Shown one piece after another: positions 1 to 64,000 of a stretch of DNA of 64,000 bases (position 1 is its first letter; the number at the start of each line of letters is the position of its first letter). A program made the position numbers and the translations under genes. The notes beneath the pieces were generated by a model. It had not been told where the DNA came from, did not search any database, and was given only the letters and a program-made list of their open reading frames with translations. This DNA comes from an uncultured Gemmatimonadaceae bacterium (GTDB lineage: Bacteria > Gemmatimonadota > Gemmatimonadetes > Gemmatimonadales > Gemmatimonadaceae): assembly GCA_963817955.1 (NCBI GenBank), contig CAWFQK010000003.1, positions 64,001-128,000 of the forward strand. Direction: 5' to 3'.

Positions 1-400
1 CGTCGGCATCATCTTGCTGATCGGCATCGTGAAGAAGAACGCGATCATGATGATCGACTTCGCGCTGGACGCCGAGCGTGACCGGCACTTGGAGCCGGAA
101 AAGTCAATCGTGGACGCGGCTCACGTGCGCTTTCGCCCGATCATGATGACCACGGTAGCTGCGCTCGCAGGTACGCTGCCAATCGCGCTCGGTACCGGTG
201 CGGGCGCCGAGTCGCGCCGGCCACTCGGCATCGCGGTGGTTGGCGGGCTGGCGTTCTCTCAGTTCATCACGCTGTACATCACGCCGGTGGTGTACACGTA
301 CATGGACGCGTTCAACCGGCGATTGGAGGCGCGCGGCGGACGGCGAGGGCAGGCGGAGCGCGGGGACCAGATCGATCTTGGGCTGCAGGGGGCGGATTGA
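1..400 (+). CDS. RND efflux transporter permease (AcrB/MdtB-C family), C-terminal part, runs off window start
   Basis: Motifs [34 protein letters not shown]. Confidence 0.93.
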
Positions 401-407
401 CTGGAGG

Positions 408-793
408 CGGGACACGAGACACGAGACACTCACAACGCACAACTCACAACTGGAAACTCGAACCTCGCCGACCGGCGATAGTGGCCGGCGAGCCAGGCGC
501 CCTGGTGCGCATGGCCTGTATACTGACAACTGACAACTGATCACAGTACCCGCGATGCCTGTCCTCCTGAGCGAAGGACCTGGGAGATCGGATTGGACTC
601 CGGGTATTGACCGGCTGGTTGTCGCTGGCTGCTCCGTAGCGGTCGGCCCACCGGTCGGCGAGTTTCGAGTTTCCAGTTGTGAGTTATGCGTGGTGAGTGT
701 CTCGTGTCTCGTGTCTCGTGTCCCGTGTCCCGTGTCTCGTGTCTCGTGTCTCGTGTCCCGTGTCCCCCGCCGTGTCCCGTGTCCCGTGTCCCG
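408..793. repeat. Long inverted repeat (408-475 / 651-725) built of 7-bp units, followed by a GTGTCYC heptamer tract
   Basis: Arms are reverse complements with about 3 mismatches and one extra heptamer; GTGTCTC/GTGTCCC tandem continues to about 793. Confidence 0.9.
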
Positions 794-806
794 TTATTTT
801 CCCCCC

Positions 807-1805
807 ATGCCCATCTCCCTCGTCACCGGCGGCGCCGGATTCATCGGGTCGCACGTCGCCAAACATTGCCTGAACCTCGGCCACCAGGTTGTCGTGCTCG
901 ACGACCTGAGTGGTGGATTCCGCGATCACGTTCCCGAGGGCGCCCTGTTCGTCCAAGGCTCGATCACCGACGTGGCGCTGCTTAGGAAGTTGTTCAGTGA
1001 GTACGCCTTCGACCACGTCTACCACCTCGCCGCCTACGCCGCCGAGGGGCTGTCACACTTCATCAGACGCTTCAACTACACGAACAACGTCGTCGGCAGC
1101 ATCAACCTGATCAACGAAGCGATCGAGCATCAGGTCAAGTGCTTTGTCTTCACGTCATCGATCGCAGTGTACGGTGCGGGCCAGGTACCGATGACGGAAG
1201 ACATGGTGCCCCAGCCCGAGGATCCATACGGCATTGCCAAGTACGCCGTGGAGCTCGACCTGCGCGCGGCGCACGAAATGTTCGGGCTCAACTCCGTCGT
1301 CTTCCGCCCGCACAACGTTTACGGCGAGCACCAGAACATCGGCGATCGCTATCGCAACGTGATCGGCATCTTCATGAACCAGATCATGCAGAACCAGCCA
1401 CTCACGGTGTTTGGTGGTGGCGAACAGACGCGGGCCTTCAGCTACATCGATGACGTGGCGCCGCACATCGCGCAGTGTGTCGAGATCCCAGCGTCGTTCA
1501 ATCAGGTGATCAACATCGGTGCTGACACGCCGTACTCGGTCAACCACCTGGCAAGAGTCGTCGGTCGCGCGTTCGGTGCGGATCCGGACGTGAAGCACCT
1601 AGCGCCGCGGAACGAGGTCGTGCACGCATACTCGAGCCACGAAAAGGCGCGCCGAATTTTCGGCGACAGCGAGCCGGTCACCCTCGAGGACGGTATCGAC
1701 CGCATGGCTGCCTGGGCGCGTCGTGTCGGCGCGAGAGAAAGCTCGGTATTCGGTGAGATCGAGGTGGAGCGGAACCTGCCGCCGAGCTGGAACGTGCGCC
1801 GCTAA
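807..1805 (+). CDS. NAD-dependent epimerase/dehydratase (GalE-like extended SDR)
   Basis: TGGAGFIG, YGIAK (YxxxK), RPHNVYG; start moved to ATG 807 because the upstream ORF part is repeat-derived. Confidence 0.92.
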   Translation: MPISLVTGGAGFIGSHVAKHCLNLGHQVVVLDDLSGGFRDHVPEGALFVQGSITDVALLRKLFSEYAFDHVYHLAAYAAEGLSHFIRRFNYTNNVVGSINLINEAIEHQVKCFVFTSSIAVYGAGQVPMTEDMVPQPEDPYGIAKYAVELDLRAAHEMFGLNSVVFRPHNVYGEHQNIGDRYRNVIGIFMNQIMQNQPLTVFGGGEQTRAFSYIDDVAPHIAQCVEIPASFNQVINIGADTPYSVNHLARVVGRAFGADPDVKHLAPRNEVVHAYSSHEKARRIFGDSEPVTLEDGIDRMAAWARRVGARESSVFGEIEVERNLPPSWNVRR

Positions 1806-1843
1806 ACTACTCCGCCGGCAGCAAACTCTTCGCCCGCGCATGA

Positions 1844-1905
1844 CGAGACACGAGACACGGGACAACGGCGAACAACGGCGAACAACGGCGAACAACGGGG
1901 ACAAC
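1844..1905 (+). repeat. CACGAGA heptamers followed by ACAACGGCGA decamer x3-4
   Basis: Direct tandem repeats visible. Confidence 0.85.
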
Positions 1906-1940
1906 CTTAGATTCCGGGGATCAACACCAATAGGTAGGAC

Positions 1941-2933
1941 ATGTCCTCGAATCGAGTCGCGCTCCGGTTGCGTCGCGCGGTGATTATTGCTCTTGTCGGG
2001 CTTGGCAGCTTCACGACGCCGGGTCTGTCGCAGGCACCGAAGAAACGGGCGCACCGGAAGGCCCCAGCGGCCTCTCGCGACTCACTGCGCGCCACTCGCC
2101 ACGTCGACGTGCCCACGTGGCCCGTTCCGAACGTCCCAGCACCGCTACCGGGGTCTATTCTCCCCGCGAAGCGTATCGTCGCGTTCTATGGCAATCCGCT
2201 CTCGAAGCGCATGGGAATCTTGGGCGAGCTGCCGCCAGACGAAATGCTCGCGAAGCTGGATCGCGAGGTTGCGGCCTGGAATGCGGCCGATCCGGAGCAC
2301 GCCGTGCAGCCGGCGCTGCACCTCATTGCCGTCGTCGCCCAAGGCGATCCCGGCACGTCGGGCAAATACAGAACGCGCATGGACAGCGCGCTGATCGAGA
2401 AGGTGTATGGCTGGGCCAAGCAGCGGAACGCCTTGCTCTTTCTCGACGTGCAGGTGGGCACCGGCACGCTGCAGGAAGAATTGCCTCGGCTCGTGAAGTG
2501 GCTCCGGCGGCCCGACGTCCACCTCGCGATCGATCCCGAATTTTCAATGAAGAAGGGCAACAAGCCGGGTACGAAGATCGGGACGTTCGACGCGGCGGAC
2601 GTGAACTATGCGTCGAAGCTGCTGCAGGATCTCGTGACACAGGAGCATCTGCCACCAAAGGTGCTCGTGGTGCACCGCTTCACGCGCGACATGCTCACCG
2701 GCTACAAGCGCATCACGCTGGACCCGCGCGTGCAGATCGTGATCGACATGGACGGCTGGGGTCCGCCGCACCTGAAACGCGAGTCGTATCGGGCGTACGT
2801 CTACCAGTATCCGGTGGAGTACACGGGGTTCAAGCTGTTCTACAAGAATGACCGGAAGAAGGGCGGCACGCTCATGTCGCCGCAGGACGTTCTGGCCCTC
2901 ACGCCCAAGCCGCTGTATATCCAGTATCAGTAG
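1941..2933 (+). CDS. Secreted conserved hypothetical protein
   Basis: Signal-peptide-like N-terminus, globular domain with VAFYGNP, IDPEF, DMDGWG, GFKLFY; function not recognised. Confidence 0.75.
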   Translation: MSSNRVALRLRRAVIIALVGLGSFTTPGLSQAPKKRAHRKAPAASRDSLRATRHVDVPTWPVPNVPAPLPGSILPAKRIVAFYGNPLSKRMGILGELPPDEMLAKLDREVAAWNAADPEHAVQPALHLIAVVAQGDPGTSGKYRTRMDSALIEKVYGWAKQRNALLFLDVQVGTGTLQEELPRLVKWLRRPDVHLAIDPEFSMKKGNKPGTKIGTFDAADVNYASKLLQDLVTQEHLPPKVLVVHRFTRDMLTGYKRITLDPRVQIVIDMDGWGPPHLKRESYRAYVYQYPVEYTGFKLFYKNDRKKGGTLMSPQDVLALTPKPLYIQYQ

Positions 2934-2989
2934 GGGTAGCGGTCGCCTACCCGCTTCCCCCCTCGCCTACCCGCTCCACCGCCCGCGAC

Positions 2990-3700
2990 ATGCGCATCAG
3001 CGACATGAACTGGATGCAGGTCCAGGAATACCTACAACACGATGACCGCGCCGTGCTGCCGCTCGGGAGCACGGAGCAGCACAGCCATTTGCGGCTCACG
3101 GTCGATTGCATTCTTCCCGAACGTGTCGCGGCAGAAGCAGCTGAGCCACTCGGCGTGCCCGTATTCCCAGTGATGTCTTATGGCGTCACGCCTTACTTCC
3201 GCGAGTTCCCCGGGTCGATCTCGCTGCGCGTGGAGACGCATCTGCACGTGGTGCGCGACATCCTCGATGGCATGGCGCACAGTGGGTTCCGTCGCATTCT
3301 GATCGTCAACGGGCATGGCGGAAACGGTGCGGTACAACAGTTCGCGCAGGAGTGGGCTGCCGATAACGCCGAGTGCCGAGTGCTGTTCCACAACTGGTGG
3401 AACGCTCCGCTCACGTGGGCCAAAGTGCAGGCGATAGACCCCGTGGCGTCGCACGGATCGTGGATGGAGAACTTCCCATGGACGCGGCTGCCCGGCGTCG
3501 AGATGCCTGGAACCCAACGGCCCATGGTGGACCTCGCCCGGGTGCGCCTGCTCGACCCCGTCGCGTTGCGCGGATATCTGGGTGACGGCAACTACGGCGG
3601 CCTGTATCAGCGGTCAGACGACGACATGATCGCCCTCTGGCAGGTGGCGGTCGAGGAGACGCGGGCGTTGCTCGCGGGCTCGTGGGGCGACGCGTCCTAG
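2990..3700 (+). CDS. Creatininase/amidohydrolase family protein
   Basis: PLGSTEQHSHL, NGHGGN, H..WME motifs. Confidence 0.9.
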   Translation: MRISDMNWMQVQEYLQHDDRAVLPLGSTEQHSHLRLTVDCILPERVAAEAAEPLGVPVFPVMSYGVTPYFREFPGSISLRVETHLHVVRDILDGMAHSGFRRILIVNGHGGNGAVQQFAQEWAADNAECRVLFHNWWNAPLTWAKVQAIDPVASHGSWMENFPWTRLPGVEMPGTQRPMVDLARVRLLDPVALRGYLGDGNYGGLYQRSDDDMIALWQVAVEETRALLAGSWGDAS

Positions 3701-3708
3701 CGACGCGA

Positions 3709-4722
3709 ATGACCATGCGGTGTCTCATCTGGGGTGCTGGCGCGATCGGCGGCACATTGGGCGCGCATCTGGCGCGAGCCGGCCACGATGTAACGTTGGT
3801 CGATGTGGCCGATGAACATGTCGACGCCGTCGATCGCAACGGAATCCAGATCACTGGGCCCATTTCGGCGTTCACCGTACGCGTACCGGCCTTCACGCCA
3901 GAGACGGTGTCCGGCGAGTGGGACACGATCGTGTTGGCGACCAAGGCACACCATACCGAGAGTGCTGCGCACGCGCTCCGCCGGCACCTCACAGCCAACG
4001 GCTGTGTAATTTCGGCACAGAATGGGCTCAACGAGCTAGCGATCGCGCAGGTGGTCGGCGCGGAGCGAACGGTGGGCGCGTTCGTCAACTTCGGCGCGGA
4101 CTACATGGAGCCGGGGGTGATTCATTACGGCGGCCGCGGGGCCGTGGTGGTTGGTGAGATTGACGGATGCATCAGGCCGCGCGTTCTGTCGATTCGCGAC
4201 GCGTGGCTGGATTTTGATTCCCGGGCAGCGGCCACGCCGAACATCTGGGGTTATCTGTGGGGCAAGGAGGCGTACGGCGCGATGCTGTTCGCCACGGCGC
4301 TCACCAATGAATCGATCGCCGACGCTCTGGCGCTGCCGGAACATCGCGATCTGTACATTGCTCTGGCGCGGGAGATTCTCGCCGTGGCGGCAGCCCGCGG
4401 CATCGCGCCCGAAGCGTTCGACGGATTCGATCCGGCAGCGTATTTGCCCGATGCGCCACCAAGCGCCGCAGCGCATTCGCTCGACGATCTCGTTTCTTTC
4501 AATCGCCGCTCGGCCAAGTCGCACAGCGGGATCTGGCGCGATCTCGCCGTGCGGAAGCGACGCACGGAAGTCGATGCGCAACTTGGCATCGTCGTGGCGC
4601 TCGGGAATGCGGCCGGTGTGGCGACGCCACTCACGGCGCGCCTGGTCGAGTTGATTCACGACATCGAGCGCGGCGCACGCGCGCAGTCGCTCGACACCTT
4701 AGAGGCGATGGCCAACGCATGA
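3709..4722 (+). CDS. Ketopantoate reductase (PanE/ApbA) family protein
   Basis: GAGAIGG, ATKA, QNGL, RRTEVD motifs. Confidence 0.88.
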   Translation: MTMRCLIWGAGAIGGTLGAHLARAGHDVTLVDVADEHVDAVDRNGIQITGPISAFTVRVPAFTPETVSGEWDTIVLATKAHHTESAAHALRRHLTANGCVISAQNGLNELAIAQVVGAERTVGAFVNFGADYMEPGVIHYGGRGAVVVGEIDGCIRPRVLSIRDAWLDFDSRAAATPNIWGYLWGKEAYGAMLFATALTNESIADALALPEHRDLYIALAREILAVAAARGIAPEAFDGFDPAAYLPDAPPSAAAHSLDDLVSFNRRSAKSHSGIWRDLAVRKRRTEVDAQLGIVVALGNAAGVATPLTARLVELIHDIERGARAQSLDTLEAMANA

Positions 4723-5486
4723 ACATGGATTTTCGCGGCAAGACCGCCATCGTCACGGGTGCCGCCCACGGCTTCGGGCGGGCAATCGCATTAGCGTTTG
4801 CTCAACGCGGCGCGGCTGTCTGGGTCTGTGACGTCGTCGAGAGCGAGCTCCTCGAGACGCGGCAGCTCGGCGAAACGGCTGGCGGAACGTGCGCGGCGCG
4901 TGTGGTGGACGTGCGCGACAAACGAGCGGTGGACGGGTTGGTCGCCGCCGCGTCGGCTGAAACGGGACGAGTGGACATTCTGGTGAACAACGCGGGCGGC
5001 GTGCTGGGTCAGGTTGGCCGCCCGTTGGAAGATGTGACGCCGGAGCAGTGGCAGAGCATCTTCGACGTGAACGTGAGCGGCGCGTTCTACCTCTCGCAGG
5101 CTGTTGCGCCGGGAATGAAGACGGCGCGCGGCGGCCGCATCGTCAACATCTCCAGCGGTGCTGGGCTGGGGATCAGTCTCACCGGTATTCAGGCATACGC
5201 ATCGGCGAAGGCAGCGCAGATTGGGTTGACGCGCCAGCTTGCGCACGAGTTGGGACCGTGGGGCATTACGGTCAACAACATCGCGCCGGGATTCGTGCGC
5301 TCCAATGCGGCCACCGAGCGTCAGTGGGAATCCTACGGTGAGCAGGGTCAGCGTGACCTGGTTGAACGAATTGCGCTCAAGCGGCTCGGCACGCCAGAGG
5401 ACATTGCGAACGGCGTGTTGTTCTTCGCGTCAGACTATGCGAATTGGATTACTGGGCAGGTGATTTCGATTGATGGGGGGAAGTGA
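4719..5486 (+). CDS. Short-chain dehydrogenase/reductase (FabG-like)
   Basis: TGAAHGFG, NNAG, YASAK; ATGA overlap with upstream gene. Confidence 0.92.
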   Translation: MNMDFRGKTAIVTGAAHGFGRAIALAFAQRGAAVWVCDVVESELLETRQLGETAGGTCAARVVDVRDKRAVDGLVAAASAETGRVDILVNNAGGVLGQVGRPLEDVTPEQWQSIFDVNVSGAFYLSQAVAPGMKTARGGRIVNISSGAGLGISLTGIQAYASAKAAQIGLTRQLAHELGPWGITVNNIAPGFVRSNAATERQWESYGEQGQRDLVERIALKRLGTPEDIANGVLFFASDYANWITGQVISIDGGK

Positions 5487-5524
5487 GGGGGGGACACGAG
5501 ACAACGGGACAACGGGGCAACGTG

Positions 5525-6916
5525 ATGGATGACGGAGTAGAGGTTCCTGTGATCGCGCGGCTCCGCGCGAGTCATGATCGCATTCTTGGCGAGCTGATTC
5601 AGTTCGCGTCGATCGCCAGCGTGAGCACGGACCCGGCTCACGCCGCCGACATGGGTGCGGCGGCGGAATGGGTCGCTTCGGCGCTGGCGTCTGCCGGCCC
5701 GTTTACGGTCCGCACCATGCCCACGCCTGGCAATCCTGTGGTGTATGGCGAATGGCTCGGTGCGCCGGGTGCACTGACGGTACTCGTCTACGGCCATTAC
5801 GACGTGCAGCCGGAAGATCCATTAGAAAAGTGGCAGAGTCCACCGTTCGTTCCAACGGTGCGCGACGGGCGGCTCTTTGCGCGCGGCGTATCGGACGACA
5901 AGGGACCGATGTTGATCCCGATCAAGGTTGCCGAGGCATTCTTCGCGACGGCGGGCCGTTTGCCGATCAATGTGAAATGCCTGTTCGAGGGAGAGGAAGA
6001 AATCGGCAGCCCCAGCCTGGATGCATTCATTGCGCAGCACAAAGAGCTGCTCGCTGCGGACGTCGTGATTTCGGCGGACGGCGCCATGTGGCGCATCAAC
6101 GAGCCGTCGCTCACGGTGGCGAGCCGCGGGCTTGCCGGACTGGAGCTCACGCTCACCGGCGCATCAAAGGACTTGCATTCGGGGCGACATGGCGGCGGCA
6201 TCGCCAACCCCCTGCACGCCATGGCACGCCTCATCGCGACGCTGCACGAGCCGAACGGTCGCGTTGCCGTCGCTGGATTCTACGATAAGGTGCGCGAGCT
6301 CACGATGGCGGAGCGCGCCGATATCGCGGCCCTGCCATTCGACGAGGGGGCCTATCTCGCGCAGGTCGGAGCGCCGGCGGCATTCGGTGAGCCAGGGTAC
6401 ACGACGCTGGAGCGTCAATGGACGCGGCCGACGCTCGAGGTCAACGGCATGTGGGGTGGCTACGAGGGGCCGGGGCAGAAGACGGTGATCCCCACGGAGG
6501 CGCATGCAAAGATCACCTGCCGCTTGGTGCCGGATCAGGATCCGGACGATATCGTATCTCTGGTGACACGTCACCTGGAGTCTCATGTTCCGCCGGGCAC
6601 GCGATTGTCGATTGCCGCAAGCGATCATGGTGCGCGCCCGTCGCACATTGAGTCAGATCATTTCGCCTTGAAAGCCGCGGACGCTGCGTTGCACGCCGTC
6701 TATGGAGTGCGACCGTTGGTCGTCCGCATGGGCGGCACTGTGCCAATCGGGGAATTGTTCCAGCGTCACATGGGTCTGGATACCGTGTTCTTCTCGTTCT
6801 CGACCGCCGACGAAGACTATCACGCACCGAACGAGTTCTTTCGTGTGCACCGGTTGCACGAAGGGCTGGAGGCGTGGGCGCGCTACTGGAAGATTCTCGG
6901 CGAGGTGCGCTCCTGA
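5525..6916 (+). CDS. M20 family dipeptidase/amidohydrolase
   Basis: YGHYDVQP, RGVSDDKG, EGEEE, HAPNE. Confidence 0.92.
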   Translation: MDDGVEVPVIARLRASHDRILGELIQFASIASVSTDPAHAADMGAAAEWVASALASAGPFTVRTMPTPGNPVVYGEWLGAPGALTVLVYGHYDVQPEDPLEKWQSPPFVPTVRDGRLFARGVSDDKGPMLIPIKVAEAFFATAGRLPINVKCLFEGEEEIGSPSLDAFIAQHKELLAADVVISADGAMWRINEPSLTVASRGLAGLELTLTGASKDLHSGRHGGGIANPLHAMARLIATLHEPNGRVAVAGFYDKVRELTMAERADIAALPFDEGAYLAQVGAPAAFGEPGYTTLERQWTRPTLEVNGMWGGYEGPGQKTVIPTEAHAKITCRLVPDQDPDDIVSLVTRHLESHVPPGTRLSIAASDHGARPSHIESDHFALKAADAALHAVYGVRPLVVRMGGTVPIGELFQRHMGLDTVFFSFSTADEDYHAPNEFFRVHRLHEGLEAWARYWKILGEVRS

Positions 6917-8397
6917 AAATTTCTGCCACCGATTCCAACGTCGCCCTGACTCCAGCGTCCGACAGCGGCCACGCTGGGGTTGCGCAATCCGAGCTCGCCC
7001 GAGCCGAGGCGCGCGTCGAGGCACATAGCGCGTCGCTCAAGAAAGAGTTGGGCATCCGCGACCTCGTCCTCACCCAGATCCTCTTCATCGTGGGGCTGGC
7101 ATGGATCGGCGTCGCCGGAAAGCTCGGCCCCTCGCACGTCGTGTTGTGGCTGGGTGCGCTCGTGCTGTTCTACCTGCCGTCAGCCGCGGTGGTGATGTAC
7201 CTGAACAAACTGATGCCACTCGAGGGCGGGCTATACCAGTGGGCGAAGCTCGGATTCAATGAGACGGTTGGCTTTCTGCTCGCGTGGAACCTGTGGCTCT
7301 ACGTGATCGTGTTCACGTCGGAGATCGGTCTGCAGTGCGCGACGTACCTGTCCTATGCACTGGGACCGAGTGCGGCCTGGATGACGAAGAGTACACCGTT
7401 TGTGGCGTTGTCGTCGGCCGTAATCCTTTCGATGATGGTCGTGGCATCGACGATCGGGTTATCGGTGGGAAAGTGGGTCCACAACATTGGCGGCGTCATG
7501 ATGTTGGTGATCTTCGGCGCCCTGCTGGTGTTGCCCGTGCTCAGTCTGCTCACCGGTCATCTGCACGAGTATCATCCTTTTCGCACGAGCGTTCCGGCAT
7601 TCTCATTGTTCAACCTGAACATACTCGGCAAGCTGGGATTTGGTGCGCTCGGCGGATTCGAGTACGTCGCGATTCTCGCGGGCGAGACCAGAGCACCGGG
7701 CAAATCGGTCGGCCGATCCGTGCTCATAGCGGCGCCAGTGATTGCGCTCATGTTCGTACTTGGTACGAGCACCGTCGTCGCGTTCATCCCGGCGAACGAC
7801 ATCGATCTGGTCGGACCATTGCCGCAGGTGCTCCGCGTCGGGTTTGGTCCGTTCGGCATTGCGGCGCAGCTCGTGACTGTCGCGATCCTGATGACGCTGG
7901 CGATGCGCGTGGCGCAGGTGAGCGTGAGCTTTACCGCGGTGGCGCGCCTGCCGATGGTTGCTGGGTGGGACCGCCTGCTTCCGGCATGGTTCAGCCGGTT
8001 GCACGCGAAGTATCAGACGCCGGTGAACTCGATCGTGCTCGTTGGCGTATGCTCGTTCGGCATCTCGTTGTTGAGTCTCATTGGCGTGGGGCAGGCCGAA
8101 GCGTTCCAGTTGCTGTTCAACGCGGGCGGAATGTTCTACGCCCTCACGTACGTCGTGATGTTCGCGATCCCGTTATTTGGACTTCACGGCCTGTCGCCTC
8201 GACCGCCGCTGTGGCTCAGGGTGGTATCGACGTCGGGGCTTCTGATGACGGTGCTCTACATTGTGCTCTCTGTTTTCCCGATCATCCAGGTGGCGAGCGT
8301 GGCGACGTTCGCGTTCAAGATCATGCTGGTGATCGTCGCGGCGAATGCGGTAGGAATAGTCATCCTGCTTTCGGCGAGGCGGCGGGCGGCACGGTGA
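6874..8397 (+). CDS. APC family amino-acid permease (start uncertain)
   Basis: About 12 hydrophobic segments, LKKELG, EGGLYQW, GGFE. Confidence 0.88.
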   Translation: MGALLEDSRRGALLKISATDSNVALTPASDSGHAGVAQSELARAEARVEAHSASLKKELGIRDLVLTQILFIVGLAWIGVAGKLGPSHVVLWLGALVLFYLPSAAVVMYLNKLMPLEGGLYQWAKLGFNETVGFLLAWNLWLYVIVFTSEIGLQCATYLSYALGPSAAWMTKSTPFVALSSAVILSMMVVASTIGLSVGKWVHNIGGVMMLVIFGALLVLPVLSLLTGHLHEYHPFRTSVPAFSLFNLNILGKLGFGALGGFEYVAILAGETRAPGKSVGRSVLIAAPVIALMFVLGTSTVVAFIPANDIDLVGPLPQVLRVGFGPFGIAAQLVTVAILMTLAMRVAQVSVSFTAVARLPMVAGWDRLLPAWFSRLHAKYQTPVNSIVLVGVCSFGISLLSLIGVGQAEAFQLLFNAGGMFYALTYVVMFAIPLFGLHGLSPRPPLWLRVVSTSGLLMTVLYIVLSVFPIIQVASVATFAFKIMLVIVAANAVGIVILLSARRRAAR

Positions 8398-8540
8398 GGT
8401 CGAGTAGGCGTGTGCTCGGCGTTCTGCACTTCAGGCGCTGACGTTGCCGATCTGAGCGAACAGCTTCGCCGCCGCCTTGGACCGAAATGGGTACACGCTG
8501 TTGCGAAGACCCAACTGGTCTTGATGGACAGGCGACAGTG

Positions 8541-8561
8541 TTGTACAGTACACTTGTACAA
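8541..8561. promoter_or_regulatory. Putative YefM-YoeB autoregulatory operator
   Basis: Two TGTACA palindromes (8542-8547, 8555-8560) upstream of the antitoxin; TGTACA is the core of the E. coli yefM-yoeB operator. Confidence 0.7.
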
Positions 8562-8612
8562 GCAATAGCACTCTGGGCGGCCTGGAGAGGACACTCACTC
8601 ACGGAGTGAAGG

Positions 8613-8891
8613 ATGGGAACCGCCAGCTACAGCCATCTTCGCGAGCACCTCGCTGAGGTGTGGGACGAGGTTGAGGCGACGCAGGAACCGGTGATCGTCA
8701 GCCGGCGCGGGCACCGGGACATCGCGATCCTGCCCGCGGACGAACTGGAATCCCTCCGCGAGACCGCGCACCTCATGCGCTCGCCGGCCAACGCACGGCG
8801 ACTGCTCGCGGCGATTGCTCGTGCGCAGAGCGGCAAGGGCAAGGTGGTGGACCCCCAGGGACTGCGTCGGGAGCTCGAGCTCACCGACTGA
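8613..8891 (+). CDS. yefM: Phd/YefM family antitoxin
   Basis: SYSHLREHL, EPVIVSRRG, ESLRETAHLMRSPANARRL. Confidence 0.92.
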   Translation: MGTASYSHLREHLAEVWDEVEATQEPVIVSRRGHRDIAILPADELESLRETAHLMRSPANARRLLAAIARAQSGKGKVVDPQGLRRELELTD

Positions 8892-8917
8892 CCGGCACGA
8901 CCCGATACGGGTACGCA

Positions 8918-9217
8918 ATGCCACGGAAGCAAAAGTCCGGCGCTGTCGAGGGCGGCCAGAAGAGACAGTGTGTGCTCGACCCCGATTTCCGGGAGGACCT
9001 CGAGTGGTGGGTCCAGACCAAACCGCGCGTGGCGCTCCGCTTGCTCGAGCTGGTCGAGGCTACGCTTCGCGAGCCGTTCAGTGGCATGGGTAAGCCAGAG
9101 CCGCTGAAGCAGCTAGGCTCGAACGTGTGGTCGCGGCGTCTGACCGAAGAGCACCGGGTCGTGTACGTCGTGCACGACGCTCAGATCGTGTTCGTGCAGG
9201 GACGGTATCACTACTGA
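8918..9217 (+). CDS. yoeB: Txe/YoeB family toxin
   Basis: PFSGMGKPEPLK, WSRRLTEEHRVVY, C-terminal RYHY. Confidence 0.94.
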   Translation: MPRKQKSGAVEGGQKRQCVLDPDFREDLEWWVQTKPRVALRLLELVEATLREPFSGMGKPEPLKQLGSNVWSRRLTEEHRVVYVVHDAQIVFVQGRYHY

Positions 9218-9236
9218 CTACAGCTCCCTCTACAAA

Positions 9237-9272
9237 GCAAAAGGCACTCGGCTTTCGCTGAGCGCCTTTTGT
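9237..9272. terminator. Bidirectional intrinsic terminator between yoeB and tRNA-Phe
   Basis: CAAAAGGCACTC...GAGCGCCTTTTG hairpin flanked by A and T runs. Confidence 0.7.
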
Positions 9273-9288
9273 GATGTTCTCCCCATGA

Positions 9289-9361
<73 letters not shown>

Positions 9362-9372
9362 TTAAGCCGTTC

Positions 9373-9402
9373 AATTTATTCGAGTTACTGTTGCCATGTC
9401 AA
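9373..9402 (-). promoter_or_regulatory. Sigma70 promoter of tRNA-Phe
   Basis: TTGACA-18 nt-TAAATT on minus strand just upstream of the tRNA. Confidence 0.65.
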
Positions 9403-9610
9403 CGCCCAGGAACCGCTGCCGCCGCAGTTGACGCAGGCCCCAGCCGCCAACTGGAAGGCATGTGACCCGGACAGCCCCTCGCAGCGTTGGATGGTCAGCA
9501 GGGATGGGTCGTTGCTGTGAGAATTTCTCTCGCATGACCGGCCCATAGAACATACATTGTGGTCTTTCCGCCGATCTCAGTCCGGCTTGAGTCTACCCTC
9601 CGCTCTATAT

Positions 9611-9628
9611 GGTAACGAAACCGTTACC
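9611..9628. promoter_or_regulatory. Palindromic operator candidate upstream of the TonB-dependent receptor
   Basis: GGTAACG-AAAC-CGTTACC perfect 7-bp inverted repeat. Confidence 0.45.
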
Positions 9629-9760
9629 GTTGGCCGAGCAGCCAGGCGACAATCTCTTTTCAGTTTTTCAGGACTGCCCACGCGCTCCACTCCCGCGAGC
9701 CGTGTGGACACGGGCGATGCCGAGGTTCGGCATCACACTTTACGAGGACAAACCCACCGT

Positions 9761-12700
9761 ATGAAGATTCCACGTTCGACGCTATGGGGCGCCGTGATGA
9801 TAGCGGCGTTGTTTGGCGGCGCCACTCGGCTCGCCGCGCAGGGCGTTACGACGGGTGCAGTTAGCGGCACAGTCACGAATGCTCAGGGTCAGGTGATCGA
9901 GGCCGCCCAGGTCCAGATCACCAACCGGAATACCGGTTCCCGGGCAGGCGCAGTAACGCGCGCCGACGGACGGTACTACGTGCAGGGCCTGGAAACGGGC
10001 GGCCCATACGTCGTCAGCGTCCGTCGCATAGGCTATACGCCGCACGACAGCACCATCCAAAAGATCTCGCTTGGCCAGAACGTGCGGCTGGATCTCGTTC
10101 TGCAAACGCAAGCAGCGCAACTCGCGGGCGTTCAAATCGTCTCGGCCACGCCGAGCGCCGTGATTTCATCGTCGCATCAGGGCACGTTGACGACCGTCAC
10201 CGATTCGGCGATCGCGCGCCTTCCAACCCTGAGCCGCAACTTCACCGACTTCGTCGCGCTCACCCCGCAGGTATCGACGAAGGGTCCGGGCAATTCCGGC
10301 GCCGGCCAGAATAACCGCTTCAACGCGATTCAGATCGACGGCGCGGTCGGCAACGACATGTTCGGCCTGAGCTCAACGCTCCAGCCGGGTGGACTCGCCG
10401 ACGCCAAACAGATCTCGCTCGAGGCGGTGAAGGAATACCAGGTACTGCTGTCGCCGTTTGATGTGCGCCAGGGGTACTTCTCCGGTTTCCTGGTGAACGC
10501 CGTCACGAAGAGCGGCTCCAACGAGTTCCACGGCACGAGCACCTACGCATACCGGAGCGAGCAGACGGAGCGCAACGTCCCCTACCTCCGCAGCGCACCC
10601 TTCAACGTGAAGCAGGAAGGCTTCTGGATGGGTGGCCCGATCTTGAAAGACAAGATCTTCTTCTCGGTCGCGCCGGAGTTTCAGCAACGGCAGACGCCGC
10701 AGTCCGGTCCGTACTGGGGCCAGCCGGCCTCGCTCACGCCGCTTCCTGCCATCACGTCGGCGGGCATCGACAGCGTCGTCAGCGTGCTCAAGTCGAAGTA
10801 CGGGTTCACCGACCCGGGTAATGGCAACCTCGTGACCAACGGCAACCCGCTGACGAACATGTTCGCGCGGTTGGACTTCGTGAACCTGCCAGGCAACAGC
10901 CGCCTGGTCGCGCGGTACAACTATGCGGGTGCCCAGAGCGACCAGGGTCTGTCGCGCAGCAATTCGAGTCTCTCGCTCTCGAACGCCGGCTACACCATGC
11001 GGTCGGTCACCAACAGCGGGCTCGCCCAGCTCTTTTCCAACTTCTCCAACGGCAGCTCCAACGAGGCGCTGTTCGGCTACACCACGATTCGCGATAAGCG
11101 CCTGACGCCGATCCAGGCGCCGTTCGTGACGATTTCTCGTATGCAAGACCCGAACAATGGCACCGGGTCGATCAAGGCCGGCACCGAGAACTCCTCACAG
11201 GGCAATGAGCTCGACCAGAACATTCTCGAGATCAGCGACAGCTACACGATTCCGTTGAAGAGTCACCGGATTACGATCGGCACGAAGAACGAGTTTTATA
11301 GCGTGCGGAATTTGTTCTCACAGAATTCCCTCGGCAACTTCACCTTCGGCACGATCGACTCCCTGATCAACAACACCCCGAGCTCGGCGACGTTGGGCAT
11401 CAACATGGACAAGCTCAACGGTCTCACGACCGACGGCGCGGCGCGCTTCCATGCTCGCACGCTGGGTGCCTATATCTCCGATGAATGGCAGCCGAGCGCG
11501 AACCTCGCTGTCACCATGGGAGTGCGGCTGGACATGCCGGGACTCACGGACAGCCCGGGCTTGAACGCCAATATCCAGAATACCCTGGGCATCAACACGA
11601 CCCAGGTGCCGACGAGCGCGAAGGAATGGCAGCCGCGTCTCGGGTTCAACTGGGATATGACCGGCGATCAGGTCAATCAACTTCGCGGCGGATCGGGGTA
11701 CTTCATGTCGCAGCCCGCGTACGTATGGTTGAGCAATCTGTTCGGCAACTCTGGCGTGAACGGATACGGCAACCTCACGTGCTCCGGTATGTCGGCCGCT
11801 CCGGCGATGCCGAACGCCGGATCGCCCATCGCCACCAACTGCAAGAACTCGACGGGTTCACCGGCCGTGACGGTCAATACCGTTGACCCGAACCTCAAGT
11901 TCCCCGAGGTCTGGCGCAGCACCCTCGGGTACGATCGCCGGCTTCCCTGGAACGTGATCGCGACCGTTGAAGGCATGTACACACGTTCCGTGTACAACTT
12001 CTACTATCAGAACATCGGCATGGTCGCCAACCCGATCGGACAGGACATCCACGGTCGCCAACTCTACGGCGACATCACGTCGGCCACCAGCAACATGGTC
12101 GTCTCCCGGCGCCCGATCCCCGGAACGACGCAATTCCTCGGCGACGTCATCAACCTCTCGAACACCGCCACGAAGGACTACTCGTACAACTTCACGGGCA
12201 CCCTGCAGAAGCGGTTCTCGAACTCGTTCGAGGGTTCGGCCTCGTATATCTACGGACACGCGTACGACGTCTACGATCTCACGTCTTCGGTCGCGTACTC
12301 CAACTGGTCGTACGGCCGATCGTACGCCGGTCGTCAGGACGCGCAGGAGTTGGCGTACTCGAAGTGGGACTCGCCACATCGGTTCGTCGTCTCTGGGACC
12401 TATAGCTTGCCGACCAAGACCGACCTGTCGATGACCTTCTTCGCCGATGCAGGAACGCCGTTCGAGTATATCTACAACAACGACATGAACGGCGATGGCT
12501 CATACGGCAACGATCTGGTGTACGTGCCGACCAATGCGCACACGGCGAGCGAAATTCAGTTCTCGCAGAACGGGAACCTGACGCCGGCCATGCAGGCCGA
12601 TTCGTTGGAGAATTTCATTTCCTCGCACGACTGCCTGAACTCGCAGCGCGGCACGATCATGAAGCGCAATTCCTGTCGGACGCCGTGGACCAAGTCCATG

Positions 12701-12997
12701 AACCTGTCGGCTCGGCAGTCGCTCAGCACGATCGGCGCGCAGCACTTCATTCTGCAGGTTGACGTGTTCAACTTCCTCAACCTGTTGAACAAGAATTGGG
12801 GTGCGCAGGATCTCGGCAGCACCAATAGCCCGTATCTCCTGAACCGGCGCTCGTACGTGCAGCCCACCACCGGCCAGCCGATGAAGGTCGCGAGTGGCGC
12901 GACGCCGGTGTTCAACTACTCGAACTTCAACCAGTTCAACACGAATAACGCCGCGTCGAACTACGCGCTACAATTTCAGCTCAAGTACACGTTCTGA
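9761..12997 (+). CDS. TonB-dependent receptor, Oar-like, with N-terminal carboxypeptidase-regulatory-like domain
   Basis: Signal peptide, LPTLSRNFTDF, NAVTKSGSNEFHG, PRLGFNWD, C-terminal LKYTF; GAGGA before ATG 9761. Confidence 0.92.
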   Translation: MKIPRSTLWGAVMIAALFGGATRLAAQGVTTGAVSGTVTNAQGQVIEAAQVQITNRNTGSRAGAVTRADGRYYVQGLETGGPYVVSVRRIGYTPHDSTIQKISLGQNVRLDLVLQTQAAQLAGVQIVSATPSAVISSSHQGTLTTVTDSAIARLPTLSRNFTDFVALTPQVSTKGPGNSGAGQNNRFNAIQIDGAVGNDMFGLSSTLQPGGLADAKQISLEAVKEYQVLLSPFDVRQGYFSGFLVNAVTKSGSNEFHGTSTYAYRSEQTERNVPYLRSAPFNVKQEGFWMGGPILKDKIFFSVAPEFQQRQTPQSGPYWGQPASLTPLPAITSAGIDSVVSVLKSKYGFTDPGNGNLVTNGNPLTNMFARLDFVNLPGNSRLVARYNYAGAQSDQGLSRSNSSLSLSNAGYTMRSVTNSGLAQLFSNFSNGSSNEALFGYTTIRDKRLTPIQAPFVTISRMQDPNNGTGSIKAGTENSSQGNELDQNILEISDSYTIPLKSHRITIGTKNEFYSVRNLFSQNSLGNFTFGTIDSLINNTPSSATLGINMDKLNGLTTDGAARFHARTLGAYISDEWQPSANLAVTMGVRLDMPGLTDSPGLNANIQNTLGINTTQVPTSAKEWQPRLGFNWDMTGDQVNQLRGGSGYFMSQPAYVWLSNLFGNSGVNGYGNLTCSGMSAAPAMPNAGSPIATNCKNSTGSPAVTVNTVDPNLKFPEVWRSTLGYDRRLPWNVIATVEGMYTRSVYNFYYQNIGMVANPIGQDIHGRQLYGDITSATSNMVVSRRPIPGTTQFLGDVINLSNTATKDYSYNFTGTLQKRFSNSFEGSASYIYGHAYDVYDLTSSVAYSNWSYGRSYAGRQDAQELAYSKWDSPHRFVVSGTYSLPTKTDLSMTFFADAGTPFEYIYNNDMNGDGSYGNDLVYVPTNAHTASEIQFSQNGNLTPAMQADSLENFISSHDCLNSQRGTIMKRNSCRTPWTKSMNLSARQSLSTIGAQHFILQVDVFNFLNLLNKNWGAQDLGSTNSPYLLNRRSYVQPTTGQPMKVASGATPVFNYSNFNQFNTNNAASNYALQFQLKYTF

Positions 12998-13011
12998 GAA
13001 CCTGATGGAAC

Positions 13012-13050
13012 AAGAGACGGGGCTGCCGACCAGGCAGCCCCGTTTTTTTC
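13012..13050 (+). terminator. Intrinsic terminator
   Basis: ACGGGGCTGCC-GACCA-GGCAGCCCCGT followed by T run. Confidence 0.88.
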
Positions 13051-13088
13051 TGTTCATGAACTCCGGCACGACGTCCGGATGATCCATT

Positions 13089-13487
13089 TCACGGACGCTT
13101 GGCTCCCACGCTTGCGGTAATGACGGACTTGATACCGCCACGAATGTTGAAGTCGCCGACAATTTCCATCCAACGCGGTTTTGCCGCCGTCGCCAAGTCG
13201 TCGAGTATGCGATTCACGGCGCGCTCGTAGAAGATGCCGTCGTCGCGGAAGCTCCATAGGTAGAGCTTGAGGCTCTTCAGCTCGAGGCAGACATCGTCCG
13301 GGACATAGGTGATGTAGATCGTCCCGAAATCCGGCGCGCCGCCGCTGAGAACGCGTAGCTCGTCGGCATCACTCTCGATGCCGCCGAGCGGGCAGAGCGA
13401 CGTGAACTCAGGGCACTCCATGGCGATCTCGTAATCGCGTCCGGGATAAGGGTTCGGGAAGGTTTCGAGGATTTCTGGTTTGGGCAT
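13089..13487 (-). CDS. queF: NADPH-dependent preQ0 reductase QueF (type I) with loop insertion
   Basis: LETFPNP, PEFTSLCP, PDFG, ELKSLKLYLWSFR, RGGI. Confidence 0.9.
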   Translation of the reverse strand: MPKPEILETFPNPYPGRDYEIAMECPEFTSLCPLGGIESDADELRVLSGGAPDFGTIYITYVPDDVCLELKSLKLYLWSFRDDGIFYERAVNRILDDLATAAKPRWMEIVGDFNIRGGIKSVITASVGAKRP

Positions 13488-13498
13488 TGGGCGGGGAG

Positions 13499-13549
13499 CG
13501 AGACACGAGACAACGGGACACGGGACACGGGACACGTGACACGGGACAC
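13499..13549. repeat. CACGRGA heptamer tract directly upstream of queF
   Basis: About 7 tandem copies. Confidence 0.85.
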
Positions 13550-13558
13550 TGATACTCT

Positions 13559-13593
13559 AAAGAAAGAGCCCCCCTGGGCTACGCCAGGGGGGC
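13559..13593 (-). terminator. Intrinsic terminator upstream of queF
   Basis: GCCCCCCTGG-CGTAGC-CCAGGGGGGC-TCTTTCTTT on minus strand. Confidence 0.8.
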
Positions 13594-13711
13594 AAGACCG
13601 CCACGCCGTTCTCGCGGCGGCAATGACCAGCGCATAGCGCCAGCCCATCCTCAATATGAAGCGTGGTACAGGGCGCCGCCAGAGCGTTCTTGTGATGGGC
13701 TCGCTGACTTC

Positions 13712-14629
13712 TTAATTCCTGTCCGTTCTGAACTTTTTCGACATCTCCTCCAGCACCGTCCGCTCTTCAGTCGTCAGGCTCTCGATGCCCTCTTCGGAGA
13801 TCTTGTCGAGTACGCGGTTGAGCTCGTCGGGCTTGGGCTGATGTCGCTGTGGCGACGGGGCGAGAGACGCGACGCGCTGTGAGGCAATCGCTTTGCTCTT
13901 TGCCACGATGTCGTCCACTTCGTCGCCCCGCTCTCGCCGCGGCATGTTGCGCGGAATGGCGCGGGGCGGCTCGTCGGCGTCGGGAAGATTGGCTACCCGC
14001 TGGCGCACGTGGTCCATGCTGGTCGACATCGCCATGCGCACGTAGATGTAGCCGACGATCGCGCCGCCGATGTGGGCGAAGTAGGCGATGTTCGTCCCCT
14101 CGGTGGTGCCGAGAATGCCAAGCACGAGGTTGAACAGCACCAGGCCGACAACCAGCGTACGCACGCGCATGGGCACGACGAACATCAGGTACACCTCGTC
14201 GTCGGGCCACTGCATGGCGTAGGCGGTCATCACACCGAATACGGCAGCCGAGGCGCCGACGATCTGGCCGCCACGCATGAACAGCATCTCGAACGCGACA
14301 CCGCCGAAACCGCAGATGAGATAGAACCAGGTAAAACGGCGGTTGCCCCAGGCATGCTCCACGCGCGGACCAAAGAGGTACAAGCCATACATGTTAGCCG
14401 CGAGGTGCCACAAACCGGCATGGACGAACACGTACGTGATCGGCGACCACCAGTGGCCGGGCAGCGCCAGACTATCGAAGCCGAACCAAGCGGCCATGTC
14501 GCCGTAGCCTACCACAGTCATCTGCAGGAAGCTCACCGCGACGTTGATCGCGATGAGCGCCTGTACGGCGTGAGTCTGCCGAGGCGGGTCCTGCTCGAAT
14601 GTTCTTGGTGCGGCGGCCGGATACGACAT
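13712..14629 (-). CDS. Rhomboid family intramembrane serine protease with soluble C-terminal domain
   Basis: HAGLWHLAAN, GASAA, AHIGG; C-terminal LDKISEEGIESLT. Confidence 0.92.
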   Translation of the reverse strand: MSYPAAAPRTFEQDPPRQTHAVQALIAINVAVSFLQMTVVGYGDMAAWFGFDSLALPGHWWSPITYVFVHAGLWHLAANMYGLYLFGPRVEHAWGNRRFTWFYLICGFGGVAFEMLFMRGGQIVGASAAVFGVMTAYAMQWPDDEVYLMFVVPMRVRTLVVGLVLFNLVLGILGTTEGTNIAYFAHIGGAIVGYIYVRMAMSTSMDHVRQRVANLPDADEPPRAIPRNMPRRERGDEVDDIVAKSKAIASQRVASLAPSPQRHQPKPDELNRVLDKISEEGIESLTTEERTVLEEMSKKFRTDRN

Positions 14630-14704
14630 ACGTCCTACTATACCGATGAAAGGGCTGCTCTAACTAACGACTTGGAGAGAGGGGTTCCGGTCACCGCATC
14701 GCAC

Positions 14705-15361
14705 TCAGCGCATTCCAGTTGGAGGAGGTAACCGCAGCGCGAAACGCACATCGCCGTGCAGCGCCGCCAACCGCTCAAACAAGACGGTCCAGCGGCGATC
14801 GCGATCTACGGGGGTTCCGGTACTCGGATGCACCACTATGGCCGTTTCCGGGCTGATGGCATGCGCACGTTCTACTACCCGCAACAGCTGAGAATCGCTC
14901 GTCCGTTCATCCGGGCAGACGACCAGGGCATGCTGGACGCCGGATTTCGCCGCCACTTGAACAGACTCGAATGCTCGATCGGCCAACGCTTCGATCATTG
15001 GGCCCTCGAGTGTCACCTGAACCAACCTGAGAAATTTGCTCAGGCCCGCAAGCTCGGCTGGGCGCTGACCGTCGCCGTCGAGCATCACCGGCAGCGGCGA
15101 CTCCGCCCGGTCGAACACGGCGGAGAGGTACTCGACATTGGCGAGCGGATCGCGCCCGGAGACCGAGATCGAGTGGAACGACGAGCGCGTCATGGCACGG
15201 CGAATCTGGTTCACCAGTGCGTCAGCCGTGTACATCGTCGCCGTCTCGGCTTCCGCGGCGAAACGCAAGAACAGCTGGCGACGGCCAGCCCACAGACCCT
15301 GCGCCTGCAATCCTGCCGGGATCCCTGCCAGCGCGGCAGTAGGACCCCCTACCTGAGTCAT
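14705..15361 (-). CDS. QueE-like (radical-SAM fold) protein lacking the CxxxCxxC motif
   Basis: LQAQGLWAGRRQLFLRF, SVSGRDPL and MLDGDG line up by eye with QueE IQGEG..G...FVR, TGGEPL and LETNG; ATGA overlap with ddl stop. Confidence 0.65.
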   Translation of the reverse strand: MTQVGGPTAALAGIPAGLQAQGLWAGRRQLFLRFAAEAETATMYTADALVNQIRRAMTRSSFHSISVSGRDPLANVEYLSAVFDRAESPLPVMLDGDGQRPAELAGLSKFLRLVQVTLEGPMIEALADRAFESVQVAAKSGVQHALVVCPDERTSDSQLLRVVERAHAISPETAIVVHPSTGTPVDRDRRWTVLFERLAALHGDVRFALRLPPPTGMR

Positions 15362-16377
15362 GTTGCGCCTCCCCTCATCTCGAGCGCAAGCTGGACGATG
15401 CGGTCGCACAAATCGACAAAGGATATCCCGGCTGCGGCGGCGGCCTGCGGAATGAGACTGGTTTGGGTCATGCCGGGCAGCGTGTTTGCTTCCAGACAGT
15501 GGAAATTTCCGTCGGCGGACAGGCGGAAATCGATGCGCGCGCACCCTCTGAGCTTGAGTGCTCGAAAGGCTTTCCGTGCCTCCTGCTGCACTTGAGCCGC
15601 TTCCTGCACCGTGAGCTCGGCGGGGAACCGTTCGTCGGCCATGCCAGCCGTGTACTTGCACTCGTAGTCGTAAATCACGTGCTTTGGGATGATTTCGCCA
15701 ACGGGAAGCGCTTCGCCACCCAGTATTCCTACGGTCAGCTCGCGTCCAGCGATGAATCGCTCGATGATCACTTCATCGTCGAATTTGAACGCCTCGTCGA
15801 TCGCCGGTTGCAGCTCCGCGGGCTCCCGTACAATAGACAGCCCCACGGTCGATCCCTGCTTCGACGGCTTGACGATCACCGGAAACCCAAGCGCCGAACG
15901 CACTTCGTCCACGGTCGCCGGAGCCATCAGCCAGTCGGGCGTCATGACCCCCGCCTGACGGAACAGCTGCTTGGAGACTTCCTTGTCCATCGCCAACGCG
16001 CTGGAGAGGTGGCCACTTCCAGTGTACGGGACGCCAATGACGTCGAGCAGTGACTGGATGGTGCCGTCCTCGCCCGTGCCGCCGTGGAGCCCAATGAAGA
16101 CCACGTCGGCCTCTCCGGCTCGCGGCAGGTTACTCACCAGGCGCGGCAGCGACTCGCGTTTCATCTCGCGCAGTGCCTCTTCCGACGGCGGGGCCGTCTG
16201 GACGACACTATCGGTCGCCAACCGATGCTGCTCTTCATCGCCGATCGGCCCGCGCGCCGGATCGACGACGGTCACGACATGCCCCTTGGATCGCAACGCG
16301 GCGGCGACACGAATGCCGGACGCGAGGGATACATCGCGCTCGGAAGAGGTCCCGCCCATGAGGAGCGTAATGCGCAT
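15358..16377 (-). CDS. ddl: D-alanine--D-alanine ligase
   Basis: GGTSSERDVSL, LHGGTGEDG, VKPSKQGSTVG, EANTLPGMT. Confidence 0.95.
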   Translation of the reverse strand: MRITLLMGGTSSERDVSLASGIRVAAALRSKGHVVTVVDPARGPIGDEEQHRLATDSVVQTAPPSEEALREMKRESLPRLVSNLPRAGEADVVFIGLHGGTGEDGTIQSLLDVIGVPYTGSGHLSSALAMDKEVSKQLFRQAGVMTPDWLMAPATVDEVRSALGFPVIVKPSKQGSTVGLSIVREPAELQPAIDEAFKFDDEVIIERFIAGRELTVGILGGEALPVGEIIPKHVIYDYECKYTAGMADERFPAELTVQEAAQVQQEARKAFRALKLRGCARIDFRLSADGNFHCLEANTLPGMTQTSLIPQAAAAAGISFVDLCDRIVQLALEMRGGAT

Positions 16378-16413
16378 CAGTGTGTCCCGTGTCCCGTGTC
16401 CCGTGTGGCTCTC

Positions 16414-17811
16414 TTATCTCGCCATGAGATAGTTCAACATGTCCGACCGCGTGACGATGCCTTGCAACGTACCGTTGTCGCGGACAAGGACCGCGGGGTT
16501 CGACTTCGACAGCAGCTTGGCGACGACGTCAACCGGTTGTCCCATGTCGATCACGGGAAAGGGCGCGTCCATCACCTGGCTCACGGTGGCGTCGAGTGTC
16601 TTCGTATCATCGAGACTCTTCGCTGACAGCGACCAGTCGCTGACCGAGCCAACACAGTTCGTGCCATCCATGACCGGAAGCTGTGAGACGTCATGCAACG
16701 ACATGAGGCGCAGCGCTTGGCGGACCGTGGTACCGGCTGCGACGCTCACGATGTGCGGCGTGTCGCCATCTTCGTGCCGTTTTGCGTGGAGCACGGACTC
16801 CAGCGTCGAGCGATCGGCATCAAGCAGTTGGTTCTCGCGCATCCATTCGTCGTTGTACAGCTTCGACAGGTACCGCTCGCCCGTATCAGGGACTGCGGCG
16901 ACAACCAGAGCGTTCTGGTCGTCGATACGGCGCGCGAGGTGCAGCGCGACGTGGACGATCAGTCCGCTCGATCCGCCGACGAACAAGCCCTCCTCGCGGG
17001 TGAGTCGGCGCGCCATGGCGAACGCCTCCTTGTCGCTCACCGTCATGAAGTCGTCGATGAGTCCCATGTCGAGCGTGCCGGGCACCTTATCCTGGCCAAT
17101 GCCTTCGATCTTGTACGGCGTGCCCTCGGGGTGGCCCTCACCTTTCGTACGCCACATCTCGGCGAGAATGGACCCGACCGGATCGCCAGCGACGATCTGG
17201 ACCTTGGGATTCTTCTCCTTCAGGTAGCGAGCGACGCCAGTCAGCGTGCCGCCAGTGCCCGCGGCATACACGAAGTGCGTGACGCGCCCCTCGGTCTGCT
17301 CCCAGATTTCCGGGCCGGTGGTGTCGTAGTGGGCCTGGGGATTCGCTTCGTTGTAAAACTGGTTCGCGAGGACCGCGTTCGGGGTCTCGTGTGCGATGCG
17401 CTTGGCCATCATGACGTAGTTGTCAGGATGATCTGGCGGCACCGCGGTGGGCGTGATGATCACCTCGGCGCCGAATGCCTTGAGCAGGCGCACCTTCTCC
17501 TGCGACATCTTGTCCGGCATGGTGAAAATGCACTTGTAGCCCTTGAGCGCAGCGGCCAGGGCCAGCCCGACGCCCGTGTTGCCGCTCGTGCCTTCGACGA
17601 TCGTGCCGCCGGGTTTGAGCCGTCCCTCACGCTCGGCCTGCGCGATGATCGGGCCGCCGATGCGGTCCTTGATCGAGCCACCGGGATTGAAGAACTCCGC
17701 CTTGGCGTACACCGGCGTGCGGATGCCGCGCGTCACCTTGTTGAGGCGAATGAGCGGCGTCCAGCCGATCAGGTCGAGCACGGACTCGTACGGCTTGCGG
17801 TTGCGCTCCAT
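16414..17811 (-). CDS. Cystathionine beta-synthase with C-terminal CBS domains
   Basis: NPGGSIKDR, TSGNTG, GTGGT, DTGERYLSK, CBS pair. Confidence 0.9.
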   Translation of the reverse strand: MERNRKPYESVLDLIGWTPLIRLNKVTRGIRTPVYAKAEFFNPGGSIKDRIGGPIIAQAEREGRLKPGGTIVEGTSGNTGVGLALAAALKGYKCIFTMPDKMSQEKVRLLKAFGAEVIITPTAVPPDHPDNYVMMAKRIAHETPNAVLANQFYNEANPQAHYDTTGPEIWEQTEGRVTHFVYAAGTGGTLTGVARYLKEKNPKVQIVAGDPVGSILAEMWRTKGEGHPEGTPYKIEGIGQDKVPGTLDMGLIDDFMTVSDKEAFAMARRLTREEGLFVGGSSGLIVHVALHLARRIDDQNALVVAAVPDTGERYLSKLYNDEWMRENQLLDADRSTLESVLHAKRHEDGDTPHIVSVAAGTTVRQALRLMSLHDVSQLPVMDGTNCVGSVSDWSLSAKSLDDTKTLDATVSQVMDAPFPVIDMGQPVDVVAKLLSKSNPAVLVRDNGTLQGIVTRSDMLNYLMAR

Positions 17812-17848
17812 ATGCTTTCTTAAATGGGATATCGTTGATTGTCGGCCA

Positions 17849-18307
17849 TCAGGCCCCGTCCGAGCCGCGCTTGGCCGACCGCAGCACGCTATCACCGGGA
17901 AGCGGGCGTGCCTCGGGGTGGCGGAAGTACACTGGAAACAGTATCGAGACGGGAATCGGCTCGCCATGCAGCTTTGCAGGCACGAAGTGCAGCGCCTGCG
18001 ATCCCTGGAGTGCCGCCGAGTCGAGCGCCGGATAGCCGCTGCGCTCGTCGACGAGTGTCGAGTCTGCGAGCACCCGGCCGTCGCGGTCGATGAACAGCTT
18101 CAGCGTGACATTGCCCTGGACCTTGCGTGCGTACAACGCCGCCGGGTACCGGAAGGGCAGCTGAGCATTGACGAGGGCCGGCATCTCGTCGGGACGCGGA
18201 TCTGGGGCGCGCGCCGGCGTCTCGGACGCCCCAGCCTCCTTCGCCGATCCTTTGCACCCGACGGTCAACAGGAGGGCGAGAACCGGAAGAAGCATCGGGC
18301 GGGGCAT
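17849..18307 (-). CDS. TonB C-terminal domain lipoprotein
   Basis: Lipobox LTVGC, YPAAL..KVQGNV, SGYPALDSAAL. Confidence 0.85.
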   Translation of the reverse strand: MPRPMLLPVLALLLTVGCKGSAKEAGASETPARAPDPRPDEMPALVNAQLPFRYPAALYARKVQGNVTLKLFIDRDGRVLADSTLVDERSGYPALDSAALQGSQALHFVPAKLHGEPIPVSILFPVYFRHPEARPLPGDSVLRSAKRGSDGA

Positions 18308-18335
18308 GCACGGAAATCTAAGTCCGGCCCCCTCT

Positions 18336-20975
18336 TTACGCCCGCTTCGCATCCTCGACGAGGCGTGCCAGGACAGTCAGCGCTTCGATCGGTGTCATGG
18401 CGTTCACGTCGAGAGACGTCAGGCGTTCCACCAGCGGGTGGCGCGCCGCGGCAAAGAGGCCGAGTTGGTCGGTGACGGGCGATACCCGTTGGACGGTGCG
18501 CAACGGCACACCCAGCTTCTCGCCACGGGCCAGTTGCTCGCCCTCGAGCAGGGCGAGGATTTCGCGGGCGCGGGCGATCACGGGCTGAGGCAGCCCGGCG
18601 AGCCGACCCACCTCTATGCCGTACGAGCGATCGGCGCCGCCTGGCTGGAGCCGGTGCAGGAACAGGATCTCATCGCCGGCTTCCCGCACCGCGACATTGT
18701 AGTTACGTAGCGCGGAGAGCTCGTCGGACAACTGCGTGAGCTCGTGATAGTGCGTGGCGAACACCGTCTTGCAGCCGATGTGCTCGTGCATGTGTTCGGT
18801 CACGGCCCAGGCGATGGAGACGCCGTCGTAGGTCGCCGTACCGCGACCGATCTCATCGAGCAGCACGAGACTCCGCGAGGTCGCCGTGTGCAGAATGGCG
18901 CTCGTCTCACTCATCTCCACCATGAACGTCGACTGCCCACGCACGAGGTTGTCGCTCGCACCCACGCGCGTGAAGATCCGATCAACCACACCAATATGCG
19001 CCGCGCTTGCCGGAACGAAGGAGCCGATCTGCGCCATCAACACGATCAGGCCAATCTGACGCAGCACCGTCGACTTACCGGCCATGTTCGGACCGGTGAG
19101 AATGATCATGCGCGCGCGTTCGTCGAGCAGCAGATCGTTGGGAATGAACTTGTCGCGCGGCATCATTCGCTCGACCACCGGATGCCGCCCCGCGTCGATG
19201 TCGAGCGTGAAGTCGTCGACGATCGTCGGCCGCACGTACCCTTCGCGTGCCGCCACTTCGGCGAACGTGCTCAGCACATCGAGCTCGGCGATCGCGCGCG
19301 CGATGCGCTGCAGGCGCCCCACCTCGCGCCCCGCCACCCCACGCACGGTCTCGAACAGCTCGCGCTCGCGCGTCTCGATGCGCTCGGCGGCATTGAGCAC
19401 GCGTTCCTCGTATTCCTTGAGCGCCTGCGTCACGTACCGCTCGCCTGACGTGATCGTCTGCCGTCGCTGATACTCCGGCGGTACCAGGTGCAGGTTGGCG
19501 TTGGTGACTTCGATGTAGTACCCAAACACCTTGTTGAAGCCGACCTTGAGCGATGAGATCCCGGTTCGCGTCCGCTCGTCGGCCTGAATGCGCGCGATCG
19601 CGTCCTTTCCACCGTCACGCAATTCGCGTAACTCGTCGAGCTCGCGGTCGAATCCGACCACGATGGTCGGCTCGTCGCCGATGCTCAGCGGCGGGCGCTC
19701 CACGAGCGTGGAGCCGATCTGTGACGCGAGCTCGGCGGCGTCATCCCAACCGCCCAGAATTTCGGCGAGCCGGCCAGACGTGCCGACGCGTTGCAAGGTC
19801 GCGGCGACAGCCGGGAGTGCAGCAAGCGAATCGCCGAGCGCACGAAGCTCGCGCGGCGTGCTGCGGCCCGAGGCCGCCTTCGCGGCAAGGCGCTCGACGT
19901 CGCGTACCTCGTCGATCGCTTCGCGCATCGCTTCGCGCGTCGTGACATCGGCGGCGAGGTTGGACACGGCGTCGAGCCGAGCATCGATGACGATGCGGTC
20001 GGTCAGTGGCGCAAGGATCCATTGGCGCAGCATGCGCGCGCCCATTGGCGTGCCGGTGCGATCGAGCACGGCAAGCAGCGTCCCGTCCACACCGCCGCCT
20101 CGTAGAGACTCCACCAACTCCAAATTGCGACGCGTCATCTCGTCGAGCGGCATCACGCCACCCAGCCGCTCGATGATCGGGCGCGCAAGCTGTGGCAGAC
20201 CTGCCGGCTGCAGTTCCCGCAGATATCGCAGCAGCGCACCAGCCGCGCCCACAACGAGCGCGTCGGTCGTGTCGATACCCAGCCCCTCGAGCGACAGCAC
20301 ACCGAACTGCCTCGCCAGATCCTCGCGCGCCAGCGGCTCGTCGAACTCCCACGCTTCGCGCTCGGTGATGAGCGCCTCCGCGCGCGACGCCGGTAGTGGA
20401 ACGTCGCTGTCCGTGGCCACGAGCAGCTCGCGAGGCGAGAGCCGAGCCATGAGCGGATCCAACTCGGCGACAATCGTAAGAATGAGCCGGAGCTCGCCGG
20501 TGGAGACGTCGGCGGCGGCGACGCCCACCAAGGCGTTGCTGGTTACTGGCGGCTGAGTGCTCCCTTTGCTGCGCGAACTGCAGAGCGCTACGATGAAATT
20601 ATTACGACCGCCATCGAGGAGATCGTCGGAGAAGGTGACCCCGGGCGTAACGGTCTCGATGACTTCGCGGCGGACGATGCCCTTGGCGAGTTTCGGGTCC
20701 TCCGTCTGTTCGCAGATGGCAACGCGGAACCCCTGTTGCACCAGGCGACGGATGTAGTCACCGGCCGCTTTGACCGGAACGCCGGCGAGCGGGACGTCCG
20801 ACGCACCCCCGTTGTTCCGAGATGTGAGCGTCAATCCGAGCACGCGCGCCGCAGTTTCGGCGTCGTCGAAGAACATCTCGTAGAACTCGCCCATCCGGAA
20901 GAACAGGATCGCGTTCTGATGGCGACCCTTGATCTCCCGGTACTGCTGCATGAGCGGCGTTTGCGTTACGGTCAC
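18336..20975 (-). CDS. mutS: DNA mismatch repair protein MutS
   Basis: TPLMQQY, FYEMF, TGPNMAGKST, DEIGRGT, C-terminal QLGLF. Confidence 0.97.
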   Translation of the reverse strand: MTVTQTPLMQQYREIKGRHQNAILFFRMGEFYEMFFDDAETAARVLGLTLTSRNNGGASDVPLAGVPVKAAGDYIRRLVQQGFRVAICEQTEDPKLAKGIVRREVIETVTPGVTFSDDLLDGGRNNFIVALCSSRSKGSTQPPVTSNALVGVAAADVSTGELRLILTIVAELDPLMARLSPRELLVATDSDVPLPASRAEALITEREAWEFDEPLAREDLARQFGVLSLEGLGIDTTDALVVGAAGALLRYLRELQPAGLPQLARPIIERLGGVMPLDEMTRRNLELVESLRGGGVDGTLLAVLDRTGTPMGARMLRQWILAPLTDRIVIDARLDAVSNLAADVTTREAMREAIDEVRDVERLAAKAASGRSTPRELRALGDSLAALPAVAATLQRVGTSGRLAEILGGWDDAAELASQIGSTLVERPPLSIGDEPTIVVGFDRELDELRELRDGGKDAIARIQADERTRTGISSLKVGFNKVFGYYIEVTNANLHLVPPEYQRRQTITSGERYVTQALKEYEERVLNAAERIETRERELFETVRGVAGREVGRLQRIARAIAELDVLSTFAEVAAREGYVRPTIVDDFTLDIDAGRHPVVERMMPRDKFIPNDLLLDERARMIILTGPNMAGKSTVLRQIGLIVLMAQIGSFVPASAAHIGVVDRIFTRVGASDNLVRGQSTFMVEMSETSAILHTATSRSLVLLDEIGRGTATYDGVSIAWAVTEHMHEHIGCKTVFATHYHELTQLSDELSALRNYNVAVREAGDEILFLHRLQPGGADRSYGIEVGRLAGLPQPVIARAREILALLEGEQLARGEKLGVPLRTVQRVSPVTDQLGLFAAARHPLVERLTSLDVNAMTPIEALTVLARLVEDAKRA

Positions 20976-21883
20976 CTGTCGTCCGCTTCCGCTTCAATCA
21001 CGATGGTGTCGATCTTCTTGATCTTGAGCTGCTCGGCGGCGGCAGCGGCAGCGCTTCGCGTTTGATAACGTCCGATGCGCACGCGGTACAGCGTCTTCGT
21101 GGCGGCAACGCGCGCGTCGAGGCCGCGTGATACGAGCTTCTTTACGAGGAGCTCCGCGTCGGGGCGCGACTTGTACGCTGCCACCTGAAGCGTGTACCGT
21201 CCCTTCACGGCATGCGCCGCCGAAGAATCGCGAATCCCCGCCCCGCGCGGCGGCGCGGGGTGCGAGGCGGGCGCGACGGGCGAGGCCGTCGTGTCGACGC
21301 CAACGCAACGCGGCGAGTAGTACTGCAACTGGTTGCGCAGTTCTACGACGGTGTCCGGGACATTGGCGAGCGCGCGCTCCAGCGCGGCACATCCGTGCAC
21401 GGCGTCGTTCTCCTCGAAGGCCACGCGCACGAGCAGGAGGTTTGCTCGATCGTGGTCCGGATGCTTTGGATTCTCGAACAGGAATCGCTCGAGATGCATT
21501 GCGGCCGCCGCCCGATCGCCGCGCGCGACCTCGAGCTGCGCGAGCTGAAACAGCGCGTCACCTGCCTTGGCTGACAGCGGGTACTCGACGACAATTCGAC
21601 GATAGTCACGCTCGGCATCGTCGCTCGTGGCCGCCAGCGCGGCGCGCCAGTAGAGGGCATCGGCATAGCGCGGCAAGGCCGGGTCGGTCGACGCAACGAC
21701 GGAGTCGACCAACATGCGCCCGGCGGCGCCGTTGCCGCTCACGACAAGCTGTCGTGCACGCGCAAAGATGGCGGAGTCGGAGTTGGCCCGCTGCGCTTGC
21801 GCGGCGCCGACGGCGAAGATGCTGAGGAACGCGGCGATGCGGAGATTCTTCGCTGCGCTCAGAATGACAGGTATGTCGAGCAT
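20972..21883 (-). CDS. TPR + SPOR domain protein (start uncertain)
   Basis: Signal peptide, TPR-like helices, YTLQVAAY and YRVRIG SPOR motifs. Confidence 0.85.
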   Translation of the reverse strand: MLDIPVILSAAKNLRIAAFLSIFAVGAAQAQRANSDSAIFARARQLVVSGNGAAGRMLVDSVVASTDPALPRYADALYWRAALAATSDDAERDYRRIVVEYPLSAKAGDALFQLAQLEVARGDRAAAAMHLERFLFENPKHPDHDRANLLLVRVAFEENDAVHGCAALERALANVPDTVVELRNQLQYYSPRCVGVDTTASPVAPASHPAPPRGAGIRDSSAAHAVKGRYTLQVAAYKSRPDAELLVKKLVSRGLDARVAATKTLYRVRIGRYQTRSAAAAAAEQLKIKKIDTIVIEAEADDR

Positions 21884-22956
21884 CAGACCGCCCGGCGACG
21901 TTGAGGGCCGTCGCACAACGAGAAAACCAGAGTGGAGAGCAGCTGTTCGTCGGACGACAGACGTGTTCCCTTGAGGGCCGCGTCAGCGGCAAGCAGTGCA
22001 TTGAGCGCGTCGTCGACGTTTTGCGTGGTCCAGACGTCCGAGGCGCGTGCGCAGGTGGAGACGAACTCACCCCACGAGCGGCCGGTGTACACCGATCCAG
22101 ACTCTTTCAGGAGGCTGAACAGGTCGCCGCTCAACTTGGCGGGCGACGTTCCACGCTCGCGAGCGGCCTGCGCCCAACCGATGACGAGTGTCTGCGCAGT
22201 GAGCGCCATGACGGTCGTGACGGCACTTGTCTTCGGTTGCTGCAGCACGTGGCCGAGCATACCGAGTGCGCTCGTGGCGTCGCGCTTTGCAATGGCGTCG
22301 AGGAAGTCACCCATCGTCTCGCCCGGACGCACGCCGACGACGGCCGACACGGCCGCTTCATTGATTGCTCCGCCGCCCGCATAGCTTGCGGCCTTATCGA
22401 GCTCGATCCGGAGCTGCGCGAGGTCGGTGCCTGCAGCTTCCTGCAGCAGCGTCACGGCACCATCGGTGATCGTGGTGCCAAGGTCATGCTCGGCGTAATA
22501 CGAAATCCACTTCGGGATGCGGGCGCCACTCAGCGGCTCGAATTCGACCGCGGTCGTGGCGCTCACCAAGCCCTTGTCCGCCTTCGCGCCCGCCGGCGCA
22601 ACGAGCAGGAGCAATAGATCGGGCGCGGGTTTCTTCAGATACTTGTCGAGCATCGCGCGCGCGTCCTTCTTCAACGCGTTCACGTCGCGAACGACGACGA
22701 CGCGCCGATCGGCCATCATCGGCGGCGTGCTCACCATTGTCCCGAGCGTCTCCGCGTCGAGATCGCCGCCACGCAGCATTTCGAAATTGAAATCCCGCGT
22801 AGCCGAATCGACCGCCGCATCGATGGCGCGCTTGAGCTCCTCGTTCTTGAGGTAGTCGTCCTCGCCGTACAGATAGTACGCCGGAGCGAACTTCTGCTCC
22901 CGGATCGCGGTACGGAGAGGTTTGGCGTCTGCGGTGGTAGAGCGCGGAGGGGACAT
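21883..22956 (-). CDS. holA: DNA polymerase III delta subunit
   Basis: YYLYGEDDYL, DFNF, PMMADRRVVVV, ELDK. Confidence 0.9.
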   Translation of the reverse strand: MSPPRSTTADAKPLRTAIREQKFAPAYYLYGEDDYLKNEELKRAIDAAVDSATRDFNFEMLRGGDLDAETLGTMVSTPPMMADRRVVVVRDVNALKKDARAMLDKYLKKPAPDLLLLLVAPAGAKADKGLVSATTAVEFEPLSGARIPKWISYYAEHDLGTTITDGAVTLLQEAAGTDLAQLRIELDKAASYAGGGAINEAAVSAVVGVRPGETMGDFLDAIAKRDATSALGMLGHVLQQPKTSAVTTVMALTAQTLVIGWAQAARERGTSPAKLSGDLFSLLKESGSVYTGRSWGEFVSTCARASDVWTTQNVDDALNALLAADAALKGTRLSSDEQLLSTLVFSLCDGPQRRRAV

Positions 22957-23055
22957 GCCGAGGAATATACGAATCGACACGGCTATCGGCTGCAGTTGGC
23001 GGCTGCAGTTGGCGGCTGTCTCCATCAGTCGCTCCTTGCGAACCGACGAGCAGAG

Positions 23056-23601
23056 CTAGCGCGTCGTCCGCTCCGTCTCGCGAAAGTCCATGTTCGCGAA
23101 GTGCATCGGGGCCTGACCGACCATGAGCACCGCCGGCCAGACGGGCATTCCCGTCGACACAGACGCAACGAACGCAGCGTTTGCCATCGGCACCGCAACC
23201 GGCATTTCAGGCGCACTCGCGACCATGGGCGTGACGGGCAGATCCTGCTGAGGCGCGTAGTAGTGCGTGGTCTCGATCGCCATGTACGCCACAACCGCAA
23301 TTCCGGCGGCGAGCGCGCTGAAGGCGCCAACCGAAACCAGTAGGGATCGCCGCGCGACCACATCCGCGCGGGAGACAGGGCCGAGCTGGTCGATCCGCAC
23401 GTTGAGGCGTGCCATGAAGTCCGGCGACGGCTGCACCAACGGCAGACTATGTACGAGCATCAGGCTCCGACGAACCGCAACATCCTGACGCGAGCAGCGG
23501 GGACATACCTCCACGTGCTGCTGCATGGCCCGCATCTGAACTGTGGGAAGCAGATCATCCACATATGCGACATGCTTGCACCGAAACTCACGACAATCCA
23601 T
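23056..23601 (-). CDS. zf-HC2 anti-sigma factor
   Basis: MDCREF...HVEVCPRC plus TM helix, downstream of ECF sigma. Confidence 0.85.
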   Translation of the reverse strand: MDCREFRCKHVAYVDDLLPTVQMRAMQQHVEVCPRCSRQDVAVRRSLMLVHSLPLVQPSPDFMARLNVRIDQLGPVSRADVVARRSLLVSVGAFSALAAGIAVVAYMAIETTHYYAPQQDLPVTPMVASAPEMPVAVPMANAAFVASVSTGMPVWPAVLMVGQAPMHFANMDFRETERTTR

Positions 23602-23692
23602 CAGAACGGCTCGATAAGTAGGTCAGTGGAAGGTACCCGAATGCCGGTACGCAGTTCCTCACCTGATCGCCTGGATCGACTGCCCGACAACG

Positions 23693-23720
23693 AAAAGAGG
23701 GAGGCCAAACTGGCCTCCCC
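23693..23720 (-). terminator. Intrinsic terminator between ECF sigma and anti-sigma
   Basis: GGGAGGCCA-GTT-TGGCCTCCC-TCTTTT on minus strand. Confidence 0.65.
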
Positions 23721-23741
23721 CGATCGTTCCCCTTCCCATTT

Positions 23742-24377
23742 TCAGTCGATTTTCGGTTCGATTATCGACGCGAACGCCGTTCGCGCCCGATTCAGCCGCG
23801 ACTTGACCGTTCCAAGATTGCAGTCTGTGATCTCCGCGATCTCCTCGTACGATTTTCCCTCGAGCTCGCGCAGCACAAACACTTGCCGGTGGTGTTCCGG
23901 CAGCTTCCCCACGGTGTCTTCAACCAGCTCCCGCAGGTGGCGCTTGCGGTACAGGTCGTCGGGCCTAGCCGAGGTGTCTTCGAACTGCAGCGGCCGGTCT
24001 TCGTCGTCCCAGTTGCCCTTGATCGTCTGGAAGAGCACGAGCGGGTTGCGGGAACGGTTGCGCAGTTCGTTCTTGGCCAGGTTCGACGCGATCGTATATA
24101 CCCAAGTCGAAAATTTCTTCGACCGATCAAAGCGATGAATGTGGCGATACACGCGGATGAAGACCTCCTGAACGAGATCCTCGGCTTTTTCCCGATCGCC
24201 GATCGTGCGATAAATGAAGTTGAGCAGCCGCGTCTGGTATCGCTCAACCAACTCCTGGAACGCACGCTCCTCGCCGCCTAGAAACGCGGTGACTACCGCG
24301 CCATCCTCGAGTGACCGGAGCATTTCGCGCGTCGCCGACCCTGGCAACTGCGCCCGTTTGATTGCGACCTCAGCCAT
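23742..24377 (-). CDS. ECF sigma-70 factor (RpoE-like)
   Basis: AEDLVQEVF, FSTWVYTIA, SYEEIA, GTVKSRLNRAR. Confidence 0.94.
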   Translation of the reverse strand: MAEVAIKRAQLPGSATREMLRSLEDGAVVTAFLGGEERAFQELVERYQTRLLNFIYRTIGDREKAEDLVQEVFIRVYRHIHRFDRSKKFSTWVYTIASNLAKNELRNRSRNPLVLFQTIKGNWDDEDRPLQFEDTSARPDDLYRKRHLRELVEDTVGKLPEHHRQVFVLRELEGKSYEEIAEITDCNLGTVKSRLNRARTAFASIIEPKID

Positions 24378-24663
24378 TTTAGCCGTGCTCCTTTGGCACT
24401 GCTTCAGGGTAGAACCCCAATAGACAGAACCGATCCGCTTGCTGATCCCAGCCAGTGCCCCTTTTCCGAGTACTTGGAAAGGCAGGCCCCGTGCCCGCTG
24501 GATGACGCCTGGAGCAAATGCCTAACACATTGGTATTGAATGTCTTAGGCGATTAGCCGCCAACGGCGGGAAGCCGGGATATGTCCTGAATATGCGACGA
24601 TCAGGTGGGACAGACCCCTATCGTGTGTCCCGGTTTTGACACACGTGCGGTGTAAGGGGTTGC

Positions 24664-25251
24664 CTACTGGCCGGCGCGAAATCCTGCGGCGAAGAGGATT
24701 CCGACTGCCGTCTTGCCGTCCTTGATCACACCCTCGCGGATCAGTTGCAGCGCACGCGACAGGGTGACCGTCTCCAGCGTGATGAACTCATCCGCTTCGC
24801 GCGCGTGCTCCCCGTGCTCCAGTCCCACTGCCATGAAGAGGTGGATGCGCTCGTCGGTGAAGCCTGGAGTCGTGTAGATCGTTGTGAGGAACTCGACGCG
24901 CGCGGCAGTGCAGCCGGTTTCTTCGCGTAGCTCGCGAATGGCGCAATCGCGCGGATCCTCGCCAGCGTCAAGCCGCCCGGCGGGAATCTCGTACAGGAAC
25001 TGCTCGGCGGCGTAGCGATACTGCTTGAGCAGCAGGATCTGCGGATCGTCGCCCGTGGGATCGCTGAGAAATGGGACGACAGCGCTCGCGCCGGGGTGTC
25101 GGATCATCTCCATCTGCCCGATTGATCCGTCGGGAAAACGGACCGTGTCTTGATCGAGATTGATGATCCTGCCGGTGTGCAGACGCTGACTGATGATCTT
25201 TCCCGGCTCCGCCTGTTGCGACACGCTGCTTTGCGGCTCGTCTGGTGTCAT
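24664..25251 (-). CDS. NUDIX hydrolase, ADP-ribose pyrophosphatase-like
   Basis: QYRY, EIPAG, Nudix box AIRELREETG, TPGFTDE. Confidence 0.92.
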   Translation of the reverse strand: MTPDEPQSSVSQQAEPGKIISQRLHTGRIINLDQDTVRFPDGSIGQMEMIRHPGASAVVPFLSDPTGDDPQILLLKQYRYAAEQFLYEIPAGRLDAGEDPRDCAIRELREETGCTAARVEFLTTIYTTPGFTDERIHLFMAVGLEHGEHAREADEFITLETVTLSRALQLIREGVIKDGKTAVGILFAAGFRAGQ

Positions 25252-26633
25252 GCCGTCAATTGGCCGACGGTATCGTACAACGTCATCGGGCCGAAACCGA
25301 GCTTGTCGAGCGACCCGGACACGGCAGCTGGATCGCCGACGACAAGCATCTGCAATGCTTCGGGATGAAGATGCATCTGTGCCGCCTGGAGGATCTGCTC
25401 GACGGTTACGGCTCGCACGCGCTCGCGATACCGGTCGTAGTAGTCGTCGGGTAATGCGTGCACCACTAAGAGGCTGAGCGCCGCGGCAATCGCGGACGTC
25501 GTCTCAAAACGGAGGGGAAAGACGCCGTCGAGATAGCTGGTCGCCAGCGACAGTTCCTCGGGTGCAATCGGCTCGGCCCGGATGCGGTCAATCTCGAGCA
25601 ACACTTCGCGCGCCGCCGCGTCGGTCACGTCGGACTTTACCGCCGTGGAGACGAGGAATGGTCCCGCTTGACGCCGCCATTCGAACGCGGAGGACGCTCC
25701 GTAGGTATATCCGTGCGCCTCGCGCAGGTTGAGATTGATTCGCGAGTTGAACAGCCCGCCGAGCACCGCGTTCATGACGTTGACCGGAAAGTAGTCCGGA
25801 TGATTGCGCGGAATGCCAACGTGGCCAATACGCAGCTCCGACTGCGGTGCGTCGTCCTTGGCGACGATGTGCACCGCGCGCTCCAGACGGGCCGGCATGT
25901 CATCGGCGACGACGCGCGGCGGCGCGCCGCCCTTCCAGCTGCCGAATTCGCGACGCGTCATCTCTTCGGCTTGTGCCACCGTCACATCCCCGGTGACAAT
26001 GACCGTCACGCCGCCGGGACGATAGCGCGATTCATAGAACAACAGGATGTGCTCGCGTTGAATGGCGTCGACGCTCTTCTCGTCCCCGCCCTCTGGGTGC
26101 GCGTATCGCGATGCAGGCGTGAAGAGAAAGCGCGAGAACATTTCGTCGGCAAGGCCGCGCGGCTCGGCGCGGAGCTGCAGCAGTTCGGCGCGACGTTCGG
26201 CTTTGAGTCGCTCCACCTCACGCATACGGAAGGCCGGGGTCCGAAGTACCTCCCCCACGAGCGCGAACGCCGCGGGAAGATGTTCGGACAGTGCCGTCAT
26301 CGTGACGGTCGTCGCGTCCCAATCGGCGTGTGCATCGATGGACGCGCCGAGCCGCTCGAATCGTTCGGTGAGTTCGGCACCGTCGCTCTTTTCGGTACCT
26401 TCAATGAGGAGCTTGGCTGCGAGCTGTGCCGTGCCCTCACGACCGGCAGGATCGCAGACCGCGCCGCCGTCGACGAGCACGACCACTGTGACGAGCGGCA
26501 GCTTGGGCACGGGCGCCACGATCAGTTCGAGGCCGTTGTCGAGCGTACGCCGCTCGAAGCGAGGAAAATGATAGACGCGCGGGGGCCCGGGCTGCGGGCG
26601 GACCGACGTTGGATCAGCCATGGTGGTGCTCAT
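25248..26633 (-). CDS. M16 family peptidase, non-catalytic-type subunit
   Basis: M16 fold motifs, SRINLNLRE..GYTYG, no HxxEH. Confidence 0.88.
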   Translation of the reverse strand: MSTTMADPTSVRPQPGPPRVYHFPRFERRTLDNGLELIVAPVPKLPLVTVVVLVDGGAVCDPAGREGTAQLAAKLLIEGTEKSDGAELTERFERLGASIDAHADWDATTVTMTALSEHLPAAFALVGEVLRTPAFRMREVERLKAERRAELLQLRAEPRGLADEMFSRFLFTPASRYAHPEGGDEKSVDAIQREHILLFYESRYRPGGVTVIVTGDVTVAQAEEMTRREFGSWKGGAPPRVVADDMPARLERAVHIVAKDDAPQSELRIGHVGIPRNHPDYFPVNVMNAVLGGLFNSRINLNLREAHGYTYGASSAFEWRRQAGPFLVSTAVKSDVTDAAAREVLLEIDRIRAEPIAPEELSLATSYLDGVFPLRFETTSAIAAALSLLVVHALPDDYYDRYRERVRAVTVEQILQAAQMHLHPEALQMLVVGDPAAVSGSLDKLGFGPMTLYDTVGQLTA

Positions 26634-27943
26634 TGTGCCTCCGCTGCTGCGCCAGCACCAATGAGCTCGCCGGGGGCCAGGTCGCGCGGCACGTAAAGAA
26701 GACTGGCGCGGTTGTTCTCGCCCAGCCGCTCATGAATGAAGGCGTTGACGCGGCTGGTGGTCACAGAGTGGTAGCGTTCCACTTCTTGGTTGATCAGCTC
26801 TGGTTTGCCGAAATATGTGGCGAAGAGCGACAGACGATCGGCACGCTCTCCGGCCTCCTGCATTGCTGACACGAACGCCGTCTGAATGAGTGCGGCGGCG
26901 CGTTCGACCTCGCCGTCATTGACGCCGTCACGCACCACAGTGTCGATCTCGGACGCCACTTCCTGCTCGAGCTGCTCGGCCGGCACGCCGGGCCGGGCCG
27001 TCACGTCGACGACAAGGATGTCAGCGCCCTTGGAGAGATCGTACGTGAACGCCGATGCCTCGGCTGCCACTTGTCGTTCGCGTACCAATCGGCGGCGGAG
27101 CCGGCTCCCGTTGCGCAGACCGAGAATGGCTCCGCAGACGCTCGCCGCGTAGTACTCCTCCGTTCCGAACGCCGGCGTGCGAAACGCGAGGAAGAGGCGA
27201 GGGAGCATGATGTCGTCGGGCACGACCTCGCGTTTCCATTGTCCGAACACGGGCGGCAGGGACATATCGGGCAGCGGCGGCTTGCCTTTGCCGCGCGGGA
27301 TGCCGCCAAAGTGCTTCTCGACGAGACGACGCGCGTCAACCGGATCGAAGTCACCGGCAATCGACAACACCGCGTTCTCCGGCGCATAGAACGTGGAGAA
27401 GAACTGTGCGACGTCGTCAAGGCTCGCCGCGGCAAGGTCTTCCATTGAGCCCATCAATGAATGATGGAACGGGTGCGCATCGGGAAAGCAGAGCGCCGGG
27501 AGCTTTTCCATCCAGGTGCCGTACGGCTGGTTGTCGATCGACCAACGGCGCTCGTTCATCACCACGTCGCGCTGGGTGTCGAGCTTCTGCTGGGTCATGG
27601 CTGGCAGCAGCTTGCCCATGCGGTTGGCCTCGAGCCAAAGCGCGAGCTCGAGCTGATTCGACGGCACGGTCTCGAAGTAGTTCGTGCGCTCGAGCCAGGT
27701 CGAACCATTGAGCGTGCCACCGGCGCGCTGGACGAGCTCGAAATGCTCGTTCGCCTGCACGTCGGCAGATCCCTGAAACAGCATATGCTCGAACAGGTGC
27801 GCAAAGCCGGTGCGTCCGGCGGGTTCGTTCGCGGACCCCACGTGATACCAGAGATTGACCGCGACGAGCGGTGCAATGTGGTCTTCCGAGAAGGTGACGA
27901 ATAGCCCGTTGGCCAACTGGAACGTTTCGATCGGTATGCGCAT
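26630..27943 (-). CDS. M16 family zinc peptidase, catalytic subunit
   Basis: GFAHLFEHMLFQGS, TNYFET, VMNERR. Confidence 0.92.
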   Translation of the reverse strand: MRIPIETFQLANGLFVTFSEDHIAPLVAVNLWYHVGSANEPAGRTGFAHLFEHMLFQGSADVQANEHFELVQRAGGTLNGSTWLERTNYFETVPSNQLELALWLEANRMGKLLPAMTQQKLDTQRDVVMNERRWSIDNQPYGTWMEKLPALCFPDAHPFHHSLMGSMEDLAAASLDDVAQFFSTFYAPENAVLSIAGDFDPVDARRLVEKHFGGIPRGKGKPPLPDMSLPPVFGQWKREVVPDDIMLPRLFLAFRTPAFGTEEYYAASVCGAILGLRNGSRLRRRLVRERQVAAEASAFTYDLSKGADILVVDVTARPGVPAEQLEQEVASEIDTVVRDGVNDGEVERAAALIQTAFVSAMQEAGERADRLSLFATYFGKPELINQEVERYHSVTTSRVNAFIHERLGENNRASLLYVPRDLAPGELIGAGAAAEAQ

Positions 27944-27952
27944 CGCTCTAAA

Positions 27953-28873
27953 TTGCACTGTTGTGGCGATCACAGGAACCCTGTTATCGATGCCTTGGCA
28001 AGATCCCGTGCGACACAAGTGTTCTCGCTACTCGTAGTCGGACTGGTCCTGATCTACGCCGGGCTGCTGCTGGTGCTCTGGCGATTCCAGGAGCAGGTGG
28101 TGTTTCAACCGCCAAAAAGCCTCGGCGCATCGCCAGTGCCAGCCCGTCAGGTGCACTATCGCGCGTCCGACGGGGTCGATCTATTCGCTTACGTCGTAGG
28201 CGACGACACGTCCCACGGTACGGTACTGCTCGCCTTCCATGGCAACGCCGAGGTGTCACGTTGGCTCGTGCCGTGGGCCATAGAGGTTTCACGCCTGACC
28301 GACGCGTGCGTGGTGCTGCCAGAGTACCGTGGTTACGACGGACTCTCCGGCGTTCCGTCATACGAGGCTTCTGGTCGAGACGCCCGTGCGGCGCTCGCGT
28401 ACGTGCGAGACAGCCTGCGCGTGGCTCCAGCAAACACGGTGTACTTTGGACATTCGCTCGGGAGCGCCATCGCCGCCGAGCTCGCCGCAGTAGATCCCCC
28501 ACGCGCGCTCGTGCTGCAAGCCCCATTCTCGTCGGCGCGCGAAATGGCTGCACGCCTGATCGTGCCTGGCCTGAGCGCGCTCTGGAGGTTCATCTCGCGC
28601 GTGCACTTCGACACGTTCACGCGCGTGCGGCTGATGTCACTACCCGTTTCGGTGGCGCACGGGGACAGGGATATCATCGTACCCGTTCACATGGGGCGCG
28701 CCGTGTTCAACGCAGCGCGCGAAAAGGGCGAGCTGCTCGTCATCCACGGGGCAGGACACAACGACATAGCCGCGGTGGGCGGGGCAGACTATTGGCGTTG
28801 GCTGGCTGGTGCCGTACGCGGGGGATCGACTATGGCTCGCGCCGTTCAAGCAGAAAGGAGATCGGCGCCTTGA
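27953..28873 (+). CDS. Alpha/beta hydrolase (ABHD13/YfhR-like; start uncertain)
   Basis: FHGNAE, EYRGYD, GHSLG, HGDRD, GAGHND. Confidence 0.88.
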   Translation: MHCCGDHRNPVIDALARSRATQVFSLLVVGLVLIYAGLLLVLWRFQEQVVFQPPKSLGASPVPARQVHYRASDGVDLFAYVVGDDTSHGTVLLAFHGNAEVSRWLVPWAIEVSRLTDACVVLPEYRGYDGLSGVPSYEASGRDARAALAYVRDSLRVAPANTVYFGHSLGSAIAAELAAVDPPRALVLQAPFSSAREMAARLIVPGLSALWRFISRVHFDTFTRVRLMSLPVSVAHGDRDIIVPVHMGRAVFNAAREKGELLVIHGAGHNDIAAVGGADYWRWLAGAVRGGSTMARAVQAERRSAP

Positions 28874-29483
28874 TGGACTCGGCAAACATGTACTTCCACG
28901 TTTCGCGGCGGTTGAGCGAGATGGGGCTCGTGCGGGTGGGCGACGTGTAGGGCGTCAGCCCAAACCTGCGAGCGAGAATCGACAGCCGAAACATGTGGAA
29001 CGGGTCGCTGACGAGAATCACCTCGCGTGTTGGCTCGGCGTCCATGAGCAACGAGACCTGCTGCATTGATTCCGCCGTGGAGCGGCCGGCGTTCTCAATC
29101 ATGATCACACGGGGCGGAACGCCATGGTTGATGGCGTAACGCTGCCCGACGGCCGCCTCGCTCGTCGTATCGTGATCGCCAAAGCCGCCGGTGAAGATGA
29201 TCCGCGGCGCGAGCCCGCGGCGCCACAGATCGATGGCGTGATCGAGACGCGCCCGCAAGACCGGCGAAGGGCGTCCCACGTACTGTGCCGCGCCGAGAAC
29301 GACGATAGCGGAGGCAGAGCGGGCGGTGTCGCGGTTTCCCCAGAACAGGACACCGATGAGCGACATCAGCCAAGTGCCGAACGTCAACAGGCCCAGCATC
29401 CAGCCGAGCCGCAACCAGTTTGTCCGACGGCGCGGGAGCATTTGGTGGAAGCTAGCGGCGTGCAACGTCCTGCCGCTCGACAT
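28830..29483 (-). CDS. YdcF/DUF218 family protein (start uncertain)
   Basis: [29 protein letters not shown]. Confidence 0.88.
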
Positions 29484-29529
29484 CTGTTCGGGATTCTTTC
29501 ACGGGCGCGAAATCAGTAGTTTGCGCGCC

Positions 29530-30177
29530 ATGGATACCCTGCCCGTTTTCCCCACGCTACGCATCGTTTCGCATCCACTCATTCAGCACAAGCTGAGCAT
29601 CCTTCGTGATCGCGAGACGCCAACCAAGATCTTCAAGGAACTGGTGGACGAGATCGCCATGCTCATGGCCTATGAGGCGACGAGCGATCTCCCGCTCGAG
29701 ACCGCGACCGTGGACACGCCACTCGAGCGTACCGTGGGCCGGCGCGTGAGCGGCAAGAAGCTGACGCTCGTTCCGATCTTGCGCGCCGGGTTGGGCATGG
29801 TGGAAGGGATCTACCGCCTGGTGCCAGGAGCGCGGGTGGGCCACATAGGGCTGTACCGCGACCACGACACGCTCGAGCCAGTGGACTATTACTTCAAGGT
29901 GCCGAGCGATGCACCGGAGCGCGACTTCTTCTTGCTCGATCCCATGCTCGCCACCGGCGGCAGCGCCGCGGCGGCCGTGTCGTCGCTCAAGCGAGCGGGC
30001 GCGACCCGCATCCGGTTCATGTGTCTCGTTGCCGCACCGGAGGGCGTCAAACGCCTCGCGTCAGCGCACCCAGACGTGACGGTGTATTGTGCATCGCTCG
30101 ATCGTGAGCTCAACGAGCACGGGTATATTCTGCCCGGGCTCGGTGACGCCGGGGACCGATTGTTCGGGACGCGTTAA
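29530..30177 (+). CDS. upp: Uracil phosphoribosyltransferase
   Basis: [36 protein letters not shown]. Confidence 0.96.
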
Positions 30178-30827
30178 CCGAACCACTCCCGAGGACAGTC
30201 GCGCTGCTGGCGGGCGGCGTCGATGACCCACTGCTGCGTCTGCGAGTCCGCGATCTCCGCGATCACCCGATTGAACCAGGTGGTTGACAGGGTCGTGTCT
30301 CCCACTCGCCTCCACAGCTCTCCGACCAAGTAGGTCAGTACCGCACGCTCGTCGCGCGCAACCCCATCGAAGCTTTCCAGCGTTTCCTGGAATTTCCATG
30401 CGGCCTTCCGCCGGAAGAACCGTTCTGCTTCGATGTCCCCTTCATCGACACAACACCACGCCGCTCGCAGCAGGAGGTCTGCAATGTGTCTGGGTTCCGT
30501 GCCCTGCCATTCCGCAACCTTCGCCGCGGCTTCGTATTTGTCAGAACCGGCAAGGGTACCGCACGAAACGCCAGGGGCAAGCTCGCTCCATACACGCTCC
30601 TTGAGCACGGGCGAGACTTCTGCTTCTTCCGTGAAATCTCGATCGGCGCCGGAGTACCCACAGCGGTTACACGTATGGATCAGATAGGGCAGCGGCTGGG
30701 TGCCCGCCGCGCGTTCGTGAAAGTCAGTGCGCTTTCCGCCAAATGAATTCGTCGACACAACAGACTGCGAGCGGAATTTCGTCTCACAGATGGGGCACTG
30801 TAGCTCGATTTGCTGTAGCGTGGTCAT
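30174..30827 (-). CDS. DUF2225-like zinc-ribbon/TPR protein
   Basis: CPIC...TDF...[22 protein letters not shown]. Confidence 0.75.
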
Positions 30828-31018
30828 CGGTCCGCCTCCTGCCTTCACGGTCCTCCCTTCGCTTGACAGGTAAGGGAAAAACTGTGCCACCTACGGCGAC
30901 GTGTAGCTCTTGTTCGCATTTCCGTACATCACTATCATTCCGCGTCCGAAGTACGTTCGCGTCTGCGCTGTGGACGTGTCTGTGGTAAGCGCGTGCCGTC
31001 TTCCCGCCTTCCGGTCGA

Positions 31019-31957
31019 ATGCTGATCAACCTGCTGCCTGATTTTTTTGCTGTTCTCCAGAGCACCGACCGCCTCACCGCGTACCAGCGTTACTTCGCTT
31101 CTCATCGCAAGATTCTCGAGCCGTACTGGCACAACTACGTCATCGATCCCGACAGTCGGCACTTCTTGGACATTGTGCAATCGACGGTCACTGCCGACTG
31201 CACAGATCTGACCACGATGCTCGAGCGCACGGACGTCGTGACGCTCGCGCGTAGCGCCGAGCAGCAGTGCCGCGAACTGCTCAGCGTCGATTGCGACATC
31301 GATGTTGTGCTCATGGTTGGCGTCGGCGCGGCGAATGCCGGCGAGTTGGTCGTTGACGGCCGCGGTATCGCCTTCGTGTGTCTGGAGCATTTCACCGGCA
31401 AGGTGAATCAACAGACCCAAGGCCTTGGCCTCGATCCCGAGTTGATGCCGCTCTGGCTCGCCCACGAGATCGCTCACGCCGTGCGCTACACGTCGCCAAC
31501 AAGCCGCAGCGCGCTGCACGACATCGTGCAGGAGTCGGGTGGTTATTACTCCTTTTGGGACACGGGACGCCGGGCGACGCTGCGCGAACTGTTGATCAAC
31601 GAAGGTCTCGCGGTACACGCCTCGCGCGCGATCAGCCCGGGCCACGCGGCGTGGGAGTACTTTGGTTATGAACGCCGACAGTACGCCGACGTGCGGCAGA
31701 TCGAGCCGGTGCTGGCACGCGCGGTCGTTCCCGATCTCGATCAGTCAGGACTTGGTCTGCGCCTTCGTTATCTGTCGGGCGGCATGAGCAACGAAGCGCG
31801 TACGGTTGATCGGTACGTGATGCCGGAACGCTCGGGATACTACATTGGCGCGCGGATGTGCGAGCCGGCAATCAACAGTCGGGGGTTAGCGTGGGCTGTC
31901 CGGGCGAGCGCCGCGGAAATTGCCGAGCTGGGGCAGGCGGAGATGAAGACCGCGTAA
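31019..31957 (+). CDS. Putative zincin-like metalloprotease (DUF2268-like)
   Basis: HEIAH, NEGLA, GYYIG. Confidence 0.65.
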   Translation: MLINLLPDFFAVLQSTDRLTAYQRYFASHRKILEPYWHNYVIDPDSRHFLDIVQSTVTADCTDLTTMLERTDVVTLARSAEQQCRELLSVDCDIDVVLMVGVGAANAGELVVDGRGIAFVCLEHFTGKVNQQTQGLGLDPELMPLWLAHEIAHAVRYTSPTSRSALHDIVQESGGYYSFWDTGRRATLRELLINEGLAVHASRAISPGHAAWEYFGYERRQYADVRQIEPVLARAVVPDLDQSGLGLRLRYLSGGMSNEARTVDRYVMPERSGYYIGARMCEPAINSRGLAWAVRASAAEIAELGQAEMKTA

Positions 31958-32001
31958 GCGGGGCTTGACTCGCGAGTCGTGGCCCGTGCCGTAAGTCGCG
32001 T

Positions 32002-33417
32002 TCACTTGCCTACGCAAAATCGCCGAAAGACCTCGTCCAGCACCTGCTCCACGTCCACGGCTCCGATCAGATCTTCGAGCGACGTCACGGCCTCTCGCAA
32101 GTGCACGGCCGCAACCGGCGCCGGCACGTCGCCGCTCTGCCAACGGTCACGAAATGCGCGCACTTCTTCGAGCGCCTTCGCCACTGCGTAGCGGTGTCGC
32201 TCCTGCGTCAGCAATGACACGTTCTGCTCCACCGGTTCGCCGTCTCGCAGCGCCACCGTTGCCACCGTTGCCACCGCGGCGAGCAATGCTTCGAGGCCTT
32301 CCCCTGTTTCGGCGCTGACGGCAAGCGCCACAGCGGCCGCATGGCTTGTGCGAAGTTCTAAGAGTTCGGCCGGCGTGACCGGCGAAACATCACACTTCGT
32401 GCGCACCGCAATCACCGGCGCCGAGGTGCGCCCGACGAGCGACCGGCGGATGGCCTCGAATGCGGAGTTGCTGTCGCCACAGGCCAGCACTACGGCGGCG
32501 CGAGTGACGTAGGACTCGCTCATCTCGACGCCGAGCTTCTCCACCGGATCCAGTGCGTCATGTATGCCGGCGGTGTCCACCAGGCGGAGGGGAACGGTGG
32601 GCGTGTCGACCACCGCCTCGATCGCATCGCGCGTCGTGCCCGGGATATTCGTGACGATCGCGCGGCTCTCGCCGAGCAGCGCATTGAACAACGATGACTT
32701 GCCGACGTTGGGGGCGCCGGCGAGAACGACAAGTGCGCCCTCTCGCACCAGTTGGCCGGCGCGTGCCGTGGCCAGCAGTTGTTCGAGTCTGGCGATCGCC
32801 CCATCCGTGGCCGACAGAATGCGCGCCGGTGCGATCGGCCCGTCGTCCTCCTCGGGGAAATCAATGTCGTAGGCGATGAGGGCTTCGAGGCCGATCAAGT
32901 CGTCGCGTAACGCCAGCACTCTGCGGCTCAGTCCACCATCGAGTTGACGGATGGCGGCGCCCTGGGCGGCTCGCGAGGTGGCATTCACCAGGTCGCCCGC
33001 CGCTTCGGCCTGGAGGATATCGAGCTTGCCGTTGAGAACGGCACGCCTGGTGAACTCGCCAGGGAGCGCCTGGCGCGCACCACGGGCGATCAGGGCAGCA
33101 ACGATCGTGGTGGGCACGACGAGCCCGCCGTGGGAGATCAACTCGACGGCGTCCTCTCCGGTGAACGACGCCGGCGCGTCATAGCGAAACACCAACGCCT
33201 GATCGAGCTCGGCGCCGGTCGCATCGTGGACGTGTGTCAGCAGTGCGGTGCGCGGAACCGCCGGCCAGCGAGTGAGCGCCGCGCGCGCGATGTCATGGGC
33301 GTCTGGTCCCGACAGACGCACGACGGCCAGCGCACCGCGACCGGGGGCGGTCGCCAGCGCGACGATCGTATCAGAGAAGTAGAATGGGCTGCCCGGTGTC
33401 GGGCGGGGTCCGATCAT
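32002..33417 (-). CDS. mnmE: tRNA modification GTPase MnmE
   Basis: [37 protein letters not shown]. Confidence 0.96.
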
Positions 33418-34202
33418 GTCGTTCGCGTCTGCGTCGTCAGCTCGAGGGATTCCCCTGGTTCGACAATCTTGACCGACGTCGCCAGGTGGTGCGACTCCAG
33501 CCGCTCGCGCAGGCGCCGGATGGCATCGTGCGCGGTGGCCGTCACGTGACGGAAAGTACCCCAGTGATAGGGTACGAGCACTCGCGCGTGCAGACGCTCG
33601 AACAGCGTGAGCGCGTCTTCGTGGGTCAGGTGTCCTTTTCGAAACCCTGGCTTCCACCAGGGCGCATAGCCAATCGGCAACAGCGCGAGATCGAGCTGGC
33701 GTCCGGTTTGCCAGAGCACACGTTTCACGAGGTAGTGCGTGTCCTCGGCAAGCGCCGTGTCGCCGGCGAAGAAGATCGTTTCGCCGGCGTCGAGCAGATA
33801 CATGTTGGCGGCGCGGCGCCACCGGTCAAATCCGTATCGGTTGCCGTGGTGCGTGGCGCTCGCCGCGTAGATCTCCACGTCGCACACGCTGGTGCTTTCC
33901 CCCGGCGGCAGATCCACAGCGTGCGCGAAGCCGAGCCGGCGCAGCCACTTGGCGATCACTGGCGGCGCGAACAACGGGCTCGTGCTCGGCAGACGCTCGA
34001 GCGTCTCAAACGACAGATGGTCAGCGTGCGCGTGTGTCAACAGGATGGCGTCGAGCGACGGCAGCTTCTCGAGCGCGATTCCAGGCGCCGCCACGCGCGG
34101 CAAGATCCCCCCGAGCTTCGGATCGAAGTTCGGATCGGTGAGGATCCTTGCGCCGCCGATCTCCAAGAGCAGCGTCGCATGGCCGATGTACGTGACCTTC
34201 AT
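33414..34202 (-). CDS. MBL-fold metallo-hydrolase
   Basis: GHAT, TDP, THAHADH, FAGDT, PYHWGTF. Confidence 0.9.
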
Positions 34203-34203
34203 G

Positions 34204-34253
34204 GGGACACGAGACACGAGACACGAGACACGGGACACGGGTCCCGTGTCCCC
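34204..34253. repeat. CACGRGA heptamer tract with terminal palindrome between yidC and the MBL gene
   Basis: GGGACACGAGACACGAG...GGGACACGGGTCCCGTGTCCC. Confidence 0.85.
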
Positions 34254-34257
34254 TTAC

Positions 34258-35952
34258 CTATCCCTTCTTCGCAGTTCGCGTTCCCGTCGCGGCAATCCCG
34301 GCTTTGGCCCGTTCTCGCGTCACCATCCACTGCTGCGGCAGCGCCGCGAAATTCTGGACGGCGTAATAGAGATTCAAACCGGAGGCGAAGTTGAGGAACA
34401 TGACCGTGAACATCACTGGCATCATGTAGCTCATCATCTTGGTCTGCGGATTCGGCGGCATGGAGCGCATGCCGATCCACGAGAGGAGGAACATGGAGGC
34501 GCCCATCACCAGCGGCGTGATGTAGGTCGGGTCGCGAAGTGCCAGATCCGGAAGCCAGAGGAAGGACACGCCTCGGAACTCGATCGTGTTCTGGAACACG
34601 TAGTAGAGCGCGTAGAGCACCGGCATCGGCAACAGCATTGGAAGGCACCCGAGCATGGGACTCAGCGGGCTCATGCCGTGTGCCTGATACAGCTTGACGA
34701 GCGCATCACGCTGCTTGTCCGGATCGCTCTTGTACTTCTTCTGCACTTCCTGCAACTCCGGCTGCAGACGCTGCATGGCCATGCTCGTGCGCATTGCCTT
34801 CTGGTTGAGCGGCCAGAGCAACAGACGGATGACGACACCGAAGATGATGAGCACCCATCCGTAGTTCACGTGCAGGGTCGCCTTCATCCACAGCAGCAGA
34901 CGCATGACGATGGTCGCCAACGGCTGCACCACCGGACGCATGAAGCTCGCGTACGGATTGACGTTCTCGAGATCGTTGCCGTAGGTGTGGAGCACTTGCC
35001 ACGACTGCGGCCCAATGTAGAGGTCGAACGCGAACTGACCGTTGGTGAGCGGCTGCATGGTCGTCGCCGACGCTGTTCGCGTGATGCGTCCGAGCTTCTC
35101 GCCGCCGCGCATCGTGAGCCCAAAGAAGACGCCCGCCGCCTTCTGCCCCACCGGCTGCATCAGTGCCACGAGAAAATACTTGTCGTGCGCGGCTATCCAC
35201 TGGAATGAGCCGGTGTCAGAACGCACGGTGTTGGAGTCGAGCTTGGAGAACGGAACGCTCGTGACGTCGCGCAGGGGGATCTTGTACGCGTACGCCAGGT
35301 GACGCTGGTCGTCGAGCGTGTCTGCCTCAGCCGAGCGGAACGCATGAGGTAGGTCAACGAGCAACGCGGATCCGGCAGGCGCGTTGGCGACCGTGCCGCG
35401 CACCGCGCTGCGAAACCCATCGCTGTCTGCTTGGTAGCTGATCGTGATTGCCGGCGACACCGACGTAAACGTCGTCGTCCGGCCAGAGGTGCTGATCGCG
35501 AAAGGAACGGTGTTCAGGTCGACCGTGTCGGCACCGAGCGCGAGCCGGTAGTGGAGCAATGGGCCGCGGGGCTGCTCGATGACAACCGTGTCGCGGTGAC
35601 CGGGACGGAGATTGCGGAAGCCGATCGGCTGGACGGTGGACGGCACGGCGCCCGGACTGACATAGGTGACCTTTACGCGCGGAGCGGCAACCACCACCGA
35701 CTCGGCAACGAGGGGCTTGGCCGTTGCGGCGCCGATGGCTGGCTGCACCGTAGATGTGCCCGGCGCGGGGGCGGGGGAGCCTGGCTGCAGGCTAGCTGCT
35801 GATGATACGGCCGTGGGCGTTGGCGCAGCGGTGCGGGCAATCGCGCTATCGGTGGTGGGGCTCGGCTGGCGTCGCGACGTTGGAAAGAGAAACGGCGTGA
35901 CGACGATGACGGCCGCCATGAGCACGAGCGCGAGGAGAGTGCGTCTATCCAT
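34258..35952 (-). CDS. yidC: Membrane protein insertase YidC
   Basis: NYGW, RLLLWPL, GCLPMLL, FLWLPDL, GLNLYY. Confidence 0.95.
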   Translation of the reverse strand: MDRRTLLALVLMAAVIVVTPFLFPTSRRQPSPTTDSAIARTAAPTPTAVSSAASLQPGSPAPAPGTSTVQPAIGAATAKPLVAESVVVAAPRVKVTYVSPGAVPSTVQPIGFRNLRPGHRDTVVIEQPRGPLLHYRLALGADTVDLNTVPFAISTSGRTTTFTSVSPAITISYQADSDGFRSAVRGTVANAPAGSALLVDLPHAFRSAEADTLDDQRHLAYAYKIPLRDVTSVPFSKLDSNTVRSDTGSFQWIAAHDKYFLVALMQPVGQKAAGVFFGLTMRGGEKLGRITRTASATTMQPLTNGQFAFDLYIGPQSWQVLHTYGNDLENVNPYASFMRPVVQPLATIVMRLLLWMKATLHVNYGWVLIIFGVVIRLLLWPLNQKAMRTSMAMQRLQPELQEVQKKYKSDPDKQRDALVKLYQAHGMSPLSPMLGCLPMLLPMPVLYALYYVFQNTIEFRGVSFLWLPDLALRDPTYITPLVMGASMFLLSWIGMRSMPPNPQTKMMSYMMPVMFTVMFLNFASGLNLYYAVQNFAALPQQWMVTRERAKAGIAATGTRTAKKG

Positions 35953-35968
35953 TCAGGCTGAAGCGTCG

Positions 35969-36178
35969 CTAGGGAACAGGGTCATAGCCGCCTGGCCGAA
36001 AGGGATGGCAGCGGGCAATACGACGAACGGCAAGCCAACCGCCGCGCATCGCTCCATGTTTCTGGAGCGCTTCGACGGCGTATGCAGAGCAGCTTGGATA
36101 ATAGCGGCATGAAGCAGGCAGAAGCGGCGAAATGCTCACCTGGTAGCCGCGCACGAGAAGGATCAACAGCGTGCGCAT
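35969..36178 (-). CDS. yidD: Membrane protein insertion efficiency factor YidD
   Basis: [22 protein letters not shown]. Confidence 0.95.
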
Positions 36179-36184
36179 GGAGCC

Positions 36185-36631
36185 CTACGGGCGCGACGCG
36201 TCGCTGGTGACACGCGACAGAATAGTCTGGACGTCCGCCCTGAGCATGTCCAGTCCGACGGCGTAGGCTTCGCGGCGAGCGCGAATGGAAACGTCCAACG
36301 ACGGCCTCTCTCGCAGCGACGGCAACAGTTCCACTCGCACGAGCTCGCGGAGCCGGCGCTTGAGCCGATTGCGATCGACCGCAGAGTGTTGATGACGAGG
36401 CACAACGATCCCGATACGGGGAGAACCAAGAGGGGAAGCGAGAATCCGAACATCGAGATGTCCGGTTCGAATTCGCTTCCCCTCTCGAATGACGGTTTGT
36501 AGCTCGAGACTCCGCGTCAGCCTGTTCGGCCGCGGGAATCCAAGTTCGTCGTTACGCGCCTGCGTACTTACTCGGGAGTCTAACGGTGAGGCTCTTGCGT
36601 CCCTTTTTGCGACGACGGCTGAGGATTGCAC
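36185..36631 (-). CDS. rnpA: Ribonuclease P protein component (start uncertain, see findings)
   Basis: [24 protein letters not shown]; position after rpmH. Confidence 0.9.
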
Positions 36632-36716
36632 GCCCCCACTTGGTTTCCATGCGCGCACGAAATCCGTGAGTCTTGATACGGCGCTTGTTGCGGGGACGAT
36701 AAGTCGGCTTACCCAT
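36552..36716 (-). CDS. rpmH: 50S ribosomal protein L34
   Basis: [23 protein letters not shown]...[17 protein letters not shown]. Confidence 0.96.
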
Positions 36717-36868
36717 AGACCACTCCAAATACGGTACGAACGAAGCTGCGATGCAGTCGTTAAACCTATTCAGGAAAGGAGGATAGAGCAAGGCGCGGAG
36801 CGCGCGCGTGGGTGAGTGGTAGACCGGGTGAGCGCCACAGGGCTCGCGCGACCGCTCCTCCGCTCCCT

Positions 36869-36897
36869 TTGACTTTTCCACATCGGATCTCTAGCTT
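36869..36897 (+). promoter_or_regulatory. dnaA promoter overlapped by a DnaA box
   Basis: TTGACT-17 nt-TAGCTT with TTTTCCACA at 36874-36882. Confidence 0.75.
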
Positions 36898-36929
36898 CGC
36901 TCGCCCGCCTCGTTTTCTCTTCCCACGCA

Positions 36930-38318
36930 ATGACGCTGACAGCCCACGAAGCTTGGAGCCGGCTACTCGATCGCGCTCGTTTAGAGCTGCCCGAGCAGAC
37001 CTTCAGGACATGGCTCGAGCCAACTGAGGCACTGTCGCTCGCCGACGGAACGATCTTCGTTGGCGCGCCCGATCAGTTCGCGGCCGACTGGAACGAGTCC
37101 AAGCACGCTGAGCTCCTGTCCAGCCTTGCGCCAGTCGCGCTGGGACACCCATTGGCCGTGATCTTCAAGGTCACTGAGGAGCGCAGGGCGCGCCCACAGA
37201 TGGACTTGTTTGTGGCTCCTCCCGCCCAAAAGGCTCTGGGCCAGGTTCGGAACGGCGGCATCATCTCGCCACCATTAAGTGATCGGTACACGTTCGACTA
37301 CTTTGTCATCGGCAAGTCGAATGAGCTGGCGGCCGCCGCAGCGCACGCCGTTGGCCAGGCGCCGGGCAAGGTCTACAACCCACTCTTCATCTACGGTGAC
37401 ACCGGACTGGGCAAGACGCACCTCATGCAGGCTATCGCGCATGAGATCGTGCAGCGCAAGCCGGAGACGCGGATCACGTTTATCGGAACCGAGCAGTTCA
37501 CCAACGAGCTCGTTGCCGCCATTCAGAACCGAACCACCGCTGATTTCCGTCGGCGCTTTCGTGAGACGGACCTCCTGCTCGTTGATGACGTCCACTTCCT
37601 GAAAGGGAAGGAGGCCATGCAGGAGGAGTTCTTCCACACCTTCAACGCACTGTACGAAGGTGGCCGACAGATTGTGCTCACGAGCGACCGCCCGCCGTCT
37701 GAGATCCCCGGTCTCGAGGCGCGACTCGTGTCGCGCTTTCAATGGGGCATGGTTGCCGACATCGAGCTGCCCGACCTCGAACACCGCATTGCGATCCTAC
37801 GGCAGAAGGCGCATCTCGACCATCTCGAGCTCACGATCCCGGAAGACGTCATCCGGTTCATCGCCGAGAACGTCCGGTCGAGCGTCCGTGAGCTGGAGGG
37901 GTCGATCATCAAGCTCCTGGCGTACGCCTCGCTCAAACACCGCGAGATTACGGTGGACATCGCTCGCGAGGCGCTGCGGGACAAGCTCAAGGCCGTGGAA
38001 GGACAACCCGCCGGCGGCCCGGCAATCAATACCTACGTCATTCAGCAGGCCGTCGCGAAGGAGTGGGGCGTCACGACCGATGGCCTCCGCTCAAAAACGC
38101 GTACCAAGAACCTCACCGTGCCACGTCAGGTGGCCATGTTCATGATGCGCGAGCTACTCGGCATGCAGCTCGTAGAGATTGGGAGCGCATTCGGCGGCCG
38201 CGATCACTCCACGGTCATCCACAGTCTGGAGCGCGTAGCGGCAATGACGAAGGAAGATCCTGCGTTCGGGCAACGGGTGGCGAGGGTTCAGGCAGCGTTG
38301 GAAAGCCTGCGGACTTGA
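36930..38318 (+). CDS. dnaA: Chromosomal replication initiator DnaA
   Basis: YNPLFIYGDTGLGKTHL, QEEFFHTFN, VRELEG, GGRDHSTVIH. Confidence 0.98.
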   Translation: MTLTAHEAWSRLLDRARLELPEQTFRTWLEPTEALSLADGTIFVGAPDQFAADWNESKHAELLSSLAPVALGHPLAVIFKVTEERRARPQMDLFVAPPAQKALGQVRNGGIISPPLSDRYTFDYFVIGKSNELAAAAAHAVGQAPGKVYNPLFIYGDTGLGKTHLMQAIAHEIVQRKPETRITFIGTEQFTNELVAAIQNRTTADFRRRFRETDLLLVDDVHFLKGKEAMQEEFFHTFNALYEGGRQIVLTSDRPPSEIPGLEARLVSRFQWGMVADIELPDLEHRIAILRQKAHLDHLELTIPEDVIRFIAENVRSSVRELEGSIIKLLAYASLKHREITVDIAREALRDKLKAVEGQPAGGPAINTYVIQQAVAKEWGVTTDGLRSKTRTKNLTVPRQVAMFMMRELLGMQLVEIGSAFGGRDHSTVIHSLERVAAMTKEDPAFGQRVARVQAALESLRT

Positions 38319-38557
38319 ACAAAACATCTACCCTTTTCCACAGGTTGTTCGTCGGAAAGGTCGTCGGTGGAGGGGGATTTCTGGGAAACTCGGGTTGCGC
38401 ACGTCGAATCAACAACGCGAGGGATAGTCGAACTGCTTGAATTGGTGTAACTTCCAGCGATTTTCCACGCCTCAACAGTCACTACTACGACTACTAGTTA
38501 ATTGCTCTTAATAGAGAACTACTAGTACCACGCCGTTTTGCACAACCAGGAGCCGTG
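38319..38557. other. oriC (dnaA-dnaN intergenic) with DnaA boxes, DnaA-trios and AT-rich DUE
   Basis: TTTTCCACA 38334-38342, TTTTCCACG 38461-38469, ACTACTACGACTACTA 38481-38496, AT-rich tract to about 38525. Confidence 0.85.
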
Positions 38558-39670
38558 ATGCGGTTTACGATCTCCCGTGAGAAGCTGCAGGAAGGTCTTG
38601 CCGCGGTAACCGCAAGCATCCCAGCGAAGACGACGCTGCCGATTCTCGCCAATATCATGGTCGAGGCCACCGAAAAAGGCATTCGCCTCTCGGGAACTGA
38701 CCTCGATATCGCCGTGACCACAGAGGTTGCGGCCGACGTCGAGACGCCCGGCGCAATCACGATTCCCGCCAAGAAGCTGAGTGAGATCGCCCGGGAGCTC
38801 CCGCCCGCGCCCGTGCGCATGGCCGCGGTAGGCGAACAACGCGTGTCGATCGACTGCGGTCGCTCGCACTTCAAGATCCTCGGATTGCCGCGCGACGAGT
38901 TTCCTGCGTTTCCAAACGTCAGATTCACCGAGAGCTGGCGCATTCGCTCTGGGGACCTGCAGAAGTTGATCTCGCATACCTCCTTCGCCGTCTCCACGGA
39001 AGAGAGCCGACCCATCCTCAACGGGGTGCTGTGGGAGTTCAAGCCGGACATGATGCGCATGGTGGCCACCAACGGCCATCGCTTGGCGAAAATGGAAATG
39101 CCAATCAAGTCCGCCGGCGCGCCGCCCTGTGATCTGATCGTGCCACCGAAGGCGCTGGAGCAGATCCGGCGACTCTTTCCCGAAGACGAAGAGCTCGAGA
39201 TCGCCAAGGGCGAGAACCATCTCGGTTTCCGCTCACCCTTTACCGCGGTGTTTACGCGGCTCATCGAGGGGCCGTACCCGCCATACGACCAGGTCATCCC
39301 GCGCGATAATAACCGCGTGGCGATCGCTGACCGTACCGCGCTCACCAGCGCGCTACGGCGTATGTCGATCATCGCGTCGGATCAGACACACCGGATTCGC
39401 CTGTCGTTCAACGCGGGCATGCTCAAGTTCAGCGTCCAGACGCCGGACTTGGGCGAGGCGACAGACGAGCTCGCAGTGCGTTATACCGGCGATCCGCTCG
39501 ACATCGGGTTCAACGCCAACTATCTACTCGAGATCCTGCGCTACATTCCCACGGACGAGGTGCGGTTGACGTTCAAGGCGCCGGAGCGCGCGGCGACCTT
39601 GGAGCCGGAAGGCTGGGCAGATCCGGCGCAGTACCTGTGTCTCGTCATGCCCCTGCGCTTGCTCGACTGA
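38558..39670 (+). CDS. dnaN: DNA polymerase III beta sliding clamp
   Basis: TLPILAN, ESRPILNG, ATNGHRLA, RLIEGPYP, GFN, VMPLRL. Confidence 0.97.
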   Translation: MRFTISREKLQEGLAAVTASIPAKTTLPILANIMVEATEKGIRLSGTDLDIAVTTEVAADVETPGAITIPAKKLSEIARELPPAPVRMAAVGEQRVSIDCGRSHFKILGLPRDEFPAFPNVRFTESWRIRSGDLQKLISHTSFAVSTEESRPILNGVLWEFKPDMMRMVATNGHRLAKMEMPIKSAGAPPCDLIVPPKALEQIRRLFPEDEELEIAKGENHLGFRSPFTAVFTRLIEGPYPPYDQVIPRDNNRVAIADRTALTSALRRMSIIASDQTHRIRLSFNAGMLKFSVQTPDLGEATDELAVRYTGDPLDIGFNANYLLEILRYIPTDEVRLTFKAPERAATLEPEGWADPAQYLCLVMPLRLLD

Positions 39671-39704
39671 GCGTCGCCCCTCCACCGTAGGAGGCCGGTC
39701 GCAC

Positions 39705-40370
39705 GTGTTCAGCTTCATCACGCTCGTCCAGGGAATTGGACTGGCATACGCGGCCGGACTCAACCTGTACGCGGCAATGGCCGTCACCGGCATTGCCATT
39801 CGTCTGGGCTGGGTGCACAACGTGCCCACGACCATCGAGCCACTGGGTGGCGGCATCATCATCACCCTGGCCGTCCTGCTTTACGCGATCGAATTCGTAG
39901 CAACGCTCATCCCGGGCGTTGCGTCGGCTTGGGAGACCCTGCATAGCCTGATCAGGCCTCCAGCCGCGGCAGTGCTCGCCGCCGCCACAGCGTGGCACGC
40001 AGACCCGGTGATCGTGCTCGTGGCGGCGTTGCTCGGCGGTGGGGTTGCGATCACGACGCACACCACCAAACTCGGGCTTCGGTACGCCATCGACGCGTCT
40101 CCCGAACCGGTGACGAACGCGGTTGTGAACCTCACGGAGCTCGGCTTGGTGAGCGCCGTGGCGATCGCCATTTGGCAACACCCATTCGTCACGCTGGCGG
40201 TGGCATTCGTCGTGCTCGTCGCACTCGTGATGCTCGTGCGTTTCATCTGGCGCGCGCTGGGACAGGTCTTTTCCGGCCGGTGGATGCCCGGCCCCGGTCT
40301 CATGCAGGCGCCACGCGTGATGGAGCACCACCACGGGCACGCGCACTTCCACGAGAACGACAACAGTTAG
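39705..40370 (+). CDS. DUF4126-like membrane protein
   Basis: GLAYAAGLNLYA, IPGV...W..LHSLIRP, SPEPVTN. Confidence 0.8.
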   Translation: MFSFITLVQGIGLAYAAGLNLYAAMAVTGIAIRLGWVHNVPTTIEPLGGGIIITLAVLLYAIEFVATLIPGVASAWETLHSLIRPPAAAVLAAATAWHADPVIVLVAALLGGGVAITTHTTKLGLRYAIDASPEPVTNAVVNLTELGLVSAVAIAIWQHPFVTLAVAFVVLVALVMLVRFIWRALGQVFSGRWMPGPGLMQAPRVMEHHHGHAHFHENDNS

Positions 40371-40388
40371 ACACGGGACACGGGAAAT

Positions 40389-40417
40389 AAAAACGGCGCA
40401 TCTTTCGATGCGCCGTT
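40389..40417 (-). terminator. Terminator of rnpB (probably bidirectional)
   Basis: AACGGCGCATC-TTTC-GATGCGCCGTT with A run on plus strand. Confidence 0.8.
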
Positions 40418-40418
40418 C

Positions 40419-40806
40419 GTCGCGAGTCTATAAGCCGGGTTCTGTGAGACGAATTGCTTCGTCCCGGTGATCATTCCTCTCCGAGCGTAGTCGCCTACGC
40501 TCTCTAGCAGCCTACCCGCAGCGTCTTGGTCGAGGTGGGCACCTCTCGCTGCCTATTTGGCCTTGCTCCCGCTGGGGTTTACCCTGCCGCGGCTGTTGCC
40601 AACCGCGCGGTGAGCTCTTACCTCACCATTTCACCCTTACCGAATCCGAGGATTCGGCGGTGTATTTTCTGTGGCACTTTCCGTCGTCACTCGGCCGAAG
40701 CCGACAACGCCCAGGCGTTACCTGGCAGCGCGCCCAATGGAGCCCGGACTTTCCTCGAGCGGTGTTCCCAAGAGATCACCGATCGCGATCACCCGACTGG
40801 CGACTC
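40419..40806 (-). ncRNA. rnpB: RNase P RNA, class A
   Basis: Minus strand has GAGGAAAGTCCGGGCTCC, GAAAGTGCCACAGAAA, GGTAAACCCC..GAGCAAG, ACAGAACCCGGCTTA. Confidence 0.96.
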
Positions 40807-40925
40807 TCTGAAAGATAGCGTTTCTCCGTGACGCTCGCCTGACGTCCCGCCGATAGGTTGCGCCCGCTTCGAGCCGAGGACGGCTCGATACTGTTGGTTC
40901 CGCTCCCTGGGGGGCAAGCGTTTCC

Positions 40926-41810
40926 ATGCAAATTGATCATGCAGGTGCAAGACAACCGTTGCCAATCGCAACGATGCTCACGCCGCACGAACGTATTCGT
41001 GTCGATGCGGCGGGCGAAGGATCGTATCGCGCATTTCACCGCAGTTCGCTCGCGGAAGTCGTGCAGGACCTCAAATTGAATCGGGCAAGTGCCGTGCTGC
41101 TCTCGGTCACGTGCTGTGATCAGCGGGCCCGGTCGGGGGTTGCCGCGCTCGTGCGCGAGTTTCCACGCGTGCCGACGGTCGCACTCCTCACGCAGATCGA
41201 CCATGCCACGCCGCGCATCGTGTTGTCGCTCGGTTCCACCGGCGTGCGGCAGGTGGTCGACGTCCGTGACGCCGATGGCTGGCGGGAGCTCCGCAACTAC
41301 TTGTTGGCCTCACGCGGCGAAGAGATCCAGCGCCAGGCGCTCGGGGAGCTGGCCCTGGATCTGGGTGGGGTGCCACAGGACTGCTGGCGGTTCTTCGAGG
41401 CGCTGTTTCTCGCCTCGCCGCAGGTCTCCACGGTTCGCATTTTCGCGCGCCGGCTCGACGTGTTGCCGAGCACGTTGATGAGTCGATTCTTTCGCGCGCA
41501 TCTGCCGGCGCCAAAACAATACCTGGCCTGCGCGCGACTGGTGCGTGCCGCCCGGTTGTTCGAGAATCCGGGCTTCTCCGTCGCCAATGTCGCGAACCAT
41601 CTCGACTACTCGTCACCTCAAAGCTTTGGACGACACATCCGTACGATCATGCGCCTCACCGCAGTGCAGTTCCGCGCGCAATACGACGGAGAGGGAATGT
41701 TACAGCACTTCCGTCACTCGCTCGTGCTACCGCACCTCGATCGGCTGCGGCACCTTCGGCCGCTCGATCCGACTTGGGGTGGTGCCTACGGGCAAACGGT
41801 GGTGCAGTAA
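40926..41810 (+). CDS. AraC-type HTH regulator with receiver-like N-terminal domain
   Basis: STLMSRF, SVANVANHLDYSSPQSFGRH double HTH. Confidence 0.8.
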   Translation: MQIDHAGARQPLPIATMLTPHERIRVDAAGEGSYRAFHRSSLAEVVQDLKLNRASAVLLSVTCCDQRARSGVAALVREFPRVPTVALLTQIDHATPRIVLSLGSTGVRQVVDVRDADGWRELRNYLLASRGEEIQRQALGELALDLGGVPQDCWRFFEALFLASPQVSTVRIFARRLDVLPSTLMSRFFRAHLPAPKQYLACARLVRAARLFENPGFSVANVANHLDYSSPQSFGRHIRTIMRLTAVQFRAQYDGEGMLQHFRHSLVLPHLDRLRHLRPLDPTWGGAYGQTVVQ

Positions 41811-41895
41811 GGCCGAAACCGGCTGGCAGGTTTGCTGCATACACAAATGGGTGGCGCGCCGGCCGAACATTGTGCGCCACCCTTACTCGAGCCAA

Positions 41896-42807
41896 ATGGC
41901 CGACGACGCACGGACTTTCGACGACCTCGAGCAATTGCTTCGCGACGCAGCGAATGGCGACGCCGAGCCGACCATTCGCCTGGCGACGACGTCCGCTGCC
42001 ATCGGGGGCGCCGCGGCACGCGCCGGCACCACGATGGACGAGCTGATTGGCGCGTTCGATGTGCGGTTCGGCGCTGTTTTGAACGAGATCACGGCTCGTT
42101 CGGCGTCCGCTGCGTCCATTCCTGACGCGCTCTCCACTGTCCAGTCGTTGCACGGAGCTGGCGCAATGGCACGGCGCGCCATGATCGCCGGCTACGGACA
42201 AGCGGCAAGCGTCGAGGCACGACATCGCGCACGCATCGCGCGCCACGACGTAGCGAACGCCGTTGGAGCGGTCCACAACGCACTGGTCCTTCTCGAGGAC
42301 GAGACCGTGCAGCTGTCGCGCGAACAGATCACGGCAATGGCCAAACGGAATTCGCGCAGCTCGGAGATCCTCATGCGCGGGCACCTCTCCGACCAAGCGG
42401 CGTTGAGCCCAGCCCTCGGTTGGCGCGAGCTTCGACTGCCGACCAACGGCGCGGGCGGCGAGACCACTCACGCCTTGGTGGTCACCAACATCGCGGCGCT
42501 GCACGTCCTGCTCGATGTCCTGCGCGACGCCATCGGTGACGAACGGACGCGATTGGCGCTATCGCTTGGCGAGATAGGGAGGACCTCGGCCGTGGTGCAG
42601 GTGCATGCCGATGGGCGCGCCGCCCGCCCGTGGACCGGCACTGCGCTCGACTCGCTCCAAGGCCTCGCGTCCATGCTGGGGCTCGAGCTTCACCCCGAGC
42701 CCAACGCGGACGGCGTGCGTGTGGTCGTTCCGCTGTCACCCCGGGATGAGCGGAACGATCTCCGACGCGAGCGCGAGCGACACGACGCAGACACCCTCAG
42801 CCTCTAG
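41896..42807 (+). CDS. Hypothetical protein with HisKA-like H-box and degenerate ATPase-like domain
   Basis: ARHDVANAVGAV; no N/G1/G2 boxes seen. Confidence 0.55.
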   Translation: MADDARTFDDLEQLLRDAANGDAEPTIRLATTSAAIGGAAARAGTTMDELIGAFDVRFGAVLNEITARSASAASIPDALSTVQSLHGAGAMARRAMIAGYGQAASVEARHRARIARHDVANAVGAVHNALVLLEDETVQLSREQITAMAKRNSRSSEILMRGHLSDQAALSPALGWRELRLPTNGAGGETTHALVVTNIAALHVLLDVLRDAIGDERTRLALSLGEIGRTSAVVQVHADGRAARPWTGTALDSLQGLASMLGLELHPEPNADGVRVVVPLSPRDERNDLRRERERHDADTLSL

Positions 42808-43293
42808 TGCCTCGCGTCCTCCTTCCTCGCGATCCACCAGCGCCAGGACGCCCACGACAATGCCGCCCGCGGCCCGGACGGCGGAGATCGCCTTTTTCGC
42901 GGATCCTCCGGTGGTGATTGTGTCCTCGATCACAACGACACGGTCGCCCTCGGCGAAAGGTCCCTCGATCAACTTGCCAGTGCCGTGCGTCTTCGGTTCT
43001 TTCCGAACAGTGAAAGCGCGCAGCGGTGTAACACTGGTGGCGCTGGCGTAGCTGATGGCGCAGGCAATGGGGTCGGCGCCCATGGTCAATCCGCCGATCG
43101 AGTCGGCGGTCCACCCCGCGGAATGGATCGCCGTCAATCCGAGCGGACCAATGAGCGCCAGGCCATCAGGGCTCATGGTGGTGATCCGCGCGTCGATGTA
43201 TAGCGAGGACTGTCGTCCCGAGGCTAATGTGAAGATTCCTCGTTTCGCGGAGCGAGTGGCGAGGAGCGCGAGCAGGTCGTGGTTGCGGGTCAT
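42736..43293 (-). CDS. pyrE: Orotate phosphoribosyltransferase
   Basis: FTLASG..S..YID, VRKEPKTHG, VIEDTITTGGS. Confidence 0.95.
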   Translation of the reverse strand: MTRNHDLLALLATRSAKRGIFTLASGRQSSLYIDARITTMSPDGLALIGPLGLTAIHSAGWTADSIGGLTMGADPIACAISYASATSVTPLRAFTVRKEPKTHGTGKLIEGPFAEGDRVVVIEDTITTGGSAKKAISAVRAAGGIVVGVLALVDREEGGREALEAEGVCVVSLALASEIVPLIPG

Positions 43294-43353
43294 GGCGGCG
43301 TAGAAGGAGACGTCGTCGCGAAGAAATAACATCAATCGGTTCTCGAACAGAAT

Positions 43354-44481
43354 ATGGTTCGTTCGTCGCTCGCGCGGATCTTTGCCCACGGGACATTCGC
43401 GCTTCTGACGCTGGCGCTGCTACTCATGATGGGTGGCCTCATCGCCGGTGATCGGGCGTTGGTGCGTCTCGCGGTGCAGGAGGAGCGAGTCCACGATGTG
43501 CGCGTTCGTGACCTGCGGATTGCGTTTTGGGGCATGAGCATGAGCGCCGTGGTGCTGATCGCCATTGCCGTGATTCGCGAACGGCGTCAGGCCTCGCGGA
43601 TCGCGGGCCGATCGGCGGAGTTGGAGCGCCTGTACAGCGAGGTGGCGCGGGCGAATACCGCGAAGAGCGAGTTTCTGGCGAACATTTCGCATGAGCTGCG
43701 CACCCCGCTCAATGCAATCGTCGGTTTTGTGGAGCTGTTGAAGGACGGCGTGTACGGCGACCTGAGTCCGCGGCAGGGTCCGCCGGTGGACCGGATCGCC
43801 GCGTCGGCGACCCATCTGCGGCATCTGGTCGATCAGGTGCTCGATATCGCGAAGATCGCGGCTGGCCGCCTCGAGGTGCATCCGGAGACGCTGGCACTGC
43901 GGTCGTTCGTGCTGAACGTCGCGAGCGAGCTCGAACCGCTGGTCAACGAACGTGGGCTCAGCTTGTCGATCTCCATCGGTGCATCGCTGCCGCGCGTGCG
44001 CACCGACCCGACGCATCTGCGGCAGATCCTCGTGAATTTGATCGGCAATGCGGTGAAGTACACGCAGAGTGGCGGCATTGCCGTCCGGGCGCGGCTCGTC
44101 GGCGCCCCACTGCCCGGCATGCCGCCGCACCGCGAGACGCCGGAGGATCCGGCGCTCTCCGCCCAATCGCCCGATCCGCGGCGCACGTGGGTGGCGCTGC
44201 AGGTGGTGGACACAGGCCTCGGCATCGCGCCGGCGGACCAAGCCCGAATTTTTGACGAGTTCGAGCAGGTGAATGCCGGTCCGCGTGGCGAGTCGATGCA
44301 GCGCGGCACGGGATTGGGTCTCGCGATCTCGCGCCGGCTCGCCGTGCTCCTCGACGGCGACATTCGCGTCGACAGCCAGGTGGGCAAGGGCTCCACGTTC
44401 ACCCTCTGGCTCCCGGTGCAGCCGCCGGATCTCGATCCAAGCGCGACACCGAGCCAGGGCCACGTGAAAGCTGCCGTGTAG
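43354..44481 (+). CDS. Membrane sensor histidine kinase
   Basis: SHELRTPLN, NLIGNAVKYT, DTGLGI, GTGLGL, GKGSTF. Confidence 0.94.
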   Translation: MVRSSLARIFAHGTFALLTLALLLMMGGLIAGDRALVRLAVQEERVHDVRVRDLRIAFWGMSMSAVVLIAIAVIRERRQASRIAGRSAELERLYSEVARANTAKSEFLANISHELRTPLNAIVGFVELLKDGVYGDLSPRQGPPVDRIAASATHLRHLVDQVLDIAKIAAGRLEVHPETLALRSFVLNVASELEPLVNERGLSLSISIGASLPRVRTDPTHLRQILVNLIGNAVKYTQSGGIAVRARLVGAPLPGMPPHRETPEDPALSAQSPDPRRTWVALQVVDTGLGIAPADQARIFDEFEQVNAGPRGESMQRGTGLGLAISRRLAVLLDGDIRVDSQVGKGSTFTLWLPVQPPDLDPSATPSQGHVKAAV

Positions 44482-44482
44482 G

Positions 44483-45400
44483 TCAGCTCTTCTTGGAGCG
44501 TCCGAAGAGGGAAGCGATCTTCGCTCCGAACCCTGCTCTTGCCACGTCGTCCGGCTTGTCGGCGGCGTCCCGGAAGTCCTCGGCGAAGGCGAGCACGTCG
44601 GGATAACGCTTTCCCGGCTCCTTGCTCAGCGCGCGCATCAACACGGCCTCGACAGCGGGCGAAAAACGCAGGCCCGGCTTGGCTTGGTTGAGCGGAATTG
44701 GTGGTTGCGACAGCAACTGCGAGAACATCTCACGCGGGGTTTTCGCGGGAAACGGCAGGGAGCCGGTGAGCAGGAAATACGCGATCGTCGCCAGGCTGTA
44801 CTGATCGGCGAGCGGACCAACCAGTTCGCCGGACAGGGCCTCAGGTGCGACGTACATCAAGGTGCCGACAAAAAACCCAGCGCGCGTGAGCCGTTGTTCG
44901 GGCGCGAGATCCGTGTCGGTGGCGATGCCAAAATCGAGCAATTTCACCTGACGCGTGGCCGGATCGTACATGACGTTGTCCGGCTTGAGATCGCGATGGA
45001 CGATGCCGACGGCGTGAGCGGCGTGCACCGCGTCAGCGATCTGACTGACGATCGCGCACACCTCGTCGAGCGGCAACGGCCCTTGCTTCTTGGCGTACTT
45101 CTCGAGGATCTCGCCAGCGGCCCACTCAATGGCGAGAAAGTGCATGCCGGGGCCGGCCTCGCCGATCTCAATCGTGCGAACCACGTTGGGGTGCTGCACG
45201 CGTTCGCCATACCGCGCTTCGCGGAGAAAGCGCGCGACCGCGGTGCGGTCTTGTCGCAGCTTTTCGCGTAACACCTTCACGGCAACGGTGCCGTGTTGGG
45301 GGTGATCGGCGCGGAAGACGGCGGAGGTTCCGCCCTCTCCCACTTCGCTTTGCAGCGTATATCCGGCGATCGTCTGTCCGACGAGATTTTCGCGTGGCAC
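44483..45400 (-). CDS. Hanks-type Ser/Thr protein kinase
   Basis: GEGG, VAVK, HRDLKPDN, DFG, APE. Confidence 0.95.
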   Translation of the reverse strand: MPRENLVGQTIAGYTLQSEVGEGGTSAVFRADHPQHGTVAVKVLREKLRQDRTAVARFLREARYGERVQHPNVVRTIEIGEAGPGMHFLAIEWAAGEILEKYAKKQGPLPLDEVCAIVSQIADAVHAAHAVGIVHRDLKPDNVMYDPATRQVKLLDFGIATDTDLAPEQRLTRAGFFVGTLMYVAPEALSGELVGPLADQYSLATIAYFLLTGSLPFPAKTPREMFSQLLSQPPIPLNQAKPGLRFSPAVEAVLMRALSKEPGKRYPDVLAFAEDFRDAADKPDDVARAGFGAKIASLFGRSKKS

Positions 45401-45585
45401 GCGCCGAACCTAACTGCCGCCGAGAGGCGAAGCAAGCGAACGGCGCGTCTCGGATACGCGCTGGATGCAGAGTGTTGTCAGGGAATCCGCGATTGCAACC
45501 GGGACGTGAAAGGCCTGGTCGTTTCGCGTACGTAAATCAGTGTCCTGATTGTTGATACCGGAACTACGAGCCCGTCTGGCCTTGC

Positions 45586-45614
45586 TTGACAATTTCGCAA
45601 CCTGTTCCTATATA
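45586..45614 (+). promoter_or_regulatory. Sigma70 promoter of the cold-shock gene
   Basis: TTGACA-17 nt-TATATA. Confidence 0.7.
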
Positions 45615-45686
45615 GGGCCGCGCAAGCTCGGCGGCTTGTCCAGCACTGCAATGCACCCTCGATTCACCTTGCAGGAGGCAGCGCGA

Positions 45687-45890
45687 ATGGCCAGAGGGAA
45701 GGTGAAATGGTTCAACGACGCCAAGGGGTACGGCTTCCTTGAACAGGACAGCGGTGAAGACGTATTCGTACACTTCTCCGCGATCAGCATGGAAGGGTTC
45801 AAAACGCTCGCCGAAGGTCAAGAAGTGGAGTTCGAGATCAAGACTGGCGAGAAAGGGCTCCATGCCGCGAACGTGACCCGGGTGGTCTGA
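45687..45890 (+). CDS. Cold-shock protein (CspA family)
   Basis: [30 protein letters not shown]. Confidence 0.96.
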
Positions 45891-46031
45891 CACCCGCCTC
45901 CACGAAGCGAGCTCCCCTGCACCCGCCCACCCCCATGGCGGGCGGTGCTGTTTTCGCGATGGGGAGATGGGGGCGGCGAATCAGAGGGTTGAGGGTTGAC
46001 CGTGTGCGGTGGAGCTTTCGGCATGGGCACA

Positions 46032-49007
46032 ATGCCCATCGCCAAACGTCCATCGCCTATCGCATTGTCCTCGCCCGTCGCTCTTCCTCCGTCTCCCCGG
46101 CTGTTCCTCGTCGACGGATACGCGCTCATCTATCGCGCGTTCTTCGCGCTCATCTCGCGTCCGCTCACCACGAGTCGTGGCGAGAATACGTCTGCCGCGT
46201 GGGGCATCGTCAACTTCCTGCAGCGACTGACACAGGCGCACAAGCCCGACTATCTCGGCTGGGTGCATGACTCCGGGCTGTCGTTCCGCCACGAGCGCTA
46301 CCCAGCGTACAAGGCCACGCGCGAGAAGCTCACCGAAGAGCTGCAGTCGGATTTCGATCGCGGCATGGAGCGGATCTGCGACGTCCTGGACGCGCACCAC
46401 ATTCCAATTCTCGCATTGCCGGGCTACGAAGCAGACGACGTGATCGGCACCCTCGCGCGCCAGGGCGTCGAGGCCGGCGTCAATGTGATCATCGTGTCGG
46501 GCGACAAGGATTTCCAGCAACTCGTCCGCCCGGGTATCTGGCTGCTCAATCCCGGCCGCGGAGGACCGGCGAGCGTCGAAGAGCAGTGGGTTGGCGTCGA
46601 GAATGGCAGTGAACGACTGGGTGTGCCGCCGGCGCTCGTGACGGACTATCTGTCGCTGCTCGGCGACTCGTCGGACAATGTGCCAGGCGTCAAAGGCATT
46701 GGCGAGAAGACGGCGCAGGAGCTGGTGAACTCTTTTGGCAACATCGAGAACATTCTCGCGCACGCAGCGGAGCTCACCAAGAAACGTCCGCGCGAGGCGC
46801 TGCTTGCCCAGAGCGACATGGCGCTCCTGTCAAAGGAGCTGGTTACCATCCGCGAAGATCTGCCGGTGACGCTCGACCTCGAGGCCATGCGCCTGTCGCC
46901 GCCCGACTACAATCGCCTGCGTGGGCTGTATGTCGAGCTCGAGTTCCATACACTTGCCAAGAATGCCGCTGCGGCTGCCCTCGCCGTCGCCCCGCCGGCC
47001 GCGGTCGATGCAATCGAGGTCGCCGCGGCCACGGCGCCGCACGCAACTCACTATGTCACGATCGACACGGTGGCGGCACTCCAGGAGGCAGTTGCGCGGG
47101 CACGGCGTGCACCACATATCGCCGTCGATACTGAAACGGTCATCGACTCCACGGCGCCACAGGCGGTGGATCCGCTGCGCTCGGAACTCGTCGGCGTCAC
47201 CATCGCGGTCGCACCGGGCGAGGCGTACTACTTTCCCCTCGCGCACCGTCATCGGGCCGATAGCCAGGTCGATCTCGGATTGGGCCACGCGCCGCCAACA
47301 GAACCGGCGAAGCCGACACGCGCGAAGAAGACGGTTCAGCCGTCGAGCATCGCTGCGCTCGCGTTGACGCGCGGGGATCAGCAGGTGACGAACCTGCCGC
47401 CCATCGATAGCGCGGAGACCGCGCCACTCAAGGCGCTGCTCGAGGATCCCGCCGTGAAGAAGACTGCCCAGAACGCCAAGTACGACATGCTGGCGCTTCG
47501 GGTGGCCGGCGTCACGCTGCGCGGTCTGGATTTCGATACGATGATCGCCAGCTACGTCCTCGATCCTGGCCGCCGTTCACACGGACTCGATCTGCTCGCG
47601 CTCGAATTCCTCAACCACAAGATGACGTCGTTCGAGGAGCTGTGTGGCAAGGGGAAGGACATGGTGCCGTTCGATCAGGTGCCGATTGCGTGCGCGCGGG
47701 ACTATTCGTGCGAAGACGCCGACATGACCTGGCAGCTCCGCGCGTTGTTCGAACCGCAGCTCGATGCGCTCCAACTCACGCCCTTGTTCCGCGATGTCGA
47801 GATGCCGCTCGTCGAGGTCCTCGCCGAGATGGAATGGAACGGAATCACGATCAACACCGAGTGGTTCACCGTACTCAAGGAGCGGTTCGAGCGCGAACGC
47901 AAACGCGTCGAGCAGGAGATCTACGTCACCGCCGGCGAGGAGTTCAACATCAACTCCAATCCGCAGCTTCGCGAAATCCTGTTCGACAAGCTGAAGCTGC
48001 CCATGTTGAAGAAGACGGCAACCGGAGCCTCCACCGACGCGAGCGTCCTACAGCAGCTCGCGGACGAGGGACATCCGCTTCCCGTGCTCCTCATGGAGTA
48101 TCGCGAGCTGTCGAAGCTCGAGAGTACGTACATCGACGCGCTGCCATCGTACGTCCATCCGAAAACGGGGCGCGTGCACACGTCGTTCAGCCAGACCGTC
48201 GCCGCCACGGGACGTCTGTCGTCGAGCGAACCGAATCTCCAGAACATTCCCATTCGTCGCGAGCTCGGGCGCGATATCCGCCGCGGGTTCGTTGCGCGGA
48301 ACGGTTGGATGCTCCTCGCCGCCGACTATTCGCAGATCGAGCTCCGGTTGCTCGCCCACCTCTCGGGCGACCCGGCGTTCGTGCAGGCCTTTCAGTCGGG
48401 CGGTGACATTCATCGCCAAACGGCGGCCCTCATCTTTGACGTTCCGCTGGACCTGGTGTCAAAGGAGATGCGCGGTCGCGCCAAGACGATCAACTTTGCC
48501 ACGATCTACGGGCAGGGACCGCACGCGCTGTCGAGACAGCTCAAGATCAGCCACGCCGAGGCGAAGGAGTTCATCGAGCGATACTTTCAGCGCTTCCACC
48601 GCGTGCGCGAGTATCTCGATTCCATGGTGGAGTTCGCGCGCGAGCACGGGTACGTGCAGACCATCTTCAACCGCCGTCGCTACATACCCGAGCTGCGCGA
48701 TCGCAACTTCAATATTCGAGCGTTCGGTGAACGGACGGCGGCAAATTCGCCTATCCAGGGGTCGGCGGCCGACCTGATCAAGGTTGCCATGATTCACATT
48801 CACGACGCGCTCGCGGAGCGCAGGCTGACCACCCGGATGCTGCTCCAGGTGCATGACGAACTGGTGTTCGACGTGCCGCGCCCCGAGCTCGACGAAGTGA
48901 CGGCGTTGGTGAAGCACGAGATGGAACACGCGACCACGCTTGCTGTGCCGCTCGTGGTGGACATCGGTGTTGGAGAAAACTGGCTCGCCACGAAGATGGA
49001 TGGGTGA
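46032..49007 (+). CDS. polA: DNA polymerase I (start uncertain)
   Basis: LVDG, EADD, GDSSDN, DTET, TGRLSS.EPNLQNIP, DYSQIELR, QVHDEL. Confidence 0.97.
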   Translation: MPIAKRPSPIALSSPVALPPSPRLFLVDGYALIYRAFFALISRPLTTSRGENTSAAWGIVNFLQRLTQAHKPDYLGWVHDSGLSFRHERYPAYKATREKLTEELQSDFDRGMERICDVLDAHHIPILALPGYEADDVIGTLARQGVEAGVNVIIVSGDKDFQQLVRPGIWLLNPGRGGPASVEEQWVGVENGSERLGVPPALVTDYLSLLGDSSDNVPGVKGIGEKTAQELVNSFGNIENILAHAAELTKKRPREALLAQSDMALLSKELVTIREDLPVTLDLEAMRLSPPDYNRLRGLYVELEFHTLAKNAAAAALAVAPPAAVDAIEVAAATAPHATHYVTIDTVAALQEAVARARRAPHIAVDTETVIDSTAPQAVDPLRSELVGVTIAVAPGEAYYFPLAHRHRADSQVDLGLGHAPPTEPAKPTRAKKTVQPSSIAALALTRGDQQVTNLPPIDSAETAPLKALLEDPAVKKTAQNAKYDMLALRVAGVTLRGLDFDTMIASYVLDPGRRSHGLDLLALEFLNHKMTSFEELCGKGKDMVPFDQVPIACARDYSCEDADMTWQLRALFEPQLDALQLTPLFRDVEMPLVEVLAEMEWNGITINTEWFTVLKERFERERKRVEQEIYVTAGEEFNINSNPQLREILFDKLKLPMLKKTATGASTDASVLQQLADEGHPLPVLLMEYRELSKLESTYIDALPSYVHPKTGRVHTSFSQTVAATGRLSSSEPNLQNIPIRRELGRDIRRGFVARNGWMLLAADYSQIELRLLAHLSGDPAFVQAFQSGGDIHRQTAALIFDVPLDLVSKEMRGRAKTINFATIYGQGPHALSRQLKISHAEAKEFIERYFQRFHRVREYLDSMVEFAREHGYVQTIFNRRRYIPELRDRNFNIRAFGERTAANSPIQGSAADLIKVAMIHIHDALAERRLTTRMLLQVHDELVFDVPRPELDEVTALVKHEMEHATTLAVPLVVDIGVGENWLATKMDG

Positions 49008-49251
49008 TCATCGGTCATTTCGTCTTCGCCGCACCTTGCGAGGTCTTTCGCAAATCGACGTGGTCCAAGGGCGTCGACCACGGCGCTGTGCTGGCTTTGT
49101 TTGCCACTAAGTAGTTGTCCCTACGCAGGTTGTGCGATTGGCCAAAGCCCGGCCCCTGCTTTGCCTTATTGCTAAGCCTCAGCAAAGGACGACATCGTCC
49201 AAGATGACCGAACCCCCCTCGGGTTCCATCCCTCCAACCGGTTGCCCAGCC

Positions 49252-49635
49252 ATGCATCCCTTCCGACGCGGCTTCACGCTCATCGAGCTGTTGATCGTCG
49301 TCGTGATCATTGGGGTTCTTGCGGCCATCGCCATTCCGAAATTTGCGAGCACCAAGGGCAAGGCATACTTCGCCGGCATGAAGAGCGACTTGCACAACCT
49401 CACGACCTCCGAGGAGTCGTTCTTCTACGATCACGCGGTGTACAGTCTCTCGATCGATTCCCTTCAGATGAGTACGTCGCACGGCGACGTCGTGACGATT
49501 GTCGAAGCGTCACCCGTCGGTTGGTCGGCAACCGCGACCAATCCGGAATCGTATCCGCATTTCTGCGCGATGTTCATGGGATCTGCGGCCGCCATTGCGC
49601 CCGCCACGGCGGCCGGAGTCGTGGCCTGTCAGTGA
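49252..49635 (+). CDS. Type IV pilin-like prepilin
   Basis: RRG|FTLIELLIVVVIIGVLAAIAIP, C-terminal Cys pair. Confidence 0.93.
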   Translation: MHPFRRGFTLIELLIVVVIIGVLAAIAIPKFASTKGKAYFAGMKSDLHNLTTSEESFFYDHAVYSLSIDSLQMSTSHGDVVTIVEASPVGWSATATNPESYPHFCAMFMGSAAAIAPATAAGVVACQ

Positions 49636-49648
49636 CGCTGGCGCGCCC

Positions 49649-49933
49649 ATGACGTGCGGACCACTGACGCTCAGAGAATTCGAAAAACGGCGCGACGGGA
49701 TGATTCACGCCATGGATGGCGGGCTCTGGCTGCACTTCCACACGTGGAAAGGTCGGCCCATGGCGCACCTCGTATCGACCAACAAACAGCTGCTGCTCGA
49801 CTACGGCGCCATAGTTGGCGTTCCCGCCGAGCGCCTGCAGTACAAGCCGCTCAAGGATCCGCGCACCGGCATTCGCCGCGCCGCGTGGCACTGGGACCTC
49901 GGCGGCCCCTTTCTGCCGCCGCGGCGAGCATAA
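49649..49933 (+). CDS. Small hypothetical protein (DUF4031-like)
   Basis: AHLVS...L...G..VG.....LQ...HWDL pattern. Confidence 0.6.
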   Translation: MTCGPLTLREFEKRRDGMIHAMDGGLWLHFHTWKGRPMAHLVSTNKQLLLDYGAIVGVPAERLQYKPLKDPRTGIRRAAWHWDLGGPFLPPRRA

Positions 49934-51367
49934 TCACACCTCGCGGAACCGGTCGGGGACACCCCGCAAAATGGACGCGGCGATCACGAACATGATCGCC
50001 ACCGTGACGACGGCAGCACGATAGGCGATTGCCGTCCCAAGTCTGGGCTCGAGTCCGTCCACGGTCAGACCCCAGACCAACGGACCGAGGATCGCCGCGG
50101 CGCGGGACGAGAGCAGCATCAGACTGAAGTAGCGTCCGGCTTCGACGTCGGGCACCAACCCGAGGAGCACGGGGCGCTCGGCGGTAGGCACGCCGCCAAA
50201 GTTCAAGCCGATCATCAGACCAACCAGCCAGAACGCGTTCTTGCCCGGCACCGCGATCATCAACGCCAGCAGCGCAATCCACAGCAGCAGGGTCGTCATC
50301 AGGCTGCGCTTTGCGCCGAACCGATCGACGAGGTGTCCGTAGATATAGCTGCCGAAGATGGAGGGAATCGTGAGCACGAGAAAGAGCGTGACCTCCGATC
50401 CCTTGTCGAACCCCACCGCCTTCACCGCATACAACGTCATGAATCCGACAATCGTGCCAATCGCGTCCTGATACACGAACGCCGCGATGATGAAGCGCAA
50501 CGTTCCCGGGTGCTGCTTCGCGTCGCGAATGGTGTGACCCACTTCGCGGATTGCGCGCCGCCAACTCACCGGGGTTCCCGGCGGCGCCGGGTTGTGATCG
50601 CGGCAGACGAGGAACAGCGGCAGCGAAAACAGCAGGAACAGGAGACCTGTGGGCACGAACGCCGATACGCGGCCGCCGTGGGATGTGAACGGCACGATCG
50701 CGTGCAACGCGGACATCACGCCAGCGCTCAGCTTTCCAACCCCCGGGAGCGCACCGTTGAAGAAGGGCGCGACGAGCAGGACGCCGAAAATGGAACCGAC
50801 ATATCCGACGGCCGTGCCGAATCCGGAAAGTCGTCCCTGCTCCTGGATTGGCACGAGCTCCGGAAGCATCGCGTTGTAGAACGGCTGCGCCGCCTGATAC
50901 GCGAAGTTGGCGAGAACGAACGCCGCGAGCACCCAGAACAGCGGAGCCCCGGATGCGTGCCACCCGGCCGGCAGCACCGCCGGCGTATCCACCTCCGCAC
51001 CGGTAAGCGGCAGCAGGCGTTGTCCCGCGATTCCCATCAGTGCGCAGGCCGCGCACGACAGGACGGTAAAGCCGATCACCCACGGCTTGCGCCGGCGCCG
51101 CACGTCGGACAACGCGCCGAGAAAGGGAATGGAGACCACGACGAGCGCCGACGCCACCGCGTTCGCGGCGGCATCGAGCGTGTTCGACACGCCGAGATCG
51201 CTCACGAGCCACACCGTGAAATACAGGGTGGCCACGTTCATTGAGAAAATAGTGTTGGAAAAATCGTAAAGCGCCCAACTCATGCGTTCCACAACCGGCG
51301 CGCGTTCTACCGGCCGGATCTCGCCGTCGCTGCGGACCACGGGTCTCGCGTGATGCGGGTGTGCCAT
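49934..51367 (-). CDS. MFS transporter (UMF1/ATG22-like)
   Basis: SWALYDFSN, FYNAMLPEL, GRLSG.G...GYVG; 12 TM. Confidence 0.9.
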   Translation of the reverse strand: MAHPHHARPVVRSDGEIRPVERAPVVERMSWALYDFSNTIFSMNVATLYFTVWLVSDLGVSNTLDAAANAVASALVVVSIPFLGALSDVRRRRKPWVIGFTVLSCAACALMGIAGQRLLPLTGAEVDTPAVLPAGWHASGAPLFWVLAAFVLANFAYQAAQPFYNAMLPELVPIQEQGRLSGFGTAVGYVGSIFGVLLVAPFFNGALPGVGKLSAGVMSALHAIVPFTSHGGRVSAFVPTGLLFLLFSLPLFLVCRDHNPAPPGTPVSWRRAIREVGHTIRDAKQHPGTLRFIIAAFVYQDAIGTIVGFMTLYAVKAVGFDKGSEVTLFLVLTIPSIFGSYIYGHLVDRFGAKRSLMTTLLLWIALLALMIAVPGKNAFWLVGLMIGLNFGGVPTAERPVLLGLVPDVEAGRYFSLMLLSSRAAAILGPLVWGLTVDGLEPRLGTAIAYRAAVVTVAIMFVIAASILRGVPDRFREV

Positions 51368-51438
51368 GAACGAGCTCCAGTGGAAGCGGTCACGCGCCGC
51401 GCCGTTGACGCCGGGGCCGGGCGGTTCAAATTACGAGC

Positions 51439-52326
51439 ATGAAGATGTTTCGTTGGTCCTGGTTCGTGCTAGGCACACTGGTCCTTGCCGCGTGCGAACG
51501 TTCCAAATCGTCGATCCTCGCGGACTCGGCTGCTCCCCAAGGCGCGGTGCGCGCCGATTCTAACGTCGCGGCTGTCGCGGCGGCAACCTGGGATCCGAAT
51601 GCCGGGCCGGTGCTCCTCGTCGCAGGAGAGAATCCAACGCGGGCGATTGTCATCGCACCGGAGAATGCGGCATCGCTCGCCACCCTGCCGCGTCCGGCGT
51701 CGGTGACATTGTTCAGTCGTAGCGGAACGGTCCAGACGGCGGAGCTGCCTGGCATTTCAGACGCCGGCACTTGCATTGTCGCCACGCTCAATGCTACGCC
51801 ACCGCCGCGACCATGGAACGTGGGATTTGTTGGCGGTGTCGTGGCGCCACTTCCCATGGATTCCACCGAGTCTCTGTCGCAAGCGGACTCAGTCTCACTC
51901 GTCGCCGACGTGACGCGGCTGGCGTCGGCGCTACCGAACGATTCCGCCGGCCGGTTCTCCGGCTTGCCATTTGTGGTGCGTGCGATCTGGCGAATGACTC
52001 TCCCGGACGGACCGCAGGTGGTGGTCGCCAAGCTCGTTCGACAAATCAATCAAGAGGCGACGCCGCTGCAGGAGGACACCTTCATCATTGCCGAGCACGC
52101 GACGGCCACGGCGGAGCTCACGACCGCCTACACGGAACGGTCGTATGGCGCCGAGGAGACGATCGAGAGCCGTGACGTGCTCGCCGCGGCACTGCTCGGC
52201 GCCTCGCGGAATCCGGCGATCATCTTGTCGCGCGATTTCGGCAATGCAACGGCGTACGGCTTGGTGGAGCGTGGTGACGACGGACATTGGCGCTCGCGCT
52301 GGTCGAGCGCGCCTCGGAGCTGCTGA
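51439..52326 (+). CDS. Hypothetical lipoprotein
   Basis: Lipobox LAAC after hydrophobic signal. Confidence 0.7.
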   Translation: MKMFRWSWFVLGTLVLAACERSKSSILADSAAPQGAVRADSNVAAVAAATWDPNAGPVLLVAGENPTRAIVIAPENAASLATLPRPASVTLFSRSGTVQTAELPGISDAGTCIVATLNATPPPRPWNVGFVGGVVAPLPMDSTESLSQADSVSLVADVTRLASALPNDSAGRFSGLPFVVRAIWRMTLPDGPQVVVAKLVRQINQEATPLQEDTFIIAEHATATAELTTAYTERSYGAEETIESRDVLAAALLGASRNPAIILSRDFGNATAYGLVERGDDGHWRSRWSSAPRSC

Positions 52327-52329
52327 ACG

Positions 52330-53244
52330 TCAGAAATCGTCGGCGCGCGCCAGCGCGGCTGGTGCACGAACGCGGCCGGCCACGCCCCCAAGCGCGGCGA
52401 GCGTGAGCAGGTAGGGCAGCGCGAGAAAGAGCTGGTACGGCAGCGCCAACCCGAGCGCCTGTAGCAAGTATTGCAGTGCGCTCGCTGCGCCAAAGACGAG
52501 CGCGGCGAGCGCGATGCCGCCGGGGTGCCAGCGACCAAGCACCACGATGGCGATAGCGATGAAGCCGCGCCCGGCCGACATGCCCTCGGCGAACGTACCA
52601 GCCTGGGCCAACACCAGCGTTCCGCCGGCGAGGCCGCCCATCAATCCACCGAACGCAATTGCCAGGACGCGAACCCGGCCGACGCGGATTCCGGCGGCAG
52701 ATGCTGCGGCCGGCGATTCGCCAACCGCGTGCAACGCGAGCCCGGCATGTGTGCGATACATCCACCACCACACCATGGCGACTGCGACGTACGCGACGTA
52801 CGTGATCGTCGGTTGTTGGAACAGCGCCGAACCGACGATCGGGATGGACGCAAGCAGCGGAACGGCGCGCGGGCCGCTCGTCGCGATCGAAAGCGCGGCA
52901 CCCGTCGTTCCATACAACGCGCGGTACAGTGTGCCGGTGAGGCCGAGCGCCAGTAACGTGACTGCGGTGCCGGTGATGATCTGATCGGCGCGCAGCCAGA
53001 CGGTGAACAGAGCGAAGACGAGCGCCAGCGCGACGCCGAATAATGCCGATGCCGCGTAGCCACCGCTCACGCCGAAATGCGTTGCTCCGACGAGTGCGCC
53101 GAACGATCCGGCAAGGACTACACCTTCCAGGCTGATGTTGATGACGCCTGCCCGCTCCACGACCATCTCACCGAGCGCGGCCAGTGCGAGCGGCGTCGCG
53201 GTTCGAACGGTGGCCTCGAGGAAGGCCGACGTCACCGAGCTCAC
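52330..53244 (-). CDS. Nucleoside/sugar ABC transporter permease (BPD_transp_2)
   Basis: ERAGVINISLEG, GESPAAA..AGI, GRGFIAIA, LPYLLT. Confidence 0.92.
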   Translation of the reverse strand: MSSVTSAFLEATVRTATPLALAALGEMVVERAGVINISLEGVVLAGSFGALVGATHFGVSGGYAASALFGVALALVFALFTVWLRADQIITGTAVTLLALGLTGTLYRALYGTTGAALSIATSGPRAVPLLASIPIVGSALFQQPTITYVAYVAVAMVWWWMYRTHAGLALHAVGESPAAASAAGIRVGRVRVLAIAFGGLMGGLAGGTLVLAQAGTFAEGMSAGRGFIAIAIVVLGRWHPGGIALAALVFGAASALQYLLQALGLALPYQLFLALPYLLTLAALGGVAGRVRAPAALARADDF

Positions 53245-54272
53245 GTGCCCCTTCCGTTCGCAGAGGGTATACGTGCGCGCTCTATGGCCACGAGTGCGAG
53301 AATGATTGCTGCCTCGATCACAGCCACGGCAGCGGACGGCACACCGGCGTCGCGCTGCATGGCAGTGGCGCCGGCTTCCAGGGCGCCGAACAGAATGCCG
53401 GACACGATGACGGCGCCCGCGTCGAGGCGTGCCAGCAAGGCGACGGCGATGGCGGTGTAGCCATAGCCCGGCGAGATGTTCTCATACATCGCGTACGTCA
53501 CGCCGGTGACTTCGATGGCGCCGGCGAGTCCCGCGAACGCACCACTGGCGAGAAAAGCGCGGAGCGTCACGCGCTCGACATCGATCAGGCCCGCCGAGCG
53601 CGCGGCGGTTGGATTCGCCCCGACGACGCGCAACCGGAACCCGCCGGCCGTGTAGCGAATGACCCACCAGGAAAGCAGGCACGCGACAACTGCGATCGCG
53701 AAACCAGCGTGCAGTCGCGTGGTGTCGCCGAATCGCGGCAGATGCGCGGAGGCGGCGAAGGTCAGCGTTTGCGGATAGACGTGTGTGGGTTCCTGGAGCG
53801 GTCCCCGCACGAGATACGAGACCAGGTACGCGGCGACGAAGTTCAGCATGATGGTGCTGATCACTTCGAGCACGTGCAAGCGAAGCCGAAGCACTGCAGC
53901 GATCCAGGCCCACGCAGCCCCGGCGATCGAGCCGGCCAGCAGCACCGCCGGGATTACGATCACGCCTGGGGCTGCGGGCAGGCGCAGGGCGAGAGCCGCG
54001 GCAGCCGCGGCGCCCACGAGAAACTGGCCCTCGGCGCCAATGTTGAATACGCCGGCGCGAAACGCGACTGCCACCGCCAGGCCGGTGAGGATGAGCGGCG
54101 TGGCCCGAACGAGCGTGCCCGATCCGAACGCGTACCAGGAGCCGAGCGCGCCGCGAACGAGCGCGGCGAGCGCCTGAGAGATGTCGAACCCGCTCGCGGC
54201 GAGCAGCACACCGGTCCCGATTACGAGCGCCGCGATCAGCCACAGCGCGGCGAGGGTGCTCCGCTGCGGCAT
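53241..54272 (-). CDS. Nucleoside/sugar ABC transporter permease (start uncertain)
   Basis: ATPLILTGL, FNIGAEGQ, EVISTIMLN, GYGYTAIAVALL. Confidence 0.92.
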   Translation of the reverse strand: MPQRSTLAALWLIAALVIGTGVLLAASGFDISQALAALVRGALGSWYAFGSGTLVRATPLILTGLAVAVAFRAGVFNIGAEGQFLVGAAAAAALALRLPAAPGVIVIPAVLLAGSIAGAAWAWIAAVLRLRLHVLEVISTIMLNFVAAYLVSYLVRGPLQEPTHVYPQTLTFAASAHLPRFGDTTRLHAGFAIAVVACLLSWWVIRYTAGGFRLRVVGANPTAARSAGLIDVERVTLRAFLASGAFAGLAGAIEVTGVTYAMYENISPGYGYTAIAVALLARLDAGAVIVSGILFGALEAGATAMQRDAGVPSAAVAVIEAAIILALVAIERARIPSANGRGT

Positions 54273-54424
54273 GCGGTTGGAGGAGATCCGAGGCGAAAAC
54301 CTCATCGCGGCGTGGGCCAGGTAGGGTTCAACGACTCGACATTCATGAGAGTATATTGATCGGTGCGGTGGCAAGAATAGTCGAGGCGGGTCGGCACAGA
54401 GTGGTCAAATTGACTGGTTTTAAG

Positions 54425-54865
54425 GCCGCGATGAAGTGTTCAAATGCCGCGATGAAGTGGATGAATGCCGCGGTCGACTGAGCAAATGCCGCAGTCGACT
54501 AATCATTTGCCGCAGTGAAGTGGACGATTGCCGCGGTCAAGCAGGCGCGTGCCGCTGTTAAGCAAACGTTTGCCGCGATCAAGTGGGCGGGTGCCGCTGT
54601 CGAGTGAGCGTTTGCCGAGGTCGATTGATCGAATGCCGCAGTCGACTGAGCGTTTGCCGCAGTCAAGTAGACAATTGCCGCGGTTAAGCAAACGTTTACC
54701 GCGGTCAAGTGGACGATTGCCGCGGTCGCCTGAGCGCTCGCCGAGGTCCCCTGAATGTTTGCCGAGGTCGAGTGGACGCTCTCCCAGGCCAAGTGGACGG
54801 TCTCCCAAGCCAAGTGGACGGTCTCCCAAGCCAAGTGAGCGCTCTCCCAAGCCAGCTGGACTGAA
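54425..54865. repeat. Tandem array of about 21 degenerate 21-bp units
   Basis: Units start every 21 nt from 54425 with no indels; consensus about GCCGCGGTCAAGTGRNCGNTT, last four start TCCCARGCCA. Confidence 0.93.
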
Positions 54866-54904
54866 TCTCACGTACCGTGGCGAAAGTCATTAGTATCTCG
54901 CGAC

Positions 54905-56161
54905 ATGGGGACTGTCGCGAAACAGGCATTCAAGCCGGGTGCGGACCTGACCATAGTCGCTGATCACGATCCTCGGCGGTGGCGAACGCTCGGATTGCTC
55001 GCGACCGCTGAGCTCTTGGGCATGTCGCTCTGGTTTGCGGCGAGTGCCGTCGCCCCGCAGCTTGGCGCGCGTTGGGACCTCTCGACATCCGAGATTGGCT
55101 GGCTCACGGCGATCGTGCAACTCGGGTTCGTGATTGGCACCGCGACGTCAGCGGTCTTGAACCTGGCCGATATCGTCCCGTCACGATGGCTGTTCGCGAC
55201 GTCTGCAGCACTGGGCGCCGCCGCCAATGCGGCGCTGCTGCTTGCCCCCAGCTTTGCCGGCGCGCTGGCGTGTCGCTTTGCCACAGGCTTCGCTCTGGCC
55301 GGAGTGTATCCGCCGGCGATGAAAATGATCTCGACCTGGTTTCGCTCCCAGCGCGGTCTGGCTGTGGGGACCATTGTCGGGGCGTTGACCGTCGGCAAGG
55401 CAGGCCCGTACCTGGTTCATGCCATTCCTGGAGCCGGCGAGGCGCCGGTCGTTTGGTCCGCGACAGTGGCCGCGCTGGTGGCCGCGCTGATCGTCGGACT
55501 GTGGTACGAGGAAGGCCCCTATCCATTTCCGCCGCGACCGTTCTCGTGGGGGCTCGTGGGCGAAGTGTTCCGGGAACGACGGTGGCGGCTGGCGACGGCT
55601 GGCTATCTGGGCCACATGTTCGAGCTCTACAGCGCGTGGACCTGGCTTCCGGTGTTCGTAGCCGCGAGCGCTGCGGCGGCAGGAGTACCGGCAGGGCCGG
55701 CGCGCGTCTCACTTTCGTCCGCGATAGCGTTCGCGGCAATCGCGATCGGGGGTATTGGTTGCGTGTGGGGGGGCCGAGTCGCTGATCGCCGCGGTCGTGA
55801 GTGGCTCGTCACGGTTTCCATGGCGGCGAGTGGCCTGTGCGCGCTGGCGATCGGGTTCACCTTTGGCCAGAGCTTCCTGCTCCTCGTGCCGGTGGCGCTC
55901 GCCTGGGGGTTCTTCGTCATCGCCGACTCGGCGCAATTCAGCGTTCTCGCAACAGAGGCGGCACCGCCCCATGCCGTTGGAACCGCGCTGACGGTGCAGA
56001 CGTCCCTGGGCTTTCTGTTGACCATGATCTCGATTCAACTCGTTCCACCGGTCCAGCACATTGTTGGCTGGAGGTGGGCGTTCATGATGCTGGCGATCGG
56101 GCCAGCATCTGGAATCGCGGCCATTCGTCGGTTGGCCGAGGGGGCGCGAACGACGCGGTAG
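54905..56161 (+). CDS. MFS transporter
   Basis: 12 TM, VQLGFVIG, GVYPPAMK, GHMFELY, ADRRGR, ADSAQFS. Confidence 0.92.
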   Translation: MGTVAKQAFKPGADLTIVADHDPRRWRTLGLLATAELLGMSLWFAASAVAPQLGARWDLSTSEIGWLTAIVQLGFVIGTATSAVLNLADIVPSRWLFATSAALGAAANAALLLAPSFAGALACRFATGFALAGVYPPAMKMISTWFRSQRGLAVGTIVGALTVGKAGPYLVHAIPGAGEAPVVWSATVAALVAALIVGLWYEEGPYPFPPRPFSWGLVGEVFRERRWRLATAGYLGHMFELYSAWTWLPVFVAASAAAAGVPAGPARVSLSSAIAFAAIAIGGIGCVWGGRVADRRGREWLVTVSMAASGLCALAIGFTFGQSFLLLVPVALAWGFFVIADSAQFSVLATEAAPPHAVGTALTVQTSLGFLLTMISIQLVPPVQHIVGWRWAFMMLAIGPASGIAAIRRLAEGARTTR

Positions 56162-56169
56162 GCTCTGAT

Positions 56170-56350
56170 GGAAGGGTGTGTGCCGACGGGTGACGATCCC
56201 AGAAGCATCCGTGTACGAAGGCGGCGCGCGAGTGATCGGCCGAGACGATGTTTAGCGATCCGGGGATGCCGTGTACGTCGATCGGGAATTCGTGTGCGCT
56301 GTCGCGGGGCGGCAACCCATCCTGAGCACGCTCATGAGTTTTCTGTCCGT
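56170..56350 (-). pseudogene. Remnant of Vsr-like very-short-patch repair endonuclease
   Basis: GIPGSLNIV...AAFVHGCFWDRHP resembles Vsr LPGKPDIV...IFVHGCFWHRH; flanks not recognisable. Confidence 0.6.
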
Positions 56351-56488
56351 TTCTGCATGCTACGCTGCGAGCGCACGCAGCGTAGCGACGGAGGTGCCAT
56401 TGCACATCGAGGGGTAAGCGGTTCGGGCTGCGCAACTTCCAATACTGCGATCTCATCTGTCGTCGGTGCTACGCTGCAAGCGTCGCGA

Positions 56489-56539
56489 TTGTTTTGTGCG
56501 CACCTGCAGCGTATAGTGACCACCCACTTAGCGTTGAAC
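56489..56539 (+). promoter_or_regulatory. Putative cassette promoter (Pc-like) and attI-like first recombination point
   Basis: TTGTTT-17 nt-TATAGT (56489-56517), then GTTGAAC (GTTRRRY) at 56533; no upstream R'' seen. Confidence 0.5.
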
Positions 56540-56654
56540 TCAATCCGCCTGCGGCGGATAGCCCCGGCGTAGATTCCGCCGTGCCTCTCACGGGGTGATT
56601 GCCCGTCGAGACTGCGTGCTGTCAAGTCCTCTCGACCTTTTCAGAGAGGATTGT

Positions 56655-57062
56655 ATGACAGCCCTTCGCCGCCGGATGACCGAGGATCTCCAGCTTCGCG
56701 GCTACGCCGACCGCACGGTCGCGGCGTACCTACTGGCGGTCTCGCAGGTCGCCAAGTTCTACCGGACCGCGCCCGATCAGCTCACCGAGGAACAGCTCCG
56801 CGACTATCTGCTCCACCTCACCACCGTTCGGAAGATCGCCGCGAGCAGCTTCACGCAGACCCTGTGTGGCCTCAAGTTCTTCTATGAGGACACGCTTGGC
56901 CGCCATTGGCCCGTGCTCGACGTGGCGCGCCCGAAGCGCGAGGCCCGACTGCCAGTCGTCCTGAGTCAGGAGGAAGTCCGGCGGGCGCTCGCGGCGGTGC
57001 GGACGCTCCAGTACCGCGTCTGTCTGACCCTCATCTACGCCTGGGGCCTCCGGCTGCTCGAT
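56655..57062 (+). pseudogene. Tyrosine recombinase, N-terminal SAM-like domain to first catalytic Arg, truncated
   Basis: MTALRRRMTEDLQLRGYADRT..Y, LPVVLSQEEV, LIYAWGLRL; HxxR/Y half absent; GAGAGG RBS. Confidence 0.9.
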
Positions 57063-57742
57063 GGCCATCCGCATATGCACCTCCTCGCGACCGCGGCGGC
57101 CTCGCGCCCGACGGGCAGGCGTGGGTCAAGCCTGCCCATGCACGATTCCTCATGCCCGGCTACATGCTGTCGGAACTCTTCCGCGCGAAGATGCGGGACG
57201 CCCGGACGCAGGCCGGCTTCGCGGACCAGATCGCGCCCACGGTGTGGGACCGCCGATGGGTGGTCCATCTCCAACAGATCGGGCGCGGCGACCATGCCCT
57301 GCGCTATTTGGCCCGCTACGTCTTTCACGTCGCCCTCACCAACACGCAGCTCGAGCGGTTCGACCACGGGCGCGTCACCTTCCGCTACACCCACGCGCGC
57401 ACGCAGGAGACACGGCATCTCACCCTCCCGGTCGACGCCTTCATCGCGCGCTTTCTCCAACATGTGCTGCCGCGCGGCTTCACGAAAATTCGCTACTACG
57501 GACTCCTGAGCCCCGGTTGCCGAGCGAAGCGCGACCGCGCCCGCCTCCTCCTCGAGCTCCACACCGCGCCGGCCCCTCGCCCAGAGCCAGGGCCGGCGGA
57601 CGCGCGCATCACCAGGACTCCGCTCATCAGGACTCCGCCCACCAGTGCCGTCCCGCGCCCGACGCGACTCCAGTGTCGCGCCTGTCAGCACGGCCACCTC
57701 TACCTCATCGAGCGCGTCGACCGACCGCGCGCCCCGCCATGA
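57063..57742 (+). pseudogene. IS91-family (Y2 HUH) transposase, C-terminal half, frameshift near 57093
   Basis: HPHMH (HUH), GGL, YLARY, FLQHVLPRGFTKIRYYGLL, C-terminal CRAC; N-terminal Zn-binding domain missing. Confidence 0.9.
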
Positions 57743-58037
57743 CGCGCTTGGTTCGGTCAACAGGCTCGGATCAGGGATCGGCAACGGTGTCGCTCGCGCC
57801 GCCGTCCAGCCATGCTGCACCCTGCCCCGACGTACCACGTCTTGCACCGGGTACATCGGCACGGACCCGCGCTCACCCGCCGCCACTCGGCGCCTTCGCC
57901 GAGTCGCGCGCCCCCCTCGGCTTACGATATTCGCGTCGCGCGCGCATTCTGGCTCCGTAGATCCTCGCGGCGGCGGTCCCCATCTCGCTTGAAAGTCCAA
58001 AGGGCTGGGTCACTCCCGCCCGTCACGCGCGGATCGA

Positions 58038-58094
58038 GTTCAACTGGAGATTTTGCCGCGGCTTCGCGCGGCACGAATCTCTACTGCGTTATAT
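58038..58094 (+). other. attC site 1 (57 bp)
   Basis: R'' GTTCAAC, hairpin GAGATT..GCCGCG / CGCGGC..AATCTC, R' GTTATAT. Confidence 0.75.
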
Positions 58095-58159
58095 GGCCAT
58101 CGAGTTCCTCGAAAAACGCCGCGCTTGCAGGGAACTGCGAACCGGAGCAACTTTCAGCT

Positions 58160-58363
58160 ATGACTGATCGGCCCAATATCAAGGCTGACGCCCGCGACCT
58201 CGTTGACCATCTCCCGGAGTCGGCCACGTGGGACGACCTCGCCTATGAGGTCTACGTCCGGCAAGCGATCGAGGCCGGGCTCGCAGACTCGGACGCAGGA
58301 CGGACTCTCTCGCACGACGAGGCGATGGCCCGCATTCGTAGTCGGATTCGTCGCGCGTCATGA
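58160..58363 (+). CDS. Putative antitoxin
   Basis: LPESATWDDLAYEVYVRQAIEAGLAD..AGRTLSHDE; ATGA overlap with toxin. Confidence 0.85.
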   Translation: MTDRPNIKADARDLVDHLPESATWDDLAYEVYVRQAIEAGLADSDAGRTLSHDEAMARIRSRIRRAS

Positions 58364-58659
58364 CCCTTCCGCTCCGGTGGACGGAGCGCGCGACCGAGCA
58401 GCTCGGCGCCATCGCGGAGTACATCAGTATCAGCTCACCGGTTTATGCCGATCAAACGGTCGAGCGGATTGTATCGCGGCTTCGCCAGGCGCAGGCGTTC
58501 CCCGAGTCCGGCCGTCGCGTGCCGGAGATTGCCGCGGTCGACGTGCGCGAACTGATCGAGCCACCCTATCACCTCGTGTATCGCGTGCGCGACACGGCGA
58601 TCGAAGTTCTTGTCGTCATTCACAGTCGTCAGAACCTCACTGACATCGTGCCAGGCTAG
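58360..58659 (+). CDS. RelE/ParE family toxin
   Basis: WTERA..QL..I.EYI, FPESGRRVPE, RELI..PY.LVYRV, VIH. Confidence 0.92.
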   Translation: MTLPLRWTERATEQLGAIAEYISISSPVYADQTVERIVSRLRQAQAFPESGRRVPEIAAVDVRELIEPPYHLVYRVRDTAIEVLVVIHSRQNLTDIVPG

Positions 58660-58674
58660 TTCCGTGTGGTGGCC

Positions 58675-58796
58675 ATATAACGAACGCTGAACTTGACGAG
58701 TTCTGCATTCGGCCGGTCGTGGCGCCCGTTGGCATCGCGCACTAGTCTTTTGGTATCGAGCCTAATCGGGCTCGCAAGTTAGCTGGGGCGTTCGCC
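58675..58796 (+). other. attC site 2 (122 bp)
   Basis: R'' ATATAAC; GCT[G]AACTTG[A]CGAG pairs with CTCGCAAGTTAGC leaving two extrahelical bases; R' GTTCGCC; TGGCCATATAAC is the exact reverse complement of the cassette start GTTATATGGCCA (58088). Confidence 0.9.
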
Positions 58797-58851
58797 AGCG
58801 ATTAGCGCCGTACGATGCTATGCGATCTCACCGACCGAGAGAACAACAGTA

Positions 58852-59040
58852 GTGTCTGAACAGCCAAGCGTTGAGAAACCTGCGGATCACCAGCTATTTC
58901 ACCGGAAGCATGTTGTAGGCCTAGCTTGGGCGGTGGTCGGCGGTTTGATCACGGCCACTGTTGTGACGGCATACCAAGCGACGCAGCATTCGGTCCTTGA
59001 ACGCCGGACTGTATTGCGGCATGACACTACCCACCTGTGA
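58852..59040 (+). CDS. Small single-TM ORF at cassette start, possibly truncated
   Basis: GTG start close to R' with GAGAG upstream; one hydrophobic helix. Confidence 0.35.
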   Translation: MSEQPSVEKPADHQLFHRKHVVGLAWAVVGGLITATVVTAYQATQHSVLERRTVLRHDTTHL

Positions 59041-59639
59041 CCCCCGAGGATGGTGTACGTTTGACCGCTTAAGCTACTGCGATCGTACGACAACTATCCT
59101 GACACCGGGGGTTCGGACCTCTCGCGCCCGATACCACGAATAGGGATCGGCCTTGCCGTATCGCTCGTTGTGCATGCGATACTGCGGCATTGATCACCTT
59201 GTTCGCTGTCATTACCCTTCTGAGCGACACCAGACCAATGCCCGTCGACCGGAAGGAATGGGGCGGGCGGGCTGTCGCGGCGCTCGCGGCCGGCGTCGTT
59301 TGTGCCCTCGCCTGGAGACTGCTGACGCGATTCCCGCACATGTGATCCGGGCGAATCAGGCGCGATTCGGACGGCTCGCGACAACTTTACGTTGGTCGTT
59401 CGAACCGGATCAGGAGTCGGCTGGCGAGTCATTGCCGAGATAGTCCATGCCACAACGCGGCAAGCTTCGTGTTCCGGCTGGCGCGCGAAGGTACTGGCAT
59501 GACGGAAGCATCATACACGACGTGGGGTTCTCGGCCCGCACTTGGCGATGACCCTGAGTTCATGCGGTCGTTTGGTGAGGCGAAGAGATTCTTCTCCGCT
59601 CGACTCAGCCAGCAACCGACCACTCGGCGCAAGGAGATC

Positions 59640-60680
59640 ATGCTTCTGACATTTCAGCGCGCCTGCTGCGCCCTTCTTATCGGCCTGGCTGTGTCTTGGC
59701 CAGTGGCAGCCCAAAGCGTCATAGAGACGCCCGAGGGACACGTCGAGGTGATCGGATTGAAACGCTGGACCGCGGCGATGCTCGCCGACTCCCTCGGCGT
59801 CCACGCTCCGGGCGTCTCATTGTTTCAGACCAAAGAGTGCACGAAGGCACTCACCAGTCGACTGCACTTCAGCAGCGTTTACATCGAGAAGCTCGTCGTG
59901 GGCCGCCCCGGCGACAACGCCCAATCTGTTGTTATCCGGCTCGTGGAACCCCAAGACTCGGCGCAAATCCGCTGGCGGCGCGGACTACGCGACACCCTTC
60001 CCGCTCGCAGCGAATGGGCCGACCTCTTCCGGGTGCTCTCCAGCCCCGCCGGAAGACTCCAAGAAGGAGATCTCGTCAGCCGCTTGGGGCTGTACGGGCT
60101 ATTTCTTCGTGATTCCACGGCGGCCCGCCAACTCGCGAACGCATTTGGCTTCGATGCGGATCGCGCGGTTTCCTTCTGGCGTGTGCTCCGCACACACCGG
60201 AGCGAACGCGATCGAGTTCTGGCCCTCAGCGCTGTCTCCACGGATGGCAATCCGCAGAATCGAATGGTGGCGGCGGCGGTTCTCGTGAACTTCCCGGGGT
60301 CGGATGAGACATGGCGCGCGCTGGCAGACGCCCTTCGTGATCCTTACCCCGGCGTCAACTCAGCTGCACTGGCAAGTCTTGCGCTACTCGGAAGCGATTT
60401 TGCTCGACACGTCGATTGGCGACCAGCGGCCTCGACCCTTCGCGCCATACTCGATGGAACGAATCTGCAGGCGTTTCTCCAGACCATGGTTGTGCTGCAT
60501 CAGACATCTATCTCACCAGCACTGGCAAGGCCATTGCTACGGCGGGGCGGTGAGCTGGTGCTCGCGAACGTTGTCGCAGCAGACGAGCGTTCGCGGCGCG
60601 CAGCCGAGGCGCTGCTGCTAGACCTCAGCGGGCGAGCCACGGCGCTGGATGATTGGGGCAAGTGGATCAGGAGTCTGTGA
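59640..60680 (+). CDS. Secreted hypothetical protein with HEAT-like helical repeats (cassette gene)
   Basis: AAGGAG RBS, signal peptide, ALADALRDPYPGVNSAALASL; stop 28 nt before attC 3. Confidence 0.75.
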   Translation: MLLTFQRACCALLIGLAVSWPVAAQSVIETPEGHVEVIGLKRWTAAMLADSLGVHAPGVSLFQTKECTKALTSRLHFSSVYIEKLVVGRPGDNAQSVVIRLVEPQDSAQIRWRRGLRDTLPARSEWADLFRVLSSPAGRLQEGDLVSRLGLYGLFLRDSTAARQLANAFGFDADRAVSFWRVLRTHRSERDRVLALSAVSTDGNPQNRMVAAAVLVNFPGSDETWRALADALRDPYPGVNSAALASLALLGSDFARHVDWRPAASTLRAILDGTNLQAFLQTMVVLHQTSISPALARPLLRRGGELVLANVVAADERSRRAAEALLLDLSGRATALDDWGKWIRSL

Positions 60681-60708
60681 CGCGCCTATCGGGTTCATCG
60701 CGCCTGCT

Positions 60709-60802
60709 GGCTAACAACCATTGGAGCAACCGGGCGATTTAAGGATTGCGCATGCTGCGCGCTCTGATTTGGTTCGCGCGCAGCTCAATTCGGACGTTCT
60801 AT
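60709..60802 (+). other. attC site 3 (about 94 bp), interrupted at R' by IS110 remnant
   Basis: R'' GGCTAAC, ATTG[G]AGC pairs with GCTCAAT, then TCGGAC-GTT. Confidence 0.8.
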
Positions 60803-61121
60803 GAGAGTGATCGTCAAGAGCGCACTTTGTGCCCGCTGATCGTTTTCCCTTTTGCTTCTCGGCGATTGGCCCCGAAACAACGCCTTGAGCCGCTGCATCA
60901 CGCGAAACGCGACGTGGACGGAGCCACGCATGCCGCGGAACCAGTCCACGATCGGCGCGGCCTCGGTGGGCAAGATGGTTCGCGCGAGCACGCGTCCTGT
61001 CTCCTCTCGCACCGTCTTCACCGTCGTTGCCCGGTGCACATCGAGCCCGACATACTTCACCGTCCGTTTCGTGAGAGCGCCTCCTGGCCGGCACGTCGAG
61101 CTCCTTTGTCAATCGGCGTTC
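60800..61121 (-). mobile_element. IS110-family remnant (about 320 bp, internally deleted)
   Basis: GTG 61060: KYVGLDVH (RuvC-like DEDD start), GGAGG RBS, jumps to RVMQRLKALFR; flanked by repeated GTTC core. Confidence 0.8.
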
Positions 61122-61141
61122 CACAGCACATATTTCGGCTC

Positions 61142-61375
61142 ATGGGTGATCCGGCGTTCAATTACCACGACCTTCCAATCCCCGAGCGGGTGAAGCTCGT
61201 TGAGGACATCTGGGACAGCATCGCCGACGAGGCCAACGCTCGACCAGACTCGCTCCCCATCTCACCGGCCCAGCGCGCGGAACTGGAGCGTCGGGCTGTG
61301 GACGCTGACGCGCATCCGGACGAGGCGATTCCTTGGGAGCAGGTGCGCGATGAGTTGTTTCGGCGCGGCGGGTGA
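61142..61375 (+). CDS. Addiction module antitoxin (TIGR02574-like)
   Basis: LPIPERVKLVEDIWDSI, ELERR, IPWEQVR. Confidence 0.9.
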   Translation: MGDPAFNYHDLPIPERVKLVEDIWDSIADEANARPDSLPISPAQRAELERRAVDADAHPDEAIPWEQVRDELFRRGG

Positions 61376-61584
61376 CGCCGCGCTTCGTCTTTCATCCCGC
61401 GGCGCGCGCCGATCTACGCGACGCGCGCGACTGGTATGAGGCGCAGCGGACGGGCCTCGGCCGTGAGTTTGGCGACGTGATCGCCGCTACGCTCGACCGG
61501 ATCGCCCCACATCCCGAGGCCTATCCGGATGTTTTGGGCTCGCTGCGCCGCGCCGTGCTCGCGTCCGAATGGGCGTCGCGCTGA
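61372..61584 (+). pseudogene. RelE/ParE family toxin, C-terminally truncated
   Basis: FHPAARADL..A.DWYE..R.GLG.EF...RRAVL then diverges; 70 aa, lacks the FPY..Y strands. Confidence 0.75.
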
Positions 61585-61678
61585 GCACGCCGCATTCCGG
61601 CGGCGGCGCTGACCTCGGGCGCTACTCTTGCGAGTCGTCATCATGCGAGCGGTTCATGCGCGCTGACCGGAGGCTCTC

Positions 61679-61831
61679 ATGATTCGAAAACTCAAAGACG
61701 GACAGTATCGCTTGTACTCGCGCAAGAAGAACCCGAAGACCGGCAAGCGGCGGAACCTCGGAACCTTCTCCTCTCGCGCCGCGGCGGAGAAGCACGAGCG
61801 CGCGGTGCAGTTCTTCAAGCGCGGCGGCTGA
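61679..61831 (+). CDS. Small basic hypothetical protein (50 aa, below the ORF-track cutoff)
   Basis: GGAGG RBS; MIRKLKDGQYRLYSRKKNPKTGKRRNLGTFSSRAAAEKHERAVQFFKRGG. Confidence 0.8.
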   Translation: MIRKLKDGQYRLYSRKKNPKTGKRRNLGTFSSRAAAEKHERAVQFFKRGG

Positions 61832-61846
61832 GCCGGTTTCAAGGCA

Positions 61847-63058
61847 TCACTCGTAGCGCAACGCCTCGATCGGATCGAGCGCCGCCGCGCGCCGCGCCGG
61901 CCACACGCCAAAGAGGAGGCCCACTGCGCTCGCGAACAGGAACGCCATCGCGATCGAGGACGCGCCGATCGCCGTCGTCCATCCGAACGCATCGCGCATG
62001 ATCGTCGCGCCGCCCACGCCCGCGACGACGCCGATCGCACCGCCCGCCAGGCAGAGCGTCACTGCCTCGGCGAGAAACTGCACGAGAATGTTGCGCTTGG
62101 TCGCGCCGAGCGCCTTGCGCACGCCAATCTCCCGCGTGCGCTCCGTGACCGACACGAGCATGATGTTCATGATGCCGATGCCGCCCACGAGCAGCGACAC
62201 AGCCGCGATGCCGGCGAGCAGCGAGGTGAACACCTGCGTCGTCTCGTTCAGCGTCACGAGAAAGTCGGCCTGGTTGCGCACCCGGAAATCGTCCGGCTGG
62301 TCGGGGGACAACCCGTGGGCGCGGCGCATCGCGATCCCGATCTCCGCCGTCGCGTCGGGCAGATCGGCCTCGCTCGTCGCCAGCGCGAAGATGTCGTCCA
62401 CCCAATCCGTCTTGAAGAGACGGAAGCGTCCCGTGTAGAATGGTATGAGCACCTGGTCGTCCCGGCTCTCCCCGCCGCCGACGCCCTTCTCCTTCAGCGT
62501 GCCGATCACGCGAAACTGAATGCCGCCAATGCGAATGATCTGCCCGACGATGGCATCGGGATTGACGACGTTCAGTTCGTGCAGCACGCCGTAGCCGAGC
62601 ACGGCCACGCGCTGCATACCGAGGTTCTCGCCGGAATCGAACATCCGCCCGCGGTCGATGTCGAAGCCGCGTACCGCCAGGAAGTTGGGCGTGACGCCGA
62701 GAATCGTCATGTTAGTGTTCTGATCGCCCCAGACGATCTGGAAATTCTTGTCCTGCTGCGGCTCCACCGCGAGCACGTGCGGCGAGCGCTCCTCGATCGT
62801 CGTGGCGTCGATCATCGTCATGCGGCGCCGCGTGCCCAGCTGCACGCCGTTCTGCCGCATCGGCGCCGCGTCGACCTGCAAGATGGTGGTGCCGAGCCGC
62901 TGGATCCGGTCCTTCACCGATTGCTGGGCGCCGTTGCCGAGGGCGATCATCGCGATCACCGCGCCCACGCCGATGACGATGCCGAGCATCGTGAGAAGCG
63001 AGCGCAGCAGGTTCGCACGCAGGGCGCTGAATGCGATGCCGAGAATTTCGAGCTTCAC
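61847..63058 (-). CDS. MacB/FtsX-type ABC transporter permease
   Basis: RSLLTMLGIVIGV, GGIGIMNIMLVSVTERTREIGVRKALGA, LDPIEALRYE. Confidence 0.94.
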   Translation of the reverse strand: MKLEILGIAFSALRANLLRSLLTMLGIVIGVGAVIAMIALGNGAQQSVKDRIQRLGTTILQVDAAPMRQNGVQLGTRRRMTMIDATTIEERSPHVLAVEPQQDKNFQIVWGDQNTNMTILGVTPNFLAVRGFDIDRGRMFDSGENLGMQRVAVLGYGVLHELNVVNPDAIVGQIIRIGGIQFRVIGTLKEKGVGGGESRDDQVLIPFYTGRFRLFKTDWVDDIFALATSEADLPDATAEIGIAMRRAHGLSPDQPDDFRVRNQADFLVTLNETTQVFTSLLAGIAAVSLLVGGIGIMNIMLVSVTERTREIGVRKALGATKRNILVQFLAEAVTLCLAGGAIGVVAGVGGATIMRDAFGWTTAIGASSIAMAFLFASAVGLLFGVWPARRAAALDPIEALRYE

Positions 63059-63240
63059 CCGCTAACCACTCCTCGAGAGAGACGCGTTCGCAAGTGCGTG
63101 CGTCTGCGCGACGACCGAGCCCATGCCGGCCACCAACGTAGCCTAACCAGCAACACCTGTCGGGCCGATGACAAGGGCCGGCTAACCGACGACCCACTCA
63201 GTCTGTTCTTGACGACAAAATGGGCCGTGGTATCATGGCT

Positions 63241-63948
63241 ATGGCGCAGCTCATGAAATTTCTCGCACCTTGGCGACGCGTCGTCGCGACCGGTTTCATT
63301 GCTGCCTCGTGGGCCTGCGGCGCCTCGACGGCGCCCGGTTCGGACGAGGGTTCGACGTCGCCCCCGGCGAGCCCACCAGGCTCGTTCGCGAACGGAATTC
63401 CGGCATTCTTCTTCGCCGTGGGGGTGCAGCATCCCACGATGGCATTTCCGCTTTCTACCTCGCTTGGAACGGCTCCGGCTACAGGCCTTCGACTCTGGGA
63501 CAGCGGGGTCAACTGGTCACAGCTCGAGGTGTGCAATGCGGCGACGAGTGGATGTCGAAGGATGTCGCGGCGGTGATCCGGGCCGTCGATCCGAACGCGA
63601 AGACACTGAGTCCGTCGTTACACGGATCAAGTGCTGGGAGTTGGTTTCAGAACCAGTATCTCGCCAACGGGGGCGCTGCGTACTTCCGGCTGGCTCACCG
63701 GCGCTCTCCTGTCACCGTGCATTCAGTCGGGAACGCGATGGACCTGCGCGCTCACGCGACCGAATGGATACGCTGCCCAACTGATCTGGGACACGTCCAG
63801 GGGTTGCTCGAACGGAGCGTGCACGACAGTGCCGGCGACCGTCGACGCACAGTACGTGCGGTACTCCGACCTGACGGGGACATCATTCACGGTCGCGAAC
63901 CACGAGGTCCCGGTGGGGATCAAGCCGGTGCTGCTGCAGAATCGATGA
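63241..63948 (+). pseudogene. Fragmented secreted glycoside-hydrolase-like lipoprotein gene
   Basis: Lipobox-like SWAC, LRLWDSGVNWSQLE, then broken frames, C-terminal VPVGIKPVLL in a separate ORF. Confidence 0.45.
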
Positions 63949-64000
63949 GCGATCGATGTGCTCGGGCGCTCCCGGGCAAGCACAGCGCGGACGATAAGCC

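Follow-up and report, generated by a model that had tools for sequence, protein, structure and literature searches.

The window analysed here (the whole stretch of 64,000 nucleotides) carries, at 56533–58087, the remains of a mobile element. It is flanked on one side by an orphan copy of the genome's attI and on the other by a cassette encoding a ParE toxin-antitoxin pair. Feature coordinates in the window refer to the + strand. Read directly from the sequence, the element is bounded by GTTGAAC (56533–56539) and GTTCAAC (58038–58044), the two heptamers named in the initial annotation, and the second one is followed by a 43-nt hairpin and then by G|TTATAT, with GTTATAT at 58088–58094. The ends had also been described as reverse complements over about 16 bp, and the two 16-mers indeed pair at 15 of 16 positions. 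A repeat search extends this complementarity to arms of 25 nt (80% complementary), a pair that ranks second by length among the 125 inverted pairs in 56200–59200. The left inverted-repeat arm (IRL, 56533–56557) opens with the core-site-like GTTGAAC and pairs with the right arm (IRR, 58020–58044), which closes with the R''-like GTTCAAC. At the left end lies a hairpin, ATCCGCC-TGC-GGCGGAT (56543–56559; −7.1 kcal/mol, z −2.1). On the bottom strand, this palindrome is followed by TGA-GTTCAAC and resembles an IS91-type terIS end, as terIS is described in the available text of PMC13181058. The tail hairpin at the right (58046–58082; GGAGATT-T-TGCCGCG, loop GCTTCG, CGCGGCA-CG-AATCTCT) is indicated by both folding and covariation, and its stem folds with a 1 × 2 internal loop. 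Folded as single-stranded DNA, 58038–58094 reaches −13.0 kcal/mol on the + strand and −13.1 kcal/mol on the − strand (z −3.2 and −3.9), and equally good folds occur in one (+ strand) and none (− strand) of 200 shuffles. The last stretch of the element is a right-terminal motif, AATCTCTACTGC (58076–58087), which is a candidate oriIS nick region.

Between these ends lie fragments of two genes. Both Pfam domains implied by the annotated tyrosine recombinase with a SAM-like domain and IS91-type Y2 HUH transposase were found, namely Phage_int_SAM_4 (PF13495, E 1.1e-21) in frame 56655–57506 and Y2_Tnp (PF04986, E 1.3e-30, profile positions 39–180 of 183) in 57113–57739. The recombinase remnant (56655–57055) comprises the N-terminal third (~134 codons); it contains the SAM-like domain and stops at the catalytic-arginine motif GLRL. 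The transposase remnant (57066–57742) comprises the C-terminal half, from the HUH motif (HPHMHLL) onwards. A blastn comparison with the intact relative of genome G006 (56531–57055 corresponding to L026 4083–4605, and 57066–57567 to L026 5561–6063) places a deletion junction at 57056–57065, where ~955 bp are missing relative to the G006 element: the C-terminal half of the recombinase and the N-terminal ~155 codons of the transposase. Three-frame translations against the G006 TnpA, to which the window transposase is 61% identical over 209 aa, add a frameshift between 57085 and 57112, after which the frame runs through 57113–57742. The copy had been called dead, which the deletion and the frameshift bear out. 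No intact copy was found in the window's own 94%-complete assembly either. The window copy is unable to move by itself; its ends are intact.

Upstream of the element, the orphan attI-region copy (56295–56533) ends in CACTTAGCG at the crossover G (56533); within it, the motif TACGCTGC/GCAGCGTA occurs as two inverted-repeat pairs. It shares 83–86% identity with four other copies in the same genome (G000), one of which lies directly behind the sole true intI (G000:C4:1373624–1374562) and is identical to the window copy at 195 of 230 positions. The host IntI scores 414.3–414.6 bits against TIGR02249 (cut-off 265). All five attI copies end in G|TT (one in A|TT) and continue into five different sequences. 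Judged by such sequence comparison, the leader 56295–56533 fits an attI site, with a homologue between intI and the first cassette and unrelated DNA joined at G|TT. Downstream, the next cassette (58088–58796) starts with G|TTATAT and encodes an antitoxin (58160–58363) and a ParE toxin (58360–58659; PF05016, E 1.7e-14). Its canonical attC (58675–58796; covariance model R2, 48.0 bits, E 1.7e-10) has an R'' ATATAAC complementary to the cassette start. The R'/R'' relation that had been claimed to be common to this cassette and the element extends here over 12 nt (gttatatggcca, 58088–58099, versus tggccatataac, 58670–58681). A further canonical attC (60709–60802; model R2, 61.3 bits, E 7.6e-14) closes the third cassette. 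The element does occupy the first position of an array without intI, as annotated, the upstream gene encoding an MFS transporter. The putative Pc annotated in front of it found no backing in a consensus scan, which gave 0 promoter-like sites in 56100–58200.

Intact relatives and conserved ends

Intact relatives of 2.44–2.49 kb, with 35–74% protein identity and the same ends, occur in Gemmatimonadota and also on plasmids of Proteobacteria and Chloroflexota. They start with a left arm, GTTG(A/G)AC, and a short hairpin at the position of the left-end hairpin in the window, followed by int, tnpA and, 45–100 nt before the right end, an inverted copy of the arm. Then come the tail hairpin and a conserved terminal motif, (A/G)ATC(C/T)(C/T)T..(C), directly before the flanking GTT. 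In the IS91 family, the two ends (terIS and oriIS) differ in function, have subterminal palindromes and bear no inverted repeats at their very tips. Here, a palindrome at the left and a tail hairpin at the right are combined with a conserved inverted repeat whose right arm lies inside the right end. In G006, the transposase scores 344.3 bits against the IS91 transposase family NF033538 (cut-off 125), its translation contains the HUH motif (YHPHAHLL) and the RYLARYV tyrosines, and a 290-aa recombinase is encoded directly upstream. At 29 of the 35 loci examined, tnpA is closely preceded by an int gene in the same direction; the other six are incomplete, being truncated or interrupted by a contig end. 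The same architecture is found in ISAzo26 (plasmid 2 of Aromatoleum EbN1), S. meliloti pMl2 and Herpetosiphon pHAU01. Two loci at 30–37% identity (L027 in G025 and L024 in G008) show no clear cassette-like ends, and an IS91 relative without int, from a Terriglobia MAG (L030), has a right end with a different palindrome.

The two arms pair at 14–23 of 26 positions in 11 elements and change together, with GTTGAAC or GTTGGAC and ATCCGC, AACCGC or AGCCGC as variants. Similarly, compensatory changes affect 5 of the 16 pairs of the tail hairpin among eight distinct sequences, a number reached by none of 500 shuffles (slid controls: 0–1). Because the same ends are conserved in relatives down to 35% protein identity, chance is excluded as their source, and because intact relatives share them, the presumed attC is part of the element itself. 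The unit of int and IS91 transposase is a real, conserved mobile family. The initial annotation had proposed to test whether intact homologues begin with GTTRRRY and end in an attC recognisable by a covariance model. They do begin with GTTGRAC and continue to a complementary GYYCAAC, a hairpin and GTT; the hairpin of the window copy went unreported by the attC covariance model.

Some genomes contain several near-identical copies. The four copies of 2488 bp in G266 are 99.96–100% identical, while the attI copies before them are only 71–80% alike, and we list these copies as a case of apparent recent activity. In G376 (100% complete, three contigs), copies a, b and c show 99.96–100% identity across 2440 bp, and in all three tnpA is broken by the same 26-bp deletion.

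Target sites and orientation

A comparison of flanks shows insertion beside the heptamer that marks integron recombination sites, 5'-RYYYAAC-3' on one strand and GTTRRRY on the other. The tail end always adjoins the 3' side of this heptamer. Right junctions start with GTT in 18 of the 20 distinct cases, mostly GTTAG(G/A)(C/T), and with GAT in two. On the bottom strand, the GTT flanks at the tail read ..TAAC or ..CAAC, not the GTTC/CTTG of the IS91 rule, and this target resembles the ..CAAC of the left end. The right flank is part of the following cassette: read as reverse complement, it gives the R'' of that cassette's attC. This match is seen in the window, G006 (attC of 104 bits), L023 and copies c1 and c4 of G266. 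The position of the junction is ambiguous within the shared GTT, and a |GTT cut (HUH-like) looks the same as a G|TT cut (tyrosine recombinase).

Two arrangements were observed. In the first, the element lies at the junction of attI and the first cassette, oriented as a cassette would be, and has precisely the appearance of one that ends in an attC of its own. The window is such a case, along with the G006 copy behind a diverged attI homologue, a G266 copy directly behind intI and copies c1, c2 and c4 of the same genome. Direct attI insertions are also exactly what a host IntI would produce with a real cassette, and IntI may have driven the movement of such copies. In the second arrangement, the element is inverted and lies inside an attC, in the R'' box. 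For instance, at L029 the attC model matches the minus strand at 4893–4982 (34.2 bits), with the terminal GTTCAAC of the element replacing R'' and the displaced GCCTAAC at the element's other end; the neighbouring attCs are on the minus strand as well. Copies a and b of G376 are likewise inverted within R'' boxes according to a fold test on rejoined flanks, in its relaxed version, as requiring AAC–GTT end pairing gave nothing. With the flank fold test, no target was identified for G376 copy c and G266 copy c3, and two G376 flanks read GATAGGC, for which there is no recognisable partner R''. Finally, plasmid relatives with 40% identity and the same ends have ordinary genes and IS elements as neighbours, and their flanks read ATTATGC and ATTCCCA; this non-integron context comes from two checked records out of 443 plasmid records with a recombinase homologue.

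Attention was also paid to the attI pieces of ~190, 70 and 14 bp that adjoin the identical G266 elements, which raised the idea that one-ended (read-through) IS91 transposition had generated the orphan attI copies. This origin is disfavoured, since the pieces are 80% (152/190) and 71% (50/70) identical to the intI-linked attI, compared to 99.96–100% among the elements. When the right flank was joined to left flanks at offsets of 0–299, hairpins arose at chance level only.

The tail hairpin and competing explanations

Whether the tail is an attC was addressed with covariance models. With filters off, model R2 gives 48 matches at E ≤ 10, none of which overlaps 58038–58094, compared to 48.0 and 61.3 bits for the neighbours; R2, built from 15 host-lineage attC sites, is ~98 nt long and lineage-specific and may miss a short attC of 57 nt. 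Models R1 and R2 were used after stricter heuristic finders, one of which gave only the tail of the element and the other one or two sites. For family f7 the attC models are poor (only two weak matches at the G266 loci, none at the G376 loci), and attCs there were assigned by eye and by the fold test. The folded bottom strand of an attC has an unpaired central spacer and extrahelical bases. In G006, the tail is a perfect 15-pair stem without extrahelical bases, with a one-sided 5-nt bulge beside the R box. IntI integrates cassettes at R', which leaves no place for an arrangement inverted in R''. Cassette orientation at R'/attI junctions only, as expected of a cassette, is contradicted by the inverted copies at L029 and G376 (a and b).

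The initial annotation had read the element as a cassette with its own attC, and had named two observations beforehand that would speak against this: intact homologues lying mostly outside cassette arrays, or a hairpin scoring as non-attC. Both are in part what was found, given the inverted copies, G376, the plasmid copies, the silence of the model and the perfect G006 stem, and the element is better regarded as a cassette-mimicking insertion sequence that homes to the core sites of integrons. What remains of the original reading includes the cassette-like bounds in the window (G|TTGAAC at 56533, GTTCAAC at 58038, the hairpin and G|TTATAT at 58088) and the junction with attI, as well as the conserved mobile family, the IntI-like recombinase and the attC-like fold of a simulated circle junction. 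We consider it likely that the window copy is a dead insertion sequence of the ISAzo26-like int+IS91 type, one that uses its own enzymes to home to integron core sites (GTTRRRY/RYYYAAC).

A true integron cassette would imply that the 57-nt hairpin is a real attC and that the host IntI moves the unit, with its own genes as passengers or helpers. This would account for the G|TT junction behind attI in the window, G006 and four G266 copies, and for the first six bases, TTGAAC, which pair with the internal GTTCAA as in real cassettes. The window element is in first position, where IntI places new cassettes. A truncated copy (L008, 11759–11833) bears the same tail and sits between canonical attCs like a cassette, and G000, G266 and G319 encode IntI. 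Under this reading, however, one would not expect copies inverted inside R'' boxes, nor the same ends on plasmid copies outside arrays, nor a tail that the host attC model leaves unreported at E ≤ 10 and that in G006 is a stem lacking extrahelical bases. Identical copies are moreover present in G376, where TIGR02249 revealed no intI (one family model on one assembly; the best match, at 121 bits, is the element's own int). The complementarity also continues 10–19 nt past the R box and covaries, a feature for which ordinary cassettes have no need. Taken together, we regard a true cassette as unlikely.

Alternatively, the element could be a pure IS91 rolling circle, in which the HUH enzyme needs no partner: it would nick on the 3' side of ..YAAC, both at the oriIS junction and at the terIS end (..GTTCAAC), and would join the circle to a target directly 3' of another ..YAAC. 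Core sites would then be struck merely as motif carriers on folded single strands, and the recombinase would act elsewhere, e.g., in multimer resolution or regulation. The bottom-strand left end, a palindrome followed by ..GTTCAAC, agrees with this, as the target ..(T/C)AAC is similar. According to the available text of PMC13181058, there is a parallel in IS801 and IS1294, which have GTTC as their terIS site and also as their target. The orientation rule, with the tail 3' of the motif, has no exception, and the plasmid-copy flanks end in ..AAT. Left unexplained by a lone HUH enzyme are the conserved, covarying second arm with its long-range pairing, the perfect GTTRRRY arms and the retention of int in 29 of 35 loci. 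Copies a–c of G376 have, moreover, multiplied with a broken tnpA, although copy d could provide TnpA in trans. We consider this explanation improbable. Still another explanation holds that an ordinary IS91 landed inside an earlier cassette, whose own flanking repeat and hairpin now surround it. The window alone cannot tell such a chance juxtaposition apart, but arms, tail and terminal motif travel together across genomes, loci and phyla beside unrelated flanks, which makes it very hard to credit; the differing flanks also exclude that these loci are a single orthologous one.

Proposed movement and known systems

The preferred reading, an insertion sequence homing with its own enzymes, draws attention to the recombinase. 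The best NCBIfam family of the element's recombinase is TIGR02249, at 194.4 bits and thus below the cut-off of 265. The tree proposed in the initial annotation was made as a quick tree with midpoint root and only three outgroup rows, and groups the recombinase with IntI, apart from these three host tyrosine recombinases (SH-aLRT 98). IntI proteins carry an additional segment between the conserved patches. In an alignment of four IntI, five element recombinases and two host Xer proteins, the element recombinases retain the catalytic R, K, H-x-x-R, H and Y, but ~30 residues found in all four IntI are missing from both the element recombinases and Xer. The recombinase is closer to integron integrases than to host Xer proteins. 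The arms of the element match core sites perfectly and its recombinase resembles IntI, so that this recombinase probably binds both the arms and the target core. The HUH transposase probably frees the bottom strand as a single-stranded circle, like IS91, for which such a circle is the functional intermediate in the available text of PMC13181058. The joined circle ends would fold into one long attC-like hairpin, with the junction within one base of the IntI attC cut. In simulation, the bottom strand of the circle junction forms a single long hairpin in five out of five elements tested (−27 to −44 kcal/mol; z −5.4 to −8.3 versus 100 mononucleotide shuffles). For the integration step itself, we give the element's recombinase an even chance. 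By analogy with the IS91 tetranucleotide rule, the HUH enzyme acting 3' of ..YAAC may be responsible instead, which we hold possible though somewhat doubtful, and a contribution of the host IntI in trans seems unlikely. A bolder view, which we consider rather improbable, is that of a 'proto-cassette': a bottom-strand circle peeled off by the HUH enzyme would have attC-like joined ends, and an IntI-like recombinase without the extra domain would insert it at any GTTRRRY in either orientation, with the array staying readable. Tails left behind would become new attCs for neighbouring genes, and the family would be both a source of cassettes and a living relative of the IntI/attC ancestor.

ISfinder contains several IS91-family members with an upstream tyrosine-recombinase gene. 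ISAzo26-like elements, which PGAP names 'IS91-like element ISAzo26 family transposase', have the same pair of genes in the same order, with tnpA 10–25 bp behind int. The ISAzo26 recombinase is 42% identical to that of G006, and the ends of ISAzo26 are as described here (GTTGGAC TAAACCGC.. at the left; ..GCGGTTCAGTCCAAC and the tail hairpin at the right). Unlike the window element, the ISAzo26 copy examined is plasmid-borne and has IS elements on either side; its flank reads ATTATGC, with no recognisable integron site. The literature searched contains no description of the ends, target rule or recombinase role of ISAzo26. With IS91, IS801 and IS1294, as far as the available text of PMC13181058 describes them, the element shares a Y2 HUH transposase, what look like two unlike ends with subterminal palindromes, no long target duplication and, next to the right (oriIS) end, a short target motif similar to the site of left-end cleavage. 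The same text places the terIS palindrome of IS91 beside the cleavage tetranucleotide and its target tetranucleotide, GTTC/CTTG, beside oriIS. Our element, in contrast, is flanked by ..YAAC, read as GTT.. on the opposite strand, and this motif lies within integron core heptamers. The canonical members lack a recombinase gene, a second internal left arm and an attC-like fold of the joined ends. Like integron cassettes, the element starts with G|TTRRRY behind attI in the orientation of the neighbouring cassettes, and its first bases pair with a RYYYAAC box before a hairpin that ends at the next G|TT. Unlike them, it has its own mobility genes and a complementarity far past the R box, and its relatives may be inverted in R'' or lie outside arrays.

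To our knowledge, integron sites are the homing targets of two kinds of mobile elements, namely IS1111-attC elements (IS110 family) and class C-attC group II introns, and we know of no report of either at attI. The former use a DEDD transposase, the latter a reverse transcriptase/ribozyme. Both are presented as attC invaders in the available text of PMC9229058. They share with the int+IS91 element the specific invasion of integron recombination sites, but not the cassette mimicry. The literature searched holds a single passing remark on a comparable case, ISShvi3 in a Shewanella integron, made in the available text of PMC9229058 without ends, target rule, recombinase or distribution; it may be the same phenomenon. 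If our reading is correct, the family would be a third kind of integron-homing element, which combines an IntI-like recombinase with a single-strand-producing HUH transposase. It would also assign a testable role to the so far unexplained 'extra integrase' found in some IS91 members, connect the production of single strands by a rolling circle with the recombination of folded single strands, and bear on the origin of attC and the reshaping of cassette arrays without an integrase. For annotation, such elements are easily mistaken for cassettes or integron integrases, and orphan tails for attC sites; a solo remnant of the same tail lies in the window's own genome at G000:C4:1268066–1268109.

A decayed int+IS91 unit in a cassette array

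The int+IS91 unit of the window (56533-58087), composed of a tyrosine recombinase remnant and an IS91 transposase remnant, is a dead remnant and supplies context more than mechanism. Direct reading confirmed the coordinates and sequences of the initial annotation, with GTTGAAC at the left end (56533-56539), GTTCAAC at 58038-58044 and G|TTATAT (58088-58094) where the hairpin following GTTCAAC stops. The termini are complementary over 25 nt at 80% (56533-56557 versus 58020-58044), ranking second by length among the 125 inverted pairs of a repeat search in 56200-59200, and either strand of the 57 nt at 58038-58094 gives a fold of -13 kcal/mol (z -3.2 and -3.9). Pfam detects a Phage_int_SAM_4 domain in the frame opening at 56655, and 57113-57739 matches Y2_Tnp over its C-terminal three quarters. 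That the copy is dead, as had been claimed, is borne out by the loss of ~955 bp between 57055 and 57066 relative to an intact relative and by a frameshift 3' of the HUH motif in the transposase remnant. A PF04986 search of the 94%-complete source assembly (G000) gave a single match, with no second IS91 transposase beyond a 3' fragment at G000:C4:488292-488831, the sole other transposase trace found in this genome. The truncated copy there (L008 11290-11833; G000:C4, about 488290-488833) retains the last ~75 codons of the transposase gene tnpA together with the non-coding DNA to their right and the tail (the hairpin region at the right end), and is 86% identical to the window copy. With a canonical attC on one side and the following cassette (G|TTATAC) on the other, it resembles a cassette with its left part replaced. 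A solo, diverged tail hairpin, ..AATCTCTACTGC|GTCAGGC, is found between two genes at G000:C4:1268066-1268109 (L007 about 1501-1544), with neither element body nor canonical attC nearby, and may be the remnant of an old insertion.

The window lies in a Gemmatimonadaceae genome, at G000:C3:64001-128000. The 240 bp 5' of the window copy (56295-56533) are one of five repeat copies in G000, the others being G000:C4:1374563-1374794 (L003/L063), L008 2711-2949 and those in L005 and L006. Identity among them is 83-86%, and their left extents range from about 70 bp to more than 240 bp. A single copy adjoins intI, the sole true integron integrase gene of this genome (TIGR02249, 414.6 bits; cut-off 265), and intI, its repeat copy and its cassettes share the same strand and transcription direction. 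Since this copy lies directly behind intI, and since each of the five stops at G|TT (A|TT in one) and gives way to a different sequence in every case, the repeat is identified as the attI region. The window copy of attI is an orphan behind an MFS transporter gene; the four orphans each head their own cassette array, a pattern also seen in the complete genome G266. Covariance models were built from attC sites of the host lineage (R1, 4 sites; R2, 15 sites), and R2 matches canonical attC sites at 58675-58796 with 48 bits and at 60709-60802 with 61 bits. Together with the attI identification, these matches give the order attI, dead int-IS91 unit, ParE toxin-antitoxin cassette and 2-kb third cassette. 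The toxin-antitoxin cassette starts with TTATAT, complementary to its own R'' (the RYYYAAC box of attC), ATATAAC, so the right flank of the window copy is part of this next cassette. A second small gene pair occurs beyond the last attC (61162-61584), where a 70-aa ORF weakly matches part of ParE_toxin (E 2.2e-4; profile positions 2-48 of 89); this pair may represent a decayed toxin-antitoxin cassette closing the array. No promoter-like site was found to back the putative Pc proposed ahead of the element.

Fixed ends and recombinase of the int+IS91 family

Another species of the same genus (G006) carries an intact copy of 2472 bp, with a recombinase gene (int) of 290 aa and a tnpA product of 384 aa (NF033538, 344 bits). 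Transposase relatives occur in 24 of the 401 Gemmatimonadota genomes searched, a tally that counts G000 and the unpublished G104 (locus L045), on which no other claim rests. Among 35 loci examined, 29 have int just upstream of tnpA on the same strand; L045 is among the six without it. Down to 35% identity the ends remain constant. The left end begins with GTTG(A/G)AC, behind which lies a ..CCGC hairpin; the right end carries the left arm in inverted copy, continues into a tail hairpin (43 to about 90 nt) and closes with a terminal motif that is conserved and abuts the flanking GTT. Left and right arms co-vary (14-23 of 26 positions paired; 11 elements) and themselves match the core site GTTRRRY, and 5 of the 16 tail-hairpin pairs show compensatory change across 8 distinct sequences, a result reached by none of 500 shuffles. 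The architecture is common to the three plasmid copies examined (ISAzo26 of Aromatoleum EbN1, Sinorhizobium meliloti and Herpetosiphon) out of 443 plasmid records with a recombinase homologue. Given these family-wide ends, the terminal structure previously taken for an attC belongs to the element itself. Two more distant int+IS91 pairs (L027, G025:C24, and L024, G008:C551; 30-37% identity) have ends that could not be matched to the GTTGRAC/tail architecture, and a different long palindrome (GGAGGTTTTCG...CGAAAACCTTC) lies 3' of tnpA in L027.

The recombinase is IntI-like, yet not an IntI. Its best family is TIGR02249 at 194 bits, under the cut-off of 265, and it is devoid of the IntI-specific segment of roughly 30 residues. 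A quick tree (25 rows), which used only the 18 distinct recombinases spanned in full by a single match, clusters it with IntI, with SH-aLRT 98 for the separation from the three host tyrosine recombinases. Of the initial reading, the cassette-like anatomy, the location at an att site and the IntI-like recombinase stand, while the cassette with a canonical attC does not: the tail is missing from the matches of the host-lineage-specific attC model (E <= 10, filters off), extrahelical bases are absent from the tail of the intact G006 copy, and relatives are found inverted inside R'', in a genome without detected intI and on plasmids outside arrays.

A target rule shared by direct and inverted insertions

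Right junctions start with GTT in 18 of 20 distinct cases, mostly GTTAG(G/A)(C/T), and with GAT in the remaining two. Direct orientation at an attI|cassette junction is seen in the window, in G006 (behind a diverged attI homologue) and in G266, where one copy lies directly behind intI and c1, c2 and c4 each lie behind an attI copy or piece; cassettes downstream of direct insertions contain the matching R''. In L029, by comparison, the element is inverted inside an attC that the model matches on the opposite strand (4893-4982, 34 bits), the same strand as the neighbouring attCs; the terminal GTTCAAC replaces R'', and the displaced GCCTAAC stands at the element's opposite end. A fold test on rejoined flanks places copies a and b of G376 likewise inverted inside attC. 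Both arrangements obey one rule, with the tail end 3' of 5'-RYYYAAC-3', and because the arms are inverted repeats, the cassette syntax of the array is kept in either orientation. In the inverted case, we infer that displaced R'', tail and internal arm would together stand in for the attC of the cassette upstream.

The excerpted account of IS91 in PMC13181058 describes a left terIS palindrome adjoining the cleavage tetranucleotide, a target tetranucleotide beside oriIS at the right end, and a bottom-strand single-stranded circle as functional intermediate. The int+IS91 family follows the same end/target logic with a different motif: on the bottom strand, its left end reads as a palindrome followed by ..GTTCAAC, and its target is ..YAAC. 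Within IS91 it stands out by a target rule and an end architecture that are both new. According to PMC9229058, the known attC invaders are IS1111 elements and class C-attC introns. The window locus adds a direct attI-junction mode yielding a perfect cassette mimic. Also added are direct and inverted modes inside one phylum, a case without detected intI (G376) and arms that covary and are core sites in their own right. PGAP annotates an "IS91-like element ISAzo26 family transposase" beside a tyrosine recombinase. ISfinder lists such recombinase-bearing members, with no role attributed to their recombinase. In the full-text literature searched, no account of the ends or target rule of ISAzo26-type int+IS91 elements was found.

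Mobility of the element and other features of the window

Host IntI is shown not to be required for movement. In G376, a 100%-complete genome in 3 contigs, TIGR02249 finds nothing better than the element's own int (121 bits), and the G376 copies (L075 3679-6117, L076 4448-6887, L077 4455-6894 and L078 1-2264) include three, a-c, that are 99.96-100% identical. In these, int is open and tnpA is broken by a common 1-nt insertion and a 26-bp deletion; given the shared lesions, a-c spread either without TnpA or with the protein provided in trans. Copy d has an open tnpA (381 codons), and its int differs by 1 nt within a C-run, so that its lesion is apparently complementary to those of a-c, and this difference could be an assembly error. 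The G266 copies are 99.96-100% identical, whereas the attI copies ahead of them are 71-80% alike; on sequence comparison, the former are recent, independent arrivals at attI. When the ends are joined in silico, a single long hairpin is the predicted bottom-strand fold of all five elements analyzed (-27 to -44 kcal/mol, z -5.4 to -8.3), the junction falling at the established IntI cleavage point of attC. Because this junction is ambiguous within GTT, a tyrosine-recombinase crossover and an HUH cut are indistinguishable from sequence. The most attractive model is a division of labour in which the HUH enzyme would make circles and the recombinase would insert them.

An Rfam scan of the whole window revealed a bacterial RNase P class A RNA (40415-40804, minus strand, 303 bits) and a tRNA gene (9289-9361, minus strand). 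Just upstream of the MFS transporter gene (about 54430-54900), open frames of both strands encode short repeated peptide motifs (e.g., ..LGDRPLGLGDRPLGLGERPL..), which points to a tandem DNA repeat.
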